From: Chthoniobacterales bacterium
GTDB lineage: Bacteria > Verrucomicrobiota > Verrucomicrobiia > Chthoniobacterales > JACTMZ01
Length of the DNA: 64,000 bases
NCBI GenBank assembly: GCA_049451035.1
Contig: JBMTVD010000001.1
Span: forward strand, 910-64,909
Reading direction: 5' to 3'
Of this stretch, positions 1 through 64,000 are shown piece after piece. Numbering within the stretch: position 1 is the first letter of the stretch; every line of letters starts with the position of its first letter. Both the position numbers and the translations under genes were made by a program. A model generated the notes under the pieces. That model was not told the DNA's origin and made no database searches. It worked only from the letters and a program-made list of their open reading frames with translations.

Positions 1-1108
1 CGTCGTCGCGCAAGGCGCTCACCGACAAAAGAACGGGCACCCGGCTTCCGTCCTTGCGGACGTAGGTCCACTGCCGCGTCTCGGTCTGCCCCCGCCGGGG
101 GTAGGCCACGAAAACCTCGAACCCCGGTTCGACGACTTCGCCCAATTCGGCCGACAACTCTCCGGCGCGCTCCGCGACTTCCTGTGCATCGTGGAAGACA
201 CCCGGGGTTTGCCGCGCCACCATTTCCCCCGCTTTGTATCCGAGTAATCTCTCGGCTTCCGGGTTGAAAAGCGTGATGACGCCCTCGGTGGTAGCCGCGA
301 TGATGGCCGCCCCGGCATGGTTGAGGACTTCGCGCTGGAAACCCTGCTGTGAGCGTAGTTTCCGCAGCGCGTCGTTGAAAGCATCGACCAGCAAACCGAC
401 CTCGGTCTGGGCCGCCGATCCGGCTTGCAGCAGCGTCCCGCTCGGAGAGTCCTGCAACTGGCCGACCAGGCCCGACAAAGGACGCGTGATCCGCGCCGCA
501 ATGACGCGACTGACAAATACCACCGTCGCCACCATCAGGAATACGAGCACTCCGAACGAGCCCAGCAGCTGAAGAAGGACGCTGCGCTCGATGTCCCTGG
601 TGTGCAGACGGGTGACAAGCCACGCTCGGACGGGATGCAAGCCCGTGACCGAAGAGTCGGTCAACTCCACCGCGGTGATGGTTTCGAAAACGCCGCGGTA
701 AGCCGTCCTGCGGATGCCCAGACCGGCCGTATCCGCCATTTGCTGCAACAGTACGGGATCCAGCACGTTCGGCGGCAGCGTGTCGGCGCGCCGGCCGATC
801 AAGCCCTTCTCGCTGGAGAGAATGACCTCCAGCGGTTCGCCCGCCAGGACGAAAACGACGTCCACATGCCGCTCCGCGCCGACCGCCGTGACGATACGCT
901 GCATGTGGGAGCGCAACCGCGTGTTTTGGAGCGAGAGCACAATACCGGTTTCCAATGCGGAGACCTCGACACGGACCTGCTGCCTCACCACCGTCCGGAA
1001 AATCAGAAAGTACAAGACCGCGGTGACAACGACGGCGATCAGGCAGAATAGCAATACCGGCTTGAGCACCCGCCGGCCAAGCGTCGGAAACGCTCTGCGG
1101 GCGTTCAT
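1..1108 (-). CDS. Sensor protein, N-terminal part (TM, extracytoplasmic domain, TM, HAMP, PAS); the rest runs off the left edge
   Basis: Absent from the ORF track because it is truncated by the window edge. My minus-strand translation from ATG 1108 reads MNARRAFPTLGRRVLKPVLLFCLIAVVVTAVLYFLIF... A second hydrophobic span is LLQLLGSFGVLVFLMVATVVFV. It is followed by HAMP-like RVIAARITRPLSGLV...LVDAFNDALRKL and PAS-like REVLNHAGAAIIAATTEGVITLFNPEAERLLGYKAGEMV. The start overlaps the upstream gene stop (ATGA at 1105-1108). Confidence 0.7.
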   Translation of the reverse strand, partial: MNARRAFPTLGRRVLKPVLLFCLIAVVVTAVLYFLIFRTVVRQQVRVEVSALETGIVLSLQNTRLRSHMQRIVTAVGAERHVDVVFVLAGEPLEVILSSEKGLIGRRADTLPPNVLDPVLLQQMADTAGLGIRRTAYRGVFETITAVELTDSSVTGLHPVRAWLVTRLHTRDIERSVLLQLLGSFGVLVFLMVATVVFVSRVIAARITRPLSGLVGQLQDSPSGTLLQAGSAAQTEVGLLVDAFNDALRKLRSQQGFQREVLNHAGAAIIAATTEGVITLFNPEAERLLGYKAGEMVARQTPGVFHDAQEVAERAGELSAELGEVVEPGFEVFVAYPRRGQTETRQWTYVRKDGSRVPVLLSVSALRDD

Positions 1109-2046
1109 GGACCGCACTCGAGCAGACCGGGCTTGTTGCCGATGACTTTCATCAAGCGCAGATACTCGGCCGTGCTTTCGGCGACGGCGGGCAATTGGCC
1201 TTCCGGCCCGAGAAAGGCGGCCGAATCGGCGGGCGTGAGAAGGCGGATTCCCCCGCTCAGGGTCTCGGCGAATTCCTCCGGGGAGATACCCTCCCGCGCC
1301 GCCATGATGGCGATCGACTCCTCGGGGTGCGCTTGGAAGTAATCCCATGCCGCGTCCACCGCCCGGTTGATGGCCTCGGCCGCCGGGGGATCACCCTGCA
1401 AAAGCGAGGCATCCAGAGCCAGCACATCGACGACTTCCCCCGGTATTTCCGCCGAGGAAAAGATGACATGGAACGCCGGGTCCTCCAGCAATTTGAGGGC
1501 CACCGGCGGGTAGGTCACGACGGCCGAGAGGTCGCCGTCCCGCAGGATCTCTTCCATGGAAGCCTGGTCGCTCGAGACCGGTATCACGTCAGTCAAGGTC
1601 ATGCCATTGAGTTCCAAAGCGCGCCCCAGCATGAAGGTGCCGAGGGATTGCAACTCCACGCCGACCGGCAACCCCCGCAAGCCGGCCACGGAAGCGATAC
1701 CGCGCGGGGCGATGATGACATCCGCCCCCTCGGAAACGTCGAAAACCCGCGCCACGCGCAGGTCCCTCTCCGAGTCGTCACGGATCATGAGCACCTCGAC
1801 CATTGTGGTGGCCAAGCCGTCGATCTGCCCCAACCGGTAGGAGCGCCCGGCATCGGCCAGCGAATCAAACTCGACCAACTTGACCCGCAAGCCCTGCTGC
1901 GCGAAGAACCCTTTCTGGTCGGCCAGGGTAATGATCTCGTAGCCGGGCCACGCATTGATACCGATCCGGATCTCCCGATCGCCGACTCCCGGCGAGCATC
2001 CCACCAGCAGAAAGGCCGCCGCCGAGCACAAGCAAAGCGCTTTCAC
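1105..2046 (-). CDS. Periplasmic substrate-binding lipoprotein (NMT1/TauA-type ABC-transporter SBP fold)
   Basis: 313-aa ORF. Lipoprotein signal VKALCLCSAAAFLLVGCS (GTG start). IRIGINAWPGYEIITLADQKGFF and the overall pattern are typical of NitT/TauT-family binding proteins. Translationally coupled to the sensor gene. Confidence 0.8.
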   Translation of the reverse strand: MKALCLCSAAAFLLVGCSPGVGDREIRIGINAWPGYEIITLADQKGFFAQQGLRVKLVEFDSLADAGRSYRLGQIDGLATTMVEVLMIRDDSERDLRVARVFDVSEGADVIIAPRGIASVAGLRGLPVGVELQSLGTFMLGRALELNGMTLTDVIPVSSDQASMEEILRDGDLSAVVTYPPVALKLLEDPAFHVIFSSAEIPGEVVDVLALDASLLQGDPPAAEAINRAVDAAWDYFQAHPEESIAIMAAREGISPEEFAETLSGGIRLLTPADSAAFLGPEGQLPAVAESTAEYLRLMKVIGNKPGLLECGP

Positions 2047-2169
2047 AAACTCAAATTACGCCATTCCGGTGTTCCAGCCAAACGATTTGTCGGAGCCGAG
2101 CGCCGCCCAAACTTTGCATTCCGCAGACCGCGCGGAAATCGTAGAAAAAGGTCGGCTCCCCCACTGCGC

Positions 2170-3012
2170 ATGGCCGACCTCTCCGAACCTGCCTCCGCCG
2201 GAAGCCCGTGTTTGGCGCCGGGAAACCCGGCTCCCCCGGTCGACCGGCGCCGTTGCGTGGTCATCCCCAGCTACAATAACGGTCCGCGCCTCGAGCAGAC
2301 CGTGCGCGAAGTCCTGGCCGTCTGGCAACCGGTCGTCGTGGTCATCGACGGGTCGACCGACGGGAGCAACATTGCCATCGTCCACCTCGCCGCGCAGGAG
2401 CCCGGTCTCCACGTGTTGGCCCAGCCGCACAACACCGGCAAAGGCGCCGCCGTCTTCGCCGCTTTCAACTACGCCGTCGATCGCGGATGGACCAACGCGG
2501 TCGTGTTCGATGCCGACGGACAACACGATGCGGCCGACATACCGAAGTTCATGGAAGCGGCCGGGGAAAACCCGACCGCGCTGGTGCTGGGCCAACCGCA
2601 ATACGGCGACGACGCTCCTCTCTGGCATATCATCGGCCACGGCGTGGCCAACCGGCTGGCGAGACTGGAAACCCTGCGTCCCGGATTGGGTGATTCGCTC
2701 TTCGGGCTGCGTCTCTATCCCATGCTGGCCATGATCAAAGCGCTGCGACGCATCCGCGGCGGGCGTCGTTTCGATTTTGAGACACAGGCGGTAGTGCGCA
2801 TGGTCTGGCTGGGTGTACCCACCATGAAGCTGCCCGCGACGGTGCGCTATCCGAAGAATCGCGTCCGCCACTTCCGCTACCTGCGCGACAATCTCCTGCT
2901 CTGCCGCGTCCATTGCTGGCTCCTCCTGCGCTCGGTCTTCATCTGGCCCAAACTCCTCTGGCGCAAACTGACCAAAGCCCCGCCGTTTGACGCCGCCAAA
3001 TATCGCGGCTAA
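2170..3012 (+). CDS. Family 2 glycosyltransferase
   Basis: ATG at 2170 lies inside the longer 1195..3012 ORF. Motifs VVIPSYNNGPRLEQTV, IDGSTDGS and VVFDADGQHD (DxD), plus a C-terminal hydrophobic helix. Confidence 0.8.
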   Translation: MADLSEPASAGSPCLAPGNPAPPVDRRRCVVIPSYNNGPRLEQTVREVLAVWQPVVVVIDGSTDGSNIAIVHLAAQEPGLHVLAQPHNTGKGAAVFAAFNYAVDRGWTNAVVFDADGQHDAADIPKFMEAAGENPTALVLGQPQYGDDAPLWHIIGHGVANRLARLETLRPGLGDSLFGLRLYPMLAMIKALRRIRGGRRFDFETQAVVRMVWLGVPTMKLPATVRYPKNRVRHFRYLRDNLLLCRVHCWLLLRSVFIWPKLLWRKLTKAPPFDAAKYRG

Positions 3013-3027
3013 AAGGTCGTCGGTTTC

Positions 3028-3102
3028 GCGCGGTTAGCTCAGCGGTAGAGCGGCTCGTTTACACCGAGTTGGTCGGGGGTTCGATCCCCTCACCGCGCAC
3101 CA
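3028..3102 (+). tRNA. tRNA-Val (anticodon UAC), CCA encoded
   Basis: Hand-folded cloverleaf. Acceptor GCGCGGU/ACCGCGC, D-stem GCUC/GAGC, anticodon stem GCUCG/CGAGU with loop UUUACAC, T-arm GGGGG-UUCGAUC-CCCUC, discriminator A, then CCA. Confidence 0.9.
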
Positions 3103-3154
3103 TTCTTGCCGCGGGCGCGGTTTTTGTTTAACCCCTTCGTTTTCCCTTCCCCCT

Positions 3155-4483
3155 ATGCAGAAGCCCCATCTTTCTTTCTGGCAGATCTGGAACATGTCCT
3201 TCGGATTCCTCGGGATCCAATTCGGGTGGGGCCTGCAAATGGCCAACATGTCGGCCATTTACCAGATGCTCGGGGCCGAGGAATCGGAACTGCCGCTGCT
3301 CTGGCTGGCCGCGCCGGTCACCGGTCTGCTCGTCCAACCGATCATCGGCTACATGAGCGACCGCACATGGAACCGCCTCGGGCGGCGCCGCCCGTTTTTC
3401 CTCATCGGCGCGATCCTCGCCTCCATCGCCCTCGTCTTCATGCCGAACTCGGGCACGATTTGGATGGCGGCCGGTTTGCTCTGGATTCTCGACGCGTCGG
3501 TCAATGTGAGCATGGAGCCCTTCCGCGCTTTCGTGGCCGACAAATTGCCGGAGGAGCAGCGCAAGCAGGGTTTCGCCGTCCAGAGTCTCTTCATCGGACT
3601 CGGCGCCGTGCTCTCCTCGGCGCTGCCTTTCATCCTGACCAACTGGTTCGGTGTGGCCGGCACCGCCTCCGAAGGGAAAATCCCTCCCGCCGTGCACATC
3701 GCGTTCTACACCGGCGCAGCGGCCTTCATGATCGCCGTGCTTTGGACGATCGTGACGACGGACGAATATCCGCCGGAAGACATGGCGGCGTTCGAGCGGA
3801 TGAAAGCCGAGCATACCGGCGTGGGCGGCTTCCTGCGTGAATTCATCATCGGGCTCAAGACCATGCCGGCCACCATGCGCCAACTTGCCTGGGTGCAGTT
3901 CTTCACCTGGATGGGGCTGTTCTGCATGTGGATCTATTTCTCCCCGGCCATCGCCCGCCATGTCTTCGGCGCGGTCAAGGACACCCCGCAGTACGCCGAT
4001 CTCGTCGCGCAGGCCGGGCAATGGACCGGTGTCAGTTTCTCGGTCTACAACGGCGTGTGTTTCGTCTTCTCTTTCATTCTCCTCGCCTTGACCCGCAGGT
4101 TCTCGGCCAAGGCCATCCACATCTTCTGCCTGCTGCTCGGCGCCGCCGGGCTCGCCTCGGTGGCGGCCATCACGCAGAAGGAAGTCCTCCTGCTTTCCAT
4201 GGTCGGCGTGGGCATCGCGTGGGCGTCGATTCTCTCCATGCCCTACGCCATGCTCTCCAACTGCCTGCCCGCGGACAAAATGGGCTTCTACATGGGCGTC
4301 TTCAACTTCTTCATCGTCCTTCCGCAAATCACCGTGGCCCTCGGCCTCGGCGAGGTCCTCCGGCACTTCCCGCAAATCGACTCGCTCTGGGTTGTCGTCG
4401 GCGGCGGCCTCTGTTTCCTCCTCGCGGCGCTGCTGACCCTGCGCGTCCAGTCGTCCGAAACTTCCGCCCGCGCGCTCGGATAA
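3155..4483 (+). CDS. MFS sugar transporter, GPH/SLC45 (sucrose/maltose-H+ symporter-like) family
   Basis: 442 aa, about 12 hydrophobic segments. The N-terminal signature is GYMSDRTWNRLGRRRPFFLIGA. Confidence 0.85.
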   Translation: MQKPHLSFWQIWNMSFGFLGIQFGWGLQMANMSAIYQMLGAEESELPLLWLAAPVTGLLVQPIIGYMSDRTWNRLGRRRPFFLIGAILASIALVFMPNSGTIWMAAGLLWILDASVNVSMEPFRAFVADKLPEEQRKQGFAVQSLFIGLGAVLSSALPFILTNWFGVAGTASEGKIPPAVHIAFYTGAAAFMIAVLWTIVTTDEYPPEDMAAFERMKAEHTGVGGFLREFIIGLKTMPATMRQLAWVQFFTWMGLFCMWIYFSPAIARHVFGAVKDTPQYADLVAQAGQWTGVSFSVYNGVCFVFSFILLALTRRFSAKAIHIFCLLLGAAGLASVAAITQKEVLLLSMVGVGIAWASILSMPYAMLSNCLPADKMGFYMGVFNFFIVLPQITVALGLGEVLRHFPQIDSLWVVVGGGLCFLLAALLTLRVQSSETSARALG

Positions 4484-6049
4484 TTGGCGGGCCAAAATCG
4501 CCGTGAATTGGCGTATGATGCCGCCGTGTCGACCACCCCGCAGCCCCGGCAGAGCCGTCTTGATCTCTGGCTGATCCTTCTTCTGGCCGCTGTCCTGCGT
4601 TTTTGGGCGCTCGACATCAAGGATCCGCATTTCGACGAAGGCATCAACGGTTGGTTTGCCGACCGTTTGCGCGAGCAGGGTGGTTTCGTTTACGACCCGA
4701 CCAACTACCACGGGCCCTGGCACTTCTACTCGGTCTTTCTTTCGCAGAGTTTGTTCGGGCGCAATATCTGGGCCCTGCGCCTGCCGGCAATCCTCGCCAG
4801 TCTTCTTTGCATCCCGGCACTCTTTCTCTTCGCCCGTTGGTTCGGACGCCGCGCGGCGCGTTGGGCCGCCCTGGCCTTCGCCGTCTCGCCGGCCGCCATG
4901 TTTTACGGCCGCTACTCCATCCACGAGCCGTGGTTTGTCCTCTTCTGCATGCTTTTCACGTGGGGCGTGATCGCCCTGTGGTTGGAGCGGGACAAGGCCG
5001 GCCTGTGGGCCGCGGCGGCCGGGCTGACCGGGATGCTTCTGAACAAGGAGACCTACCTTATCCACGCGGTGTCCCTTCTGCTGGCCGGCGGCATGTTCGC
5101 GCTGTGGAACCGTGTCTCGCCTTTGAAGCCGCCTCCGGAGCGCGCCGCCGCGCGCGCTTGGCGCGACCGGGACGCGTGGACCGCGGCGGGCACGATGCTG
5201 TTTCTGCTCGTCTTTTTCTACTCGGGAAATTTTTTCAATTTCTCCGGACTGCTCGGCCCGTCGCAGGCTTTGCTGGAGTGGACCAAAACCGGGGTGGCGG
5301 CCAACGGACACGACAAGCCGGCCTACGAAGTGCTGCCGTTCGTCAATTATTACTGGGTGGCCCTGCTCGCGCGCTACGAGTGGCCCGCGCTCATCGGGCT
5401 GGTCTGGTCGGCGCGCTACGCCTGGCCCGGGCCGGCCGTGCCGCGGTTGCTGTCCATTTACGCGGCCGGCATCCTCGTTGCCTACTCGATCGTTCCCTAC
5501 AAAACACCCTGGTGCATCATTTCCATTCTCTGGCCGTGGTTTCTGTTCTTCGGGGCGGCGGTCGAGGCGGCCCGGAAGACGTGGGCGCGCGCCGCCGGCC
5601 TCCTCCTGCTGGCGGCGTCGCTCGGCCTGGCACTCCGCCTCAATTTCCGCCAGTACGAAAACGACGCCGAGCCCTACGTCTATGTGCAGACGTACAACTC
5701 GCTGCGCACGCTGACTGCTCCCCTGCTCGAGGCGGCGCGGCACGATCCTCGGTTTTACCGCATGACCGGCGCGGTGTGCTGCGACTACTACCCGCTGCCC
5801 TGGGTGCTCGGTGATTTCACCGGCTTGGCCTGGCACGGCCGACCCGATCCGGCCAAAGGGAAAAAGCTGCCGGCTTCCTTTGCCGAATGCGACTTTGTGG
5901 TCGTCGAGACCAAGGACGCCCCGGCGGTGCGCGCCAGCTTGCCCGAGGGTTATGTCGAGCGCCGCTTCGAGTTCCGCTCGGGCATGGAGGAGTGCACTGT
6001 CTTTTTTGCGCCGCGTGTCATCAGCCGGCGCTGGGACCACAGCCGATGA
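4484..6049 (+). CDS. Polytopic membrane glycosyltransferase-like protein (GT-C fold, PMT_2/ArnT-like, TIGR03663-like)
   Basis: 521 aa with many TM segments. The first-loop acidic motif is LDIKDPHFDEGINGWFADRL. The track start is a TTG directly after the MFS stop; GTG 4526 (MSTTPQPRQSRLDLWLILLLAAV) is an equally plausible start. Confidence 0.75.
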   Translation: MAGQNRRELAYDAAVSTTPQPRQSRLDLWLILLLAAVLRFWALDIKDPHFDEGINGWFADRLREQGGFVYDPTNYHGPWHFYSVFLSQSLFGRNIWALRLPAILASLLCIPALFLFARWFGRRAARWAALAFAVSPAAMFYGRYSIHEPWFVLFCMLFTWGVIALWLERDKAGLWAAAAGLTGMLLNKETYLIHAVSLLLAGGMFALWNRVSPLKPPPERAAARAWRDRDAWTAAGTMLFLLVFFYSGNFFNFSGLLGPSQALLEWTKTGVAANGHDKPAYEVLPFVNYYWVALLARYEWPALIGLVWSARYAWPGPAVPRLLSIYAAGILVAYSIVPYKTPWCIISILWPWFLFFGAAVEAARKTWARAAGLLLLAASLGLALRLNFRQYENDAEPYVYVQTYNSLRTLTAPLLEAARHDPRFYRMTGAVCCDYYPLPWVLGDFTGLAWHGRPDPAKGKKLPASFAECDFVVVETKDAPAVRASLPEGYVERRFEFRSGMEECTVFFAPRVISRRWDHSR

Positions 6050-7755
6050 CCGGTTGGCGATGGTTGTGCGCGGGGTTGGTCTTCGTCGCGGTCTCCACGA
6101 CGGTGGCGGCCGGGCTCGGCCAACTGGCCGGGGGTCTGGGCCAAATCCACGCGTGGATCGCGCTGGGCGCGGGAGCGCTGGCGGGATCGGCCACGTGGAG
6201 CCGCGCCGCCGCGCCCCGGCAAACGATCACCGTGGCCGACGGGATTCTGTTCGCCGTGTTTGCCCTCGCCGCCCTGCGCGCGTTCCTCTGGGTCCTCTAC
6301 GAACAAAACAACGAACTCAAAGTTCTCTCGCCGCACAATCTCGGCGACATGGCGCTGCATCTGAACCTGATCCGGCGCTGGGCGTCCGGCGGCGACTTCT
6401 GGCCGGAGAACCCGTTCATGGCCGGCGCCATCTTCCCCTACCACCCGGGGATGGATCTTTGGAATGCCGTGCTGGCCATCACCGGCGTGCCGGTGCCCGA
6501 GGGACTGCGCTGGGCCGGACTTCTCGGATCGGCCGCCGCGGCCGCGGCCCTCTGGCGCTGGGGGCGCGGGTTCGCCCTGGCTGCATTCCTCTTTGCCGGG
6601 GGATTTGCCGCGCTTGTTCTTGTGCGCGGTGACGCGCCCGCGGCCTTCGAGGAAAATCTCGCGTGGAAGAATCTTTTCCTCGCCATGTTCGTCACCCAGC
6701 GCGGGTTGCTTTATTCGCTGGCGGCCGGACTCGTCCTGATGTGCGTGTGGCGCGCGCAGTTGCGCGGCGAGAAGGACGGTCCGCGCCTGGCGATGCCCGC
6801 GCAGATCGCGCTCTACGCCACGATGCCCCTCTTCAACGCGCCGGCCTTTCTTTTCCTGAGCGCTTTGCTGGCCGTGAGTTTTCTCGCCGCCTGGCCCTCG
6901 GGGCGCGCACGTCCCTTCTTCGCCGTCGGCACGGCCAGCTTCATCCCCGCATTGTGGTTGGTCGCCATGGTCACGGTAAACTTCACCGCCCCGTCGGCCC
7001 TGCGGTTCGCGCCGGGTTGGATGCAGGACAGCGAGGGTCTGTGGTTCTGGCTGCGCAACTTCGGCGTGCTGCCCTTCATGGTCGCGGCCCTCGGCGTGGC
7101 CGTGGTGCGGCGCGGCGACGGAGCCGCCCGCGTGTACTGTCTGGTGGGCACCGCCACGTTGGTCTTTTGCCTGCTCTTCGCCATCGCGCCGTGGGCCTGG
7201 GACAACACCAAGCTGATGATCTGGGGTTACCTGGCTCTGGCGCCGTTCCTCTGGACCGAGTTGATCGGCCGATGGCCGGCCGTTTGGCGCGCGGTGACCT
7301 GCTTCGCGCTTTTTGCCTCCGGCGCCGTGTCGCTGGCCGCCGGTTTGGACGCCCGCCACGGTTACGGCTTGGCCGACCGGAGCGAGTTGGCCGACACCGA
7401 GGTGTTGCTGCGCTCTCTGCCGCCCGATGCGCGGGTGGCCTGCCGTCCGGGCTACAACCATCCGGTTCTGCTCCTCGGCCAACCGGTCGTCATGGGTTAT
7501 GACGGACACCTCTTCAGCCAAGGACTCGATTACGCCGCGCTGCAGCGCGATCTGGACACGCTGATGTCCGGGGGACCGGCATGGCGGCACGCCGCACGTC
7601 GTCTGCAAACGCAGTACTTGCTCTGGGGGCCGCGCGAGGCCGCGCAGTGGAAATCATCCGCGCAGGGATGGAAAGAATGCGCGGTCGTGGTGGCGAGCAC
7701 CGCCAAGGGCGGAACGCTTTATCTGATCACGCCCTGCCTGCTCGGGGAGGACTAG
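6046..7755 (+). CDS. Polytopic membrane protein of unknown function (possible partner of the preceding GT-C-like protein)
   Basis: ATG 6046 overlaps the upstream stop (ATGA). MTGWRWLCAGLVFVAV... is followed by more than 10 hydrophobic segments. Loop motifs GDMALHLNLIRRW and FPYHPGMDLW are present. The C-terminal ~110 aa is soluble. Confidence 0.65.
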   Translation: MTGWRWLCAGLVFVAVSTTVAAGLGQLAGGLGQIHAWIALGAGALAGSATWSRAAAPRQTITVADGILFAVFALAALRAFLWVLYEQNNELKVLSPHNLGDMALHLNLIRRWASGGDFWPENPFMAGAIFPYHPGMDLWNAVLAITGVPVPEGLRWAGLLGSAAAAAALWRWGRGFALAAFLFAGGFAALVLVRGDAPAAFEENLAWKNLFLAMFVTQRGLLYSLAAGLVLMCVWRAQLRGEKDGPRLAMPAQIALYATMPLFNAPAFLFLSALLAVSFLAAWPSGRARPFFAVGTASFIPALWLVAMVTVNFTAPSALRFAPGWMQDSEGLWFWLRNFGVLPFMVAALGVAVVRRGDGAARVYCLVGTATLVFCLLFAIAPWAWDNTKLMIWGYLALAPFLWTELIGRWPAVWRAVTCFALFASGAVSLAAGLDARHGYGLADRSELADTEVLLRSLPPDARVACRPGYNHPVLLLGQPVVMGYDGHLFSQGLDYAALQRDLDTLMSGGPAWRHAARRLQTQYLLWGPREAAQWKSSAQGWKECAVVVASTAKGGTLYLITPCLLGED

Positions 7756-8357
7756 AACCGCCACATCTTGCCCTGCCGCGCGTCCGCGAAGACCTGCGGG
7801 CTGAGCATGTAAGACATCGGCGGATCGGGCAGGTGAGTATCGTCCAGGCGCGGGAGTGACTTGCCGATCGTGGCATCCCACGGCTGGCTGGTGGCAATGT
7901 TGATCGGCGTGCCGGAGCGGACAAGGTTGAAAGTCTTTTGCGCGGCCTTGAGCGGCATGCGCACGCAACCGTGCGTGCTGGGCTGCGCTTTGACAAAGCC
8001 CCAATGCAGGCCGTAGGCGGGCTTGAATTCCATCCAATAAGTCATCGGATACCCGGCCCCGGGACTGCTCACGCGACGGCGATTGGCCGTCTTGGAATAA
8101 ATGGTGTAGTTGCCATGCGGCGTGGGGGTCGACGCCTTGCCGACCGAAACCGGGGTGGCCAGGAGGACTTTGCCGCCCTCGACCACATAGAGTCGCTGGG
8201 CGCCGGTGCTCAGCTTGAGTTGAACATTGCCCGGGTTTTGCGGTGCTTGCACCGGCGGGTCGAAAGAGAAGGAATTGGGTCCCGCAAGGCGGGTGGTCTG
8301 GCAGCCGGTCAAAACCACGGCGACGACGGCGCAAAGGCAGGCAAAGGCAGGTCTCAT
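7752..8357 (-). CDS. L,D-transpeptidase (YkuD domain) lipoprotein
   Basis: ATG 8357 gives MRPAFACLCAVVAVVLTGCQ (lipobox). The catalytic motif is YGLHWGFVKAQPSTHGCVRM. The longer 426-aa track ORF upstream of this Met is not protein-like. Confidence 0.85.
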   Translation of the reverse strand: MRPAFACLCAVVAVVLTGCQTTRLAGPNSFSFDPPVQAPQNPGNVQLKLSTGAQRLYVVEGGKVLLATPVSVGKASTPTPHGNYTIYSKTANRRRVSSPGAGYPMTYWMEFKPAYGLHWGFVKAQPSTHGCVRMPLKAAQKTFNLVRSGTPINIATSQPWDATIGKSLPRLDDTHLPDPPMSYMLSPQVFADARQGKMWRF

Positions 8358-8477
8358 GCCCCTCACCCCTAGTGATTTGGCGGCACTTGGCAAGTGGAAT
8401 CGGCCGGGCGGCAACTTGCGGGTTGCCTTGCGGCTTCGGGCGGGAGAGAAATTTTGTCTCACTGGGGGCCGTCCTGC

Positions 8478-9833
8478 TTGAAAAAAATCATTCTCATCGT
8501 CGACGACGAAAAAAACACCCGCGAAGGGTTGCGCAATGCGCTCGAGGATCACTACGAGGTCGCCATAGCGGCGGACATCGCCGGGGCCCGGGCGATCATG
8601 GAGACAGAGCACGTCGATCTTCTTCTCACCGACCTGCGCCTCGGAGGTGAGAACGGCATGGATTTGCTCTCCTGGGCCCAACGCCAGCAAAACCCGCCGG
8701 TCTGCATCATGATGACCGCTTACGGCGGCATCGAGGAAGCCGTGGAAGCGATGAAGCACGGCGCCTACGACTTCGTGACCAAACCCGTCAACATCGACCG
8801 TCTCGACCTGCTGGTGAAACGCTCCCTGCACGGGACGGAGATCGAACGCGAAAACACGCGATTGCGCGAGCAGATGGACAAAAAGTTCGGGCTGGAATCC
8901 TTCGTCGGCGAGTCCCCGGCCATCGAGCACGTGCTGGAAACAATCCGGCAAGTGGCCCCGTCCCGCGCCACCGTCCTGGTCACAGGCGAGAGCGGCACGG
9001 GCAAGGAACTCGCCGCTCACGCCATCCACCAATTAAGTCCGCGCCGCCGAGGTCCGTTTGTCGCGGTGCACTGCGCCGCGCTCTCGCCGCAACTGCTCGA
9101 AAGCGAACTCTTCGGCCACGAGAAGGGCGCTTTCACCGGCGCCAGCGAGCGCCGCATCGGGCGCTTCGAACAGGCCGCGGGAGGAACGCTCTTTCTCGAC
9201 GAGATCGGCGAGATCGACGCGGCCACGCAGGTGAAAATCCTGCGCGTGCTCGGCGAGCGAGTCTTCGAACGCGTGGGCGGCAACAAACCGGTCAACGCCG
9301 ACGTGCGCCTCGTCGCGGCCACCAACCGTGATTTGGCCAAGATGGTGGCCGAGGGCAAATTCCGCGAGGACCTTTATTTCCGGCTCAACGTGGTGCAACT
9401 GCAACTGCCCCCCTTGCGGGAACGGCGCGAGGACATCCCCCTGCTGGCCGAACACTTCCTGCGCGAAGCGGCCAGGGAAAACGACAAACCGGTGCGCGAA
9501 TTGACGGCGGATGCAATGCGCTGCCTCGTTGCGCATGACTGGCCGGGCAATGTGCGCGAACTGCGGGCCGCCATCGAACACGGCGTGGTCATGAGCAACG
9601 GCCCGAAGATCACCGTGCGCGACCTCCCCGGAAGCCTGCGGTCCGCCCTGCCCGGCCCCGTGCATCCGCGCGGACCGCTGCCTCTCAACCTCGACGAAAC
9701 CGAGTTGGCTCTCATGCGCCGCGCCCTGTCCGAATGCAAGGGCAACCGCACTCTGGCCGCCAAAAAGCTCGGCATCAGCCGCCGTACCCTCCACCGCAAA
9801 CTGCGCGAGCATCCCGGATTGGGCGACGCGTGA
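8478..9833 (+). CDS. Sigma-54-dependent response regulator (NtrC family: REC, AAA+, Fis-type HTH)
   Basis: REC domain KKIILIVDDEKNTREGL...DLLLTDLRL. AAA+ motifs GESGTGKELAAHAIH and ELFGHEKGAFTGA. C-terminal HTH NRTLAAKKLGISRRTLHRKL. TTG 8478 is the preferred start; the track start is GTG 8394. No histidine kinase gene is adjacent. Confidence 0.9.
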   Translation: MKKIILIVDDEKNTREGLRNALEDHYEVAIAADIAGARAIMETEHVDLLLTDLRLGGENGMDLLSWAQRQQNPPVCIMMTAYGGIEEAVEAMKHGAYDFVTKPVNIDRLDLLVKRSLHGTEIERENTRLREQMDKKFGLESFVGESPAIEHVLETIRQVAPSRATVLVTGESGTGKELAAHAIHQLSPRRRGPFVAVHCAALSPQLLESELFGHEKGAFTGASERRIGRFEQAAGGTLFLDEIGEIDAATQVKILRVLGERVFERVGGNKPVNADVRLVAATNRDLAKMVAEGKFREDLYFRLNVVQLQLPPLRERREDIPLLAEHFLREAARENDKPVRELTADAMRCLVAHDWPGNVRELRAAIEHGVVMSNGPKITVRDLPGSLRSALPGPVHPRGPLPLNLDETELALMRRALSECKGNRTLAAKKLGISRRTLHRKLREHPGLGDA

Positions 9834-9839
9834 CCCGCC

Positions 9840-11558
9840 ATGGCCCTTGAATCCGCGCTCCAGTGGTGGCTCCACGCCATCGAGCAAGGTTCATCCGCGC
9901 GCTGGGTGCGGCGCGCGGTCGTCACCGTGGTCTTCGCGGCCCTGGCGCTTTTCTGGTTGCTGAACAAATTCAACGGGTTTTCCGCGCCGGACGCCATGGA
10001 CCAGGCGCAGATCGCGCGCCAAATCGCTTCCGGCAAGGGGTTCACCACGCAGTACGCCCGCCCGCTCGCGCTGCGCGTTTTCGCGGCGCGCGGACCGGTG
10101 CCCGACCCGCTGCCCGAAATCAACCAGGCGCCGCTGGGACCGCTGATGAGCGCCGCGGTCTTGCTCGTGACCGGGAGCAAGCGGAATGACTTCGTGGGCG
10201 GGGCCACGTTCGCGGGCGACCTGTTCATCGCGGCCACGGGCATGGCCTGCTTGCTGGCTTCGCTGGGGCTGGCCTTCCTGCTTGGCCGGACTTTGTTCGA
10301 CGGGCGTCTGGCGCTCCTGGCCACCGGGTTGGCCGTGGCCACGGCCCTGCTCTGGCGTTTCGGCATCTCCGGGCTTCCGCAACCCGCCATGCTGTGTTTT
10401 TTCAACGGCGCGCTGCTTTGTCTGGTCTTCGCGCTCAGAGCGTCCGATGCGGGAGATCCGCAACGCACCGTCACCCGGGTCGCGGCCGCGGCTTTCCTGC
10501 TGGCGATGGTCACGCTGGGCAACGGCATTGCCGTCTGGATGTTCGCCGGTTTCCTCGCGTTCATCGCCGTGGCGCTTCGTCCGCGAGGGTTGGTGGTGCC
10601 GGTCGCGCTGGGTTGCTACACGGCGCCTCTCCTGCCCTGGATCTGGCACAACATGCGGGCGAGCGGCGTGCCGACGGGCTTTGCACACTTTGCTTTGATG
10701 CGCCCGGCGGGGGTCGACGAACTCGCCTTCGCCGCCAACTTCGAGCAGCGCATGGAATTCCACTGGGGCGATTTTCTGGCCAACACCGCGGAGAACGCAC
10801 TCCGGCAGTTGACGGATCTTTCCGGCCTGCTCGGCTACAACATCGTCGCCGCTGCGTTTTTTCTCGCCGTGCTCTTCCACGCTTTCGCGAAGTGGGAGGC
10901 CGCGCAACTGCGTTGGGCGGTGCTCCTCATGTGGGCGGCGGCTTTCGCCGGCATGTCGGTGTTCGGCACGGGCGGCCTCGTGTCGGTCAACCAACTCCAC
11001 ATCCTCTTCCTGCCCGTGATGATTACGTACGGGTTGGCTTTTCTCCTCCACTTGTGGGATCGCCTCGGCTTCGGGCAACCACTGCTCAGAACGGCCTTCA
11101 TGGTGCTCCTTTTCGCGGCCGTGGCCCCACCCATGCTGGCCTCGGTGACCGGTCGACCACCTCGTTTCAACTGGCCGCCCTATGTGCCGCCGCTGGTAAC
11201 GCAATTCGGCAACTGGCTCGGACCCGATGAAGCCCTCGCCTCGGATATTCCGTGGGCCACGGCCTGGTACGCCGGTCGCCGCTCGCTGCTTCTTCCCGAG
11301 AGCGTGGAACAATTCGAGTTGATCGGCAACGAAGGTCTGCTTGGCGCACCACTCGTCGCCATCTATCTCACCCCGGCCAGCAGCGGCGGGATGTCCTATG
11401 CGGGTATCGTCAACGGCCGCTATCGCGATTGGGCGTCCATCGTCATGGACGACCGCGGGGCGCGCCCGCCCGCCTCGTGGCGGTTGCGCAGCAAAGTCAG
11501 CCTGCCCATCGACGGGGAGTCCCTCTTCCTCAGCGACCGCAAGAGGTGGGAGAAGTGA
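9840..11558 (+). CDS. Polytopic membrane protein, GT-C/ArnT-like (tandem paralog 1)
   Basis: 572 aa, starting 7 nt after the regulator stop. Motifs are PDAMDQAQIARQIASGKGF (compare the ArnT DExRYAE loop), LLWRFGISGLPQP, SVNQLHILFLPV, and a C-terminal soluble part NWPPYVPP...DIPWATAWYAGRRSLLLPESVEQF. Confidence 0.75.
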   Translation: MALESALQWWLHAIEQGSSARWVRRAVVTVVFAALALFWLLNKFNGFSAPDAMDQAQIARQIASGKGFTTQYARPLALRVFAARGPVPDPLPEINQAPLGPLMSAAVLLVTGSKRNDFVGGATFAGDLFIAATGMACLLASLGLAFLLGRTLFDGRLALLATGLAVATALLWRFGISGLPQPAMLCFFNGALLCLVFALRASDAGDPQRTVTRVAAAAFLLAMVTLGNGIAVWMFAGFLAFIAVALRPRGLVVPVALGCYTAPLLPWIWHNMRASGVPTGFAHFALMRPAGVDELAFAANFEQRMEFHWGDFLANTAENALRQLTDLSGLLGYNIVAAAFFLAVLFHAFAKWEAAQLRWAVLLMWAAAFAGMSVFGTGGLVSVNQLHILFLPVMITYGLAFLLHLWDRLGFGQPLLRTAFMVLLFAAVAPPMLASVTGRPPRFNWPPYVPPLVTQFGNWLGPDEALASDIPWATAWYAGRRSLLLPESVEQFELIGNEGLLGAPLVAIYLTPASSGGMSYAGIVNGRYRDWASIVMDDRGARPPASWRLRSKVSLPIDGESLFLSDRKRWEK

Positions 11559-11613
11559 AGAGGTTCGGAGTCGACGCACGGAAAGTCCGCGCATAGAAGT
11601 CGGGAGCGCCGCC

Positions 11614-13356
11614 ATGCTGCAAAACGAGGACATCAAGGTTCAGGAGTTGGTGCACCAGGTCGAACTGGGCGCGCTCAAGGTCTGGGTGTTGCGGGCCGCG
11701 TTCGTGGCGGCCGTGGCCGGGGTGGCCTCGCTGTACTTGGTTTTCAATTTCCGCGGCCTCGACAGCGAGACAGCAATGGACCAGGCGCAGGTGGGGCGCC
11801 AGATCGCGGCCGGCGCCGGATACTCCACGCTCTACATCCGCCCGCTGGCCGTATGGCAATTCATCGAAGGCCGCGGTGAGAGGCCCTCGGGCTATTTTCC
11901 GGATACCTACAACTTTCCGCTGAACCCGGCGATCAACGCGGTGCTGCTCCGGCCGGTCAAGCGCTGGTGGCCGATGGAACCCTCCGATGTGGTTTACTTC
12001 GCCGACCGCGTCATCGCCGCGGGCGGCATGTTGATGTTCCTGGCCTCGGTTGTCCTGGTCTTTTTCCTCGTGCGGGAAGTTTTCGACCGGAAAATCGCCT
12101 GGCTCACCGCCTCGCTCGTCCTCGTCACGGACATGATGTGGCGATTCTCGGTCTCGGGCTTGCCGCAGAATGCGGTTCTGCTCCTTTTTCTGGCCGCGTT
12201 GTTTTTCATCCATCGCGCGTTGGTCGCGCGGGAGTCGGGAAGGGACGGCCCCATGCTGCTGCATCTCTCCGCCGGGGCGTTGTTCCTCGGACTGGGCACG
12301 CTCGCCCATCCCTCTGTCACCTGGATTTTCCTCGGGTTCCTTGTTTTCACCTCGGTCTGGTTCCGTCCGCGCAGCGTCAGCGCGCTGCTTGTCTTCTTCG
12401 TCTACTTGCTCGTGGTGGCGCCCTGGCTGGTCCGCAACTATCTGGTGTGCGGCAATCCCCTCGGCCTTGGCGTCTTTGCCGTCCTCGACGGCACGGCCGG
12501 ATCGGAGTCGTATTTCATGCGCAACTTGCAGCCCGACCTGTCGAGTTTCGGCGCGGTGCGCGCCAAGTTGCGCAGCGGCTTCACCGGGCAATTCGAGAAC
12601 CTTTTCACCTATCTCGGCTTCAACGCCGCGGCCGCGGCATTCTTTTTCGCGTTGCTCCACATTTTCCGGCGCAAAGAAACCAACATGCTGCGTTGGTGCG
12701 TCCTGCTCATGTGGGCCGGAGCGGCGGTCGGGATGGCTCTCTTTTCGCCGCAGGGTGCCGTCTCGACCAACCAGCTCCACATGCTTTTTGTCCCGATTTT
12801 CGCCGCCTACGGCATGGCTTTCCTCCTCGTGTTGTGGAACCGCATGGAAATCCGCTTCGAACCGGCTCGCCGGGCCTTCCTCGGGGCGGTCTGTGCGATC
12901 ACCGCCCTGCCGATGGCGATCAACCTCCTCACCGCGCCGCCGACGCAGGTCAACTGGCCGCCCTACGCGCCGCCCTTCATCAACGCCGTGTGCCGTTGGA
13001 TCCAGCCCGGCGAGTTCATCTGCTCGGATATGCCATGGGCCACCGCCTGGTACGGCGGGCGGGCCTCGCTGCTTCTTCCCTCGACCGTCGAGCAATTCAT
13101 CCAGTTGCACGACTACAAAACTCTGGGCGGACCCATCAACGGACTTTATCTTACCCCGGTGTCCGGCAACCAACCCTTCCTCTCGCAAATCGCACGCGGC
13201 GAATACAAAGCGTGGGGGCACTACATTCTCCGGCGCGCCGAACTCGACCCTTTCTACAGCGCATTCCCGCTGAAGCAAAAAGTCGACCTGCCGATCGGCG
13301 GGGAGTGCGTCTTCTATTCCGATGTCGACCGGTGGACCGTCCGCGAGGATCTCTGA
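11614..13356 (+). CDS. Polytopic membrane protein, GT-C/ArnT-like (tandem paralog 2)
   Basis: ATG 11614 (MLQNEDIKVQ...). It has the same motif order as 9840..11558: ETAMDQAQVGRQIAAGAGY, MMWRFSVSGLPQN, STNQLHMLFVPI, NWPPYAPP...DMPWATAWYGGRASLLLPSTVEQF. Confidence 0.75.
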   Translation: MLQNEDIKVQELVHQVELGALKVWVLRAAFVAAVAGVASLYLVFNFRGLDSETAMDQAQVGRQIAAGAGYSTLYIRPLAVWQFIEGRGERPSGYFPDTYNFPLNPAINAVLLRPVKRWWPMEPSDVVYFADRVIAAGGMLMFLASVVLVFFLVREVFDRKIAWLTASLVLVTDMMWRFSVSGLPQNAVLLLFLAALFFIHRALVARESGRDGPMLLHLSAGALFLGLGTLAHPSVTWIFLGFLVFTSVWFRPRSVSALLVFFVYLLVVAPWLVRNYLVCGNPLGLGVFAVLDGTAGSESYFMRNLQPDLSSFGAVRAKLRSGFTGQFENLFTYLGFNAAAAAFFFALLHIFRRKETNMLRWCVLLMWAGAAVGMALFSPQGAVSTNQLHMLFVPIFAAYGMAFLLVLWNRMEIRFEPARRAFLGAVCAITALPMAINLLTAPPTQVNWPPYAPPFINAVCRWIQPGEFICSDMPWATAWYGGRASLLLPSTVEQFIQLHDYKTLGGPINGLYLTPVSGNQPFLSQIARGEYKAWGHYILRRAELDPFYSAFPLKQKVDLPIGGECVFYSDVDRWTVREDL

Positions 13357-13358
13357 AC

Positions 13359-13610
13359 ATGGCCAAAGCAAAGAAGGAAGAAACCCGCAGCTTCGAGGAG
13401 GCCATGAAACGGCTCGACGAAATCGTCGGGCAACTGGAGGAGGACAAGCTTCCCTTGGACAAAATGATTTCTCTCTACGAGGAGGGAGTGGCACTGGCCC
13501 GTGCTTGCGGTGAAAAACTGGAAGTCGCCGAGCAAAAAGTCCGCCTCATCGCCAAAAAGGCCGGCGGCGGCGTAGCTCTGGAAGAATTCGATGAATCCGA
13601 GGAAAACTGA
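13359..13610 (+). CDS. xseB: Exodeoxyribonuclease VII small subunit
   Basis: 83 aa: MAKAKKEETRSFEEAMKRLDEIVGQLEEDKLPLDKMISLYEEGVALARACGEKL. This is the typical XseB pattern, and it sits directly upstream of dxs as in many bacteria. Confidence 0.85.
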   Translation: MAKAKKEETRSFEEAMKRLDEIVGQLEEDKLPLDKMISLYEEGVALARACGEKLEVAEQKVRLIAKKAGGGVALEEFDESEEN

Positions 13611-15507
13611 CCCGCGGCTTTTGCCCGCGATCAAAGGCCCGGCCGACGTGCGGGCCCTGCCCGAGGCGGATCTGCCGGTCCTCGCACAGGAAATCCGCGG
13701 CGAATTGGTCCGCGCCGTCTCCAAAACCGGCGGCCACCTCGGCCCGAACCTCGGGGTCGTCGAACTCACCATCGCGCTGCACCGCGCCTTCGATTCGCCG
13801 AAGGACAAAATCCTCTTCGATGTCAGCCATCAGGGCTACGTCCATAAAATGCTGACCGGGCGTGCCGCCCACATCGACAGCATCCGCCAATATGAGGGAC
13901 TCAACGGCTTCCTGCTCCGCACCGAAAGCGAGCACGACTGCTACGGCGCGGGGCACGCCGGCACCGCCCTCTCCGCCGGCCTCGGCATGGCGGCGGCGCG
14001 CGACCTGCGCGGCTCGGATGAACATGTGGTGGTCGTGGCGGGAGACGCGGCCTTCACCTGCGGCGTGAGCTTCGAGGCGCTCAACAATGTCTCCGAGACC
14101 ACCAAGCGCCTCATCGTCGTGCTCAACGACAACGAGTGGTCCATCTCCCGGAACGTCGGGGCGGTGGCCAGCTACCTGAGCAAGATCACAACCAGCCCCG
14201 CCTACGCGCACCTGCACGAGCAGGCCGCCAAATTCATCGAGGCCGTGGGCGGCAAGGGCGCCCTTGCCCTCGCCCACAAGGTCGAGACCGGGGTGAAGCA
14301 TATGCTCCTTCCCAGCGTGATCTTCGAGGATCTGGGCTTCCGCTACTACGGCCCGATCGACGGCCACGACACCGCCCTGCTGGCCCGCACTTTCGAATTC
14401 CTCAAAACCCAGCCCGAACCGGTTATCCTCCACATTCTGACGACCAAGGGCAAAGGCTACGCGCCGGCCCTGCAGCAGCCGGACAAATTTCACGGGCTCG
14501 GCAAATTCAAGCCCGACACCGGCGAAACCGAACCAGCGACCGCGCCGACCTACTCGCAAATTTTCGGGACGAAGTTGTCCGACTTCGCCGACCACAACAA
14601 CCGGATCGTGGCCATCACCGCGGCCATGGCCGGCGGCACGGGCTTGAGCATTTTCGAAAAACGCCATCCCGACCGCTATTATGACGTGGGCATCGCCGAG
14701 GAACACGCCGCGCTCTTCGCCAGCGGCCTGGCCACGCAGGGATTCAAACCCTTTTTGACCATCTACAGCACGTTCATGCAACGCGCCTACGACATGCTCA
14801 TCCATGACATCGCGCTGCAGAACCTCAATGTCGCTCTCTGCATGGACCGCGCGGGCCTGAGCGGCGACGACGGCCCCACCCACCACGGTCTCTTCGACAT
14901 CGGTTATCTCCGGCATGTGCCGAATTTCGTCTTCATGCAACCCAAAGACGAAGAGGAGTTCGCCGATATGCTCTGGACCATGGCAAACTACCACCGGGGG
15001 CCGATCGCCATCCGCTACCCGCGCGGGGCCGGTCCGGGGGCCCACCCCAAGGAGCACCCGCAGATTCTCGAAATCGGGCAGAGCGAGGTCCTGCGTCACG
15101 GGCGGCGCGTTCTTTTGCTGGGCCTGGGCAACATGGTCGAGATGGCCGAGAAAACCGCCGACCTCCTGGCCGCGCAGGGCATCGAGGCCGCGGTGATCAA
15201 TGCGCGCTGGATCAAACCCCTGGACACCCAGACGCTGGAATTCTTCGCCCGCGGGGCCGAGGTCGTGTGCACCTTCGAGGACCATGTCCTGCACAACGGC
15301 TACGGATCGGCGGTCATCGAGGCCCTGGCCGACGCCCGCATCACCACACCGGTGATCCGCATGGGCTGGCCGGATGAATTCATCGAACACGGCAGCATCG
15401 GGGTGCTGCGCGAAAAGCACGGACTGACCGCCGAGAACGCGGTCAAAAAGATCCTCGCCGAGCTCAAGGCGACGTCCACCACCGCGGCATCTTCGCCGGC
15501 GGCCTGA
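13591..15507 (+). CDS. dxs: 1-deoxy-D-xylulose-5-phosphate synthase
   Basis: 638 aa. Motifs GGHLGPNLGVVELTIALH, DVSHQGYVHKMLTGR, DVGIAEEHA and the transketolase-like C-terminus. Confidence 0.95.
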   Translation: MNPRKTDPRLLPAIKGPADVRALPEADLPVLAQEIRGELVRAVSKTGGHLGPNLGVVELTIALHRAFDSPKDKILFDVSHQGYVHKMLTGRAAHIDSIRQYEGLNGFLLRTESEHDCYGAGHAGTALSAGLGMAAARDLRGSDEHVVVVAGDAAFTCGVSFEALNNVSETTKRLIVVLNDNEWSISRNVGAVASYLSKITTSPAYAHLHEQAAKFIEAVGGKGALALAHKVETGVKHMLLPSVIFEDLGFRYYGPIDGHDTALLARTFEFLKTQPEPVILHILTTKGKGYAPALQQPDKFHGLGKFKPDTGETEPATAPTYSQIFGTKLSDFADHNNRIVAITAAMAGGTGLSIFEKRHPDRYYDVGIAEEHAALFASGLATQGFKPFLTIYSTFMQRAYDMLIHDIALQNLNVALCMDRAGLSGDDGPTHHGLFDIGYLRHVPNFVFMQPKDEEEFADMLWTMANYHRGPIAIRYPRGAGPGAHPKEHPQILEIGQSEVLRHGRRVLLLGLGNMVEMAEKTADLLAAQGIEAAVINARWIKPLDTQTLEFFARGAEVVCTFEDHVLHNGYGSAVIEALADARITTPVIRMGWPDEFIEHGSIGVLREKHGLTAENAVKKILAELKATSTTAASSPAA

Positions 15508-15520
15508 CCAGCGGGCGGTT

Positions 15521-16117
15521 GTGACGCACGCATTCCACCCGGGGACGTGTCCCGCGCTCCTGCTGCTCCACGGAACGGGCGGAAACGAACATGACCTCGT
15601 TCCCCTCGGGCGGCTGGTCCGCCCGGGCGCGGCACTGCTCAGTCCGCGGGGCGAAGTGGATGAACACGGGCAACTGCGCTTCTTCCGTCGACTCGCGCCC
15701 GGAGTTTTCGACGAGGCGGATCTGGTCCGTCGGACGCACCAGTTGGCCGATTTCGTCGAAGACCAGGGCGAACGGCACCATTTGCGGCAAATGGTCGCCA
15801 TCGGATATTCCAACGGTGCCAATATTGCCGCGGCGATGCTTCTGCTCAGACCAGGCATCCTCTCCGGCGCGATCCTCTTGCGTGCCATGGTTCCCCTCGA
15901 ACCGACGCACCCGCCGGATTTGGGGGACCTACCCGTGCTCATCCTCGCCGGAAGACACGACGAAATGATGTCCCCCGACCAACCCCAGCGCCTCGCCGCG
16001 CTGCTCCTCGGTGCCGGTGCCGAAGTCACCCTCGAGTGGCAAGAGAACGGTCACGGGTTGGAGGCCTCGGACTGCAAAAAGGCCGCGGCTTGGCTGGAAA
16101 ACCATTTCCCGGTGTGA
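15521..16117 (+). CDS. Alpha/beta hydrolase (phospholipase/carboxylesterase family)
   Basis: 198 aa. LLLLHGTGGNEHDL and the nucleophile elbow GYSNGA. Confidence 0.8.
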   Translation: MTHAFHPGTCPALLLLHGTGGNEHDLVPLGRLVRPGAALLSPRGEVDEHGQLRFFRRLAPGVFDEADLVRRTHQLADFVEDQGERHHLRQMVAIGYSNGANIAAAMLLLRPGILSGAILLRAMVPLEPTHPPDLGDLPVLILAGRHDEMMSPDQPQRLAALLLGAGAEVTLEWQENGHGLEASDCKKAAAWLENHFPV

Positions 16118-16121
16118 AGAC

Positions 16122-16144
16122 GGACAAAACTTTTGTCCTTTCTT
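16122..16144 (+). terminator. Intrinsic terminator after the hydrolase gene
   Basis: GGACAAAACTTTTGTCC hairpin followed by TTTCTT. Confidence 0.5.
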
Positions 16145-16276
16145 GACGGTTCCAGCGGGTTTAGACCCCGAACTGACAACAACCAACCGCACGAATTCGC
16201 CCATGAACCCGCCCGTCACAGCCCGGCACAACCTGCTCTTTTTTCCTGCCGGGCGGTCGGGAGAATCGCCGACCAC

Positions 16277-16675
16277 GTGAGGACCCCGTCGCAATTCTAC
16301 CTGTCATGGGGCGGCGAGATCTACGGACCTTCGTCAAGAGAAGAGGTCTTGGCCGGCATCCGCACCGCTTGGTTCGAGGAGGGCACCCTTTTTTGGCACG
16401 AGGGCCTGGTGGAGTGGATGCCTCTCGAGGAGTTTTCCGCGACGCACGAAAACTCGGCTGACGGGACTCCTCCCACTCCCGCCCAAGTCAGCAGGCCGAC
16501 CTCTCCGACCCCGCCGGCATCCGGTAGACCGGAGAAAAAGCGTCCCCGCAACTTGCCGGGAGCCAATCCGGCGCCGCGCCGCTTGGGAAATCAGGGGAAG
16601 TTGATATTTTTCGGCTTTGCCTTGCTCGCGGTGGGCCTGACGGTGGGAATCCTGTTGCTGCTGATGCTCGTTTGA
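16277..16675 (+). CDS. GYF_2 (DUF4339) domain protein with Pro-rich linker and C-terminal TM anchor
   Basis: FYLSWGGEIYGPSSREEVLAGIRTAWFEEGTLFWHEGLVEWMPLEEF is GYF-like. The C-terminus is LIFFGFALLAVGLTVGILLLLMLV. The track start (TTG 16133) lies inside the upstream terminator, so I prefer GTG 16277. Confidence 0.6.
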   Translation: MRTPSQFYLSWGGEIYGPSSREEVLAGIRTAWFEEGTLFWHEGLVEWMPLEEFSATHENSADGTPPTPAQVSRPTSPTPPASGRPEKKRPRNLPGANPAPRRLGNQGKLIFFGFALLAVGLTVGILLLLMLV

Positions 16676-16678
16676 GCC

Positions 16679-17947
16679 TCAGCGGTTCCCGACCGCTGCA
16701 GCCACTTTCAGACGCAACGCATTGAGCCGGATGAACCCGGTGGCGTCGGACTGGTCGTAAGCCTGCGTCGGATCGGCTTCCATGGTGGCCAAGTGCGGAT
16801 TGTAGAGGCTGAGCGGACTGCGGCGCCCGGCGGCGATGACGTTGCCTTTGTAAAGTTTGACACGAACCTCGCCGGAAACGTTCTTCTGCGTTTCCTCGAC
16901 CAGTGCCTGCAAGGCCTCCCGTTCCGGAGCGAACCAGAACCCGTTGTAGACGAGGGTGCTGTAGCGCGGGATGAGCGAGTCGCGCAGGTGCATGGCCTCG
17001 CGGTCCATGGTGAGCGATTCCATCTGCCGGTGCGCGAAGTGAAGAATTGCGCCTCCCGGCGTTTCGTAGACGCCGCGGCTCTTCATCCCGACGAAGCGGT
17101 TTTCCACCATGTCGACCCGGCCGATGCCGTGCTTGCCGCCGAGTTTGTTCAAGACTCTCATGACCATGAGGGGGCCGAGTTGACGGCCGTCGCCTCCGTG
17201 TCCGAGTTCCTTGAGCGCCTGCTCGACACCGGCACCCTCCAGGCCCGTGCAATCTCCCTTGTGGAAATGCAGGATGATGCACTCCGCCTCGTCCGGGGCG
17301 TCCTCCGGGGCCACGCTCAGGCGGAACATGTCTTTGTTTTCCTCGTCGCTGGCATCGAACCAGGGATCCTCGAGGATGCCGCTTTCGTAGCTGATGTGCA
17401 GGAGGTTGCGATCCATCGAGTAGGGTTTTTTCGCGGTGACCGGGACGGGAATACCATGCGCCTCGGCGTAGGCGATCATCTCGGCGCGACCGGGAAACTT
17501 CTCGCGAAAGCGTTCCTGCCGCCAAGGAGCGATGATTTCAAGCTGCGGCGCGAGGGCCGCGGCGGCCAACTCGAAGCGCACCTGGTCGTTGCCTTTGCCC
17601 GTGGCACCGTGGGCCACGGCCTGCGCACCTTCCGACCGCGCGATCTCGACCATGCGCTTGGCGATGAGGGGCCGGGCAATGCTCGTGCCGAGGAAATACT
17701 GCCCCTCGTAGAGCGCTCCGGCGCGGAACATCGGGAAAATGAAGTCGCGCGCAAACTCCTCTTGGAGGTCCTCAACGAAGCATTTGGCCGCACCGGTGCG
17801 CAGCGCTTTGGCCTCGAGACCATCCAGTTCCTCCTCCTGGCCGATATTGGCGCAAAAGGCAACCACCTCCGCCCCGTAGGTTTCTTTCAGCCATTGCAGC
17901 AGGACCGAGGTATCGAGTCCGCCCGAGTAAGCGCAAACAATCTTCAT
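16679..17947 (-). CDS. argG: Argininosuccinate synthase
   Basis: ATG 17947 gives [33 protein letters not shown] is present. About 422 aa. Confidence 0.95.
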
Positions 17948-18044
17948 CGTCAGGTTTCTAAATCGGGCTCCGGCCGGTGGCAATGCCGGGGAACGGCCCG
18001 CGTCGAGCTTGCGGGCTCGTCCGCGGTCCGTAAACTTGCCGGCG

Positions 18045-18515
18045 ATGAAGGTCTCCAAACGCGGAGAATACGCACTGCGCGCCCTGATCGACCTGGGCAT
18101 CGCTGCCGAGTCCGGGCGCCCTATCCTCCGCGCCCAGGAGATCGTGGCGCGCGAAAACCTGCCCAAGGGCTTCCTCGATCAGATCCTCATGCAGCTGCGC
18201 CAAGCCGGATTCATTTCCACCAAGCGCGGCAAGCAAGGCGGCTACTTTCTGGCCAAGCCGATGGACAGCATCACGCTCGGCCAGGTGGTGCGCGTGATCG
18301 ACGGCCCCCTCGCCCCGATCCGTTGCGTGAGCCAGAGCAAATACCAAAAGTGCTCGTGCCCCGACGAATCGACCTGCGGACTGCGCGCGGTCATGCTCGA
18401 GGTCCGCAATTCCATCTCCGATATCCTCGATCGCCACACCCTGGCGGCGGCGGTGCAAAGTTCCATCGCCAAAATGCGGGCCTGCGGAAAATTGCCGCGG
18501 ACGGGCGCGGCGTGA
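18045..18515 (+). CDS. Rrf2-family transcriptional regulator (probable Fe-S cluster type)
   Basis: [18 protein letters not shown]... is a winged HTH. The Cys cluster is [18 protein letters not shown]. Confidence 0.9.
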
Positions 18516-18519
18516 GTTT

Positions 18520-19197
18520 TCATCCTCCGGTCAACCACTCCCACAGGTGCCGCGCACCGGCTGCCCCGAGCAAGAAGATCAGCCCGACGTAGCACAGCCC
18601 GACCAAGGCGAAGGCGTAACCGACAAGGGTGCACACGCCGTCGCGCTCCATGATGCCGAGCGCCATGAAAATGATGGCAAAGCCCGGAATCGTGTTGGTC
18701 AGCGGAAACGGTGGCGGAATGGGCAGGCTGAGGAGGATACCCCCGATCATGATCATGAATCCCATGAGATTGATCATGCCGGGCCAACGCTGCAGGAAAT
18801 GCATGCGGGGTCGCACCAATTTTTCCACCTTGCGGTAGAAGCCCGCGGTCGCGGCAACCAGCTTTTTCAGCAAGTCGTAGGGTATCTCGCGCCGCAGAAC
18901 AAAGTCCGGCAGCCAGAAATTGCGCCCCAATGCGAGCCGCAACCCGCACAGCGCAATCGCCACGCCGAACGGAATCGAGAGCCCGGGGATGGCGACCGGA
19001 AAGAGGAAAGGTGCGCAAAGCAAGACAACGAGGGCGGGCAGCCCGCGGAAGTGCAGATGCTCGACGATCGTGCGCAGGGCCATCGGTTGACCGGGCGCGA
19101 TCACGAGCAGGCTCTCCAGTTCGTCACTGAGACGCAGGGGTTGGCCGGCTGCATCTCCATGCCCGGCGCGCGGCTCCGGAGGTTCACCCGCGATCAT
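18520..19197 (-). CDS. ExoD-family membrane protein
   Basis: ALRTIVEHLHFRGLPALVVLLCAPFLFPVAIPGLSIPFG and the later TM segments match the ExoD pattern. I prefer ATG 19197 over the track start 19278. Confidence 0.75.
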   Translation of the reverse strand: MIAGEPPEPRAGHGDAAGQPLRLSDELESLLVIAPGQPMALRTIVEHLHFRGLPALVVLLCAPFLFPVAIPGLSIPFGVAIALCGLRLALGRNFWLPDFVLRREIPYDLLKKLVAATAGFYRKVEKLVRPRMHFLQRWPGMINLMGFMIMIGGILLSLPIPPPFPLTNTIPGFAIIFMALGIMERDGVCTLVGYAFALVGLCYVGLIFLLGAAGARHLWEWLTGG

Positions 19198-19286
19198 ATT
19201 CGAACGGGCAGCATAGCGGAGCCGGCGCAGGCGGCAAATTTTCAATCGCCGCCCACGCCGGGAGCCGTTAGTTTCCATGCCGCCAC

Positions 19287-21167
19287 ATGCAACCCGAGCT
19301 CCAAACCGCCATCGACGAAGGAAAAATCAACCCCCACCAAGCCAAAATCCTCGAACAACTCCCGGTTGGCGCCTACGCCCTGCACAAGAGCTGGGGCTGC
19401 GCCCGCGTGGCCAATGCAGACTTTCTCCTCGGGCAACTCGAACTCGAATTCCTCGGCGGCCGCAAACAGGCCATGCAGATGGCTTTCGCCGCCGCGGCCC
19501 TCACACCCGTTTCCCCGTCGCACGTCGAAGCCCGCCGCATGGCCGACACCGATGCGGTGCGCCAAGAGGCGCTGGCCAAGCCCGTCGAGTTTGTCCACTC
19601 CGTCGTCAACGACTTCGGTTCCCGGCTGACCCTCGAAGCGCTCGGTGATTACCTGGGGTCCGTGCTGCCCGACAGTGCGTTTTCCTCCGGGGGGAAAGAC
19701 GCCTTCAAACGCTGGTGGACCTCGGTGCGCAACAAACTCAAAGCCGATGGTCGCTTCTTGCTGCCCTCGAAAAAGAGTGAATTCGTCGTCCTGCGCGAAC
19801 GTCCCGCCTCCCCCCACCTCGATATCGTCGACGCTTTCGAAAAAGCGAGGCAACCGAAGGAACAGGCGGCCGCCGCCGAGTTGCTGCTCAAAGGCCTGTC
19901 GAAATTCGACGGCGCCCCCGAAGAACTGGGCCGCGTCCTCGATCTTCTGGAAAAAGCGGCGGCCGAACATCAAAGGCGAAATCCCGCGCATTCCATCCAT
20001 CTGCTGTGCGTGCGCGACGAAATCCTCGAGCGCCGCAAGGCCGCCCTGCCCGAGGGCGCGTTGACTCTGGCCAGCTTTCTCTCCCACCCGCCCGCTCACC
20101 TCGCTTTGCTGCTGGCTCCGCTGCCCGCGGCCCGCATCCGCCACGCCCTGGAGGCCGGCGCCTCGGCGGGCGACAGCACGGCCGACGCCCTGCTCATCGA
20201 CGTCCTGCAGGAGGGCGACTCCAAAGTCGTGGCCGAGGCGACGCGCTTGCTGCTCGAGAAGGGACACTTGGAACCCCTGCGCTCGAGCCTCAACAAGAGC
20301 ATCGCGGAGCGCAACGCCAACCCCGAATTGCTCGCCTGGCTGCTCGGCAAGCGACCGGACAACCTCGTTGATCTGGTCACCCTCGAGACGCTGGAGGCCG
20401 CCATCTCCGTGGTCGAGCGCGAGAATATCAAGGACTCCAAACGGGCCACCAAGCTGCACAAGGTGCTCGCGGACGACAAAAAACTGATCGGGGAGGCGGT
20501 CGGACGCTCCGATGCCGAGGCGGCCCGGGAATTCGTCCGCAAGATCAAGCGCACGCCGGTGTTCGAGGAGATGGACAAACGGGCCCTGCTGGCCCGCGCG
20601 ATCAAGGCACGTCCGGAATTGCAGGAACTCCTCGAGGCCGCCGAGGAAAAGTCCGCCTCGTCGGCCGCACCCGCAGCCAAAATCCTCACGGTCTCTTGGG
20701 CCAGCCTCGAGCAGCGCAAGAAGGATTACGACGATCTGGTCAATGTCCGCATCCCGGCCAACAGCCGCGACATCCAGGTGGCGCGCGAGCAGGGAGACCT
20801 GCGCGAGAACGCCGGCTTCAAATTCGCCAAGGAACAGCAGGGCGTGCTCATGCGCCACAAAGCCGAGATGGAGCACCAACTCGCCAATTGCCGGGGCACC
20901 AACTTCGAAAATCCCGACACCTCGCGGGTCAGCCTCGGCACCACCGTGCGCCTGCGCGACAAAACCACGGGCCAGGAGGAACAACTGCATATCCTCGGGG
21001 CGTGGGACGGCAATTCGGAAAAAAACATCGTCTCTTACCTCGCCGCGGCGGCCACGGCCCTCATCGGCAAAGCGCCCGGCGAAGCCGTGCAGATGCCGTC
21101 CGAGCAGGGCGAACGCGAAGTCGAGGTGCTCTCGGTCGAGGCGTTCAAAAACCTTGAAATTTTGTAG
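19287..21167 (+). CDS. greA: GreA-family transcript cleavage factor with a ~470-aa N-terminal extension
   Basis: The C-terminal ~155 aa is a complete Gre factor. It has the coiled-coil finger REQGDLRENAGFKFAKEQQGVLMRHKAEMEHQL and the globular domain VSLGTTVRLRDKTTGQEEQLHILGAWD...ALIGKAPGEAV. The N-terminal 470 aa is not recognised. Confidence 0.8.
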   Translation: MQPELQTAIDEGKINPHQAKILEQLPVGAYALHKSWGCARVANADFLLGQLELEFLGGRKQAMQMAFAAAALTPVSPSHVEARRMADTDAVRQEALAKPVEFVHSVVNDFGSRLTLEALGDYLGSVLPDSAFSSGGKDAFKRWWTSVRNKLKADGRFLLPSKKSEFVVLRERPASPHLDIVDAFEKARQPKEQAAAAELLLKGLSKFDGAPEELGRVLDLLEKAAAEHQRRNPAHSIHLLCVRDEILERRKAALPEGALTLASFLSHPPAHLALLLAPLPAARIRHALEAGASAGDSTADALLIDVLQEGDSKVVAEATRLLLEKGHLEPLRSSLNKSIAERNANPELLAWLLGKRPDNLVDLVTLETLEAAISVVERENIKDSKRATKLHKVLADDKKLIGEAVGRSDAEAAREFVRKIKRTPVFEEMDKRALLARAIKARPELQELLEAAEEKSASSAAPAAKILTVSWASLEQRKKDYDDLVNVRIPANSRDIQVAREQGDLRENAGFKFAKEQQGVLMRHKAEMEHQLANCRGTNFENPDTSRVSLGTTVRLRDKTTGQEEQLHILGAWDGNSEKNIVSYLAAAATALIGKAPGEAVQMPSEQGEREVEVLSVEAFKNLEIL

Positions 21168-21179
21168 AAAACGCGCTAA

Positions 21180-22849
<1,670 letters not shown>

Positions 22850-22852
22850 CCC

Positions 22853-24002
22853 GTGTCCAACCCCGAATTCGAAAGCCTCGATACCTCCGGGCTCGCCTCT
22901 CGACTGGCGCAGCTACGGAGGTTTCTTTGACTACGAGAAACTTGCGGGCGAGTTGACGGCCGTCGAGGGACGGATGGCCGAACCGGGTTTCTGGGACCAC
23001 AAGGACAAAGCCCAGGCCGACGTGGAAAAGGTTTCCCGCCTCCGCGGGCTCATCGAACCCTTCCGCGGACTCGAGACCCGTATCGGCGACCTCGCCGTCC
23101 TCCACGAGATGGCCGCCGAAGAAGCTGCCGGGGAGGCGCGTACGCAAGCCGAGCAGGAGGTGCTCAAGGAGTTCCACGAGCTCGTGAAAGCTCTCGATGA
23201 CTTCGAGATCACCTGCCTCCTCGGCGGCGAGTTCGATCGCAACGCCGCCTACATGACCATCCACTCCGGCGCCGGGGGCACCGAGGCCTGCGACTGGGCC
23301 GACATGCTCATGCGCATGTACCAGCGCTGGATCGAGCGCCACGGATTGAGGTCCGAAATTCTCGACATCCAACCGGGGGACGAAACGGGCGTCAAATGGG
23401 CCACGCTCAAAGTCACCGGCGATTATTCCTACGGCTATCTGCAGACCGAACGGGGCGTGCACCGCCTCGTGCGCATTTCACCCTTCGACAGCAACAAACG
23501 CCGCCACACCTCCTTCGCCAGCATCGACGTCACCCCGGAGATCCCCGAGGACGCGCCGATCGAGGTGGAAGAACGCGACCTGAAGATCGACACATACCGC
23601 AGCGGCGGCAAAGGCGGCCAAAACGTCAACAAAGTCGAGACCGCCGTCCGCCTCACCCACATGCCGAGCGGCATTGTCGTGGCCTGCCAGGCCGAGCGCA
23701 GCCAGGGGCGCAACCGCGACATGGCCATGAAGATGCTCAAAGCCAAACTCTACCAGATCGAGCAGGACAAAAAGCGAGCCGAGGTCGAACGCCAATACGG
23801 CGAGAAGGGTGACATCGCGTGGGGCAACCAGATCCGCAGCTACGTCTTCCAGCCCTACCAGATGGTCAAGGACCTCCGCACGGGCGTGCAAACCAGCGAC
23901 GTGCAGGGGGTGATGGACGGCGACCTCGACGCCTTCATCCACGGAAAACTCCGCGGTCTCACCTACAAAAAAGGCGCCGGCGAGGAGGACGAGGACATTT
24001 AG
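22853..24002 (+). CDS. prfB: Peptide chain release factor 2, made by programmed +1 frameshift (frame 0 is 22853..22927, frame +1 is 22929..24002)
   Basis: Frame 0 is GTG 22853 [25 protein letters not shown] followed by in-frame TGA at 22928. The shift site is GGAGG-TTT-CTT-TGA-C (22917-22931). Frame +1 continues [23 protein letters not shown]... and carries the RF2 SPF motif (RISPFDS) and the GGQ motif ([10 protein letters not shown]). Confidence 0.9.
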
Positions 24003-24327
24003 ACGCGCGGCACGGCTCGCTCCCGGCTTGGGCTGCTTGCCGTGCTGATCTCCGCCGCGTGCGGGAACATCGATCACGCGGCCTTTGTTTGGCTCGAGAA
24101 ACCCAGCGGCGCGAAAGGCCACGAAAAAATTGTCCGGACCTCCCGGGGCACCTCCGGGCCGGGCGAGCGCCCCGTCCTGGACGACGCGAGCGATCTCCCC
24201 TCGGTCATGATTTTGCCGACCGCGTCGCCCGCGTAGCTTGTGAGAACCATCGCGAACATGTTCGGGACGGCCGGGAAATTCCGCGGTGGCCGGCCCGCAA
24301 GGGGGGGGCCTGCGTGATCGGGCAAAA

Positions 24328-25071
24328 TTAGGCCATCAACTCGCGCAAGCGGCACACTTCCTCGTGCAATTTCGCGGCTTCCTTCTTGCGATCGAGCAGC
24401 GCGGGAGAGCTTTGACCGAAAATAACCGTCACCTCGAACGAGCGCAGCCCGAGAAATCGCCAGAGATGCGCGACAAAGCCGACGCCGCCCCACCAGCAAA
24501 TATCCCTGATCGTGTCGCCGGGAGGGTCGGCCCGGTAACCCAACGCGGCCGGTGTCACACCGCAACCGGTTTCGAGAGCGGCCTGCAGCAAAGCACTGCG
24601 GAACGGGAGAACTGTTGCGCCGTCCGTGCTGGTGCCTTCGGGAAAAAGAATAACCGGCACGCCCCGCGCCAGCGCGTTTTTGATGTCTTCGACTTGGCCC
24701 GTCACCTCGCGCCGGTGCGCGCGGCGAACAAAAACCGTGCCGGCCAGTTCCGCGGCCCACCCGATAAACGGCCACGCCCGGATTTCCGCTTTAGATACAA
24801 AACTGCAAGGGCAAGCCGAACCGAGTGCGGCAATGTCGATATAGGACAGATGGTTGCTGACGATCAGGCCGCGGCGCGGCGGCGTTCCCCTCACCGTGAG
24901 GCGCCCGCCGACAATGCGCATCGCGACACGCAACATCCATTGCAGCCACAGGACGCCCTGCCCGGCCGTGTTACCGCGTCCGCGTCGGCGAAACAGCAGG
25001 TAGGCCGGCAAGGTGAGCGGCAGGAAAGCCGCGAAGAAAGCCAGACGAACGATTCTCCGGATAAAGCCCAT
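24328..25071 (-). CDS. 1-acyl-sn-glycerol-3-phosphate acyltransferase family (PlsC-like)
   Basis: ATG 25071 (MGFIRRIVRLAFF). HX4D motif NHLSYIDI and the FPEGTS motif. Confidence 0.85.
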   Translation of the reverse strand: MGFIRRIVRLAFFAAFLPLTLPAYLLFRRRGRGNTAGQGVLWLQWMLRVAMRIVGGRLTVRGTPPRRGLIVSNHLSYIDIAALGSACPCSFVSKAEIRAWPFIGWAAELAGTVFVRRAHRREVTGQVEDIKNALARGVPVILFPEGTSTDGATVLPFRSALLQAALETGCGVTPAALGYRADPPGDTIRDICWWGGVGFVAHLWRFLGLRSFEVTVIFGQSSPALLDRKKEAAKLHEEVCRLRELMA

Positions 25072-25076
25072 CACGA

Positions 25077-26171
25077 TCAGGGCGCGGGAACGTCGGACGG
25101 GGTGATCTGCGTCAACACCTGACGGGGGCGCTCCGCGCAAACGATGGCCACAGGCTTGGCGGGAACCCGGCTTCTCCCCCGATAAGCGATCGGCCCGGTA
25201 ACGCCGGCCACCGGCGCGCCCGACTGGAGTCGCCCGGCCAGATCGGCTCCGTCCGCCGGACGGGCGGCCAGCAGCAAACGCAGGGCGTCGAAGCCGAGGC
25301 CCCCGAAGGCATCGGGACTCCCGCGGTAAGAGCCGCGGAAGGCCGCCAAGACGGCGGCAGGCGCCCCCTGCGCCGGATAGGCGTGCGTGGTGAAGTAGAC
25401 GTCTTCGGCCAGAGGTTCGCCGGTCCAGAAAGACGGGTTGTCATAGCCATCGCCCCCGACGATCGGGCCCTTGAATCCGGCGGCGCGCATCTTGGCGATG
25501 ACCCGCGCCGCTTCCTTGGCCGATTCGGCCGCGAGATAGATCGCCTCGCAGGAACCGAGATTGCGGGGCAACCCGACCGGCTCGCTGCCGCGGTAAGCCA
25601 TAACTTCCTCCACCGTGCCTCCCGCTTTTTCGAAGGCGTCGGCAAAGTAGCGCTGGAGCAACCGCGTGTAAATCTGCGTGGAGTCGTAGATGACCGTGAC
25701 TTTTGCGATTTTTTTTGCCCCGCGCAGCCATTGCGCCGCGGCAGCCGCTTGCACATTGTCCCCGAAGCAGGCGAGGAAGAAACGGGAGCCGACTTGCCGC
25801 GGCAAAAGCGGCGACGTCGCCCCTGAGGTGACGAAGACCTTCCCCGCTTTAACCGCCTCCCGTCCCGCCGCCAACGCCGCACCGGTGTCGGAGATGCCGA
25901 CAAACCCGGCGATGTCCGGATGGTTTTGCAGGACTCCTTTCACCGCTTGGACTGCAGACGCCGGAGTGCTGTCGTAGGGCGCATAGACCAACTCGACCGC
26001 TGGTCCGGAGCGGTTGGCCACCGCGGCAGCCGCTTGAGTCCCCCGCCAGGAGGCATCGTCGAGCGGCTTGAGAAATCCAGAGTCGGCGTAAACCGCACCG
26101 ATCTTGACCGGCGCGGCGGAGGCAAGGGCGGCCATGAAGGTAAGTAGGCTGCAGATCAGGAACTTGGGCAT
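25077..26171 (-). CDS. Periplasmic binding protein (Leu/Ile/Val-binding protein-like, Peripla_BP_6)
   Basis: ATG 26171 gives the signal peptide MPKFLICSLLTFMAALASAAP. VKIGAVYADSG and the type I PBP pattern follow. Confidence 0.8.
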   Translation of the reverse strand: MPKFLICSLLTFMAALASAAPVKIGAVYADSGFLKPLDDASWRGTQAAAAVANRSGPAVELVYAPYDSTPASAVQAVKGVLQNHPDIAGFVGISDTGAALAAGREAVKAGKVFVTSGATSPLLPRQVGSRFFLACFGDNVQAAAAAQWLRGAKKIAKVTVIYDSTQIYTRLLQRYFADAFEKAGGTVEEVMAYRGSEPVGLPRNLGSCEAIYLAAESAKEAARVIAKMRAAGFKGPIVGGDGYDNPSFWTGEPLAEDVYFTTHAYPAQGAPAAVLAAFRGSYRGSPDAFGGLGFDALRLLLAARPADGADLAGRLQSGAPVAGVTGPIAYRGRSRVPAKPVAIVCAERPRQVLTQITPSDVPAP

Positions 26172-26281
26172 GCGTCTCTTGTAGGTCTGCCCAGCGCGAC
26201 TGCCAAGCGTCCCGATGGCGAATTTCCGGGAGCCGAAATTCGTGCTGTATAACGGAAACCGGAGACGGAACACTTGCCCTG

Positions 26282-26794
26282 ATGAAATCCCTCCTCTCCC
26301 TCCTGCTCCTTCTGCCCCTCACCTCGTTTGCCTCGCTCGAGGAACTCCTCGGCACCGAAATGATCGACGCCAACGGCGACAAAGTGGAAACCTCGTCGCT
26401 CGCAGGCAAAGTCATCGGACTTTACTTCTCCGCCGAATGGTGTGGGCCGTGCAAGATGTTCACCCCGGAACTGGTCAAGTTCCGCGACCGCAACGACGAA
26501 AAATTCGAGGTGGTTTTCGTCAGCAGCGACCGGAGCGCGGAGGACCAGCAGGAATACATGAAGGACTATGACATGGAATGGCCGGCCATTCCGCATGACT
26601 CTCCGCTGCGCGAGCAACTCGGCGGCAAATACGGAATCCGCGGGATTCCCTCCCTCGTCATCGTGGACGACCAAGGCAATCTCATCACCAAAGACGGCCG
26701 TTCCGAGTTGAGCGGTTCCGATTCCGATGCGCGCCAAGCCCTGCGCGAATGGCTCCGCGCCGCCGGACAAGGCGACGGCGAGGAAGAGGACTGA
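26282..26794 (+). CDS. Secreted thioredoxin-like protein (nucleoredoxin/Thioredoxin_8 type)
   Basis: Signal peptide MKSLLSLLLLLPLTSFA. Active site YFSAEWCGPCKMF. GIRGIPSLVIVD is also present. Confidence 0.85.
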   Translation: MKSLLSLLLLLPLTSFASLEELLGTEMIDANGDKVETSSLAGKVIGLYFSAEWCGPCKMFTPELVKFRDRNDEKFEVVFVSSDRSAEDQQEYMKDYDMEWPAIPHDSPLREQLGGKYGIRGIPSLVIVDDQGNLITKDGRSELSGSDSDARQALREWLRAAGQGDGEEED

Positions 26795-27145
26795 TCAGTC
26801 TCGTCCGCTCCGGAGCACCAACAAGGAAGCGAGCGACGCGACCAGCATCGTCGTGATCAGCACCGAGGCGAAGAGTTTCGGCGCGCCCGCCGCGTAGGCC
26901 GTCCATCCGGCAACCGAGCGCCAGCTGAAGGCTGCCACCAGCAGGATCGTGCTGGCCCACGCTGCGACCTTGGCCCAAACCAGACCCTTGAGCATGAGGA
27001 AGCCCCAGAGCGTCGAAAGACCTCCGAAGGTTCCACCGGATATCAGCGCCGTCTTCGCCCCCGCCGGATTGGAAAGATAGCCGGCCAGCCCGCAAAGGAT
27101 GAGAAAGACCCCGAAGCCGACAAACCAGCGGCCGGCAAAAGTCAT
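26795..27145 (-). CDS. Small four-helix membrane protein (TMEM14/UPF0136-like)
   Basis: 116 aa, four hydrophobic helices. ATGA overlap with the gatB stop. Confidence 0.6.
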   Translation of the reverse strand: MTFAGRWFVGFGVFLILCGLAGYLSNPAGAKTALISGGTFGGLSTLWGFLMLKGLVWAKVAAWASTILLVAAFSWRSVAGWTAYAAGAPKLFASVLITTMLVASLASLLVLRSGRD

Positions 27146-28599
27146 GACAGCTTCTGCCCTAGCATGTCGCCGACCATCACCGGATTGGCTTTGCCCTTGG
27201 ACAGCTTCATGACCTGGCCCTTGAGGAAGTTGAGCGCGGCACCTTTGCCCGCTTTGTAGTCGGCCACGGACTGCGGATTGGCGGCGATTACTTCATCGCA
27301 AAGCGCTCCGATGGCCCCGGCGTCGCTTTCCTGTTTAAGGCCTTTTTCTTCGACGATGATGCCCGGATCGCGTCCGGTGGCGAACATGTCGGCGAAGACT
27401 TCCTTGGCCTGCTTGCCATTGATTTGTCCGCCGGCGACCAGCGCGACGAGCGCGTCGAGTTGCGCAGGCTGGACCGGACACTCGGAAATGGTCTTGTCTG
27501 CGGCGGAGAGGGCGCTTTGCAGGTCGTTGAGGATCCAGTTGGCGATCTGCTTGCCGCGCGATGAACCGGTGGCGGCTTTTTCGAAGTAGCCGCCCAACTC
27601 GAGGTTGTCGGCCAACACGGCAGCGTCGTATTCGCTGACCCCGAAATCTTTCTCGTACCGCGCACGCTTCTGCGCCGGGGTTTCGGGCAGCAACTCTTTC
27701 GCGGCGGCCAGAAGCTTTTCCGTTTTGACCGGCATCAGGTCGGGGTCGGGGAAGTAACGGTAGTCGTGGGCCGATTCCTTGATACGCATGAGCTGGGTCT
27801 CGCCCAGATCATCGTCCCAGCGCCGGGTCTCCTGCTGCAGCGCGCCACCATTGCGCAGGACGTCGATTTGGCGGTCGATTTCATAAGCCAGCGCGCGACG
27901 CACCCCGCTGATCGTGTTGAGATTCTTGAGTTCGATCTTGGTCCCGAATTTTTCGGTGCCGACCGGACGCACGGAGACGTTCACATCGCAGCGCATCTGG
28001 CCTTTTTCCATGTCGGCGTCGGAAACCCCGGCGTAGAGCAGGTGCTGTTTGAGCGAGGTCAGGTAGGCGAAAGCCTCTTCGGGATTGGCGATGTCCGCCT
28101 CGGAGACGATTTCCATGAGTGGAGTGCCCGCGCGGTTGAAGTCGATCCCGGACGAACTCTCCAGGTGGAAACTTTTGGCCACGTCCTCCTCGAGGTGGAT
28201 GCGGGTCAGGCGGATGACCTTGTCTTTTGTGGCGATCGTTTTTTGAGCGTCCTTCGGATAGGCCAGGTCATGCAGCGGCACGCCACCACCGAGACAGAGC
28301 GGCATGTCGTATTGCGAAATCTGGTAGTTTTTGGGCATGTCCGGGTAGTAGTAGCTCTTGCGGTCGAACTTGCAGACCTCGGCGATTTTGCAGCCGAGCA
28401 TGAGACCCGTGAGGATGGTCAATTTGAGCGCCTCCTCGTTCATGACCGGCAGCGCGCCGGGCAACCCGAGGCAGGTCGGGCAGGTGTGGGTGTTCGGCGT
28501 GGCCCCGTATTCGACCGGGCAGGCGCAGAACATTTTGCTGCGCGTCTTGAGCTGCACGTGGACCTCGAGTCCGATGGTGGCGATGTAGTCCTGACTCAT
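27142..28599 (-). CDS. gatB: Asp-tRNA(Asn)/Glu-tRNA(Gln) amidotransferase subunit B
   Basis: IGLEVHVQLKTRSKMFCACP...HTCPTCLGLPGALPV, 485 aa. Confidence 0.95.
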   Translation of the reverse strand: MSQDYIATIGLEVHVQLKTRSKMFCACPVEYGATPNTHTCPTCLGLPGALPVMNEEALKLTILTGLMLGCKIAEVCKFDRKSYYYPDMPKNYQISQYDMPLCLGGGVPLHDLAYPKDAQKTIATKDKVIRLTRIHLEEDVAKSFHLESSSGIDFNRAGTPLMEIVSEADIANPEEAFAYLTSLKQHLLYAGVSDADMEKGQMRCDVNVSVRPVGTEKFGTKIELKNLNTISGVRRALAYEIDRQIDVLRNGGALQQETRRWDDDLGETQLMRIKESAHDYRYFPDPDLMPVKTEKLLAAAKELLPETPAQKRARYEKDFGVSEYDAAVLADNLELGGYFEKAATGSSRGKQIANWILNDLQSALSAADKTISECPVQPAQLDALVALVAGGQINGKQAKEVFADMFATGRDPGIIVEEKGLKQESDAGAIGALCDEVIAANPQSVADYKAGKGAALNFLKGQVMKLSKGKANPVMVGDMLGQKLS

Positions 28600-29408
28600 G
28601 GCGTTGGAACGGGCGAAGGTGCCGATTCCTGCAGGGCATAGTCGAGCGCTTTTTCCAACTCGAAGCCGGCGAACGATTGCTGCACCTCCGGATCGGAGGC
28701 GATTTCAGCCAGCTTGGGGCTGGTCAGGAGCGAGAAATAATTCCCCTCCGAGGCCGCCCCGACCACCCCCGGATCGGTGAAAAGTTCCATGATCTTCGGT
28801 TGGGCGAGAAACTGCTGCGTCTGCGGGTAGGCGAAAAATCGTGCGGTGGCCTCGGGGGACTGGGTCACGCGGAGCAACTTGGTGACGAGCACGTAGACAT
28901 TCGCGGGCACGATATCGACCTGCTGGACAAGGTCGCCGGCCGCCCCCTCCTCCAAGGAGTCCTTGATGGCGGCAAGTTGCGCGTCGCCCGGGGCGGACTG
29001 CCGTGCCTCGGCCACCGCGCCCATCGTACGGAAAATGGAAATTCCTCCCCAGAGGACGAGCAGACCGAAAATCAGCCCGAATAACCCCCCGCCCGCACCG
29101 TAAAACAAGCGCACCATACCCGCCGGCTGTTGGGCGGTCTTTTTGAAGAGCAGCGACGAGAGGACGACGGCGGCTAAATAAAACGCCAGCGCCGCGGCCA
29201 GGCCGAAGACCAGACGTCCGCCCGGGTAAGGAAGGGGAATAATCCGGTCGGAAACGAATCCTGTCATCCCGGCAAAGATCCACCCGACGCCACCCGCCAC
29301 CACCAGAGCAAGCACGCTCATCCCGTGACGCATGACCCCGCGCCGCCATCCGCGCCAGATTTCGAAAAGGAGATAAAGCCCGGCAGCGAGCCAAAGCCAA
29401 CCGCTCAT
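28596..29408 (-). CDS. CvpA-family membrane protein
   Basis: ATG 29408 ([24 protein letters not shown]). Four TM segments plus a soluble tail. ATGA overlaps at both ends. Confidence 0.75.
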
Positions 29409-30493
29409 TTTGCCGCAGACTGAGCGCGTTGGCGCAGAGCGTGATCGGCCAAGACGAGCCAGACCATCGCTTCGACAATGGGCACGGCACGCGGGATGAC
29501 GCACGGGTCGTGGCGTCCGCGGGCAGCGAGCTCGGCAGCTTCACCACCGGCGGTGACTGTTTGCTGCTTGCTGGCGATGGTGGCGGTCGGTTTGAAGGCG
29601 ATGCGAAACGTGATATCTTCGCCGTTGCTGATGCCGCCCTGCACGCCGCCCGAGCGATTGGTCACGGTGCGGGTGCGCCCCTCCCGCATTTCGAAAGCAT
29701 CGTTGTGTTCACGTCCGGTGAGTTTGGTTCCCTCGAAACCGGAGCCGATTTCGAAGCCTTTGGTCGCGGGCAGACTGAGCATGGCTTTGGCCAAATCGGC
29801 CTCGAGCTTGTCGAAAGCGGGCTCGCCCAAGCCGGGAGGACAGCCGCGGACAACGCATTCGATGAGTCCGCCGACAGAATCACCGTCGGACCGTGCTTCC
29901 TTGATGAGGGCGATCATTTTGTCCGCCGTGGCGGCATCGGGGCAACGGACGGCATTGGCCTCGATTGCTTCGCGGGTCACCGTCGAGACATCGACCAGTG
30001 CCTCGATTTGATGCACACGACTGACCCAAGCCAGCACATCGATACCGGGATGCAGGGCTTCGAGGACTTTGCGGGCCACCACCCCGGCGGCGACGCGTCC
30101 GATCGTTTCGCGTGCGGAGGCACGCCCCCCGCCCTGCCAATTGCGGATGCCGTATTTGGCCTGGTAGGTGAAATCGGCGTGGGACGGTCGGAAGGTCGTC
30201 TCCATTTCGCTGTAGGCCTCGGGCCGCGCATCTTCGTTGCGCACGAGGATCGCGATCGGCGTGCCGAGGGTCTTGCCTTGGAACACACCGGAAAGGATTT
30301 CGCAGCGATCTGCCTCCTTGCGGGGCGTGACGATATCGCTCTGGCCGGGGCGACGGCGGTCTAGTTCCTTCTGGATGTCGGCCTCGGTCAGGTCGAGTTG
30401 CGGCAGACAGCCGTCAATGACCACACCGACGCCGCCCCCGTGGGACTCGCCCCACGTGGCGATGCGGAAAAGCTGGCCGGCAACACTCGACAT
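29405..30493 (-). CDS. aroC: Chorismate synthase
   Basis: [23 protein letters not shown], 362 aa. Confidence 0.95.
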
Positions 30494-30516
30494 TGGCCGC
30501 CATTATAGCCGCGCCA

Positions 30517-31341
30517 TCAGGGGAAGCGAGGATACTTGGAGAAGTCCGGCTTGCGCTTCTCCACGAAGGCCTGCTTGCCCTCTTTGGCCTCTTCACTGAG
30601 GTAATAGAGGAGAGTGGCATTGCCGGCGAGGTCGAGCAGCCCCATCTGGCCGTCGCAGTCGGCGTTGAGGGCGGCTTTCAGGCAGCGCAGGGCCATGGGC
30701 GAAAGCTCGAGCATTTCCCGGCACCACTTGAGGGTTTCGTCCTCGAGACGGGCGAGCGGCACCACGGTATTGACCAAGCCCATGTCGAGCGCCTGCTGCG
30801 CATCGTATTGGCGGCAAAGGAACCAGATCTCGCGGGCCTTTTTTTGTCCGACCACGCGCGCGAGATAGCTGGCGCCGAGCCCCCCGTCGAAGGATCCGAC
30901 CCGCGGCCCCGTCTGACCGAACCGCGCATTGTCGGCCGCGACGGTCAGGTCGCAGACCACGTGGAGAACATGTCCACCCCCGATGGCGTAGCCGGCCACC
31001 ATGGCAACGACCGGTTTGGGCAGGCTGCGAATTTGTTTTTGCACATCGAGGATATTGAGTCGCGGGACACCATCCGCGCCGATGTATCCGCCTTCACCTC
31101 GCACTTTCTGATCCCCGCCAGAGCAGAAAGCCTTGCCCCCCTCGCCAGTCAGAACAACCACACCGATCGAGGCATCGTCGCGGCAGTGGTCGAAGGCATC
31201 CTTCATTTCCTCCACGGTTTGCGGACGGAAGGCGTTGCGGACCTCGGGGCGGTTGATGGTGATCTTGGCGATCCCGTCCTCCGTTTTTTCGAATTTCAGG
31301 TCCGTGTAATCCTTGATTTTGTGCCAGACCGTGTGGGCCAT
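30517..31341 (-). CDS. menB: 1,4-dihydroxy-2-naphthoyl-CoA synthase
   Basis: ATG 31341 ([38 protein letters not shown]). Crotonase fold with [10 protein letters not shown]. Confidence 0.9.
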
Positions 31342-31439
31342 GCCGGAAGAAAAGCAGAAGATGGAAGGTTGAGGAAGTAGAAGCGGTCGACCGCCGCCAG
31401 TCCTCGAGGAACCGGAGACGCACCCGCTGGTTCGGCGCT

Positions 31440-32246
31440 TCAGAGTCCTGCGGCGCGCAGAAGCAACTCGAGAAATTTGGCGGCCTCGGCGGCGAAAGTG
31501 GCTGCATGGGCCAACAACTCGCGCCCGAAGCTGGCAAAGCTGACATAGGGCGTGGCCACGATGAGGAGCAACGAGAGAACCAGAAGGTTCATCAAGTAGA
31601 TGACGGTAAGCGAAAAGAAGGTCCCCCCGTAATGCAGATCGGACTGGCCCTTGGGGATCATGGCAACGGTAAAGCAGGCGTGGAAGCCCCAGGTGAAACC
31701 GAGCAGGCCGTAGAGGATTTTGGTCGCCAATTCGGCGTGCGGTTGAAGGTCGTAAAACGCGGAAGCAATACCGTAGGCGACGATCACGAAGACGCTGTAG
31801 ATGGGGATGAAATACGGGGCGAGAGCGATCCAAGTGTTGATCTTCGAGGAGACGATATACCCGCCCTCACGACTGACATTGAAAGCGGAGACACGGCCGA
31901 GCATGAGTTTGACCATGAGAGCGTGGGTCAATTCGTGGCCGAAAACATAAACGGTAAGCCACTTGGGGAGACCAAAGTAAATGATCAGCCAGCAAACAAG
32001 ACCGAGCCCGAAGAACCAGAACTCCGGCGTCATCCAAAAATGCGGGCGCCCGGGCACCTGCGACGTGAAGGCGTCGATGAGAGCGCTGAAGAACGCCGCG
32101 GTCAGCACGTAGCAGACGGGCAGAAGAAAAAGACCGACGAAAAATTTGACCCAGCGCACCGGGACGGTGACGACATCCCCGCGGGCCGTGCACGAGGCAT
32201 TGAGACGGTTGTCCCGCGGCGGCTTGCGGCGGGAAGCTTTCGGCAT
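31440..32246 (-). CDS. Putative membrane-embedded zinc metallopeptidase (HExxH)
   Basis: 268 aa, multiple TM segments, motif [12 protein letters not shown]. The family assignment is uncertain. Confidence 0.6.
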
Positions 32247-32262
32247 CGGGCGATGCGGGTCG

Positions 32263-32820
32263 TCAGGCGCGACCCATGTAGGCGCCGGTGCGCGTGTCGA
32301 TCTTCACCATCTCGCCCTCCTTGATGAAAAGCGGGACGTTGACGACAAGCCCGGTCTCGAGCGTGGCGCTCTTTTGCACATTGCTGGCCGTGTCGCCGCG
32401 CACCCCCTCGGGCGACTCGACGACCTTCAGCGTGACAGAAGGCGGAATCTCCACCTCGACCGCCTTGCCCTCGGCGTAGAGAACGTCGATTTTGAGATTT
32501 TCCACGAGGTAGTCTTTGGCCGAAGAGAGCAAATTTTCGTCGAGTTCAAGCGACTCGTAGCTCTCGGGATCCATGAAGTGATAACCTTGGTGGTCTTTGT
32601 AACTGAACTCGAGCGGGCGGCGCTGCAGGTCGACAAGTTCGACTTTTTCCGTCGAACTGAAGCGAACATCGCTCGATTTGCCGGTTTTGATGCTGCGGAT
32701 GATGGCCTGCACGAAGGCGCGGAGGTTGCCGGGCGTGCGGTGATGGACTTCCAAAACGACGTAAGTGTCGTTGTTGTATTTGATGGCCATTCCTTTGCGG
32801 AGGTCGTTGGCTGCGGGCAT
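32263..32820 (-). CDS. efp: Elongation factor P
   Basis: 185 aa. It is colinear with E. coli EF-P (NDLRKGMAIKY..., VVESPEGVRGDTAS, VNVPLFIKEGEMVKIDTRTGAYMGR). Confidence 0.95.
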   Translation of the reverse strand: MPAANDLRKGMAIKYNNDTYVVLEVHHRTPGNLRAFVQAIIRSIKTGKSSDVRFSSTEKVELVDLQRRPLEFSYKDHQGYHFMDPESYESLELDENLLSSAKDYLVENLKIDVLYAEGKAVEVEIPPSVTLKVVESPEGVRGDTASNVQKSATLETGLVVNVPLFIKEGEMVKIDTRTGAYMGRA

Positions 32821-32856
32821 GGGTGTTGTTTGGGTGAGGGCTTGCGAATGCGGAGA

Positions 32857-33843
32857 TCAGACACCTTGGAGGCGCGAGAGATCCTGTGAGTCGATGATGC
32901 CGATGGGGCGGTTTGCGGAATCCACCACAACCAGATCGTCGACGCGGTGGGTCTTTAGCATGTGCAGAGCTTCGGCGGCAAGCTTGTCGCCGCCGATGGT
33001 GAGCGGCGATTTGCTCATGAAGTCCCGCACCGGTTGCGACCCGAGGTCGGGATGAGACTGGTAATGGCGGGCCAGATCGCCGTGGGTGAAAACGCCCGAC
33101 AACTTTCCTTCGGCCCCGACGATGGCCGATGCGCCGGCACGGCATTCGGTCATTTTCTTCAGGACATCGAGGACCTTGTCGTTCTCGCCGCAAATGGCGA
33201 CCTGCGCACCTTTGCGCATGATCTGGTTGACACGGTAAAGCAGGGCACGGCCGAGGGTACCCCCCGGATGAAAACGCGCAAAGTCTTGCTTGTCGAAGCC
33301 TCGAGCCTCGAGCAAGACCATGGCGAGCGCGTCACCAAGCGCCAGCATGGCGGTGGTGCTGCTGGTCGGGGCTAGATTGAGCGGACAAGCCTCCTGCTCC
33401 ACCGAGACGTCGAGGCAGACATCGGCCGCTTGCCCGAGCGTCGAGCGGGGCTGACCGGTCAGGGCGATGAGCTTCACCTCGAAACGCGCCAGAGGCGGGA
33501 GGATATTGAGAAGTTCGACGGTCTCGCCCCCGTAGCTGATGGCCAAGACGACGTCACCGTCGGCCACCAGGCCGAGGTCGCCATGGAGGGCATTGAGGGA
33601 GTTGAGGACCACCGCCGTGGATCCGGTGCTGGTCAGGGTGGCCGCGATTTTGTCGCCGATGTGACCCGACTTACCCACTCCGCAGACGACGATTTTGCCG
33701 CGATTGGAAAGGGAATCCATCATCAGCGCAATGGCACGACCGAAGGCGGCACCATCGAGACGGTCGGCCAAACGACGGAGTTCGTCGGCTTCGGTGCCGA
33801 TGACCTTGCGGGCGAGGGATAAGTAGTCCATCCGGGACGCCAT
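32857..33843 (-). CDS. kdsD: Arabinose-5-phosphate isomerase (KpsF/GutQ family, SIS plus CBS pair)
   Basis: GKIVVCGVGKSGHIGDKIAATL is the SIS domain. C-terminal CBS repeats follow. Confidence 0.9.
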   Translation of the reverse strand: MASRMDYLSLARKVIGTEADELRRLADRLDGAAFGRAIALMMDSLSNRGKIVVCGVGKSGHIGDKIAATLTSTGSTAVVLNSLNALHGDLGLVADGDVVLAISYGGETVELLNILPPLARFEVKLIALTGQPRSTLGQAADVCLDVSVEQEACPLNLAPTSSTTAMLALGDALAMVLLEARGFDKQDFARFHPGGTLGRALLYRVNQIMRKGAQVAICGENDKVLDVLKKMTECRAGASAIVGAEGKLSGVFTHGDLARHYQSHPDLGSQPVRDFMSKSPLTIGGDKLAAEALHMLKTHRVDDLVVVDSANRPIGIIDSQDLSRLQGV

Positions 33844-33911
33844 GTTCGTTTCGGGGCGCCCCGCATGGCGAGGCGTTTTTCATTGTTGCGGCGGACACGG
33901 TCATCTTTAAG

Positions 33912-34229
33912 ATGCCCGATATGAGCCGAGGACTCGCCGCTCTCCTATTGCTCACCACCTTGGTTCCCGTGGCCGCGCAGGACTTCGTGGCCCCGGCGCA
34001 ACCGCGGCGCGAGATCCGACCGCCCGCCCCGAAACCGGTGACACCGCTCGATCCGGATTCCGTTGTCGAAGGGGTGGTGGCCGCGGCTTTCCAGACACGG
34101 CAACCGTGGCAACTGGTCAATCCGCTCGCGCCCAAGGGCTACGGCGACGGCCGCTACCTGACGTCGTGGGACCCGGATGACGAAGGCAAGCCCAAGGGTT
34201 TCATTCTTTTCGGCATCCGATTCTGGTAA
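33912..34229 (+). CDS. Small secreted hypothetical protein
   Basis: Signal peptide MSRGLAALLLLTTLVPVAAQD, a Pro-rich middle, and an aromatic C-terminus FGIRFW. No family recognised. Confidence 0.5.
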   Translation: MPDMSRGLAALLLLTTLVPVAAQDFVAPAQPRREIRPPAPKPVTPLDPDSVVEGVVAAAFQTRQPWQLVNPLAPKGYGDGRYLTSWDPDDEGKPKGFILFGIRFW

Positions 34230-34251
34230 AGCCGGGCAGGCCACCCGGTCG

Positions 34252-35310
34252 ATGCGTCTTCTCTTCATCAAACTGCGCCACATCGGCGACGCGCTGCTGC
34301 TCACGCCGACTCTGGCTGCGGTGAAGCAGGCGCTGCCCCGCTGTGAAATCTGGGTGGTCGTGCGCAAGGGTAGCGAGGGGATCCTCGCCGGCTGTCCTCA
34401 TATCGACCAACTGCGCACGGCCATGATCCCGGAGCACGGCAAGGCACGCGATGAGTACCGCGGACGAGACCGCCGCCTGTTGGCTGAGCTGCGCGCCGCC
34501 CGCTTCGAGCATGCTTTCGAGCTGAGCGGCGGCGACCGCGGGCGCTGGATGGCCCTGCTGAGCGGAGCTCGCGGACGTACCGCCAACACTCCCGGCCGTG
34601 CGTTCCCCAAGTGGTGGCGTCTAGCCTTCAATCGTCCCTCGACACGCCGTCGCTTCGGGTGGCACGAATTGCAGCGCGACTATCTGACGGTCGCCGACAT
34701 TCTTCCCCTACCCGAGGAGATCCCCGCCTTCCGGTTCGAGCCGTCCGCCCGCCAGACTTGGGCACCAGCGCAGGCCTTCGACGAGTTCGCAGTCGTTCAC
34801 GCCGGGACTCGCTGGGAAAGAAAATCGTGGCCCGAGGAGCGCTGGATCGAGGCCGGGCGGGCGCTGCTCGAACGCGTTCCGCGAATCGTGCTCAGCAGCG
34901 GACCGGATCCGCGGGAGCGCGCCCTCAACGGGCGCTTGTGCGCGGCACTCGGTCCCCGGGCCATCTCGACCGACGGCCAGACGGATTGGTCCCAACTGGC
35001 GTGGCTGCTTTCACGGGCCAAACTTTTTGCGGGGGTGGATACGGCGGCGATGCATCTGGCCGCCGCTTGCCAGTGCCCGACCGTGGCCCTCTTCGGGGGG
35101 TCGAAATATTTCGAATGGTATCCCTGGCGGGTGCGGAGCCTCGTGGTGAGGCCGCAGGCGTGGATCGGCGAGGAGCGGACAGCAGGCATGCCGGACAGCG
35201 AACTGATGCGCGCGATCCCGGTGGAAAAGGTTGTCGCCGCCTTCGACGAGGTGCTGGCGGGCGGCGGGACCGTCCGCCCCGCGGAGAGTGCCCTAGTGCT
35301 TGCGGCGTAA
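34252..35310 (+). CDS. Family 9 glycosyltransferase (LPS heptosyltransferase-like)
   Basis: ATG 34252 gives MRLLFIKLRHIGDALLLTPTLAAVK. The C-terminal part has GVDTAAMHLAAACQCPTVALFG. Confidence 0.8.
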   Translation: MRLLFIKLRHIGDALLLTPTLAAVKQALPRCEIWVVVRKGSEGILAGCPHIDQLRTAMIPEHGKARDEYRGRDRRLLAELRAARFEHAFELSGGDRGRWMALLSGARGRTANTPGRAFPKWWRLAFNRPSTRRRFGWHELQRDYLTVADILPLPEEIPAFRFEPSARQTWAPAQAFDEFAVVHAGTRWERKSWPEERWIEAGRALLERVPRIVLSSGPDPRERALNGRLCAALGPRAISTDGQTDWSQLAWLLSRAKLFAGVDTAAMHLAAACQCPTVALFGGSKYFEWYPWRVRSLVVRPQAWIGEERTAGMPDSELMRAIPVEKVVAAFDEVLAGGGTVRPAESALVLAA

Positions 35311-36183
35311 CATGAGGTCCGCGAGACCGTGCAAAATCCGGGCGCGAGGACCCAGCGGGGCCAGGGCCTGGACGGCGTTGTCCGTCCAGCGCGCCGCCAA
35401 TTCCCGCGAGCCCTCCAACCCGTAAAGGGCGGGGAAAGTCATTTTCCCGGCGGCGATGTCCTTGCCGGCGGTTTTGCCCAATTTTTTCGCGCTCTGCGTT
35501 GCGTCGAGGACATCATCCTGGATTTGGAAGGCCAAGCCGAGGGCGAAACCGAAACGATCAAGGGCCTCGATCTGGCGGCCGGTTCCGCCACCGCTCAGGC
35601 CTCCGAGTTTGAGCGCGGCGCGCAACAACATGCCGGTCTTGGCGGCGTGGATAAAATAGAGCGCGGGTTCGGAAGGCTTCCGTCCCTCGGCTTCGAGGTC
35701 GGCCATTTGGCCCGCGATCAGCCCGCGCGATCCCGCGGCCCGGGCCAATTCGGCGACAAGATTTCCGGCGGTGACCGGCTTCCTGGGCTTGGCCGAGACC
35801 AACACCGCAAACGCCTCGGTCAGCAGAGCATCGCCGGCCAGCACGGCGACGCCCTCGCCGAAAACTTTGTGCGATGTCGGCTTGCCGCGGCGCAGGTCGT
35901 CGTTGTCCATGCAGGGCAAATCGTCGTGGACCAGCGAGTAGGTGTGGACCAACTCGACCGCGCAGGCCGCGGGGAGCGCATCGCGCACCGTCCCGCCGCA
36001 GGCTTCGGAAGCCGCACAGCACAAAACCGGACGGAGGCGCTTGCCGCCGGCAAGGAGACTGTAGCGCATGGCGCGGTGGATGGTGGCGGGTTTGGTGCGC
36101 GCCGGTGGCACGGAGGCGCGCAACGCCGCGGTGACAGCCGCGCGCGTGCGGCGCAGCCAAACTTGGAGCGAGTCGGGTTTCAC
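35293..36183 (-). CDS. ispA: Polyprenyl (farnesyl/geranylgeranyl) diphosphate synthase
   Basis: GTG 36183 overlaps the upstream stop (GTGA). The first DDxxD motif is LVHDDLPCMDNDDLRRG and the second is FQIQDDVLD. Confidence 0.9.
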   Translation of the reverse strand: MKPDSLQVWLRRTRAAVTAALRASVPPARTKPATIHRAMRYSLLAGGKRLRPVLCCAASEACGGTVRDALPAACAVELVHTYSLVHDDLPCMDNDDLRRGKPTSHKVFGEGVAVLAGDALLTEAFAVLVSAKPRKPVTAGNLVAELARAAGSRGLIAGQMADLEAEGRKPSEPALYFIHAAKTGMLLRAALKLGGLSGGGTGRQIEALDRFGFALGLAFQIQDDVLDATQSAKKLGKTAGKDIAAGKMTFPALYGLEGSRELAARWTDNAVQALAPLGPRARILHGLADLMLRRKH

Positions 36184-37931
36184 GGTTTTTGGCCGTCCCG
36201 CTTGGCCGCGAGAACGGGGATCACTTTGGCCAACGGCAGGCAGTTCACGATGTCCTTTGCGGTCAACCAGCCCTTGCGGGCGGCACCCACCCCGAAATAC
36301 AGGCTCTGCAGCCCCCCGACGGAATGCGCATCGGGGTTGATAACACACCGCACTCCTTTCTCCTTGGCCAGACGCCACCACCGCCAGTCCAAGTCGAGGC
36401 GGTGCGGATCGGCGTTCAACTCGATGATGGTTCCCGTGGCCGCGGCGGCATCGAGGATGTCGGGGATGTTCACGGCGTAGGCATCTCGCTTGAGCAAGAG
36501 ACGCCCGGTGAGGTGCCCTAGCATGGTCACCTGGCGGTTTTCCATGGCACGGACAAGGCGCTTGGTCATCTCCGCTTCGGGAAGGGTGAATGACGAGTGC
36601 ACGCTGGCCACCACGTAGTCGAGTTGCGCAAGAAGGGAATCGGGAAAATCGAGTGTACCGTCCTTGAGAATGTCGCACTCCGTGCCGGCGAAGAGACGGA
36701 ATCCGTCGAAGCCTTTGTTCAGCGCCTTGATCTCGGCGATTTGTTTTTTGAGACGGGCGGCGTCGAGCCCGTTGGCCTGGACAGAAGCTTTGCTGTGATC
36801 GGCGATGCCCAGGTATTGGAGGCCGAGGTCCTGGGCGGCGGCCGCCATCTCGGCCAATGTGTTGCGACCGTCGCTGGCCCGCGTATGGCAGTGGAATGTT
36901 CCCTTGATCTGCTCGAGCCTCACCAAGTCAGGGAGCTTGTGCCCGGCCGCTGCCTCGAATTCGCCGCGGTCTTCCCGCAACTCGGGCTCGATAAAATCGA
37001 ACCCGAAGAGTTCGTAGAGATCACGCTCGTCGCGGATCTCGGGGATTTTCGGTGCACCCTTTTTCGCCGGGGCGAGCCGGTATTCGTTGAGGGTCCATCC
37101 CCGGTCCTGGGCGAGCCCGCGCAGGCGGATATTGTGCTCCTTGCTCCCGGTGAAGTAGTTCTGCGCGAAGGGAAATTCCGCGTCGGTAACCACGCGCAGG
37201 TCGGCTTGGATGCCGTCCTTGAGCACGGCGCTGGATTTGGTGTCACCCGCGGCGATGACCTTCTCCACGAGCGGATGCTCACGGAAGGCGCGGGAGACAA
37301 CTGCCGGCTCGTTGGTCGAAACAATGAGATCAATATCGTGCACCGTGTCGTTGCGACGCCGCGTGCTGCCTCCGAGCGAGATGCGGACCACTTCGGGCAA
37401 CGCGCGCAGATCGTCGTAGATCGTGCGGGAATCGTGCGCGGCGACCGAGGCGAGGTGCCGGCCCGCGCCCTGCTTCATCGAGTCCAACGCCTGCAGGAGT
37501 TTTTCCTCCGTCTTGGCGCCGAAGCCCTCCAGCCCCGCCACCTTGCCCGAGCGGCAGGCTTTCTCGAGGTCGGCGAGGGAGGCCACTTTGAGCTTCTCGT
37601 AAAGCGCTTTGATTTTTTTCGGCCCGAGGCCGGGAACATCGAACAACTCGAAAAGCTTCGGCGGAAATTGGGCAACGAGGTCGTCGTAGTAGGGCAGCTT
37701 CCCGGTGGTGACGAGGGTGGAGATTTTTTCGCGCAGGGCTTCCCCGATACCGGCGATGCCTTGGAGGCCGGTCTCGCGCACCAAAGTGCCGAGGTCACCC
37801 TCCAGAAGTTCGAGGGTGCGAGCGCCGTTGCGGTAGGCGCGCACTTTGAAGGGGTTCTCGCCCTGGAGTTCGAGGAGAAGCGCGATACGTTCGAGAACTT
37901 CGACCACCCGGTCGCGGGTCACGGGAGTCAT
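36180..37931 (-). CDS. PolX-family DNA polymerase/3'-5' exonuclease with C-terminal PHP domain
   Basis: The N-terminal HhH/PolX part is ENPFKVRAYRNGARTLE. The PHP domain has FHCHTRASDG. I prefer ATG 37931 to the track start TTG 37952. Confidence 0.85.
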   Translation of the reverse strand: MTPVTRDRVVEVLERIALLLELQGENPFKVRAYRNGARTLELLEGDLGTLVRETGLQGIAGIGEALREKISTLVTTGKLPYYDDLVAQFPPKLFELFDVPGLGPKKIKALYEKLKVASLADLEKACRSGKVAGLEGFGAKTEEKLLQALDSMKQGAGRHLASVAAHDSRTIYDDLRALPEVVRISLGGSTRRRNDTVHDIDLIVSTNEPAVVSRAFREHPLVEKVIAAGDTKSSAVLKDGIQADLRVVTDAEFPFAQNYFTGSKEHNIRLRGLAQDRGWTLNEYRLAPAKKGAPKIPEIRDERDLYELFGFDFIEPELREDRGEFEAAAGHKLPDLVRLEQIKGTFHCHTRASDGRNTLAEMAAAAQDLGLQYLGIADHSKASVQANGLDAARLKKQIAEIKALNKGFDGFRLFAGTECDILKDGTLDFPDSLLAQLDYVVASVHSSFTLPEAEMTKRLVRAMENRQVTMLGHLTGRLLLKRDAYAVNIPDILDAAAATGTIIELNADPHRLDLDWRWWRLAKEKGVRCVINPDAHSVGGLQSLYFGVGAARKGWLTAKDIVNCLPLAKVIPVLAAKRDGQKP

Positions 37932-37932
37932 A

Positions 37933-38721
37933 TCAACGGGTGTAGGTGGCAACGCGGTTGCGCCAACCGGGCAGCCAGCGGCTTTCGCCCCGGGCGCGGG
38001 GAGATAATTCCACGCGGCGGGTGAGGACCCGGTCGGCGCTCTTGGCGAAAGCGGCGGTGGGCGATCCGGTGTCGGACATGCCGGCCAGCACTTGGGCCAA
38101 GCCCCATCCTTCGCCTTGGTAGCGTTCGGTGGGTGAGGTCCCCTCGCCTTTGAAGTTCACGTAGTCCATGAGCGGATAAAGTCCACCGGGGGCGTTGGCC
38201 ACGCGGTAGAAGTTGCGGCGGATTTTTTCGCGCTCGTTGGCGGGGGCGGCGGCGAGCATTTTCGGGAGAGCGGCTTCGAGGCGCAGGGCGGCAAAGCGGG
38301 CTTGTGGTCCGACGGTCGAGGCCAGCAGCGAGCGGAGCTCCTCCATGCGGGGCGAGCGGAAGTCGGCCATGAACGAGGCACGGTCGGGCCACGGACAGGC
38401 CTTGGCCGAGACGAGCCAAGCGGGAAGCCTCACGCCTTGCCCTCGCAGGAACTCGACGAGAGCGGGAAAACTCTCTTTGAAAGGCCCGCGTTGGCCGGCG
38501 GGGTACCAGATGAAGTGGCCGATCCCCAGCGAGGGGAAATCCTCGCCCTTGTTCCAAGAAGTCAGCCCGTCTTTGGTTCCCGCGCACTCATTGCGCCAGA
38601 TCTTTTCGCCGATACTGTCCGCTTCGGTATCGCTCACGCGGATAGCGGTCGCGTCGGCGCGGACTCCGACCGCGCAAACCAAGGCCAGAACGGCGAAGGC
38701 GCGGAGGAGGAAGAGGCTCAC
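37933..38721 (-). CDS. Secreted hypothetical protein
   Basis: GTG 38721 gives the signal-like VSLFLLRAFAVLALVCAVGVRA. The body (IWRNECAGTKDGLTSWNKGEDFPSLGIGHFIWYP...) looks protein-like but I do not recognise the family. Confidence 0.6.
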   Translation of the reverse strand: MSLFLLRAFAVLALVCAVGVRADATAIRVSDTEADSIGEKIWRNECAGTKDGLTSWNKGEDFPSLGIGHFIWYPAGQRGPFKESFPALVEFLRGQGVRLPAWLVSAKACPWPDRASFMADFRSPRMEELRSLLASTVGPQARFAALRLEAALPKMLAAAPANEREKIRRNFYRVANAPGGLYPLMDYVNFKGEGTSPTERYQGEGWGLAQVLAGMSDTGSPTAAFAKSADRVLTRRVELSPRARGESRWLPGWRNRVATYTR

Positions 38722-38732
38722 CGCTGGGTCGC

Positions 38733-39836
38733 TCAGGCCCCGCCGACCCGCATGGGCATGAGAACGTAGACGAAGGGCGCGTTGATTTTGATCACTCCCG
38801 GACTGATGTCGTCGATCAATTCGATATGAACCTCGTCCTCGCTGAGGTAGCGCAGAGGAGCCATGAGGAACTCGGGATTGAAAGCGATGGAAATTTCTTT
38901 GCCCTTGTAGGCCACCGCCAGCGCCTCGCGGGCCTCGCCCACTTCCGGGGTGTTGCAGCTGATGTCGAGGTTGCCCTTTCCAAACGTCAGACGGACCGAG
39001 GCCGTTTTCTCGCTGTTGAGGAGCGAAACGCGGCGCACGGCATTGAGCAGCGACTCGCGCTCCACGGTGACACGCTCGTTGACCTTGGTCGGGATGACCT
39101 GCACATAGTTGGGATAGTTGCCCTCGACGAGTTTGGAGATAAGCGTGGTCGGACCGCAATCGAACTGCACCATGTTCTGGGCGAGGCGGACCACGACGTC
39201 CCCGTCATCCTTGAGAGCGCGCATCAGCTCGTGAATGGCCTTGGTGCGGACGATGAACTCGCGCTCCTGACTCTTGGGGATTTCGAGATCGTTGACTTCG
39301 GCCAGGGCAAGGCGGCGACCGTCGGTGGCCACGAGGGTGAGTTTGTCGCCCTTGAACGAGAAGAAGATGCCGTTGAGCACGTAGCGCGTCTCGTCGAGCG
39401 AGATGGCGTAGTGGGTTTTGCGCAGCGCGTCCTTCAGATCCGCCGACTTCAAGGTGAATTCCACGGGGCCGTCGAAAGCGGGCAGGCCGGGGAATTCCGC
39501 CTCCGGGAGGCCGAAGATTTTGTAGACGCCCGCACCGCTGTGGAGGGTCGCCACGCTCTTGGCGTCGACCTCGACGTCGATATCCGTTTTCGGGAGATCT
39601 TTGACCAGCGTACTCAAGCGCTTGGCCGGCAGGGTGGTGGTGCCCTGTTTGCCCGTCTTGGCCGCGACTTTGGTGCGCACGGTGAAATCCAGATCCGTGG
39701 CGGTGAGCGTCAGAGTGTCGCCCTCGGCTTGGAGGAGGACATTGGACAGGATCGGGAGGGTGCTGCGCGGGTTGACGGCACTGACCGCGTTGGTGAGACC
39801 GTCGGCGAAGGCTTCTTGGGAGATGGTGAATTTCAT
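38733..39836 (-). CDS. dnaN: DNA polymerase III beta sliding clamp
   Basis: ATG 39836 gives MKFTISQEAFADGLTNAVSAVNPRSTLPILSNVLL. 367 aa, directly downstream of dnaA. Confidence 0.95.
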   Translation of the reverse strand: MKFTISQEAFADGLTNAVSAVNPRSTLPILSNVLLQAEGDTLTLTATDLDFTVRTKVAAKTGKQGTTTLPAKRLSTLVKDLPKTDIDVEVDAKSVATLHSGAGVYKIFGLPEAEFPGLPAFDGPVEFTLKSADLKDALRKTHYAISLDETRYVLNGIFFSFKGDKLTLVATDGRRLALAEVNDLEIPKSQEREFIVRTKAIHELMRALKDDGDVVVRLAQNMVQFDCGPTTLISKLVEGNYPNYVQVIPTKVNERVTVERESLLNAVRRVSLLNSEKTASVRLTFGKGNLDISCNTPEVGEAREALAVAYKGKEISIAFNPEFLMAPLRYLSEDEVHIELIDDISPGVIKINAPFVYVLMPMRVGGA

Positions 39837-39927
39837 GATCTGTTGGCGTGTCCGCCCGAGCAGACTGTGCGGACGATGTATGTCGGAAAATTCCGGCGTC
39901 CTGTCAAAGCCAAAGCCCCTCCCCGCA

Positions 39928-41406
39928 TCACCTTTGCAGCGAGGCCTCGAGGAAACGAACGACCTGCCGCAGGTTTTCTTCCTTGTCCATGCGGTTTTGC
40001 ACCGTCTTGCAGGCGTGGATGACGGTACCATGGTCCTTGCCACCGAAAGCCTCCCCGATGTCCTGCAGGGAACATTTGGTCAAACGCCGCGAAATGAACA
40101 TGGCGACCTGCCGGGGAAAAGCGATGTTGGCCGGACGGCGTTTGCTGGTCATGTCGGCCAACCGTACGTCGTAGTGCTCGGCCACCTTGCGCTGGACTTG
40201 GTCGATGTTGACCGCGCGGCGGGCTTCCTCCTGGAGAATATCCCGCAGGAGGTGCTCGACGGACTCGTCACTGAGGGGGCGCCCGCTCAGCGAGGCGAAA
40301 GAGGCCACACGCAAGAGCGCACCCTCGAGGCGGCGGACGTTGGATTTGATGCGATGCGCCAGATACTCGAGCACATGGGTGGGGAGGGTAACCTGGAGGC
40401 TGTCGGCCTTTTTACGGAGAATGGCCAACCGCGTCTCCATGTCGGGCGGTTGGAGTTCGGCCGTCAGGCCCCACTCGAAGCGCGAGACAAGGCGCTGCTC
40501 GAGTTGGGCGATCTCACTGGGGGGCTGATCGCTGGAGAGGACGATCTGTTTGCGGCCCTCGAACAGCGAGTTGAAGGTATGGAAGAACTCCTCTTGGGAA
40601 CGCTCCTTGCCGGCCAGAAACTGGATGTCATCGATCAGCAGGACATCGGCTTGGCGGTAACGCTTGCGGAACTTGACCAGGGAATTGGTCTGGATGGCCT
40701 GGATGAATTCGTTGGTGAAAGTCTCGCTGCGCAGATAGGCCACTTTGGCGCCGCGCTTGGAGCGCGCGATGTGGTGGCCGATGGCATGCAGGAGGTGCGT
40801 CTTGCCGAGACCGACGCCACCGTGGATGAAGAGAGGATTGTAAGTGCGCGAGGGCGACTTGGCCACCGCGAGCGAGGCGGCATGGGCGAACTCGCTGTTG
40901 CTGCCGACGACAAAGCTGTCGAAAACGTAGCGGGGGTTGAGCCCGTAGGAGTCGCGCGCTTTCTCTTCGGCCTCGACCTCCACCTCGGCGTTGCCCGGGG
41001 CTTCCTTGGCGGGCGTGTCGGCGAAGTTTTCACCGTTGGACACGACAAACTTGAGCTTCCTCTTTCCGCCCAGCACGGTGAGGAGTGCAGCTTGGACTTG
41101 CGCGGCGTAATTACTCTCGATCCATACCTGGTAGATGCTGTTCGGCACGGCCAGCGTGAGAGCCTTGGCATCGAGGGCCTCGAGCTTCGCAGTGGAAAAC
41201 CAGCGATCGAAAACGCCCTGGCCCAATTCATCGCGCAAGGCCGATGAAATCTGGGCCCATGGGTTTTCGGCCTCTCCGGAAACCGGAGAGTTATTCACTT
41301 TGTTCTTGGCGGAGACGGGGGACGACGAGGCGGCTGGACGGCTAGAGCGGCGCGGTCGGGAGGGCGTGTTCCGGGAAGACGAGCTTGGGGAGGCTTGTCG
41401 GGGCAT
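39928..41406 (-). CDS. dnaA: Chromosomal replication initiator protein DnaA
   Basis: Walker A IHGGVGLGKTHLLHAIG, LLIDDIQFL, and C-terminal DNA-binding FGGKDHGTVIHACKTV. The N-terminal linker is S/P/R-rich. Confidence 0.95.
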   Translation of the reverse strand: MPRQASPSSSSRNTPSRPRRSSRPAASSSPVSAKNKVNNSPVSGEAENPWAQISSALRDELGQGVFDRWFSTAKLEALDAKALTLAVPNSIYQVWIESNYAAQVQAALLTVLGGKRKLKFVVSNGENFADTPAKEAPGNAEVEVEAEEKARDSYGLNPRYVFDSFVVGSNSEFAHAASLAVAKSPSRTYNPLFIHGGVGLGKTHLLHAIGHHIARSKRGAKVAYLRSETFTNEFIQAIQTNSLVKFRKRYRQADVLLIDDIQFLAGKERSQEEFFHTFNSLFEGRKQIVLSSDQPPSEIAQLEQRLVSRFEWGLTAELQPPDMETRLAILRKKADSLQVTLPTHVLEYLAHRIKSNVRRLEGALLRVASFASLSGRPLSDESVEHLLRDILQEEARRAVNIDQVQRKVAEHYDVRLADMTSKRRPANIAFPRQVAMFISRRLTKCSLQDIGEAFGGKDHGTVIHACKTVQNRMDKEENLRQVVRFLEASLQR

Positions 41407-41533
41407 AAAATCCTTCTGTTAGGCGGTGGAAATGGTTGGTAGGCATGGCCGCGCGAGCGCCCATGAGGTTTGCGCTCCGGCGGCGGCGCGCAGCACCGTT
41501 CCCCACCGGAAGTGAACGACGGAGGGAACAAGG

Positions 41534-41563
41534 TTGATCACGTCTATTCACAAGTTGTTCACA
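41534..41563 (+). promoter_or_regulatory. DnaA-box-like cluster upstream of dnaA (candidate oriC and/or dnaA autoregulation)
   Basis: TTGATCACG (41534-42), CTATTCACA (41544-52) and TTGTTCACA (41555-63), compared with consensus TTWTNCACA. A moderately AT-rich stretch lies at about 41613-41655. Confidence 0.5.
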
Positions 41564-41816
41564 GCGGTGATTCATGTCCTTCGGCGTCACAAGCGCGAGC
41601 GTATCGGCGCGAAAATTGCCGCACAAACTTTTTTCTGCGCTGTGTAAACTTTTTGTCAAAATCGCTTGACGTTGCCCCGCGCCGCGCGGAGCCAGCGCTC
41701 GTCGAGCGCACCGGGCCGGGCCTCCACCCACGAAGTTGAATCCGCCGTTTGCGGATGAACATCCGCGGAAAATTTTCACCGCGCGCAGGCAACGCGTGCG
41801 GACGCGGTGGCGCGTT

Positions 41817-43127
41817 TCAAGCGATGTCTTTGGCGAGCACTTTCGACTGCCGGCCACCTGCGTCATACTTCCTGCGCCGACCGGGCGGAAGAATTTCGGG
41901 CGCAGCTTCGCGGAACCCGCCTTTGAGCTGGAGATACTTGTAAGCCTGCGTGCTGAGCGCAACGAGTTGCTTGAGTCCTTTTTCCCTCGCCAGTGTTTCG
42001 GTGAAGGCCATGAGTTTGCGTCCGTGCCCTTCATTCTCGTGGTCCTTGTGCACGTAGAGACAGGCCAGCTCGCCGCACTGGTCCTCGGGATAGGCGTGCA
42101 GGGCCACGCAGCCGACGAGTTTCCCGTCGGTTTCGAGTACCCAGTAATCCTGCATTTGCTCGAGAATCTCGGCCCGCGTCCGCCGCACAAGTTCCTCGTT
42201 GTCCATCGACTGCCGGATGAGCGACATGATCGACCGCACGTCCTTTTTGAAAATCTTCCGGATCTGCTGGTATTCGTTCGAGTAAATCATGGTGCCGATT
42301 CCCTCGTTGCTGAACACCTCGTCGAGGAGGGCCTCGTTGACCCTGCCGTCGAGAATGTGCACCCGCGGCACGCCCTGGCGGCAGGCTTTGGCCCCGTAGT
42401 CGATCTTCGAATAAAGATTGGGAGCATCCCCGTTCTTCCGCTTTTTGCAGAGATCGTCCGCTTCCGCCATTCCCAGTTGCCGCGGCAACGCCACACCTCC
42501 GGGCAATTTCGTGTCCGCGGAAAGATAGATGACCTTAGCAGCCTGCAGAGCCTCGGCCAATTCGGCCGCGGCGTGGTCGGAGTTGACCCGGTAGGTGTGT
42601 CCCTCGCCGTCGAAACCGAGCGGCGCGACAACGGGAATGATCCCCTCGTGCAGCAGCATGTGCAGACATTTCGCATCGATGCGCTCGATCCGCCCCGTGT
42701 TCTCCTGGTCGATGCCGCCGAGAATTCCCGCCGGGTGCGCGATGACCGCGTTGGCATAAGCCGCCCGCAAATCCACGGAGGCCAAGCCTTCGAGAATCTC
42801 GTGCGTCAGCCGCATGGCCGCATCGATGCTCAGTTCGAGGGTGGCTGCGTCCGTGATGCCGGTGCCGTCGGTATTGCTTGCTTTGACACCCGCGCGCCGG
42901 GCCGCTTCCAGCACCTGATGGCTGGCGCCGTGAACCAAAACAACCCGGATGCTCAGCGACCGCAAGACGGCCAAATCCAACAAAATGTTGGCGAAGTTGG
43001 ACGAGGCGGCAATTTCCCCGTCCACGGCCACCACGAAGATCTTCTCGCGGAAGCGCGGCACGTATTGGAGGATTTCCCTCAGGTCGGAGACATTCACAGG
43101 GGCAGAGTTAGGGGTTTTCTCTGGCAA
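41817..43127 (-). CDS. argA: Amino-acid N-acetyltransferase (N-acetylglutamate synthase: amino-acid kinase domain plus GNAT)
   Basis: The kinase-like N-terminal domain has FVVAVDGE and VVLVHGAS. The C-terminal GNAT domain has LYVHKDHENEGHGRKLM. The start is uncertain (TTG 43127 or GTG 43097). Confidence 0.9.
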   Translation of the reverse strand: MPEKTPNSAPVNVSDLREILQYVPRFREKIFVVAVDGEIAASSNFANILLDLAVLRSLSIRVVLVHGASHQVLEAARRAGVKASNTDGTGITDAATLELSIDAAMRLTHEILEGLASVDLRAAYANAVIAHPAGILGGIDQENTGRIERIDAKCLHMLLHEGIIPVVAPLGFDGEGHTYRVNSDHAAAELAEALQAAKVIYLSADTKLPGGVALPRQLGMAEADDLCKKRKNGDAPNLYSKIDYGAKACRQGVPRVHILDGRVNEALLDEVFSNEGIGTMIYSNEYQQIRKIFKKDVRSIMSLIRQSMDNEELVRRTRAEILEQMQDYWVLETDGKLVGCVALHAYPEDQCGELACLYVHKDHENEGHGRKLMAFTETLAREKGLKQLVALSTQAYKYLQLKGGFREAAPEILPPGRRRKYDAGGRQSKVLAKDIA

Positions 43128-43194
43128 ATATCAACGCGGAAACCCCCGGACCATTCTTTACATCGGGGCTTCCGCCTGCCATTCTACGCGGTCC

Positions 43195-43692
43195 ATGTCG
43201 ATTCTCATCAACGTCCTCATTGCCATCCATGTGCTGGTCTGCCTTCTCATGGTTGGGGTCGTACTCATGCAGCGTCCCAAAAACGAGGGCCTGGGTGCCG
43301 CGTTTGGCGGGGGGATGACCGAGAACATCTTCGGCGCGCAAACAACCCACGTGCTGCAGAAATTCACTGTTTGGCTCGGTATTGTCTTCTTTGCCCTCAC
43401 CCTTCTTCTCGCCATCCTTTACGCCAAGCGGGGAACCGGCGAGACCGCCATCCAGAGGGAACTTCTCAGCCAGCCCGTACCCGCAGCCAGCGCCACCCCG
43501 GCCGCCGCTCCTGCCGCGTTGGAAAATCCCGCGGTCGAAGCTGTCGCGCCGGCCGCTACCCCGGTGGTGGTCACAACCGAACCGATCGCGGTCGAGGCCG
43601 TTGCCGCGGAAGCAGCCGAAGCTCCCGCCACCCCGGCTCCTCCCGAGCCCCCCGCCGCCGGAGCCGCCGCACCCGCACCCGCGGGCAACTGA
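43195..43692 (+). CDS. secG: Preprotein translocase subunit SecG with an Ala/Pro-rich C-terminal extension
   Basis: ATG 43195 gives MSILINVLIAIHVLVCLLMVGVVLMQRPKNEGLGAAFGGG. A second TM follows, then about 85 aa of low-complexity A/P/E tail. Confidence 0.8.
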   Translation: MSILINVLIAIHVLVCLLMVGVVLMQRPKNEGLGAAFGGGMTENIFGAQTTHVLQKFTVWLGIVFFALTLLLAILYAKRGTGETAIQRELLSQPVPAASATPAAAPAALENPAVEAVAPAATPVVVTTEPIAVEAVAAEAAEAPATPAPPEPPAAGAAAPAPAGN

Positions 43693-43710
43693 CCGTTTGC
43701 CGCGCCAGCC

Positions 43711-44556
43711 ATGCGCACGCTCGGCACGTTGGCTGAAGCGGCTGCCTTCCGGGCCTCTGTCACCTCGCCCGTGGTTCTCGTCCCGACCATGGGGGCGCTC
43801 CATGCCGGGCACGCCGCGTTGATAGACGCGGCCCGGGGACACGCCGGCAACCAAGGCACCGTGGTCGTCAGCATCTTCGTCAACCCGACGCAATTCGGCC
43901 CGCACGAGGATCTCTCCAAATATCCCCGCACCCTGGACGCCGACCTGCAGCTCTGCGCCGCGCACGGTGCCGACACCGTCTTCACCCCGAACGCATCCGA
44001 GATGTATCCGCCGGGAGACTCGACCTTCGTCGACGAAACTGTGCTCTCGCGCGGACTGTGCGGCGCACAGCGCCCGGGACATTTCCGAGGCGTCTGTACC
44101 GTGGTGGCCAAGCTCTTCAATATGATCCGTCCCGACGCCGCCATTTTCGGCGAGAAGGACTACCAGCAATTGGCCGTTGTCCGCCGCATGACGCGCGATT
44201 TGTCCTTCGGCATCGACATCATCGGCCACCCCACCGTGCGCGAGGCCGACGGACTCGCCCTGAGTTCGCGCAACCGCTACCTCGACGCCGTCGAACGGAA
44301 ACGCGCCGCCGCGTTTCCGGCCGCGCTGTCCGCCGCGACGCAAGAAACCGACCCGGCGCTGATTGTCGCCAAGGCGACCGAACTCATCACCGCCGGCACC
44401 GGATCCGCCCCGCAATACGTCGAGGTGGTCGATGCCGAGACCCTCGAACCCGTCACCCTGCTGGACCGTCCCGCCGTGCTTGCCGCCGCGGTGAAAATCG
44501 GCGAAACACGCCTCATCGACAACGTGCGGTTGGCGCCGCGGCATGCAAAAATTTGA
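43711..44556 (+). CDS. panC: Pantoate--beta-alanine ligase
   Basis: LVPTMGALHAGHAALI and FGEKDYQQ. Confidence 0.95.
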   Translation: MRTLGTLAEAAAFRASVTSPVVLVPTMGALHAGHAALIDAARGHAGNQGTVVVSIFVNPTQFGPHEDLSKYPRTLDADLQLCAAHGADTVFTPNASEMYPPGDSTFVDETVLSRGLCGAQRPGHFRGVCTVVAKLFNMIRPDAAIFGEKDYQQLAVVRRMTRDLSFGIDIIGHPTVREADGLALSSRNRYLDAVERKRAAAFPAALSAATQETDPALIVAKATELITAGTGSAPQYVEVVDAETLEPVTLLDRPAVLAAAVKIGETRLIDNVRLAPRHAKI

Positions 44557-46132
44557 CCATATCGTCCTTGGCTCCGGTATCGCCGGCCTGACTTACGCGC
44601 TCAAAGCCGCCGCCCACGGTTCGGTCGCCGTGGTGACCAAACGCGCCAAAACCACCACCAACACGGCGTGGGCCCAAGGCGGCGTGGCCTGCGTGACCAG
44701 CCCGGAGGATTCCTTCGAATTGCACGTCAAGGACACCCTCGAGGCCGGTGCGGGGCTTTGCCACGAAGACATCGTCAATCTCGTCGTGCGCGAGGGCCCC
44801 GAGCGGATCCGCGAACTGATGGAGCTCGGTATGTCCTTCGACCTGCGCGAAACGCCCGACGGCGGCACCGAGCTCGACCTCGGGCGCGAGGGCGGACACT
44901 CCAAGCGCCGCATCCTCCACGCCCACGACTTCACCGGACTGGAGATCGAGAAAACCCTCGTGGCCGCCGTGGAAAAACATCCGTCGATCACCGTGCTGGA
45001 GGACCACATGGCCATCGACCTCATCACCACCGGCAAACTCGGCTATGCCACCGAGGACCGCGTGGTCGGCGTCTACGTGCTCGACGAAAAATCCGGCGAA
45101 GTCCTCACCCTGCGCAGCGACCGCATCGTGCTGGCCACCGGCGGCTGCGGCAAAGTCTACCTCTACACGACCAATCCCGACATCGCTTCCGGCGACGGCG
45201 TGGCCATGGCATGGCGCGCGGGCGCGGCGGTGAGCAACATGGAATTTGTCCAGTTCCACCCGACCTGCCTGTTCCACCCCGAAGCCAAATCGTTCCTCAT
45301 CAGCGAAGCCGTGCGCGGGGAAGGCGGGCGCCTCGTCGACGAAAGCGGCACGCCCTTCATGGACCGCTACCACGCGCTGAAAGATCTCGCCCCGCGCGAC
45401 ATCGTGGCCCGCGCCATCGACGCCGAGATGAAACGCACGGGGGCCAAATGCGTCTTCCTCGACATCACGAGCAAGCCCCGGGAATTCCTCGAGGAGCGCT
45501 TCCCGAAAATCTACGAAACTTGCGCGTCCCTCGGCATCGACATCGCCACGCAACCGATTCCCGTGGTCCCCGCCGCCCACTACCAATGCGGCGGCGTGAA
45601 AACCAACGACCAGGGCGAGACCACCCTGCGCGGACTCTTCGCCATCGGCGAAGTGGCCTGCACCGGCCTGCACGGCGCCAACCGGTTGGCCAGCAACTCC
45701 CTGCTCGAGGCCCTTGTTTTCGCCCACCGGGCTTCGCTCAAGGCGACAAAAAACCACCGCACCTCCGAGGAAATCCAACTCCCCGAGTGGCGTCCCGGCA
45801 GCGTGACCGACGTGGACGAGTTGGTCGTGATCTACCACAACTGGGAAGAAATCCGCCGCCTCATGTGGGACTACGTCGGCATCGTCCGCACCGACAAGCG
45901 CCTCCAACGCGCCGCGACCCGGCTGCGCAACCTGCAGAAAGAGGTGCAGGAATTTTACTGGAACTTCAAAGTCACCACCGACCTCCTCGAACTGCGCAAC
46001 CTCGTCACCGTCGCCGCCCTCATCGTCGACTGCGCGCTGAGCCGCAAAGAAAGCCGCGGCCTCCACTACACCCTCGACTACCCCGACACCGGGGAACTTT
46101 TCGTCCGCGACACCCTCAAGCGGCGGGTTTGA
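44543..46132 (+). CDS. nadB: L-aspartate oxidase
   Basis: IVLGSGIAGLTYAL is the FAD-binding site. The product is FRD/SDH flavoprotein-like, 529 aa. Confidence 0.95.
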   Translation: MQKFDHIVLGSGIAGLTYALKAAAHGSVAVVTKRAKTTTNTAWAQGGVACVTSPEDSFELHVKDTLEAGAGLCHEDIVNLVVREGPERIRELMELGMSFDLRETPDGGTELDLGREGGHSKRRILHAHDFTGLEIEKTLVAAVEKHPSITVLEDHMAIDLITTGKLGYATEDRVVGVYVLDEKSGEVLTLRSDRIVLATGGCGKVYLYTTNPDIASGDGVAMAWRAGAAVSNMEFVQFHPTCLFHPEAKSFLISEAVRGEGGRLVDESGTPFMDRYHALKDLAPRDIVARAIDAEMKRTGAKCVFLDITSKPREFLEERFPKIYETCASLGIDIATQPIPVVPAAHYQCGGVKTNDQGETTLRGLFAIGEVACTGLHGANRLASNSLLEALVFAHRASLKATKNHRTSEEIQLPEWRPGSVTDVDELVVIYHNWEEIRRLMWDYVGIVRTDKRLQRAATRLRNLQKEVQEFYWNFKVTTDLLELRNLVTVAALIVDCALSRKESRGLHYTLDYPDTGELFVRDTLKRRV

Positions 46133-46133
46133 A

Positions 46134-47420
46134 CTACTCCCCGAACAGCGAGGCCAGCCGCGCGGCCAATTTGCGGCGCAGCACGGCGTAGGAGAAATAT
46201 TTCTGGCCCAGCTCGTAGTTGCGCGCCGCCCAGTCGGCCCGCAGTTTTTCGTCGTCGAGCACCATGCGCGTCTTGGCCACCACGTCCCGGGTGACGATTT
46301 GCGACATCTCGATGGTCTGGAAACCGAGCGGGTCGATGTCGCGCGCGTAAACCGCGTATTTGTTCACCACGACGGGCTTGCCGAAGTAGACCGCCTCGAG
46401 GAAGGCGTTGCCGAAACCTTCGTAGTGGCTCGGATAAGTGACCAGGTCGGCGTGCGGGTAGACATCGTAGAGCGTGTAGGTTTTTTGTCCGGCCGCATTG
46501 CGCCCGCGCTTCTCCCCCACCCGGTCGGCGATGTGAACCGCCTCGATGCCGGCATCGGCGATCCGCTCGTTGATGTGGTGCATGTAGTCGTTGCCCTCGT
46601 CGCCCGAGGGGTGCGAGAAAACGAGTTTGGCCCGCGGTTCGCGCAGTTGGCGGAGCAGGTCGATGGCGTGCTCGATGCCCTTGCGCGGCACGATGCGCGT
46701 GGGCTGCAGGACAAGGATGTCGTCGTCCGCCACGCCGATCTCGCGGCGAAAGTCGCGGTTGTAGGAGTCGAGGCCGGGAGCCGGCGTCTCGAAATCGAGG
46801 ACATTGGGGATGAGCGCTGACGGCAACCCGTAGCGCCGGGCCAGTTCCTTCTGCGCCATCGAATTGATCACCACGTGCTCGATGTGCGGGAGGGAGGGCG
46901 GGAAGGCGGCCATCAGGTAATCGGCCCCGGAGGTCACGGTGAACCGCTCCCTCTCCCAGGCAAAGTCATGGTGATGCGCGATCGTCGGCAGCCCGGTCTC
47001 CGCGATGTATTCGGTCACGGCCAACCCGAGCGGGATGTTCATCGGGATGGCGAGAATGTTCTGCGGAACCAGAAGCTCGATTTTGAAATCGCCGACGAAA
47101 GCGTAAAGGTCGGCTTTCAGTTTCTCCTTCAAGTCGTAAATCCGCCCGGTGGTCGCGGCCGACCGCGTGGTGCGCCCGAAAAGATCCTGCTGCGCCTCGA
47201 GGATGTCCGGGTGGTTGAAAAACGCGAGGGGCACGTGGCGGCTGAACTCGGGGGAGGTGTCGAGCAAGCCGGCCATCCAGCGGCATTCACTGCCCCCGCG
47301 GGCCAGCACTTCGGCCCATTTGCGCGTTTCCAGCGTGACGCCGTCGGTCCCGTGGAACCGCGTCGAAACGAAGCCGACGCGTTCGGGAATGTGACAGGAA
47401 AGCGGCTCGTTGATTTTCAC
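46134..47420 (-). CDS. GT-B glycosyltransferase, family 4-like (HHHDF subgroup)
   Basis: RFHGTDGVTLETRKW, AHHHDFAWERERF, and the C-terminal YPSHYEGFGNAFLEAVYFGKPVVV (GT4 EX7E region). I prefer GTG 47420; the track start 47489 would overlap the divergent neighbour. Confidence 0.8.
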   Translation of the reverse strand: MKINEPLSCHIPERVGFVSTRFHGTDGVTLETRKWAEVLARGGSECRWMAGLLDTSPEFSRHVPLAFFNHPDILEAQQDLFGRTTRSAATTGRIYDLKEKLKADLYAFVGDFKIELLVPQNILAIPMNIPLGLAVTEYIAETGLPTIAHHHDFAWERERFTVTSGADYLMAAFPPSLPHIEHVVINSMAQKELARRYGLPSALIPNVLDFETPAPGLDSYNRDFRREIGVADDDILVLQPTRIVPRKGIEHAIDLLRQLREPRAKLVFSHPSGDEGNDYMHHINERIADAGIEAVHIADRVGEKRGRNAAGQKTYTLYDVYPHADLVTYPSHYEGFGNAFLEAVYFGKPVVVNKYAVYARDIDPLGFQTIEMSQIVTRDVVAKTRMVLDDEKLRADWAARNYELGQKYFSYAVLRRKLAARLASLFGE

Positions 47421-47464
47421 GTTGCTGCATTGCCGCGTTGCGATCGCGACCCCGCGAGTTAAAC

Positions 47465-49099
47465 GTGTGGGGCGTGGATTGGAAAGCACGACTCGAAAAG
47501 GAACTCGTCTTCGTCTACGGGACGGAGCGCGGCGCGCCGCTGGCCCGCCAACTGGCGGCCCGGGCCGAAGCGCAGAAGCACCGCGCCGGACCGGAAAGTT
47601 TCGACGATCCGGCCGAGGCCCTGCTCATCACCTACGGCGACCAAGTCACCCGCGAAGGGGAATCGCCGCTCTCGGTGCTGCGCGGCTTTCTCGACCAACG
47701 GGCACGGGGGCTGGTCAGCGGGGTGCACCTCCTGCCCTTCTACCCGTGGTCCTCGGACGACGGTTTCTCGGTGAAGGATTTCCTCGCGGTCGATCCCGCC
47801 CTCGGCAGGTGGCAAGACGTGCGGGATCTCGGGCGGGATTTCGACGTGATGGCCGACGCGGTGTTCAATCACGCCTCGGCGCAGGGGGAATGGTTCGCGC
47901 GGTTCCGCGCTGACGCGGCCGGGTTCGGAGAATTTTTCGCCACGGTCGAGGGCACCCCCGACCTTTCCGCCGTGATCCGCCCGCGCGCGCTGCCGCTGTT
48001 GACCGAGTTCGGCACCGCGCGCGGTCCGCGCCGCGTCTGGACCACTTTCAGCGCCGATCAGGTCGACTTCAATTTTCGCGAACCCGACGTGATGCGCGCC
48101 TTGAGCCACGTGCTCCTTTTTTATCTCGCGCAGCGCGCACGCTACATCCGTCTCGATGCCATCGGGTTCATCTGGAAGGAACCCGGAACGACGTGTCTCC
48201 ATCTGCCGCAGGCGCATGCCTTGGTGCGGGCTTGGCGCGCTTTGGCCGACGGCGCGGCCCCGGGCGCGCGCTTGGTCACGGAGACCAATGTACCGCACGC
48301 CGACAATGTTTCGTATTTCGGCGACGGACACAACGAGGCCCACATGGTCTACAATTTCGCGTTGCCCCCGCTCGTGCTGCATACCCTGCGCACGGGGGAC
48401 GCCTCGGTGTTGATGCGCTGGGCGGCCGGACTCGCGGTCCCCTCGCCGGGCACGACCTTCTTCAACTTCCTCGCCTCGCACGACGGCATCGGGCTCAACC
48501 CCGCGCGCGGTTTGCTGCCGGAGGGTGAGATCGGCGCACTGGTCGACCTCGCCCGTCAGGCGGGTGGTTACGCCGGCATGAAAGCGATGCCGGACGGATC
48601 GCAGTCCCCCTACGAACTCAACGTGAACTATTTCGACGCGCTGGCCGTCGGGCACGACGAGGCCGCGGCGGTGCGGCGTTTCACCGTGGCGCATGCCATC
48701 GCTTTGGCCTTGGCGGGAATACCCGGCCTTTATTTCCATTCGCTCTTCGGATCGCGCGGGGATCGCGCGGGGGCCGAAGCGAGCGGCATCCCGCGGCGCA
48801 TCAACCGCCAAAAATTCGCCGCCGATGCCCTCGCCGCCGAACTCGACGACCGCGGTTCCCTGCGTCACCGGTTGCACGACAACCTCGCCGCGCTCCTGCG
48901 AAGGCGCGCGGCCAACCCCGCCTTCGCGCCCTCGGCTCCGCAGCGGGTGGTCAAGACCGATCCCGGACTTTTCGTCGTGGAGCGCGGGCACTCCGGCGCC
49001 TCCGTGCTCTGTCTGCACGAGATTGCCGGCCGCCGGCGGGAATACGCCGGGCAAGTCCTGCAACCTTACGAGGCGCGTTGGATCCCCGCGGTCAGCTGA
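47465..49099 (+). CDS. GH13_18 sucrose-phosphorylase-family glycoside phosphorylase (candidate glucosylglycerate or related phosphorylase)
   Basis: DAVFNHAS, YIRLDAIGFIWK (nucleophile Asp region), VTETNVPH and FLASHDGIG. The start is uncertain (TTG 47438, GTG 47465 or GTG 47474). Confidence 0.85.
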   Translation: MWGVDWKARLEKELVFVYGTERGAPLARQLAARAEAQKHRAGPESFDDPAEALLITYGDQVTREGESPLSVLRGFLDQRARGLVSGVHLLPFYPWSSDDGFSVKDFLAVDPALGRWQDVRDLGRDFDVMADAVFNHASAQGEWFARFRADAAGFGEFFATVEGTPDLSAVIRPRALPLLTEFGTARGPRRVWTTFSADQVDFNFREPDVMRALSHVLLFYLAQRARYIRLDAIGFIWKEPGTTCLHLPQAHALVRAWRALADGAAPGARLVTETNVPHADNVSYFGDGHNEAHMVYNFALPPLVLHTLRTGDASVLMRWAAGLAVPSPGTTFFNFLASHDGIGLNPARGLLPEGEIGALVDLARQAGGYAGMKAMPDGSQSPYELNVNYFDALAVGHDEAAAVRRFTVAHAIALALAGIPGLYFHSLFGSRGDRAGAEASGIPRRINRQKFAADALAAELDDRGSLRHRLHDNLAALLRRRAANPAFAPSAPQRVVKTDPGLFVVERGHSGASVLCLHEIAGRRREYAGQVLQPYEARWIPAVS

Positions 49100-49793
49100 G
49101 CGCCTCGCGCAAGGCGCGCCAATCGCCGTGGCCTTCGGGATGCAAATGCCATGTCATCAGGCCGGCGGCGCGGGCCGGAGCGATGTCATTGTCGGCGCGG
49201 TCGCCGACCATAAGAACTTCACCGGCCTCCAGGCCGCGCGCCCGCAGGCGGGCGAGCAGAGTTTGAAAAAAATATGGATCCGGTTTGCTGAAGCCGAGTT
49301 GCCACGACCAAAGAACGAGATCCGGCGCAAAAATACCCGGTTGCAAGCCGACCGAACGAAGCTCCGCATCCAACTCGCGCAAAGTGTAGGCCTGCGCGTT
49401 GGACGCAATGCCGAGCGGAAGGCGCGATTCGCTCCAGTGCTTCAACACGTCCGCCGCGCCCGGCAGGAGGCGCAAGCCGCGAGTGAGGCTCTGACCGGCC
49501 AGAATGAAGTCCGACTGCCGCGCCGCTTCCATCTCCGCGAATTGCGGCAGCACTGAGGCAACCATCCGCGGCCATTGCACCTCGGGAAATGCGATGCCCC
49601 GGCGCCGCGCCTCCTCGTGGTCGCGCGCGATCTCGGCGCGGCACATTTCATTGAAGGCACCCAAGTCCGGAACCCGCACCGCGCCGAAGGTCGCACGGCA
49701 GAGTTCCTGCCAACGCGTCTCGGCCTCGGCCGGAGCCGGCAGGATCTCGAGGATCGTACGGTAGACATCGCAGATGACAGCGCGCGGTTTCAT
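49092..49793 (-). CDS. HAD-superfamily hydrolase, subfamily IA, with DxY motif I
   Basis: Motif I is VICDVYRTIL. Motif II is LGIASNA. The Lys motif is GFSKPDP. Motif IV is MVGDRADNDI. The start overlaps the upstream GT stop (ATGA). Confidence 0.75.
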   Translation of the reverse strand: MKPRAVICDVYRTILEILPAPAEAETRWQELCRATFGAVRVPDLGAFNEMCRAEIARDHEEARRRGIAFPEVQWPRMVASVLPQFAEMEAARQSDFILAGQSLTRGLRLLPGAADVLKHWSESRLPLGIASNAQAYTLRELDAELRSVGLQPGIFAPDLVLWSWQLGFSKPDPYFFQTLLARLRARGLEAGEVLMVGDRADNDIAPARAAGLMTWHLHPEGHGDWRALREALS

Positions 49794-51352
49794 GTCAGGG
49801 GATCAAAAACCAAAGGATACAGGTTGTCACCCCGCAGCCGGTCTTGGAGGAAGGAGGCCAGAACTTTTTGCGGCGCATCCCCCGGCGTCGGGACCGCGCG
49901 GTCGGCCGCCTCCATCGCCGCGAGAAAATTCTCCGCAAATCGCGAGGGCGAAAGCGCCGCTGCGGCTTCTTCCCCGAATCCGGAGGCCGGCCAACCCTCC
50001 CCGCCCCGCGGCCAGGAACGCAGATCGGGGTTGGCTTCGTCGAGTACGGTCTGGAGCCGCGCGTCCGGGTGGCCGAGAACTTCTTCCTGCGCCGTGAGGG
50101 TGAGGCGGCTGAAAGGCACCAGCACCTCGTCCGAGGCAAGGACCGCTGGCTCGCCGGCCAGCGATTGCACCTCGGCCGGCAGGGCGTCCCTCCACCGGGA
50201 CCAAAGCGCGCGCTGCCGCGTCCGTTCGCCTTCGCCATCGAACAAATCACGCGGCACCATGATCTCGCGATAAACCGTCGGCGCCCGCAGACCCATACCG
50301 ACGAGATCGGGCAACACGTTGGGCAAAGCCCGCGCCACGAGGGGGCGTCCGGCAGACGCTGCCTCAAGGTAAGGAAGACCGAATCCTTCCTGCAGCGAAC
50401 TCAGCACAACGGCCTCGGCCCCCGCGATGAGCGCCGACACCGGAGGCGCATCATCCCGCCCGGCCAACACGGCCAACTGCAGAGGCCAGTGGTGCTGGCG
50501 CACGGCCTGGCGCAAACGCGCGGCGTAGGGCTGTTCGTCGGCCGAGGTGGGTCCGCCTGTCGTGACCAAACGGGCCCCCGGTCGCAACCAGCGCAGGAGG
50601 AGCAGCGCCTCGGCCATGTTTTTGCGCCGGAGCAAGCGGCAGGGAAGCAACCAGTAAGGCGTGTCCGACCCCGTGCGCCCCGCCAACCACGCTCGCGCCT
50701 CGCGCTCGCCGGCCGCGGCATGACGCGGGGCGGTCACCGGGTTGGGCAACCATCGCGCCCGCGACCCGAATCCCGAAGCTAGCAAACGGTGGTCGGCGCG
50801 GTTGATAGCCAAATGCGCGGTGCGCGGACCGTCCGGAAAAACCGCCCGTGCCGCCTCCTCCAGCGAGGGCAATCCGGCGGCTTGCATTTCCGGCCAGCGG
50901 ATCCAGCGGTTGTCGAAAAAGAAATCGTGGTGATGCAGCAGGAACGTCGCTCCCGTCGCGGCCACGGCGCGGGACCACGCCACGGCCAGCGGTGCATTGC
51001 GCCCCAAGGCGAGGTTGTGAACCCAAAGAATGGCATGCTCCCCGCCGGCCCGCGCGAGCAGATCCGTGGCGGCGTTGTCCAGTTGCGCGGGAAAATCCGT
51101 CCCCACCGGCGCGATCTCGGACCAATAAAGAAATTCCCGGCGCACCTCCACGCGCAAGGGCAAGCCGCCCAGCGCCTCACCCAGTCGCCGCGACCACGCC
51201 TCCTCCGGCGCTTCCCCGGTGGCCAGTGTTATGCCGGTGAATTCCCCGGTGGCCGCCAGCGCCGGCAACGCCGTTTCTATGACACGGCGCACTCCCCCGG
51301 GACGCAGGTGATAGTGCGAGACGACAAGCTGGCGGGCGGGACGGTCGTTCAT
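49790..51352 (-). CDS. GT-B glycosyltransferase, family 4-like (divergent paralog of 46134..47420) with a ~150-aa C-terminal extension
   Basis: ATG 51352 (MNDRPARQLVVSHYHLRPGGV). LLHHHDFFFDNRW and LSSLQEGFGLPYLEAASAGRPLVA are present. The tail is not recognised. Confidence 0.7.
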   Translation of the reverse strand: MNDRPARQLVVSHYHLRPGGVRRVIETALPALAATGEFTGITLATGEAPEEAWSRRLGEALGGLPLRVEVRREFLYWSEIAPVGTDFPAQLDNAATDLLARAGGEHAILWVHNLALGRNAPLAVAWSRAVAATGATFLLHHHDFFFDNRWIRWPEMQAAGLPSLEEAARAVFPDGPRTAHLAINRADHRLLASGFGSRARWLPNPVTAPRHAAAGEREARAWLAGRTGSDTPYWLLPCRLLRRKNMAEALLLLRWLRPGARLVTTGGPTSADEQPYAARLRQAVRQHHWPLQLAVLAGRDDAPPVSALIAGAEAVVLSSLQEGFGLPYLEAASAGRPLVARALPNVLPDLVGMGLRAPTVYREIMVPRDLFDGEGERTRQRALWSRWRDALPAEVQSLAGEPAVLASDEVLVPFSRLTLTAQEEVLGHPDARLQTVLDEANPDLRSWPRGGEGWPASGFGEEAAAALSPSRFAENFLAAMEAADRAVPTPGDAPQKVLASFLQDRLRGDNLYPLVFDPLT

Positions 51353-51417
51353 GCCGCGAGAGCCGCAGAATTCATAGGGGTTGATGATGAGGCCCCGGGC
51401 GGCGACAATCAAAACCT

Positions 51418-52647
51418 ATGGCCGATTTCTTCCAAACAGGCGCGATGGCCACCCTGCACCGCCTCGGCGAACCGGGCGTGGACAGGCTGGAGGCGCAACT
51501 GCGCGACTTCGTGCAAGACATGCCGATCGCGCTCGTGCTGCCCTGCCACATCGGCGAAATCGGCACTCCGGCCCTGCGCGGCATCCTGCGCGAACTCGAG
51601 GAAGTCGATTACCTGAAGCAAGTGGTCGTCGGCATCGACGGCGCCAGCCCCTCCGATTGGCGCAAGGCGCGCCAGTTTTTCGCCAAATCGCGCCACAAGC
51701 CGGTCCTGCTGTGGAACGACGGTCCGCGCATGAAGCGTCTGATTCGCAAACTGGCCGATGGCGACCTCGACCCCGGCCAGCGGGGCAAAGGACGCAACAT
51801 GTGGCTCTGCTACGGCTACGTACTGGCTTCCGAACAGGCCAAGGTCATCGCCGCGCACGACTGCGACATCCTGACCTACGGCCGCGAGTTGCTGGCGCGC
51901 CTCTGCTATCCGGTGGCCAATGACAGCCTCGGTTTCGACTTCTGCAAAGGCTACACCGCACGCTTCACCCACAAACTGAACGGACGCGTCATGCGCCTCA
52001 TGTTCACCCCGCTCATCCGCTCGCTCGAAAGCATCATCGGGACGCATCCGTTCCTCATTTACATGGACACCTTCCGTTATCCGCTCTCGGGGGAGATCTG
52101 CGTTGACCTCGACGTGGTACGCCGCACGCGCATGCCCTCGGACTGGGGCGTGGAGGTCGGCATGCTGGCCGAAGTGTTCCGCGTGACCTCGCCCAAAGCC
52201 ATCTGTCAGGTCGAGTTGGCCGACCGTTTCGACCACAAGCACCAGGAACTCTCGCCCCGCGACGCCAACAGAGGCCTCAACAAAATGGCCATCGATATCG
52301 CCCGCTGCATCTTCCGCACCGTGGCCGCGGAAGGCATCCGCATGGACAGCGGTCTCTTTGACACCCTGCTCAGCGCCTACCTCCGCAAGGCCGAGGACAC
52401 CATCCGCTTCTATCACGCCGATGCCGAAATCAACGGCCTGGCCTTCGACCGCCACCAGGAAGAGTTGGCCGTCGCCACCTTCGTCCGGGGCATCCGTACC
52501 GCCGCCCGGCAGTTCATGGAAAACCCTCTGGGCGAACCGCTGATCCCGAACTGGAACCGCGTCGAATCGGCCCTCCCCGAATTTCTTGAGGAGCTGCGAA
52601 CTGCCGTCGAGGAGGATAACAAAGCGGCCTTGGCCAAGTCAGCTTAG
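51418..52647 (+). CDS. gpgS: Glucosyl-3-phosphoglycerate synthase-like glycosyltransferase (GT81, long form)
   Basis: The N-terminus MADFFQTGAMATLHRLG resembles the DFHQ..ITTLH start that I recall for GpgS/MpgS-type enzymes. IAAHDCDI is the DxD motif. 409 aa. The assignment is from memory of the family, not from a search. Confidence 0.7.
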   Translation: MADFFQTGAMATLHRLGEPGVDRLEAQLRDFVQDMPIALVLPCHIGEIGTPALRGILRELEEVDYLKQVVVGIDGASPSDWRKARQFFAKSRHKPVLLWNDGPRMKRLIRKLADGDLDPGQRGKGRNMWLCYGYVLASEQAKVIAAHDCDILTYGRELLARLCYPVANDSLGFDFCKGYTARFTHKLNGRVMRLMFTPLIRSLESIIGTHPFLIYMDTFRYPLSGEICVDLDVVRRTRMPSDWGVEVGMLAEVFRVTSPKAICQVELADRFDHKHQELSPRDANRGLNKMAIDIARCIFRTVAAEGIRMDSGLFDTLLSAYLRKAEDTIRFYHADAEINGLAFDRHQEELAVATFVRGIRTAARQFMENPLGEPLIPNWNRVESALPEFLEELRTAVEEDNKAALAKSA

Positions 52648-52857
52648 GGCATCCGCCAGAACTCGACCGAGTGTGAGCAGTTTGTGAATAATGCCTCAGA
52701 TACAAGGCACTCTTTACCAATGCTCTACATGAGTTGATCCTCGCCTCAACCTGCGATCACCTGCCCCCCGCACCGCGCGGCGTTTAGAACATCGGCCAGC
52801 GGGTGTTTTTTTTCTGTTCAGAGGCGCTTCCCGGTGGTGTTATGGGAAGTTCCATTT

Positions 52858-54405
52858 ATGTCTGCCACGACCCCTAGAGTTTGCCTGATTGCTTTGGCGC
52901 TTCTTTGCTGCGTGGAATTCCTGTCGACCGCCCAAGAATTGGCGGCTGTGTCCCCCTCGGAAAAACCTCCCACCGTCGAAAAGTTCGAAGAACCGACACC
53001 GCCTGCTCCGGGAGAAACCAACAACGCGAACTTCCGTTTCACCTACCCCGTCCGGGACAACAACTCCGACCAGACCTACACCGAGGCCCCCCCGGCGCAG
53101 TCCGACCAGACCGAACCGAGTTTGGAAGCCCAGACCGAGGTCAGCTCCCCGGCTTCCCTCAACGATGTCGTGACCTCCTTCCAAGATTCTCCGGCCACCA
53201 CGGGCGAGATGTTTGCGGAAATGGAGAATCTGCCAACCGGCCCGGAACCCGATATCGGGGAAGGTCGGTTTGCGCAACGGCCGTTCCGCTTCAGCTTTGC
53301 CGTCTACGAGGGCTACAACAGCAACGTGAACGGCACATCGACCGATCCGGTCGAGAGCTTGTACACCTCCATTGCAGCGGGAGTCGCCTACGACTTCGGC
53401 AGTTCACGCCTGAGACTGAGCGCTTCATTGGATGCGGCCCTGGCTTTTTACTACAACAACGAGAGGCTGCAGAATGACGGGATTTATCCGACCATCACCT
53501 TGGGGGTCGGCGCGGATTACAAAGCGACGCCCAAACTGGACCTCAGCTTTGTCACCTCGACGTCCCTGCTCTCGCAGCCTGATTTTGCAGGAGGAGGAGG
53601 AGGCCCTTCCAACTACGCCGGCGACTACATCTCCAGCGCGAGCACACTGGCCGCCACCTATCGTTGGATGCCGAAATTCGAGACCATCACCAGCTATTCG
53701 CCGCTGATTTACTACTATCTCGATCCGGAGGGCGACAACTTCAGCTACTTTGACCAGACCCTCGGACAGCAGTTCCTCTTCCTCTGGAAACCAACCACGG
53801 CGCTGGTGGCGGAATATCGGTTCAACCTGCGGAACTACTGGGAGCTGTCCAACTACAACAGCCTTGGCAATATCGCCTTGTTGGGTTTCAACCACACCTT
53901 CAATCCGCGTTGCAGCATGAGCCTTCGCGGTGGCGCGGAGCAGCGCATCAGCCAAAACCCCGTGGCCGGGGGCAATTACAACTACATCGGGCCGTTCGGG
54001 GAACTTACCTTCACCTACGCCTTCACGGATCGCACCTCGCTCGCCTTGACCAGTCGCTATGGCACCACCGGCACGGGCATCAACAACTACAGCCAAGACC
54101 AGCAATTTCTCGTTGGCCTGAGGGCCTCGCATCGGTTCGGGCGTCGCTTGACTCTCGGCGCGTTCGCCACCTACCAGAACAACTACTACGCGCAACCGGG
54201 GGGAGAAGTCGATGGCGTCGACCTGACGCCGAGCTTCTCCTACAACATCTTCAATGCCGGCGTGAATGCCGGGTATTATCTTCTCCCCGAGAGATGGTCG
54301 GTCAACGCCGGCTACGCCTTCACCACCTTGATGTCCGGTGACACCGCATACCAGGGCGATTATACGCAAAACATCGTATTCCTGGGAACACAGGTGAACT
54401 TCTAG
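52858..54405 (+). CDS. Outer-membrane beta-barrel protein, unknown function
   Basis: Signal peptide MSATTPRVCLIALALLCCVEFLSTAQE and a P/E/T-rich linker. Alternating beta-strand pattern rich in Y/N/G. C-terminal beta-signal FLGTQVNF. Confidence 0.7.
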   Translation: MSATTPRVCLIALALLCCVEFLSTAQELAAVSPSEKPPTVEKFEEPTPPAPGETNNANFRFTYPVRDNNSDQTYTEAPPAQSDQTEPSLEAQTEVSSPASLNDVVTSFQDSPATTGEMFAEMENLPTGPEPDIGEGRFAQRPFRFSFAVYEGYNSNVNGTSTDPVESLYTSIAAGVAYDFGSSRLRLSASLDAALAFYYNNERLQNDGIYPTITLGVGADYKATPKLDLSFVTSTSLLSQPDFAGGGGGPSNYAGDYISSASTLAATYRWMPKFETITSYSPLIYYYLDPEGDNFSYFDQTLGQQFLFLWKPTTALVAEYRFNLRNYWELSNYNSLGNIALLGFNHTFNPRCSMSLRGGAEQRISQNPVAGGNYNYIGPFGELTFTYAFTDRTSLALTSRYGTTGTGINNYSQDQQFLVGLRASHRFGRRLTLGAFATYQNNYYAQPGGEVDGVDLTPSFSYNIFNAGVNAGYYLLPERWSVNAGYAFTTLMSGDTAYQGDYTQNIVFLGTQVNF

Positions 54406-54568
54406 CACCCGGTCGACGTTCCGCGGCACGGCCGCCCACCGGCGAATAGCGCGCCCCCCGCGAAGGGCTCAAGGATTGTCCGGCGATTCCGCAGAGCTGT
54501 GCCCATAGCTTCACCGGCAGGAGGCGCGCCAACCGGGCCCGGTCGGCGCAGTGGGCCAAACATCAAAA

Positions 54569-54618
54569 GGCAACGCCGCCGGGCGATTTGCACCCGGCGG
54601 CGTGCCGCTTGTTTTGTG
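54569..54618. terminator. Bidirectional intrinsic terminator between the convergent OMP and glnN genes
   Basis: GGCAACGCCGCCGGG-CGATTTGCA-CCCGGCGGCGTGCC is a 14-bp stem with one bulge. It is flanked by CTTGTTTTGTGTG on the plus strand and CTTTTGATGTTT on the minus strand. Confidence 0.6.
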
Positions 54619-54637
54619 TGAGTTGGCCTTGGGCCGC

Positions 54638-56791
54638 CTATTTGATGAAAAGCATTTCCTGGTAGGTCGGAAGGGGCCAGATGTCATCGGGCAGCAGACC
54701 TTCCAACTCATCCACGGTACCGCGAACCTTGAGCATGGCGGGCAGGACCTTGAAGGTCCAATCACCCACCTCATGGGCCGCGGAGTGAACGGAATGCAAC
54801 ATGGCCAAATCGCTCTCGAGTTGGGAGACGAGGGCCGCGACTTTCTCCAGCGTCACGGTGCTGACCGCCACGCCGGCGGCCTTCAACTTGGCCGCCCCCT
54901 CGGCGAGGCTCGACGCGTAGCCGGCGGCGACCGGGAAGATCTTGGTCTGCGCGATTTCGGCCACCAACTTGGCCTCCACGTTGATCACCTTCTCGTACTG
55001 CTCGCAGAGGATGGCGTAGCGGCTCTTCAATTCGGTCTCGGAAAGCACGCCGTATTTCTCGAAGACTTCGACGATCTCCGGCGCGATGAGCGCGGGCAGG
55101 GCGTCAGCTGAAGTCTTGAGGTTGGGCAAGCCGCGCTCGGCGGCTTCGGCGTGCCACTCTTCGGAGTAACCATTGCCGTTGAAGATGACACGGCCGTGTT
55201 GGTCCATGACCTCTTTCAGCGCGTCTTGGATCGCCTTGTTGAGGTCGGAGGCTCCTTCAAGCTTGCCCGCCATCCATTCGAGCGAATCAGCCAGGATGGT
55301 GTTCATGGAAACGAGCGGCGTGGAGATCGACTGGTTGGCGCCGACCGCGCGGAACTCGAAGCGGTTGCCGGTGAATGCGAACGGCGAGGTGCGGTTGCGG
55401 TCGCCCGCATCCTTGGGCAGTTCGGGCAGGACATCGACGCCGATTTTCAGCGTGCCTCTTTGCTTGGACGTGGTGGCTCCGCCCGCCTTGATCTGCTCGA
55501 ATACATCGGCAAGCTGATCGCCGAGGTAAACAGAGATGATGGCCGGGGGCGCCTCGTTGGCGCCGAGACGGTGGTCATTGCCCGCCGAGGCGATGCTGGC
55601 GCGGAGCAGCGGGGCGAATTTGTCGACCGCACGGATGACCGCGCCGGCGAAGACGAGGAACTGCGCGTTTTCGTGAGGCGTATCGCCCGGGTCGAGAAGG
55701 TTGCCCTGCGTGGCGTTGCCGAGGGACCAGTTGACGTGTTTGCCCGAGCCGTTGATGCCGGCGAAGGGCTTTTCGTGCAGGAGACAGGCCAGACCGTGTT
55801 TGTCGGCGGTCTTCTTGAGGACCGTCATGATGAGTTGCTGATGGTCAGCGGCGAGGTTGGCCGACTCGAAGAGCGGGGCAATTTCAAACTGTCCGGGAGC
55901 GACCTCGTTGTGGCGGGTCTTGGCCGGGATGCCGAGCTTGAAGAGTTCGCGGTCGACCTCGTACATGAAGGCCATCACGCGATCCGGGATCAGACCGAAG
56001 TAGTGGTCTTCGAATTCCTGGCCTTTGGGCGCGGCCGCGCCGAAAAGCGAGCGGCCCGCCGAAAGAAGGTCGGGACGCGCGTAGTAGAACATTTTGTCGA
56101 CAAGGAAGTATTCCTGCTCGGGGCCGGCCGTGGCCGCGACGCGGGCGATATCCTTGTGACCGAAGAGCTTCAGGATGCGCCGGGCCTGCTTGTCCAAGGC
56201 CTGCATCGACTTGAGCAAAGGAGTTTTGGTGTCGAGCGCTTCGCCGGTCCAGGAAACGAACGATGTCGGGATGCACAAAGTCGTGCCGTTGGCGTTTTCC
56301 ATGAGAAACGCCGGGCTGGTCACATCCCACGCCGTGTAACCGCGCGCGGTGTGGGTCGCGCGGATGCCACCGGACGGGAAGGAAGAAGCGTCGGGTTCGC
56401 CCTGGATGAGGGTTTTGCCTTTGAATTTCGAGATGTTGGTCCGGCCGTCGGTGCCCGGATCATAAAACGAATCGTGCTTCTCGGCGGATGAACCGGTCAG
56501 CGGATAAAACACGTGCGCGAAGTGGGTGGCCCCGCGGCTGACGGCCCAATTCTTCATGGCTTCGGCCACCTCATCGGCCACGCCCTCCGGAAGCTTGGTC
56601 CCGTTTTGCACCGTCTCCAGCACGGCTTGGTAGGTCGCCGGCTTGAGGGTTTCCTTCATCACCGCAAGATTGAAGGTATTGGCTCCGAATACGGTTTCCG
56701 GCGTCTCCTCGATGAAGTTGACGGAGGCGTCTTGGGATTTGCGGGCCGCAATGGCTGCCACGGCGGCGGCACGTGCTGACATGTTACTCAT
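54638..56791 (-). CDS. glnN: Glutamine synthetase type III
   Basis: About 717 aa from ATG 56791 ([19 protein letters not shown]...). The size and conserved blocks ([46 protein letters not shown]) fit GSIII. Confidence 0.95.
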
Positions 56792-56880
56792 GGATTTGAT
56801 TAAGGGTTGATTTGGGTTGTTGGGACTGCAATGGCTCCCGATTCCGAAAGGAAGTCGAAAGCCAGTTGGGTGTAAGTGTA

Positions 56881-56897
56881 AGCACCAACCATGCCAA
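56881..56897 (-). promoter_or_regulatory. Sigma-54 (-24/-12) promoter candidate for glnN
   Basis: The minus strand reads TTGGCATGGTTGGTGCT, against consensus TGGCACG-N4-TTGCW. GG and GC are separated by exactly 10 nt. It lies about 90 nt upstream of the glnN ATG. Confidence 0.5.
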
Positions 56898-56955
56898 ACG
56901 CCATTGGCAAAGCAGCGCATCGAGACTTTGCCCGCCAAAATTGGCCATTTTGCTA

Positions 56956-56972
56956 CACCCCTTGGAGGGGTG
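56956..56972. promoter_or_regulatory. Perfect 7-3-7 palindrome CACCCCT-TGG-AGGGGTG (candidate enhancer-binding-protein site; alternatively a plus-strand terminator hairpin)
   Basis: It lies about 60-75 bp upstream of the -24 element and has the geometry of NtrC-type sites (TGCACCA-N3-TGGTGCA). It is followed by GCGTTTTTTGG on the plus strand. Confidence 0.35.
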
Positions 56973-57145
56973 GCGTTTTTTGGTCAGAAACGCATGGCGG
57001 GATAGACCGCGCCAGCCACCTTTCTCCCTACCGGAAAGCAGACTCCGAGGACACCGCCGGGTGGGACCACGGGCGCCAACCGGCTTGGGAATGACCCACG
57101 ACAAGCGTTCTCGACGGACGGCGCCGAAATATTACAGGCTGCCGG

Positions 57146-58060
57146 ATGCCGCCGCTGCGTTCCCACACTGTGGCCCTGACGCCCGCTCAGGCGGAAACCT
57201 TGCGCGGGCTCCTCAAGGAGCAGAATTTCAAGTTCGAAGCGCGGCCCTACACCTTGTATTTCGCGCAGAAGCCGGGATTGACCGTGGCCGTCTACGAAAA
57301 AGGCCCAAAGGTGGTGGTGCAGGGGAAGGAGACCGAGGACTTCGTCCAATTCACGCTCGAGCCGGCCGTGCTCGGCGAAGCCCGCCTCGGCTATGAGGAC
57401 CTGCATCATCCGGAACGCTTCACCCCGCATTTCGGCATCGACGAAAGCGGCAAGGGCGACTTTTTCGGACCGCTCGTCATCGCCGGCGCGTACACGGAAG
57501 AAACAATCGCCCGCCAACTGCTCGAAGCGGGCATCCGTGACAGCAAGTCGATCGGTTCGGATGCCCAAATCCGCAAATTCGCCGACATTATCCGCGGCAT
57601 TCCCGGACTGGTCAGCGAGGTGATCGTCGTCTCGCCGGAGAAATACAACCCGCTTTACGAAAAGATCGGCAACCTCAACCGCCTCCTCGCCTGGGGACAC
57701 GCCCGTGTCATCGAAAACCTGTGCGGGCGGAAACCTCACTGCCCCGCGGCCCTGAGCGACCAGTTCGCCAACCCTCGCGTCCTCGAGCGCGCACTCATGG
57801 AACGCGGACGCAAAATCGAACTGCGCCAGCAGACCAAGGCGGAAAGCGACTACGCCGTGGCTGCGGCCTCCATTCTGGCCCGGGAAAAATTCATCGATTG
57901 GCTGGCCGGCGCCGAAAAACAATGGGGCGTCAAATTCCCCAAAGGCGCCTCGGGCGCCGTGCTCGAAGCGGCGCGTGCACTCGTCCACCAACACGGCCCC
58001 GACGCGCTGCGCGCCACAGCCAAACTTCATTTCAAAACGGCGCAGCAAGCCCTGTCTTGA
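57146..58060 (+). CDS. rnhC: Ribonuclease HIII
   Basis: 304 aa. The N-terminal ~85 aa is a TBP-like domain. The RNase H fold follows, with HFGIDESGKGDFFGPLVIAG. Confidence 0.9.
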   Translation: MPPLRSHTVALTPAQAETLRGLLKEQNFKFEARPYTLYFAQKPGLTVAVYEKGPKVVVQGKETEDFVQFTLEPAVLGEARLGYEDLHHPERFTPHFGIDESGKGDFFGPLVIAGAYTEETIARQLLEAGIRDSKSIGSDAQIRKFADIIRGIPGLVSEVIVVSPEKYNPLYEKIGNLNRLLAWGHARVIENLCGRKPHCPAALSDQFANPRVLERALMERGRKIELRQQTKAESDYAVAAASILAREKFIDWLAGAEKQWGVKFPKGASGAVLEAARALVHQHGPDALRATAKLHFKTAQQALS

Positions 58061-58091
58061 CGGCTTTACCGAGCACCGAACACTTTCTGCA

Positions 58092-58502
58092 ATGAAACCG
58101 CTGCTTCTCTTGCTGCTCACCTGCGCCGCCGTCTTCGCCATGGAAACCAACCAACCGGCGGCCACGCTTCCCGGCAGCGCCTGGCAAGTGACGACCTTCG
58201 CCGGACAAAGCCCGCTGACCGGTCACCCGATCACCTTCGAATTCGACACCGAGGGGAATATCGCGGGCGACGCCTCGTGCAATCGTTTCGGCGGCTCGTG
58301 CGTTATCGAAGGCGACACAATCGAAGTCGGTCCCCTGCGCAGCACCCGCCGCGCCTGCGAACCGGAAGTGATGCAGCAGGAGCAAAAATTTCTCGCCCTG
58401 CTCGGCGTCACTACCACGTGGGCGCTCGAAGGCGAAGACCTCGTCCTGACCGGACCCGAAGGCGAAATCCGGGCGGTGAAAAACACCGCTTCCGCGGACT
58501 GA
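58092..58502 (+). CDS. META-domain (HslJ-like) secreted protein
   Basis: ATG 58092 gives the signal peptide MKPLLLLLLTCAAVFA. GNIAGDASCNRFGGSCVIEGDTIEVGPLRSTRRAC is the META signature. Confidence 0.8.
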   Translation: MKPLLLLLLTCAAVFAMETNQPAATLPGSAWQVTTFAGQSPLTGHPITFEFDTEGNIAGDASCNRFGGSCVIEGDTIEVGPLRSTRRACEPEVMQQEQKFLALLGVTTTWALEGEDLVLTGPEGEIRAVKNTASAD

Positions 58503-58520
58503 TCTTCTTCGCCCGGAGAC

Positions 58521-58556
58521 AAAAAACCCCGCGATCTTTCGATCGCGGGGTCTTTC
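58521..58556. terminator. Intrinsic terminator, strongest on the minus strand
   Basis: CCCCGCGATC-TTTC-GATCGCGGGG is a 10-bp stem at 58527-58550. On the plus strand it is followed by TCTTTC. On the minus strand the loop reads GAAA and the stem is followed by TTTTTT (58526-58521). Confidence 0.65.
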
Positions 58557-58560
58557 AAAG

Positions 58561-59440
58561 TTGGGAGTGGGGGCTCGCCACGCCCTCTTCCCCGGATACT
58601 GACATTTGGCGCTCAGCCTATGGGGGTTGGCTGTCAGTTCCCCGACGCTGTTCTCCACGGCAAGCGGAGTTTGCGGTCTCGCAGCAGGACCGTCCCGCCT
58701 GTCACCAGGCGGAAGTATCGGGTGAGGCCTCTTTGCCCGGTTCGGAAACCACCTGCCGGTGGCTTCTCGCCGGACACGGATCTGGCGCGTCGGTAAATCG
58801 TCGCCCCATCTCCGGCATGTTCCCGGGTCGGCCCCCGCTTTTGGCGGGGCGTTGGCCCGGGACGACGGGTCTGACCTCTTATCCCTCAAGTTGCATTTCT
58901 TTCACCGTCGGGCGACACCGTTTTCGATACCGCCCGTCTTGCGGAGCTTTTGCCAACTTTGCCAGGCTGGCTTTCCTCCCCGTCGCGCGCGCCCCTTTGC
59001 GCTTCCCCCCAGCAACGGGGGGATCTTCCGGCGGGGTTGTCCCGCCGAGGCGCGTTCGCCGTGCTGGTTCGCAGTAGCAACTCCGACCTTTTCTTCGTCA
59101 GGTCACTGCGTTTCCTCCGCGGCACGAAACTTTCCGCGGATTCTCACTCGGCCAAGCAGCGGTTTCTCATCGCCACTCGCCGCGGCATCCCCGATTCGCA
59201 TCGCCGCACCGGTGCGACCCGGCGCGGGGGGATCCGTGAGCTGTGCCCCGCTCGCGATGCCGTTGCCGGCACCTTCCGCAGGGAGCCAGGCGCACCAACT
59301 GCACCCGGCCTTTCTCCGGTTTGACCCGGAATTATCCCGGGGCTTTCCTCCGGACCTTCTCGGCTTGCGCCTCGTCGGCCCCTCGGTCTGCCCTTGTTCT
59401 GTCAAAGAACACCTGAACAATCCCAAGAACCCGGACGGAC
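58561..59440 (-). ncRNA. Candidate large structured noncoding RNA (identity unknown; strand inferred)
   Basis: There is no credible ORF in any frame. The block has dense GC hairpins, a GNRA loop that reads as GNRA only on the minus strand, a minus-strand terminator at its 3' end, and an AT-rich island at its 5' side. See the findings. Confidence 0.3.
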
Positions 59441-59481
59441 GTCAATAGTTTTTATTCGTAAATAGTTGATGGTGAATTGAT

Positions 59482-59552
59482 TGTGAATATCCTGTGAACA
59501 AGAATGGGAACTCTCTGCCGATCAGCGGGTTGTGCTTTTCGACTTGTTCACT
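59482..59552. promoter_or_regulatory. AT-rich island with DnaA-box-like motifs and a sigma-70-like promoter upstream of gyrA
   Basis: TGTGAATAT (59482-90, complement ATATTCACA), TGTGAACAA (59493-501, complement TTGTTCACA) and TTGTTCACT (59544-52). A possible promoter is TTGATG-N16-TATCCT (59466-59493). Confidence 0.35.
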
Positions 59553-59806
59553 CCCCCGTTTTCCTAGCGGAAAAATCGGCAAAAAATTTTACCGCCGCGC
59601 CAAAAAAAATCCGCTCGAGCGAACGGCCCGTCCCTCGCCATCAAACCCGCGGCCCCTGCCCCGCGCGGCGCAAAACTCGTCGCGCGCGACACCCCGCGCG
59701 CCGCTCGGCTTTTTGACGATTTGCGCTGGCGCTGACGCGCGCAAAAAGACACACTGTTCACTTACCCCGGACGCGCCGTGCGCGTACCAAAAAACAAGCA
59801 GTCTCC

Positions 59807-62377
59807 GTGTATACACAGAACGAAAAAGTCGAACCGATCGATGTCGCGGAGGAGATGTCACGCTCCTTCCTCGACTACTCCATGTCCGTCATAATCAGCC
59901 GCGCGTTGCCCGACGCGCGCGACGGACTCAAGCCCGCCCAGCGCCGCATCCTCTACGCGATGCACGACCTGCGTTTGTTCCCCGGACGACAGCACATCAA
60001 GTGTGCCAAGATTTGCGGCGACACCAGCGGCAACTACCACCCGCACGGCGAAGCGGTCATCTACCCCACCCTTGTGCACATGGCGCAAAACTGGGCCATG
60101 CGCGAAACACTCGTCGACGGCCAGGGCAACTTCGGCTCGGTCGAAGGCGACCCGCCGGCCGCCATGCGTTACACCGAGGCCCGCCTGACGCACCTCGGCA
60201 CGGCCCTCATGTCCGACATGGACAAGTCGACCGTCGACTTCGTCCCCAACTACGACGAGCGCCTGACCGAACCCGTTGTCTTCCCGGCCGCTTTCCCCAA
60301 TCTTCTGGTCAACGGCGGCACCGGTATCGCCGTCGGCATGGCCACCAACATGCCGCCGCACAACCTCGGCGAAGTCATCGACGCCATCTGCGCGCAGATC
60401 GACAAACCCGACATCACGCTCGAGGGCCTGATGAAGCACGTCAAAGGTCCCGACTTCCCGACGGGCTGCCAACTCTGCGGCGTGGGCGGCATCCGCCAAT
60501 ACCTCGAAACCGGCCGCGGATCGGTCAAAGTCCGCGGCAAAGCCGGCGTCGAGGAACTCAAGGGCAACCGCGAGCAGATCGTCATCACCGAGATCCCCTA
60601 CAACGTCAACCGCGCCACCCTCGTCGAGCGCATCGCGGATCTCGTCAACCAGAAGACGATCACCGACATCAGCGCCATCCGCGACGAATCGGACGAAAAG
60701 ACGCGCGTCGTCGTCGAACTCAAGCGCGACGCCAACCCCAAGGTTGTCATCAACAACCTCTACAAGCACACCGCGCTCGAGTCGTCGTTCCCCATCACGA
60801 TGCTGGCCATCGACCACGGCAAGCCGAAGCTCCTGTCGCTCAAGGAAGCCATTGCCTGCTACATCGAGCACCGCCGCGAAGTCGTCCTGCGCCGCACCCG
60901 CCACCTCCTCGGCGAGGCCGAAGTCCGCGCGGAAAAACTCGAGGCTTTTCTCATTGCCCTGGCCAACCTCGACGAATTCATCCGCATCATCCGCGGCTCG
61001 AAGAACCGCGAGGAAGCCAAAGTCAAACTCCTCGCCTTCGAATTCACCAAGAAACAGGTGGAAAAATTCGGGGTCAAAATCCGCAGCGAACAACGCCTGA
61101 GCGACGGCGAATATCTTCTCAGCGAACAGCAGGTCGACGACATCCTCGAACTCCGCCTCTACCAGCTGACCGGCATGGAGAGCGACAAGGTTCTCGCCGA
61201 ATACAAAGAACTCCTCTCCACCATCGAGGACCTCATGGACATCCTCGCCCGCGAGGAACGCGTGCTCGGCATCATCAAAACCGAACTTGGCGAGATCAAA
61301 GCCAAATACGCCGGCCCCCGCCTGACCGACATCGTCCCCGACGAGGGCGAGATCAACATCGAGGACCTCATCACCAACGAGGGCTGCATCATCACCGTCA
61401 CCCACCGCGGCTTCATCAAACGCACCGCGGTCAGCGCCTACCGCGCCCAGAAACGGGGAGGCAAAGGCGTCATCGGCATGCAGACCCGCGAGGCCAAGGC
61501 CGAGAACGAGGAAGATGATTTCGTCGAGCACCTCTTCACCGCCAGCACGCACGACTATCTCGTCTTCTTCACCAAGAAGGGCCGTTGCTACGTCGAGAAA
61601 GCCTACAACATTCCCGAGATGGGCCGCGCCGCCAAAGGCCGCTCCATCGCCAACCTGCTCGAATTCAAACCCGGCGAGGAAATCGCCGCCGTCATGCGCA
61701 TCCAAGCCAAGAGCGGCGCGGACAAAGACGAGACGTGGGATGAAAATCTCCACATTCTTTTCGCCACCCGCACCGGCGTGATCAAGAAGAGCAACCTCTC
61801 CTCTTACCGCAACATCCGCAAAGGCGGCATCATCGCCATCAACATCGAGGACGGCGACGAACTGATCGCCGCCCTCATGACCGACGGCCACAACGAGATC
61901 GTCCTCATCACCAAGGACGGCATGAGCATCCGTTTCAGCGAGGAAGACATCCGCGACATGGGCCGCACCGCCACCGGCGTGTGGGGCATTCGTCCGGACA
62001 AGAAAGATTTCGTCATCGGCGCCGCCCTTGTCGTGCCCGACGCCACTCTGCTGGTGGCCGGGGCCAACGGTGTGGGCAAACGCACCGAATTCGACGAATA
62101 CCGGCTGCAGAAACGCGGTGGCAAAGGCATCATCACCATGAAGGTCACCGACAAGACCGGCGAGGTGGTCAGCGCCCTGAGCGTCCGCGAAAACGACGAA
62201 ATCATGCTCATCACCAGCGGCGGACAAAGCGTCCGCACCCGCGTGAGTGAGATCCGCATGACCGGCCGCAACGCCCAGGGTGTGCGCCTTATCGGCCTGG
62301 GCGAAGGCGAACACCTCCAAGCCATGGCCCCCGTCGTCAGCCAGAGCCAGGAAGACGAAGCCGAAAACGCAGAATAA
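59807..62377 (+). CDS. gyrA: DNA gyrase subunit A
   Basis: GTG start. SFLDYSMSVIISRALPDARDGLKPAQRRILY, HPHGE and AAMRYTE (catalytic Tyr), plus C-terminal beta-pinwheel repeats. 856 aa. Confidence 0.97.
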   Translation: MYTQNEKVEPIDVAEEMSRSFLDYSMSVIISRALPDARDGLKPAQRRILYAMHDLRLFPGRQHIKCAKICGDTSGNYHPHGEAVIYPTLVHMAQNWAMRETLVDGQGNFGSVEGDPPAAMRYTEARLTHLGTALMSDMDKSTVDFVPNYDERLTEPVVFPAAFPNLLVNGGTGIAVGMATNMPPHNLGEVIDAICAQIDKPDITLEGLMKHVKGPDFPTGCQLCGVGGIRQYLETGRGSVKVRGKAGVEELKGNREQIVITEIPYNVNRATLVERIADLVNQKTITDISAIRDESDEKTRVVVELKRDANPKVVINNLYKHTALESSFPITMLAIDHGKPKLLSLKEAIACYIEHRREVVLRRTRHLLGEAEVRAEKLEAFLIALANLDEFIRIIRGSKNREEAKVKLLAFEFTKKQVEKFGVKIRSEQRLSDGEYLLSEQQVDDILELRLYQLTGMESDKVLAEYKELLSTIEDLMDILAREERVLGIIKTELGEIKAKYAGPRLTDIVPDEGEINIEDLITNEGCIITVTHRGFIKRTAVSAYRAQKRGGKGVIGMQTREAKAENEEDDFVEHLFTASTHDYLVFFTKKGRCYVEKAYNIPEMGRAAKGRSIANLLEFKPGEEIAAVMRIQAKSGADKDETWDENLHILFATRTGVIKKSNLSSYRNIRKGGIIAINIEDGDELIAALMTDGHNEIVLITKDGMSIRFSEEDIRDMGRTATGVWGIRPDKKDFVIGAALVVPDATLLVAGANGVGKRTEFDEYRLQKRGGKGIITMKVTDKTGEVVSALSVRENDEIMLITSGGQSVRTRVSEIRMTGRNAQGVRLIGLGEGEHLQAMAPVVSQSQEDEAENAE

Positions 62378-62380
62378 CCG

Positions 62381-62413
62381 GCCGGGCTGCACCCGGCGGA
62401 GTTTTCAGTTTTC
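62381..62413 (+). terminator. Intrinsic terminator of gyrA
   Basis: GCCGGG-CTGCA-CCCGGC hairpin, then GGAGTTTTCAGTTTTCAG. Confidence 0.6.
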
Positions 62414-62474
62414 AGTCGGCAGTTTTCAGTAATCGAACTGGCGTCTCGTCTGGTCTTGTGCTACGTAGATTGCT

Positions 62475-62735
62475 ATGGCAACTACGTATTCCATCACCGA
62501 AGCCCAAGCCAAGTTCCCCGCCGTGGTCCGCGAAGCCGCCGAGCAACCGGTCATCATCACCCGCCGCGACAAAGTCGTCGGCTACCTCCTCTCGCCCGAA
62601 CGTTTCGAAGCCCTCCTCGAAACCATGGAAATCCTCGCCAACCCCGAGGCGATGAAAGCCATCCGCGACGCAGAAACCGGCAAGACCAAATACTACCCGC
62701 TCTCCATCCTCGACGAACCCGGTGATGAAGATTGA
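62475..62735 (+). CDS. Type II antitoxin, Phd/YefM family
   Basis: 86 aa. ITEAQAKFPAVVREAAEQPVIITRRDKVVGYLLSPERFEALLETMEIL. It overlaps the toxin gene by 14 nt. Confidence 0.85.
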   Translation: MATTYSITEAQAKFPAVVREAAEQPVIITRRDKVVGYLLSPERFEALLETMEILANPEAMKAIRDAETGKTKYYPLSILDEPGDED

Positions 62736-63012
62736 ACTGAGCGAACAAGTCTCGACCTTCGTCGGTCGTCAGGCGCCCGACGGACGCAAAATGCTCCGCC
62801 GCGCCTTGCGCCAACTCTCCTCGGAACAAGGCGACATCAAACAACTCGAAGAGCGCCTCAACGGTTTCTGCCGCTTGCGCGTCGGCCCCTTCCGCGTAAT
62901 CTTCCGCTACATCCTCGCCCACGGCAAACGCGTCATCCGCTGCGAATACGTCGAGCGCCGCAAAATCGTCTACGAGGCCTACGAGAAAACCATCACGCTG
63001 ATGCGCGACTGA
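62722..63012 (+). CDS. Type II toxin, RelE/ParE superfamily
   Basis: 96 aa. FCRLRVGPFRVIFRYILAHGKRVIRCEYVERRKIVYE matches the RelE/ParE core pattern. Confidence 0.8.
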   Translation: MMKIELSEQVSTFVGRQAPDGRKMLRRALRQLSSEQGDIKQLEERLNGFCRLRVGPFRVIFRYILAHGKRVIRCEYVERRKIVYEAYEKTITLMRD

Positions 63013-63030
63013 CGTCGTGGCACCAATCGC

Positions 63031-63834
63031 TTACTCGTCCGCCCCGGCCTCTTTCCCCGAGTAATCGCAAATCCCCTTCTTCTTCGCCCCGCGCACGAAG
63101 TCGAAAAACAAAGTTGCCTCCGGACCCCAAGTTTCCTTGGCCGCCGACTCGAGCGCCTGCGACACATTGAGGTTGGACAAATAAAGCAGGCGGAAGGCCC
63201 GCTTGAGTTGCATCCGGGCTTCCGCCGACAGCCCGGCCCTGCGCAGGCCGATCGAGTTGAGACCCATGGCCAGATTGGTTCCCGCACCCACGCAGTAGGG
63301 CGGGATGTCTTTGCTGAAACGGCAACCGCCCCGCACCATGGCCAACTTTCCGATCCGGATGAATTGGTGGAACACCGAACCGCCGCCGAGAAAGGCGCCA
63401 TCATCCACCGCCACGTGCCCGGCCATCAACACCGTGTTGGCCAGGATCACCCCGTTGCCGATCCGGCAGTCATGGGCCAAGTGGCAACCGGTCATGAGAA
63501 AGTTGTCGTCACCCACCGTGGTATCGCTGTTCTCCGCGGTGGCCCGGTTGATCGTCACGTGTTCGCGTATCGTGTTGTTTTTTCCGATCCGCACCCCGGT
63601 GTCGCGCCGCGTCTGGTCGAAGCCGAGGGCTTGCGGATTGCCTCCGAGGATCGTCCCGTGGCCCACCTTGGTTCCCTCCCCGATGACCACGCGGTGCTCG
63701 AGAATAACGTTGGCCCCGATCGAACAACCGCGCCCGATCTCCACTTCGGCACCGATGATCGAAAAGGGCCCGATCTCGACATCATCGGCCAATTTGGCCC
63801 CGTCGGCCACGATCGCAGTGGGATGAATGTTCAT
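63031..63834 (-). CDS. lpxA: Acyl-ACP--UDP-N-acetylglucosamine O-acyltransferase
   Basis: ATG 63834 gives MNIHPTAIVADGAKLADDVEIGPFSIIGAEVEIG. Left-handed beta-helix hexapeptide repeats and the C-terminal helical domain are present. Confidence 0.95.
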   Translation of the reverse strand: MNIHPTAIVADGAKLADDVEIGPFSIIGAEVEIGRGCSIGANVILEHRVVIGEGTKVGHGTILGGNPQALGFDQTRRDTGVRIGKNNTIREHVTINRATAENSDTTVGDDNFLMTGCHLAHDCRIGNGVILANTVLMAGHVAVDDGAFLGGGSVFHQFIRIGKLAMVRGGCRFSKDIPPYCVGAGTNLAMGLNSIGLRRAGLSAEARMQLKRAFRLLYLSNLNVSQALESAAKETWGPEATLFFDFVRGAKKKGICDYSGKEAGADE

Positions 63835-63840
63835 GAGGAT

Positions 63841-63933
63841 GTCGAGGGATGAGGGTTGAGAGAAAATCGATCCGGCCGGACTGGGCTCATCTTCCTCTGC
63901 CCCTCCCCCAACTTTCAACCCTCAACCCTCAAC
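63841..63933. repeat. 21-nt imperfect inverted repeat (about 18/21) with G-tract-rich arms in the intercistronic region upstream of lpxA
   Basis: GTCGAGGGATGAGGGTTGAGA (63841-61) pairs with TTTCAACCCTCAACCCTCAAC (63913-33). The minus-strand RNA carries GGG-N4-GGG-N9-GGGGG-N1-GGGG. Confidence 0.5.
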
Positions 63934-64000
63934 TCAAAGGAGCCCGTGTTCCTTGAAACTGAAGTAGGGAGGCGCCCCGGGACGCTCCCGGCCGACAATG
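63934..64000 (-). CDS. 3' end of an unidentified CDS (runs off the right edge)
   Basis: The minus-strand reading ...IVGRERPGAPPYFSFKEHGLL ends at the stop at 63936-63934. It is too short to assign. Confidence 0.3.
   Translation of the reverse strand, partial: IVGRERPGAPPYFSFKEHGLL

Follow-up and report, generated by a model that had tools for sequence, protein, structure and literature searches.

MISL is among the largest bacterial RNAs without a known function, and the family reportedly originates from a comparative screen of 2017. Rfam types it (RF03079) as Gene; sRNA, and not as a cis-regulatory element. Beyond the Rfam entry, the literature outside the 2017 supplement contains MISL only as a test case for chemical mapping, a MISL window having been used for mapping in vitro (bioRxiv 10.1101/2024.02.24.581671). 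In PMC5737381, the publication of that screen, GOLLD and ROOL are described as associated with tRNAs, prophages and plasmids, and MISL is absent from its main text. Our searches of the same literature, again outside the 2017 supplement, found nothing on the function of MISL, on a 5' extension of it or on DnaA boxes near it, and a search for a Verrucomicrobia oriC with DnaA boxes also found nothing.

In bacteria, promoters regulated by DnaA and clusters of DnaA boxes lying outside the origin are known from dnaA, nrdAB and mioC of E. coli and from sda, ywlC and yydA of B. subtilis. Instead of regulating a promoter, such clusters may serve as titration sites or as origins. Typically, an oriC carries several boxes at 11-nt spacing and in opposed orientations beside an AT-rich stretch. 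Transcription next to oriC aids its opening in E. coli (gidA) and in Caulobacter, and the transcripts that flank or prime origins include those of gidA and mioC at E. coli oriC and RNA II of ColE1. We know of no described DnaA-regulated large structured RNA of the kind considered below, and none was found in the literature searched.

The locus that we analysed lies in a 64-kb stretch of DNA (hereafter the window), whose GyrA and META proteins exactly match proteins encoded in MAGs of uncultured Chthoniobacterales. It occupies the intergenic span 58503-59806, between the META gene (58092-58502, plus strand) and gyrA (59807-62377, plus strand). A gap of 557 nt is also present in the window upstream of dnaA. 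A preliminary description had found no credible open reading frame between META and gyrA and had proposed a large structured non-coding RNA on the minus strand, beginning just downstream of an AT-rich island and ending at an intrinsic terminator; as checks it had suggested a cmscan, a comparison of folding energy with dinucleotide shuffles and a test of covariation. The Rfam match, folding, homology and covariation reported below all support this proposal.

When the whole window was scanned against the Rfam 15 covariance models, two matches only were returned, a tRNA (3028-3099) and MISL. The latter covers 58570-59337 on the minus strand with 454.4 bits (gathering threshold 274.6, E 1.6e-136) and spans positions 1-751 of the 751 of the model. 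It is thus practically certain that the ORF-free block is the gene for the MISL RNA, a Verrucomicrobiota family already in Rfam. The preliminary description had allowed for either a known or an undescribed RNA: its reading as a large RNA stands, while the full-length RF03079 match (454 bits) places it in a family already catalogued, so that the element is not new and the claim to novelty lapses. A second cmscan, of 58300-59900 against all Rfam families with permissive filters and E <= 1, found, besides MISL, nothing but a sub-threshold Thr_leader match, and no covariance-model match for RNase P, tmRNA, SRP, 6S, OLE, GOLLD, ROOL or group I/II introns, in agreement with the earlier judgement by eye on the first four.

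Could the block instead be a decayed protein gene, or a set of chance hairpins in a GC-rich spacer? Long ORFs do overlap it on both strands. However, these are low-complexity frames, and the four longest have no Pfam match, while for the genes around them Pfam does return models (META, RNase HII-family, type III glutamine synthetase and gyrase). On the minus strand, the 926-nt block folds with -462.6 kcal/mol, compared with -404.3 +/- 6.3 kcal/mol for 20 dinucleotide shuffles (z = -9.3); the plus strand of the same block gives z = -6.0 (20 shuffles). This difference, together with a GNRA loop that the hairpin CCGCCUG-GUGA-CAGGCGG forms on the minus strand only, confirms the initial choice of strand. 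That hairpin is found as a MISL helix, and the other hairpins first picked out by eye also correspond to helices in the Rfam alignment of MISL. The 8-mer GGAGGAAA does have the three minus-strand copies within the block that were noted initially; in the window it occurs 8 times against 3.0 expected, a number reached by 2 of 100 shuffles. Because these sites lack conservation in the family consensus, the 8-mer was rejected as a functional repeat and its copies are treated as incidental.

Comparison with homologues bears directly on the same question. Species-representative genomes were scanned with the conserved 17-mer TAAGAGGNNAGACCCGT, yielding at least 120 loci, and nhmmer found MISL in 101 of the loci listed. 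Among these matches the homologues are nearly all Verrucomicrobiota MAGs, labelled Opitutales, Limisphaerales/Pedosphaera, Verrucomicrobiales or Chthoniobacteraceae; a few of the MISL loci listed carry labels of other phyla and are taken to be mis-binned contigs. Thirteen homologues picked across clades matched the Rfam model over its full length, with 365-583 bits. The Rfam structure was then projected onto a MAFFT alignment of the window and 70 full-length homologues (55-66% identical to the window), an alignment made independently of the structure. In these 71 sequences standard pairs make up 82.4% of the cells, and sliding the 3' partners lowers this to 39-43%. Both sides have changed in 136 of the 174 pairs. 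The covariation score reaches 0.391, whereas no slid version exceeds 0.112. None of 500 shuffles reached the observed values. Pairing is poor in a few helices only, which are variable hairpins badly aligned by MAFFT. Covariation by itself already refutes a decayed gene or chance hairpins, and with the folding energy, the absence of Pfam matches in the overlapping ORFs and the full-length homologues, that explanation retains next to no probability.

The conserved sequence does not stop at the limits of the Rfam model. Homology detected by nhmmer extends from about 59411 to 58517 in the window, starting at query positions 20-31, and the predicted conserved transcript runs for about 890 nt on the minus strand, from about 59410 to 58521, so that it exceeds the 751 positions of the model by about 140 nt. 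In window coordinates, the transcript and the region just upstream of it comprise:

58521-58569, minus strand: 3' tail CCCACUCCCAACUUUGAAAGA and intrinsic terminator, with a stem-loop at 58527-58550 and U6 at 58521-58526
58570-59337, minus strand: MISL core as delimited by RF03079 (model 1-751 of 751), about 30 helices, mostly hairpins, with one long-range helix closing a multi-stem junction
59338-59410, minus strand: 5' extension outside the Rfam model, seen by homology and covariation, with a terminal hairpin GUUCUUUGACAGAAC and then a helix ending just before GGAUAAU
59417-59445, minus strand: putative sigma-70-type promoter, with -35 TTGACG at 59445-59440, a 17-nt spacer and -10 GATTGT at 59422-59417
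59446-59470, minus strand: A/T-rich stretch ATCAACTATTTACGAATAAAAACTA just upstream of the -35, in the position of a putative UP element and forming the core of the AT-rich island

The 5' extension opens with GUUCnUUGAnAGAAC (59410-59396), a hairpin whose loop bases are near-invariant, and columns T32-A43 of the consensus alignment, which fall in this extension, are invariant. Its stem is 98.9% paired, and the sole change seen in it, U-A to U-G, fits pairing in an RNA of the minus strand; the helix next to it shows compensatory changes in 5 of 5 pairs. A LexA-type reading of GTTC-N7-GAAC was rejected, the Verrucomicrobia LexA motif reportedly being spaced differently. At the other end, the terminator stem is CCCCGCGAUC-GAAA-GAUCGCGGGG (58527-58550), followed by the U run, as the preliminary description had drawn it. 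The family consensus has the same kind of 3' end, CCCACCCCC..UUUG followed by a GC hairpin and a U run, and the C-rich tail is conserved. In the minimum free energy structure the terminator stem has 16 bp and extends into the flanking A and U runs; this makes the terminator bidirectional and common to the convergent META gene, and the same extension is the likely reason why a consensus terminator scan did not list it.

The putative promoter is weak in its -10 element, which matches the consensus at 3 of 6 positions, and for that reason a consensus scan made no call at this site. In all 71 of 71 loci among the matches listed, however, the invariant GTTC of the 5' hairpin is preceded, at a distance of 6-8 nt, by a -10-like xAxxxT hexamer, and this hexamer is much stronger in other clades (TATGAT, TAAGAT, TATAAT) than the GATTGT found here. 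Given the hexamer and the TTGACG 17 nt farther upstream, the probable start of transcription, from a promoter at 59445-59417, is at or beside the hairpin's first base, near 59410. In the same 71 loci the AT content between -100 and 0 is 51%, compared with a background of 36-38%. The AT-rich island described initially is readily seen in the window, where GC is 0.39-0.40 over 59400-59549 and about 0.6-0.7 nearby; the -35, the -10 and the UP-type position of the putative promoter all fall in the segment with 0.39, 59400-59499. Thus, as read from the sequence, the island is the predicted MISL promoter with the A/T stretch in UP position and the DnaA-box-like sites described below. The limits of the transcript are now defined, as a prediction, and they include an invariant 5' hairpin that the Rfam model misses.

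The genes that neighbour MISL are conserved within clades only, with the upstream gene always divergent. In an Opitutaceae-like clade MISL lies between a divergent HrpB-like helicase gene and TypA; in a Pedosphaerales-like clade it lies between divergent genes for an M23 peptidase and a lipoprotein on one side and CysK and Rho on the other; a third clade has a GFO-family gene beside MISL, and the lineage of the window has gyrA. HrpB, TypA, CysK and Rho were considered as partners and rejected, as their clade-specific association looks like inherited synteny. None of the 101 loci listed has gyrA, META or RNase HIII near MISL, and no conserved neighbouring protein gene indicating a partner was found among the loci listed. 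In the relatives L144-146 the RNA is 92.5% identical and the order META-MISL-gyrA is kept. A somewhat more distant relative, with 93% nucleotide identity in gyrA and 80% in RNase H/META, has a META-gyrA gap of 116 nt and no MISL.

This distribution allows two other readings of the block to be weighed. One is that it forms a long cis-acting leader or UTR, riboswitch-like or an attenuator, of a neighbouring gene; the block is intergenic and highly structured, and the scan of 58300-59900 (E <= 1) placed a weak, sub-threshold Thr_leader match over the terminator and 3' end (20.7 bits, gathering threshold 55). Yet on its own strand the RNA runs into an intrinsic terminator and then a convergent gene, the downstream genes differ by clade and lie 26-1800 nt away, and the family is classed by Rfam as a gene and not as cis-regulatory. 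We therefore regard a leader as very improbable. The second is that MISL is a large RNA associated with phages or other mobile elements in the manner of GOLLD and ROOL, or a transposable cassette, as the changes of neighbourhood between clades, its presence or absence between close relatives and the three MISL-bearing contigs in IMG/VR could suggest. Those contigs, however, are only fragments of 2.2-2.4 kb, and blastn found no MISL match in INPHARED (50,697 phage records) or PLSDB (72,556 plasmid records). Among the matches listed, tRNA genes lie near MISL in 3 of 60 loci. At the locus itself no flanking direct repeats or internal duplication were seen beyond short, chance-level repeats; MISL occurs once in the window and gives one match per long contig among those listed, and no integrase, transposase or reverse-transcriptase cluster is found among the conserved neighbours. 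A mobile origin accordingly receives as little credence as a leader.

The clade-variable neighbours, the terminator of its own, the scarcity of tRNAs and the absence of phage and plasmid matches together argue that MISL is a stand-alone gene, neither a leader nor phage-linked. We consider it very probable that it forms an independent transcription unit. Judging from these comparisons, it behaves as a single-copy, vertically inherited chromosomal gene present in several Verrucomicrobiota orders.

The one new point to emerge from the comparison concerns the DNA in front of the RNA, where a predicted array of DnaA boxes precedes the MISL promoter, here and across the phylum. Upstream sequences were anchored on the invariant 5' hairpin, these regions being otherwise unalignable between clades, and were found to share DnaA-box-type 9-mers, TTATNCACA / TGTGNATAA. 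With at most one mismatch, TTATNCACA occurs 11.6 times per kb in the upstream 200 nt and 0.20 times per kb elsewhere in the same loci (about 58-fold), and for perfect boxes the densities are 2.46 and 0.006 per kb. Among the loci listed, one or more boxes are present in 63 of 69, two or more in 53 and three or more in 33, counts that overstate independence because the loci are phylogenetically related. Altogether 170 boxes were observed, whereas dinucleotide shuffles of these segments contain 5.9 +/- 2.6. They recur at -51, -62/63, -80/81, -83, -113, -149 and -184 relative to the 5' hairpin, and the cluster neither extends beyond -250..-50 nor recurs downstream. In the window the candidate sites are:

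59471-59501, minus strand: three DnaA-box-like 9-mers in one orientation with 2-bp gaps, kept in the relatives L144, L146 and L042, the array reading TTGTTCACA-gg-ATATTCACA-at-CAATTCACC
59493-59501, minus strand: first DnaA-box-like 9-mer, TTGTTCACA
59482-59490, minus strand: second DnaA-box-like 9-mer, ATATTCACA
59471-59479, minus strand: third DnaA-box-like 9-mer, CAATTCACC
59544-59552, plus strand: fourth DnaA-box-like site, TTGTTCACT, in opposed orientation, conserved in Chthoniobacterales relatives

In those relatives the fourth site reads GTGAACAAG / GTGCACAAC and is aligned in all four sequences. The paired motif CTATTCACA-ag-TTGTTCACA is also present upstream of dnaA in the window, which supports reading the sites upstream of MISL as DnaA boxes. 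It is reasonably probable, on this evidence, that DnaA controls the synthesis of MISL.

A box array next to an AT-rich stretch may also be read as a replication origin. According to this possibility, the array, the AT-rich stretch and MISL would be, or abut, oriC or a secondary origin, and either MISL transcription running away from the boxes would help opening or the RNA itself would act at the origin. The arrangement has several of the expected traits: boxes at 11-nt spacing (2-bp gaps) and in opposed orientations beside the most AT-rich 100 nt of the area, boxes that accompany MISL despite changing neighbour genes, flanking genes that point away on both sides in two large clades, and a position only 18 kb from dnaA (41259-39964, minus strand) and dnaN (39836-38745, minus strand). 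However, the two best box clusters of the 64 kb are that of the 557-nt dnaA spacer, with a score of 7, and that upstream of MISL, with a score of 6 (window mean 0.85, sd 1.08), so that a second, slightly stronger cluster exists. Two relatives, each represented by a contig of about 0.95 Mb, retain the boxes in the dnaA spacer; dnaA, dnaN and some 10 genes in the same orientation come after it, and the strand switches at secG|argA, a classical oriC signature. Neither of these two contigs has MISL within 10 kb of dnaA, to either side. Because of this stronger cluster, the dnaA-dnaN order with its co-oriented genes and the strand switch, the cluster upstream of dnaA appears more likely to be oriC than the MISL region.

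The MISL locus itself also argues against an origin. Its flanking genes in the window are both on the plus strand, and neither a skew change nor a strand switch occurs at 59.5 kb; GC skew in the window tracks gene orientation, with a coding strand rich in C, and at the 64-kb scale it carries no sign of replication. The putative -35 and the UP-type promoter position would explain all of the AT-rich stretch, the whole unit is missing at this site in a close relative, and most of the loci listed have just 2-4 good boxes within 200 bp. An origin at MISL is therefore rated as unlikely, and a DnaA-controlled promoter is the favoured explanation of the array.

The RNA that such a promoter would produce is more conserved where it is unpaired, in that columns at least 90% identical make up 44% of its unpaired positions and 34% of its paired ones. 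The longest invariant single strands, CCUGAGAGnUAAGAGGnnAGACCCGU, GCCUCACUC and GCGUCGGG, flank the one multi-stem junction; AGACCCGU is, with GCGUCGGG, an invariant single strand of MISL. No repeated loop motif of the CsrB type was found in MISL. An RNA bounded by a terminator, with a conserved 5' hairpin, about 30 helices, invariant junction linkers and no CsrB-type loops points to a trans-acting molecule that is recognised through single-stranded or tertiary features. Action in trans is, from these features, the most likely mode. Service as a protein scaffold is a tentative suggestion within it, and a base-pairing sRNA or a leader is unlikely.

With this in mind, the best overall reading, in which we have considerable confidence, is that MISL is a stable, structured, stand-alone RNA, most likely under DnaA control. 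According to this model, RNA polymerase would be directed by the sigma-70-like promoter at about 59445-59417 to start near 59410, yielding an RNA of about 890 nt that would stop at the terminator (58550-58521). The RNA would open with the near-invariant hairpin and continue into some 30 helices, with conserved single-stranded linkers around one multi-stem junction. DnaA, binding the box array between about -250 and -50, would control MISL synthesis and thereby tie MISL levels to replication and cell-cycle status. In turn, the stable RNA would act in trans, as a platform for recognition by protein or through tertiary contacts. The DnaA link is a concrete, if modest, new lead for an orphan large RNA, which it would, if true, connect to replication or growth status.

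One may speculate further that the box array and MISL are one conserved module, in which DnaA controls the RNA and the RNA acts on replication initiation or the chromosome cycle. We consider this doubtful, although less so than an origin at MISL. In a stronger form of the same speculation, the module may be an origin, or an origin-like site for DnaA loading or titration, that needs the transcript. If true, the control of chromosome replication in bacteria would include an RNA, MISL, without a described counterpart.

Among described systems the closest is the MISL family itself, which the locus resembles in its full-length match, in the same covarying helices, in belonging to the same phylum Verrucomicrobiota and in being a stand-alone gene. 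It differs from the RF03079 model by the extra 5' hairpin and helix and by the 3' tail with its terminator, and it adds a predicted, conserved DnaA-box array before the promoter. OLE, GOLLD, ROOL and raiA are, like MISL, several hundred nucleotides long, with an elaborate conserved structure and many conserved unpaired nucleotides, and they too had no known biochemical function when discovered; they have no sequence or model similarity to MISL. Compared with these large orphan RNAs, MISL is found in one phylum only and consists mostly of serial hairpins with one multi-stem junction. Unlike GOLLD and ROOL it has no association with tRNAs, prophages or plasmids, and whereas OLE has an operon of partner proteins, none is evident for MISL.

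Transcripts that flank origins resemble MISL in that a structured or active transcript starts beside a DnaA-box and AT-rich region. MISL differs from them in running away from the boxes and ending at a terminator, and in lying 18 kb from the likelier oriC next to dnaA; RNA-DNA hybrid formation is not evident for it. The DnaA-regulated promoters, like that predicted for MISL, have several boxes at fixed positions just upstream of or overlapping the promoter and lie away from oriC. The difference is in the product, which at MISL would be a structured RNA of about 890 nt.

The longest invariant single-stranded runs of the MISL RNA (RF03079), all on the minus strand and grouped about a multi-stem junction, are three in number:

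58865-58890, minus strand, CCUGAGAGnUAAGAGGnnAGACCCGU
58720-58728, minus strand, GCCUCACUC
58641-58648, minus strand, GCGUCGGG

A pseudoknot is possible in MISL through pairing of GACCCG with CGGGG; both sides are invariant and therefore carry no covariation signal. The terminator hairpin of this RNA (58521-58559) has an A run at one flank and a U-rich run at the other, and with these flanks it can potentially act in both directions, serving also the convergent META-domain gene. A simple terminator scan did not list this hairpin, likely because of the same flanking runs. The sole other Rfam match in the window is a tRNA gene:

3028-3099, plus strand, tRNA gene

The MISL gene lies 18 kb from the dnaA region, whose features are as follows:

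38745-39836, minus strand, dnaN
39964-41259, minus strand, dnaA
41291, DnaA box TTATTCACT
41544, DnaA box CTATTCACA
41555, DnaA box TTGTTCACA
41817-43127, minus strand, argA-like gene upstream of dnaA

The three boxes lie in the 557-nt spacer upstream of dnaA, which is the top-ranking DnaA-box cluster of the window. In relatives, a gene strand switch is located at the secG/argA boundary. Together with this spacer, dnaA-dnaN (38745-41816) is the probable oriC region. A direct repeat with a DnaA-box-like TGTTCAC core in both copies is found nearer to gyrA:

59545-59557, direct repeat copy TGTTCACTCCCCC
59755-59767, direct repeat copy TGTTCACTTACCC

The second copy precedes the start of gyrA by ∼45 nt, so gyrA too may be subject to DnaA influence. 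In a relative whose gyrA is 93% identical in nucleotide sequence (L147, 2468-3001), the META-gyrA gap is just 116 nt and contains neither MISL nor DnaA boxes; the entire unit is therefore present or absent among close lineages.

Four metagenome contigs (L141, L142, L143 and L146) are broken within the MISL 3' domain, at points that fall within about 110 nt of one another, making 58607-58716 an assembly break hotspot. Three of them, from strains 99.7% identical, end in this domain; the fourth starts in it and comes from a close relative whose MISL is about 91.5% identical. The breaks may stem from differences between strains, from reduced coverage at GC hairpins, or from a repeat.

Complete or partial MISL genes also occur on seven contigs (L036, L044, L046, L087, L097, L100 and L101) that bear the labels Dongiaceae, Stutzerimonas (a scaffold of 858 nt), Saccharimonadales, Bifidobacterium/Bifidobacteriaceae and, in a MAG from a lake, 'Akkermansia muciniphila'. 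The most probable explanation is mis-binning of, or contamination by, Verrucomicrobiota DNA. MISL is also carried by three 'viral' contigs from IMG/VR, each 2.2-2.4 kb long (L123, with a full-length MISL scoring 534 bits, L135 and L139). They are probably false viral calls, since MISL had no match in a curated phage collection (50,697 INPHARED records). MISL could be used as a marker of Verrucomicrobiota contamination.
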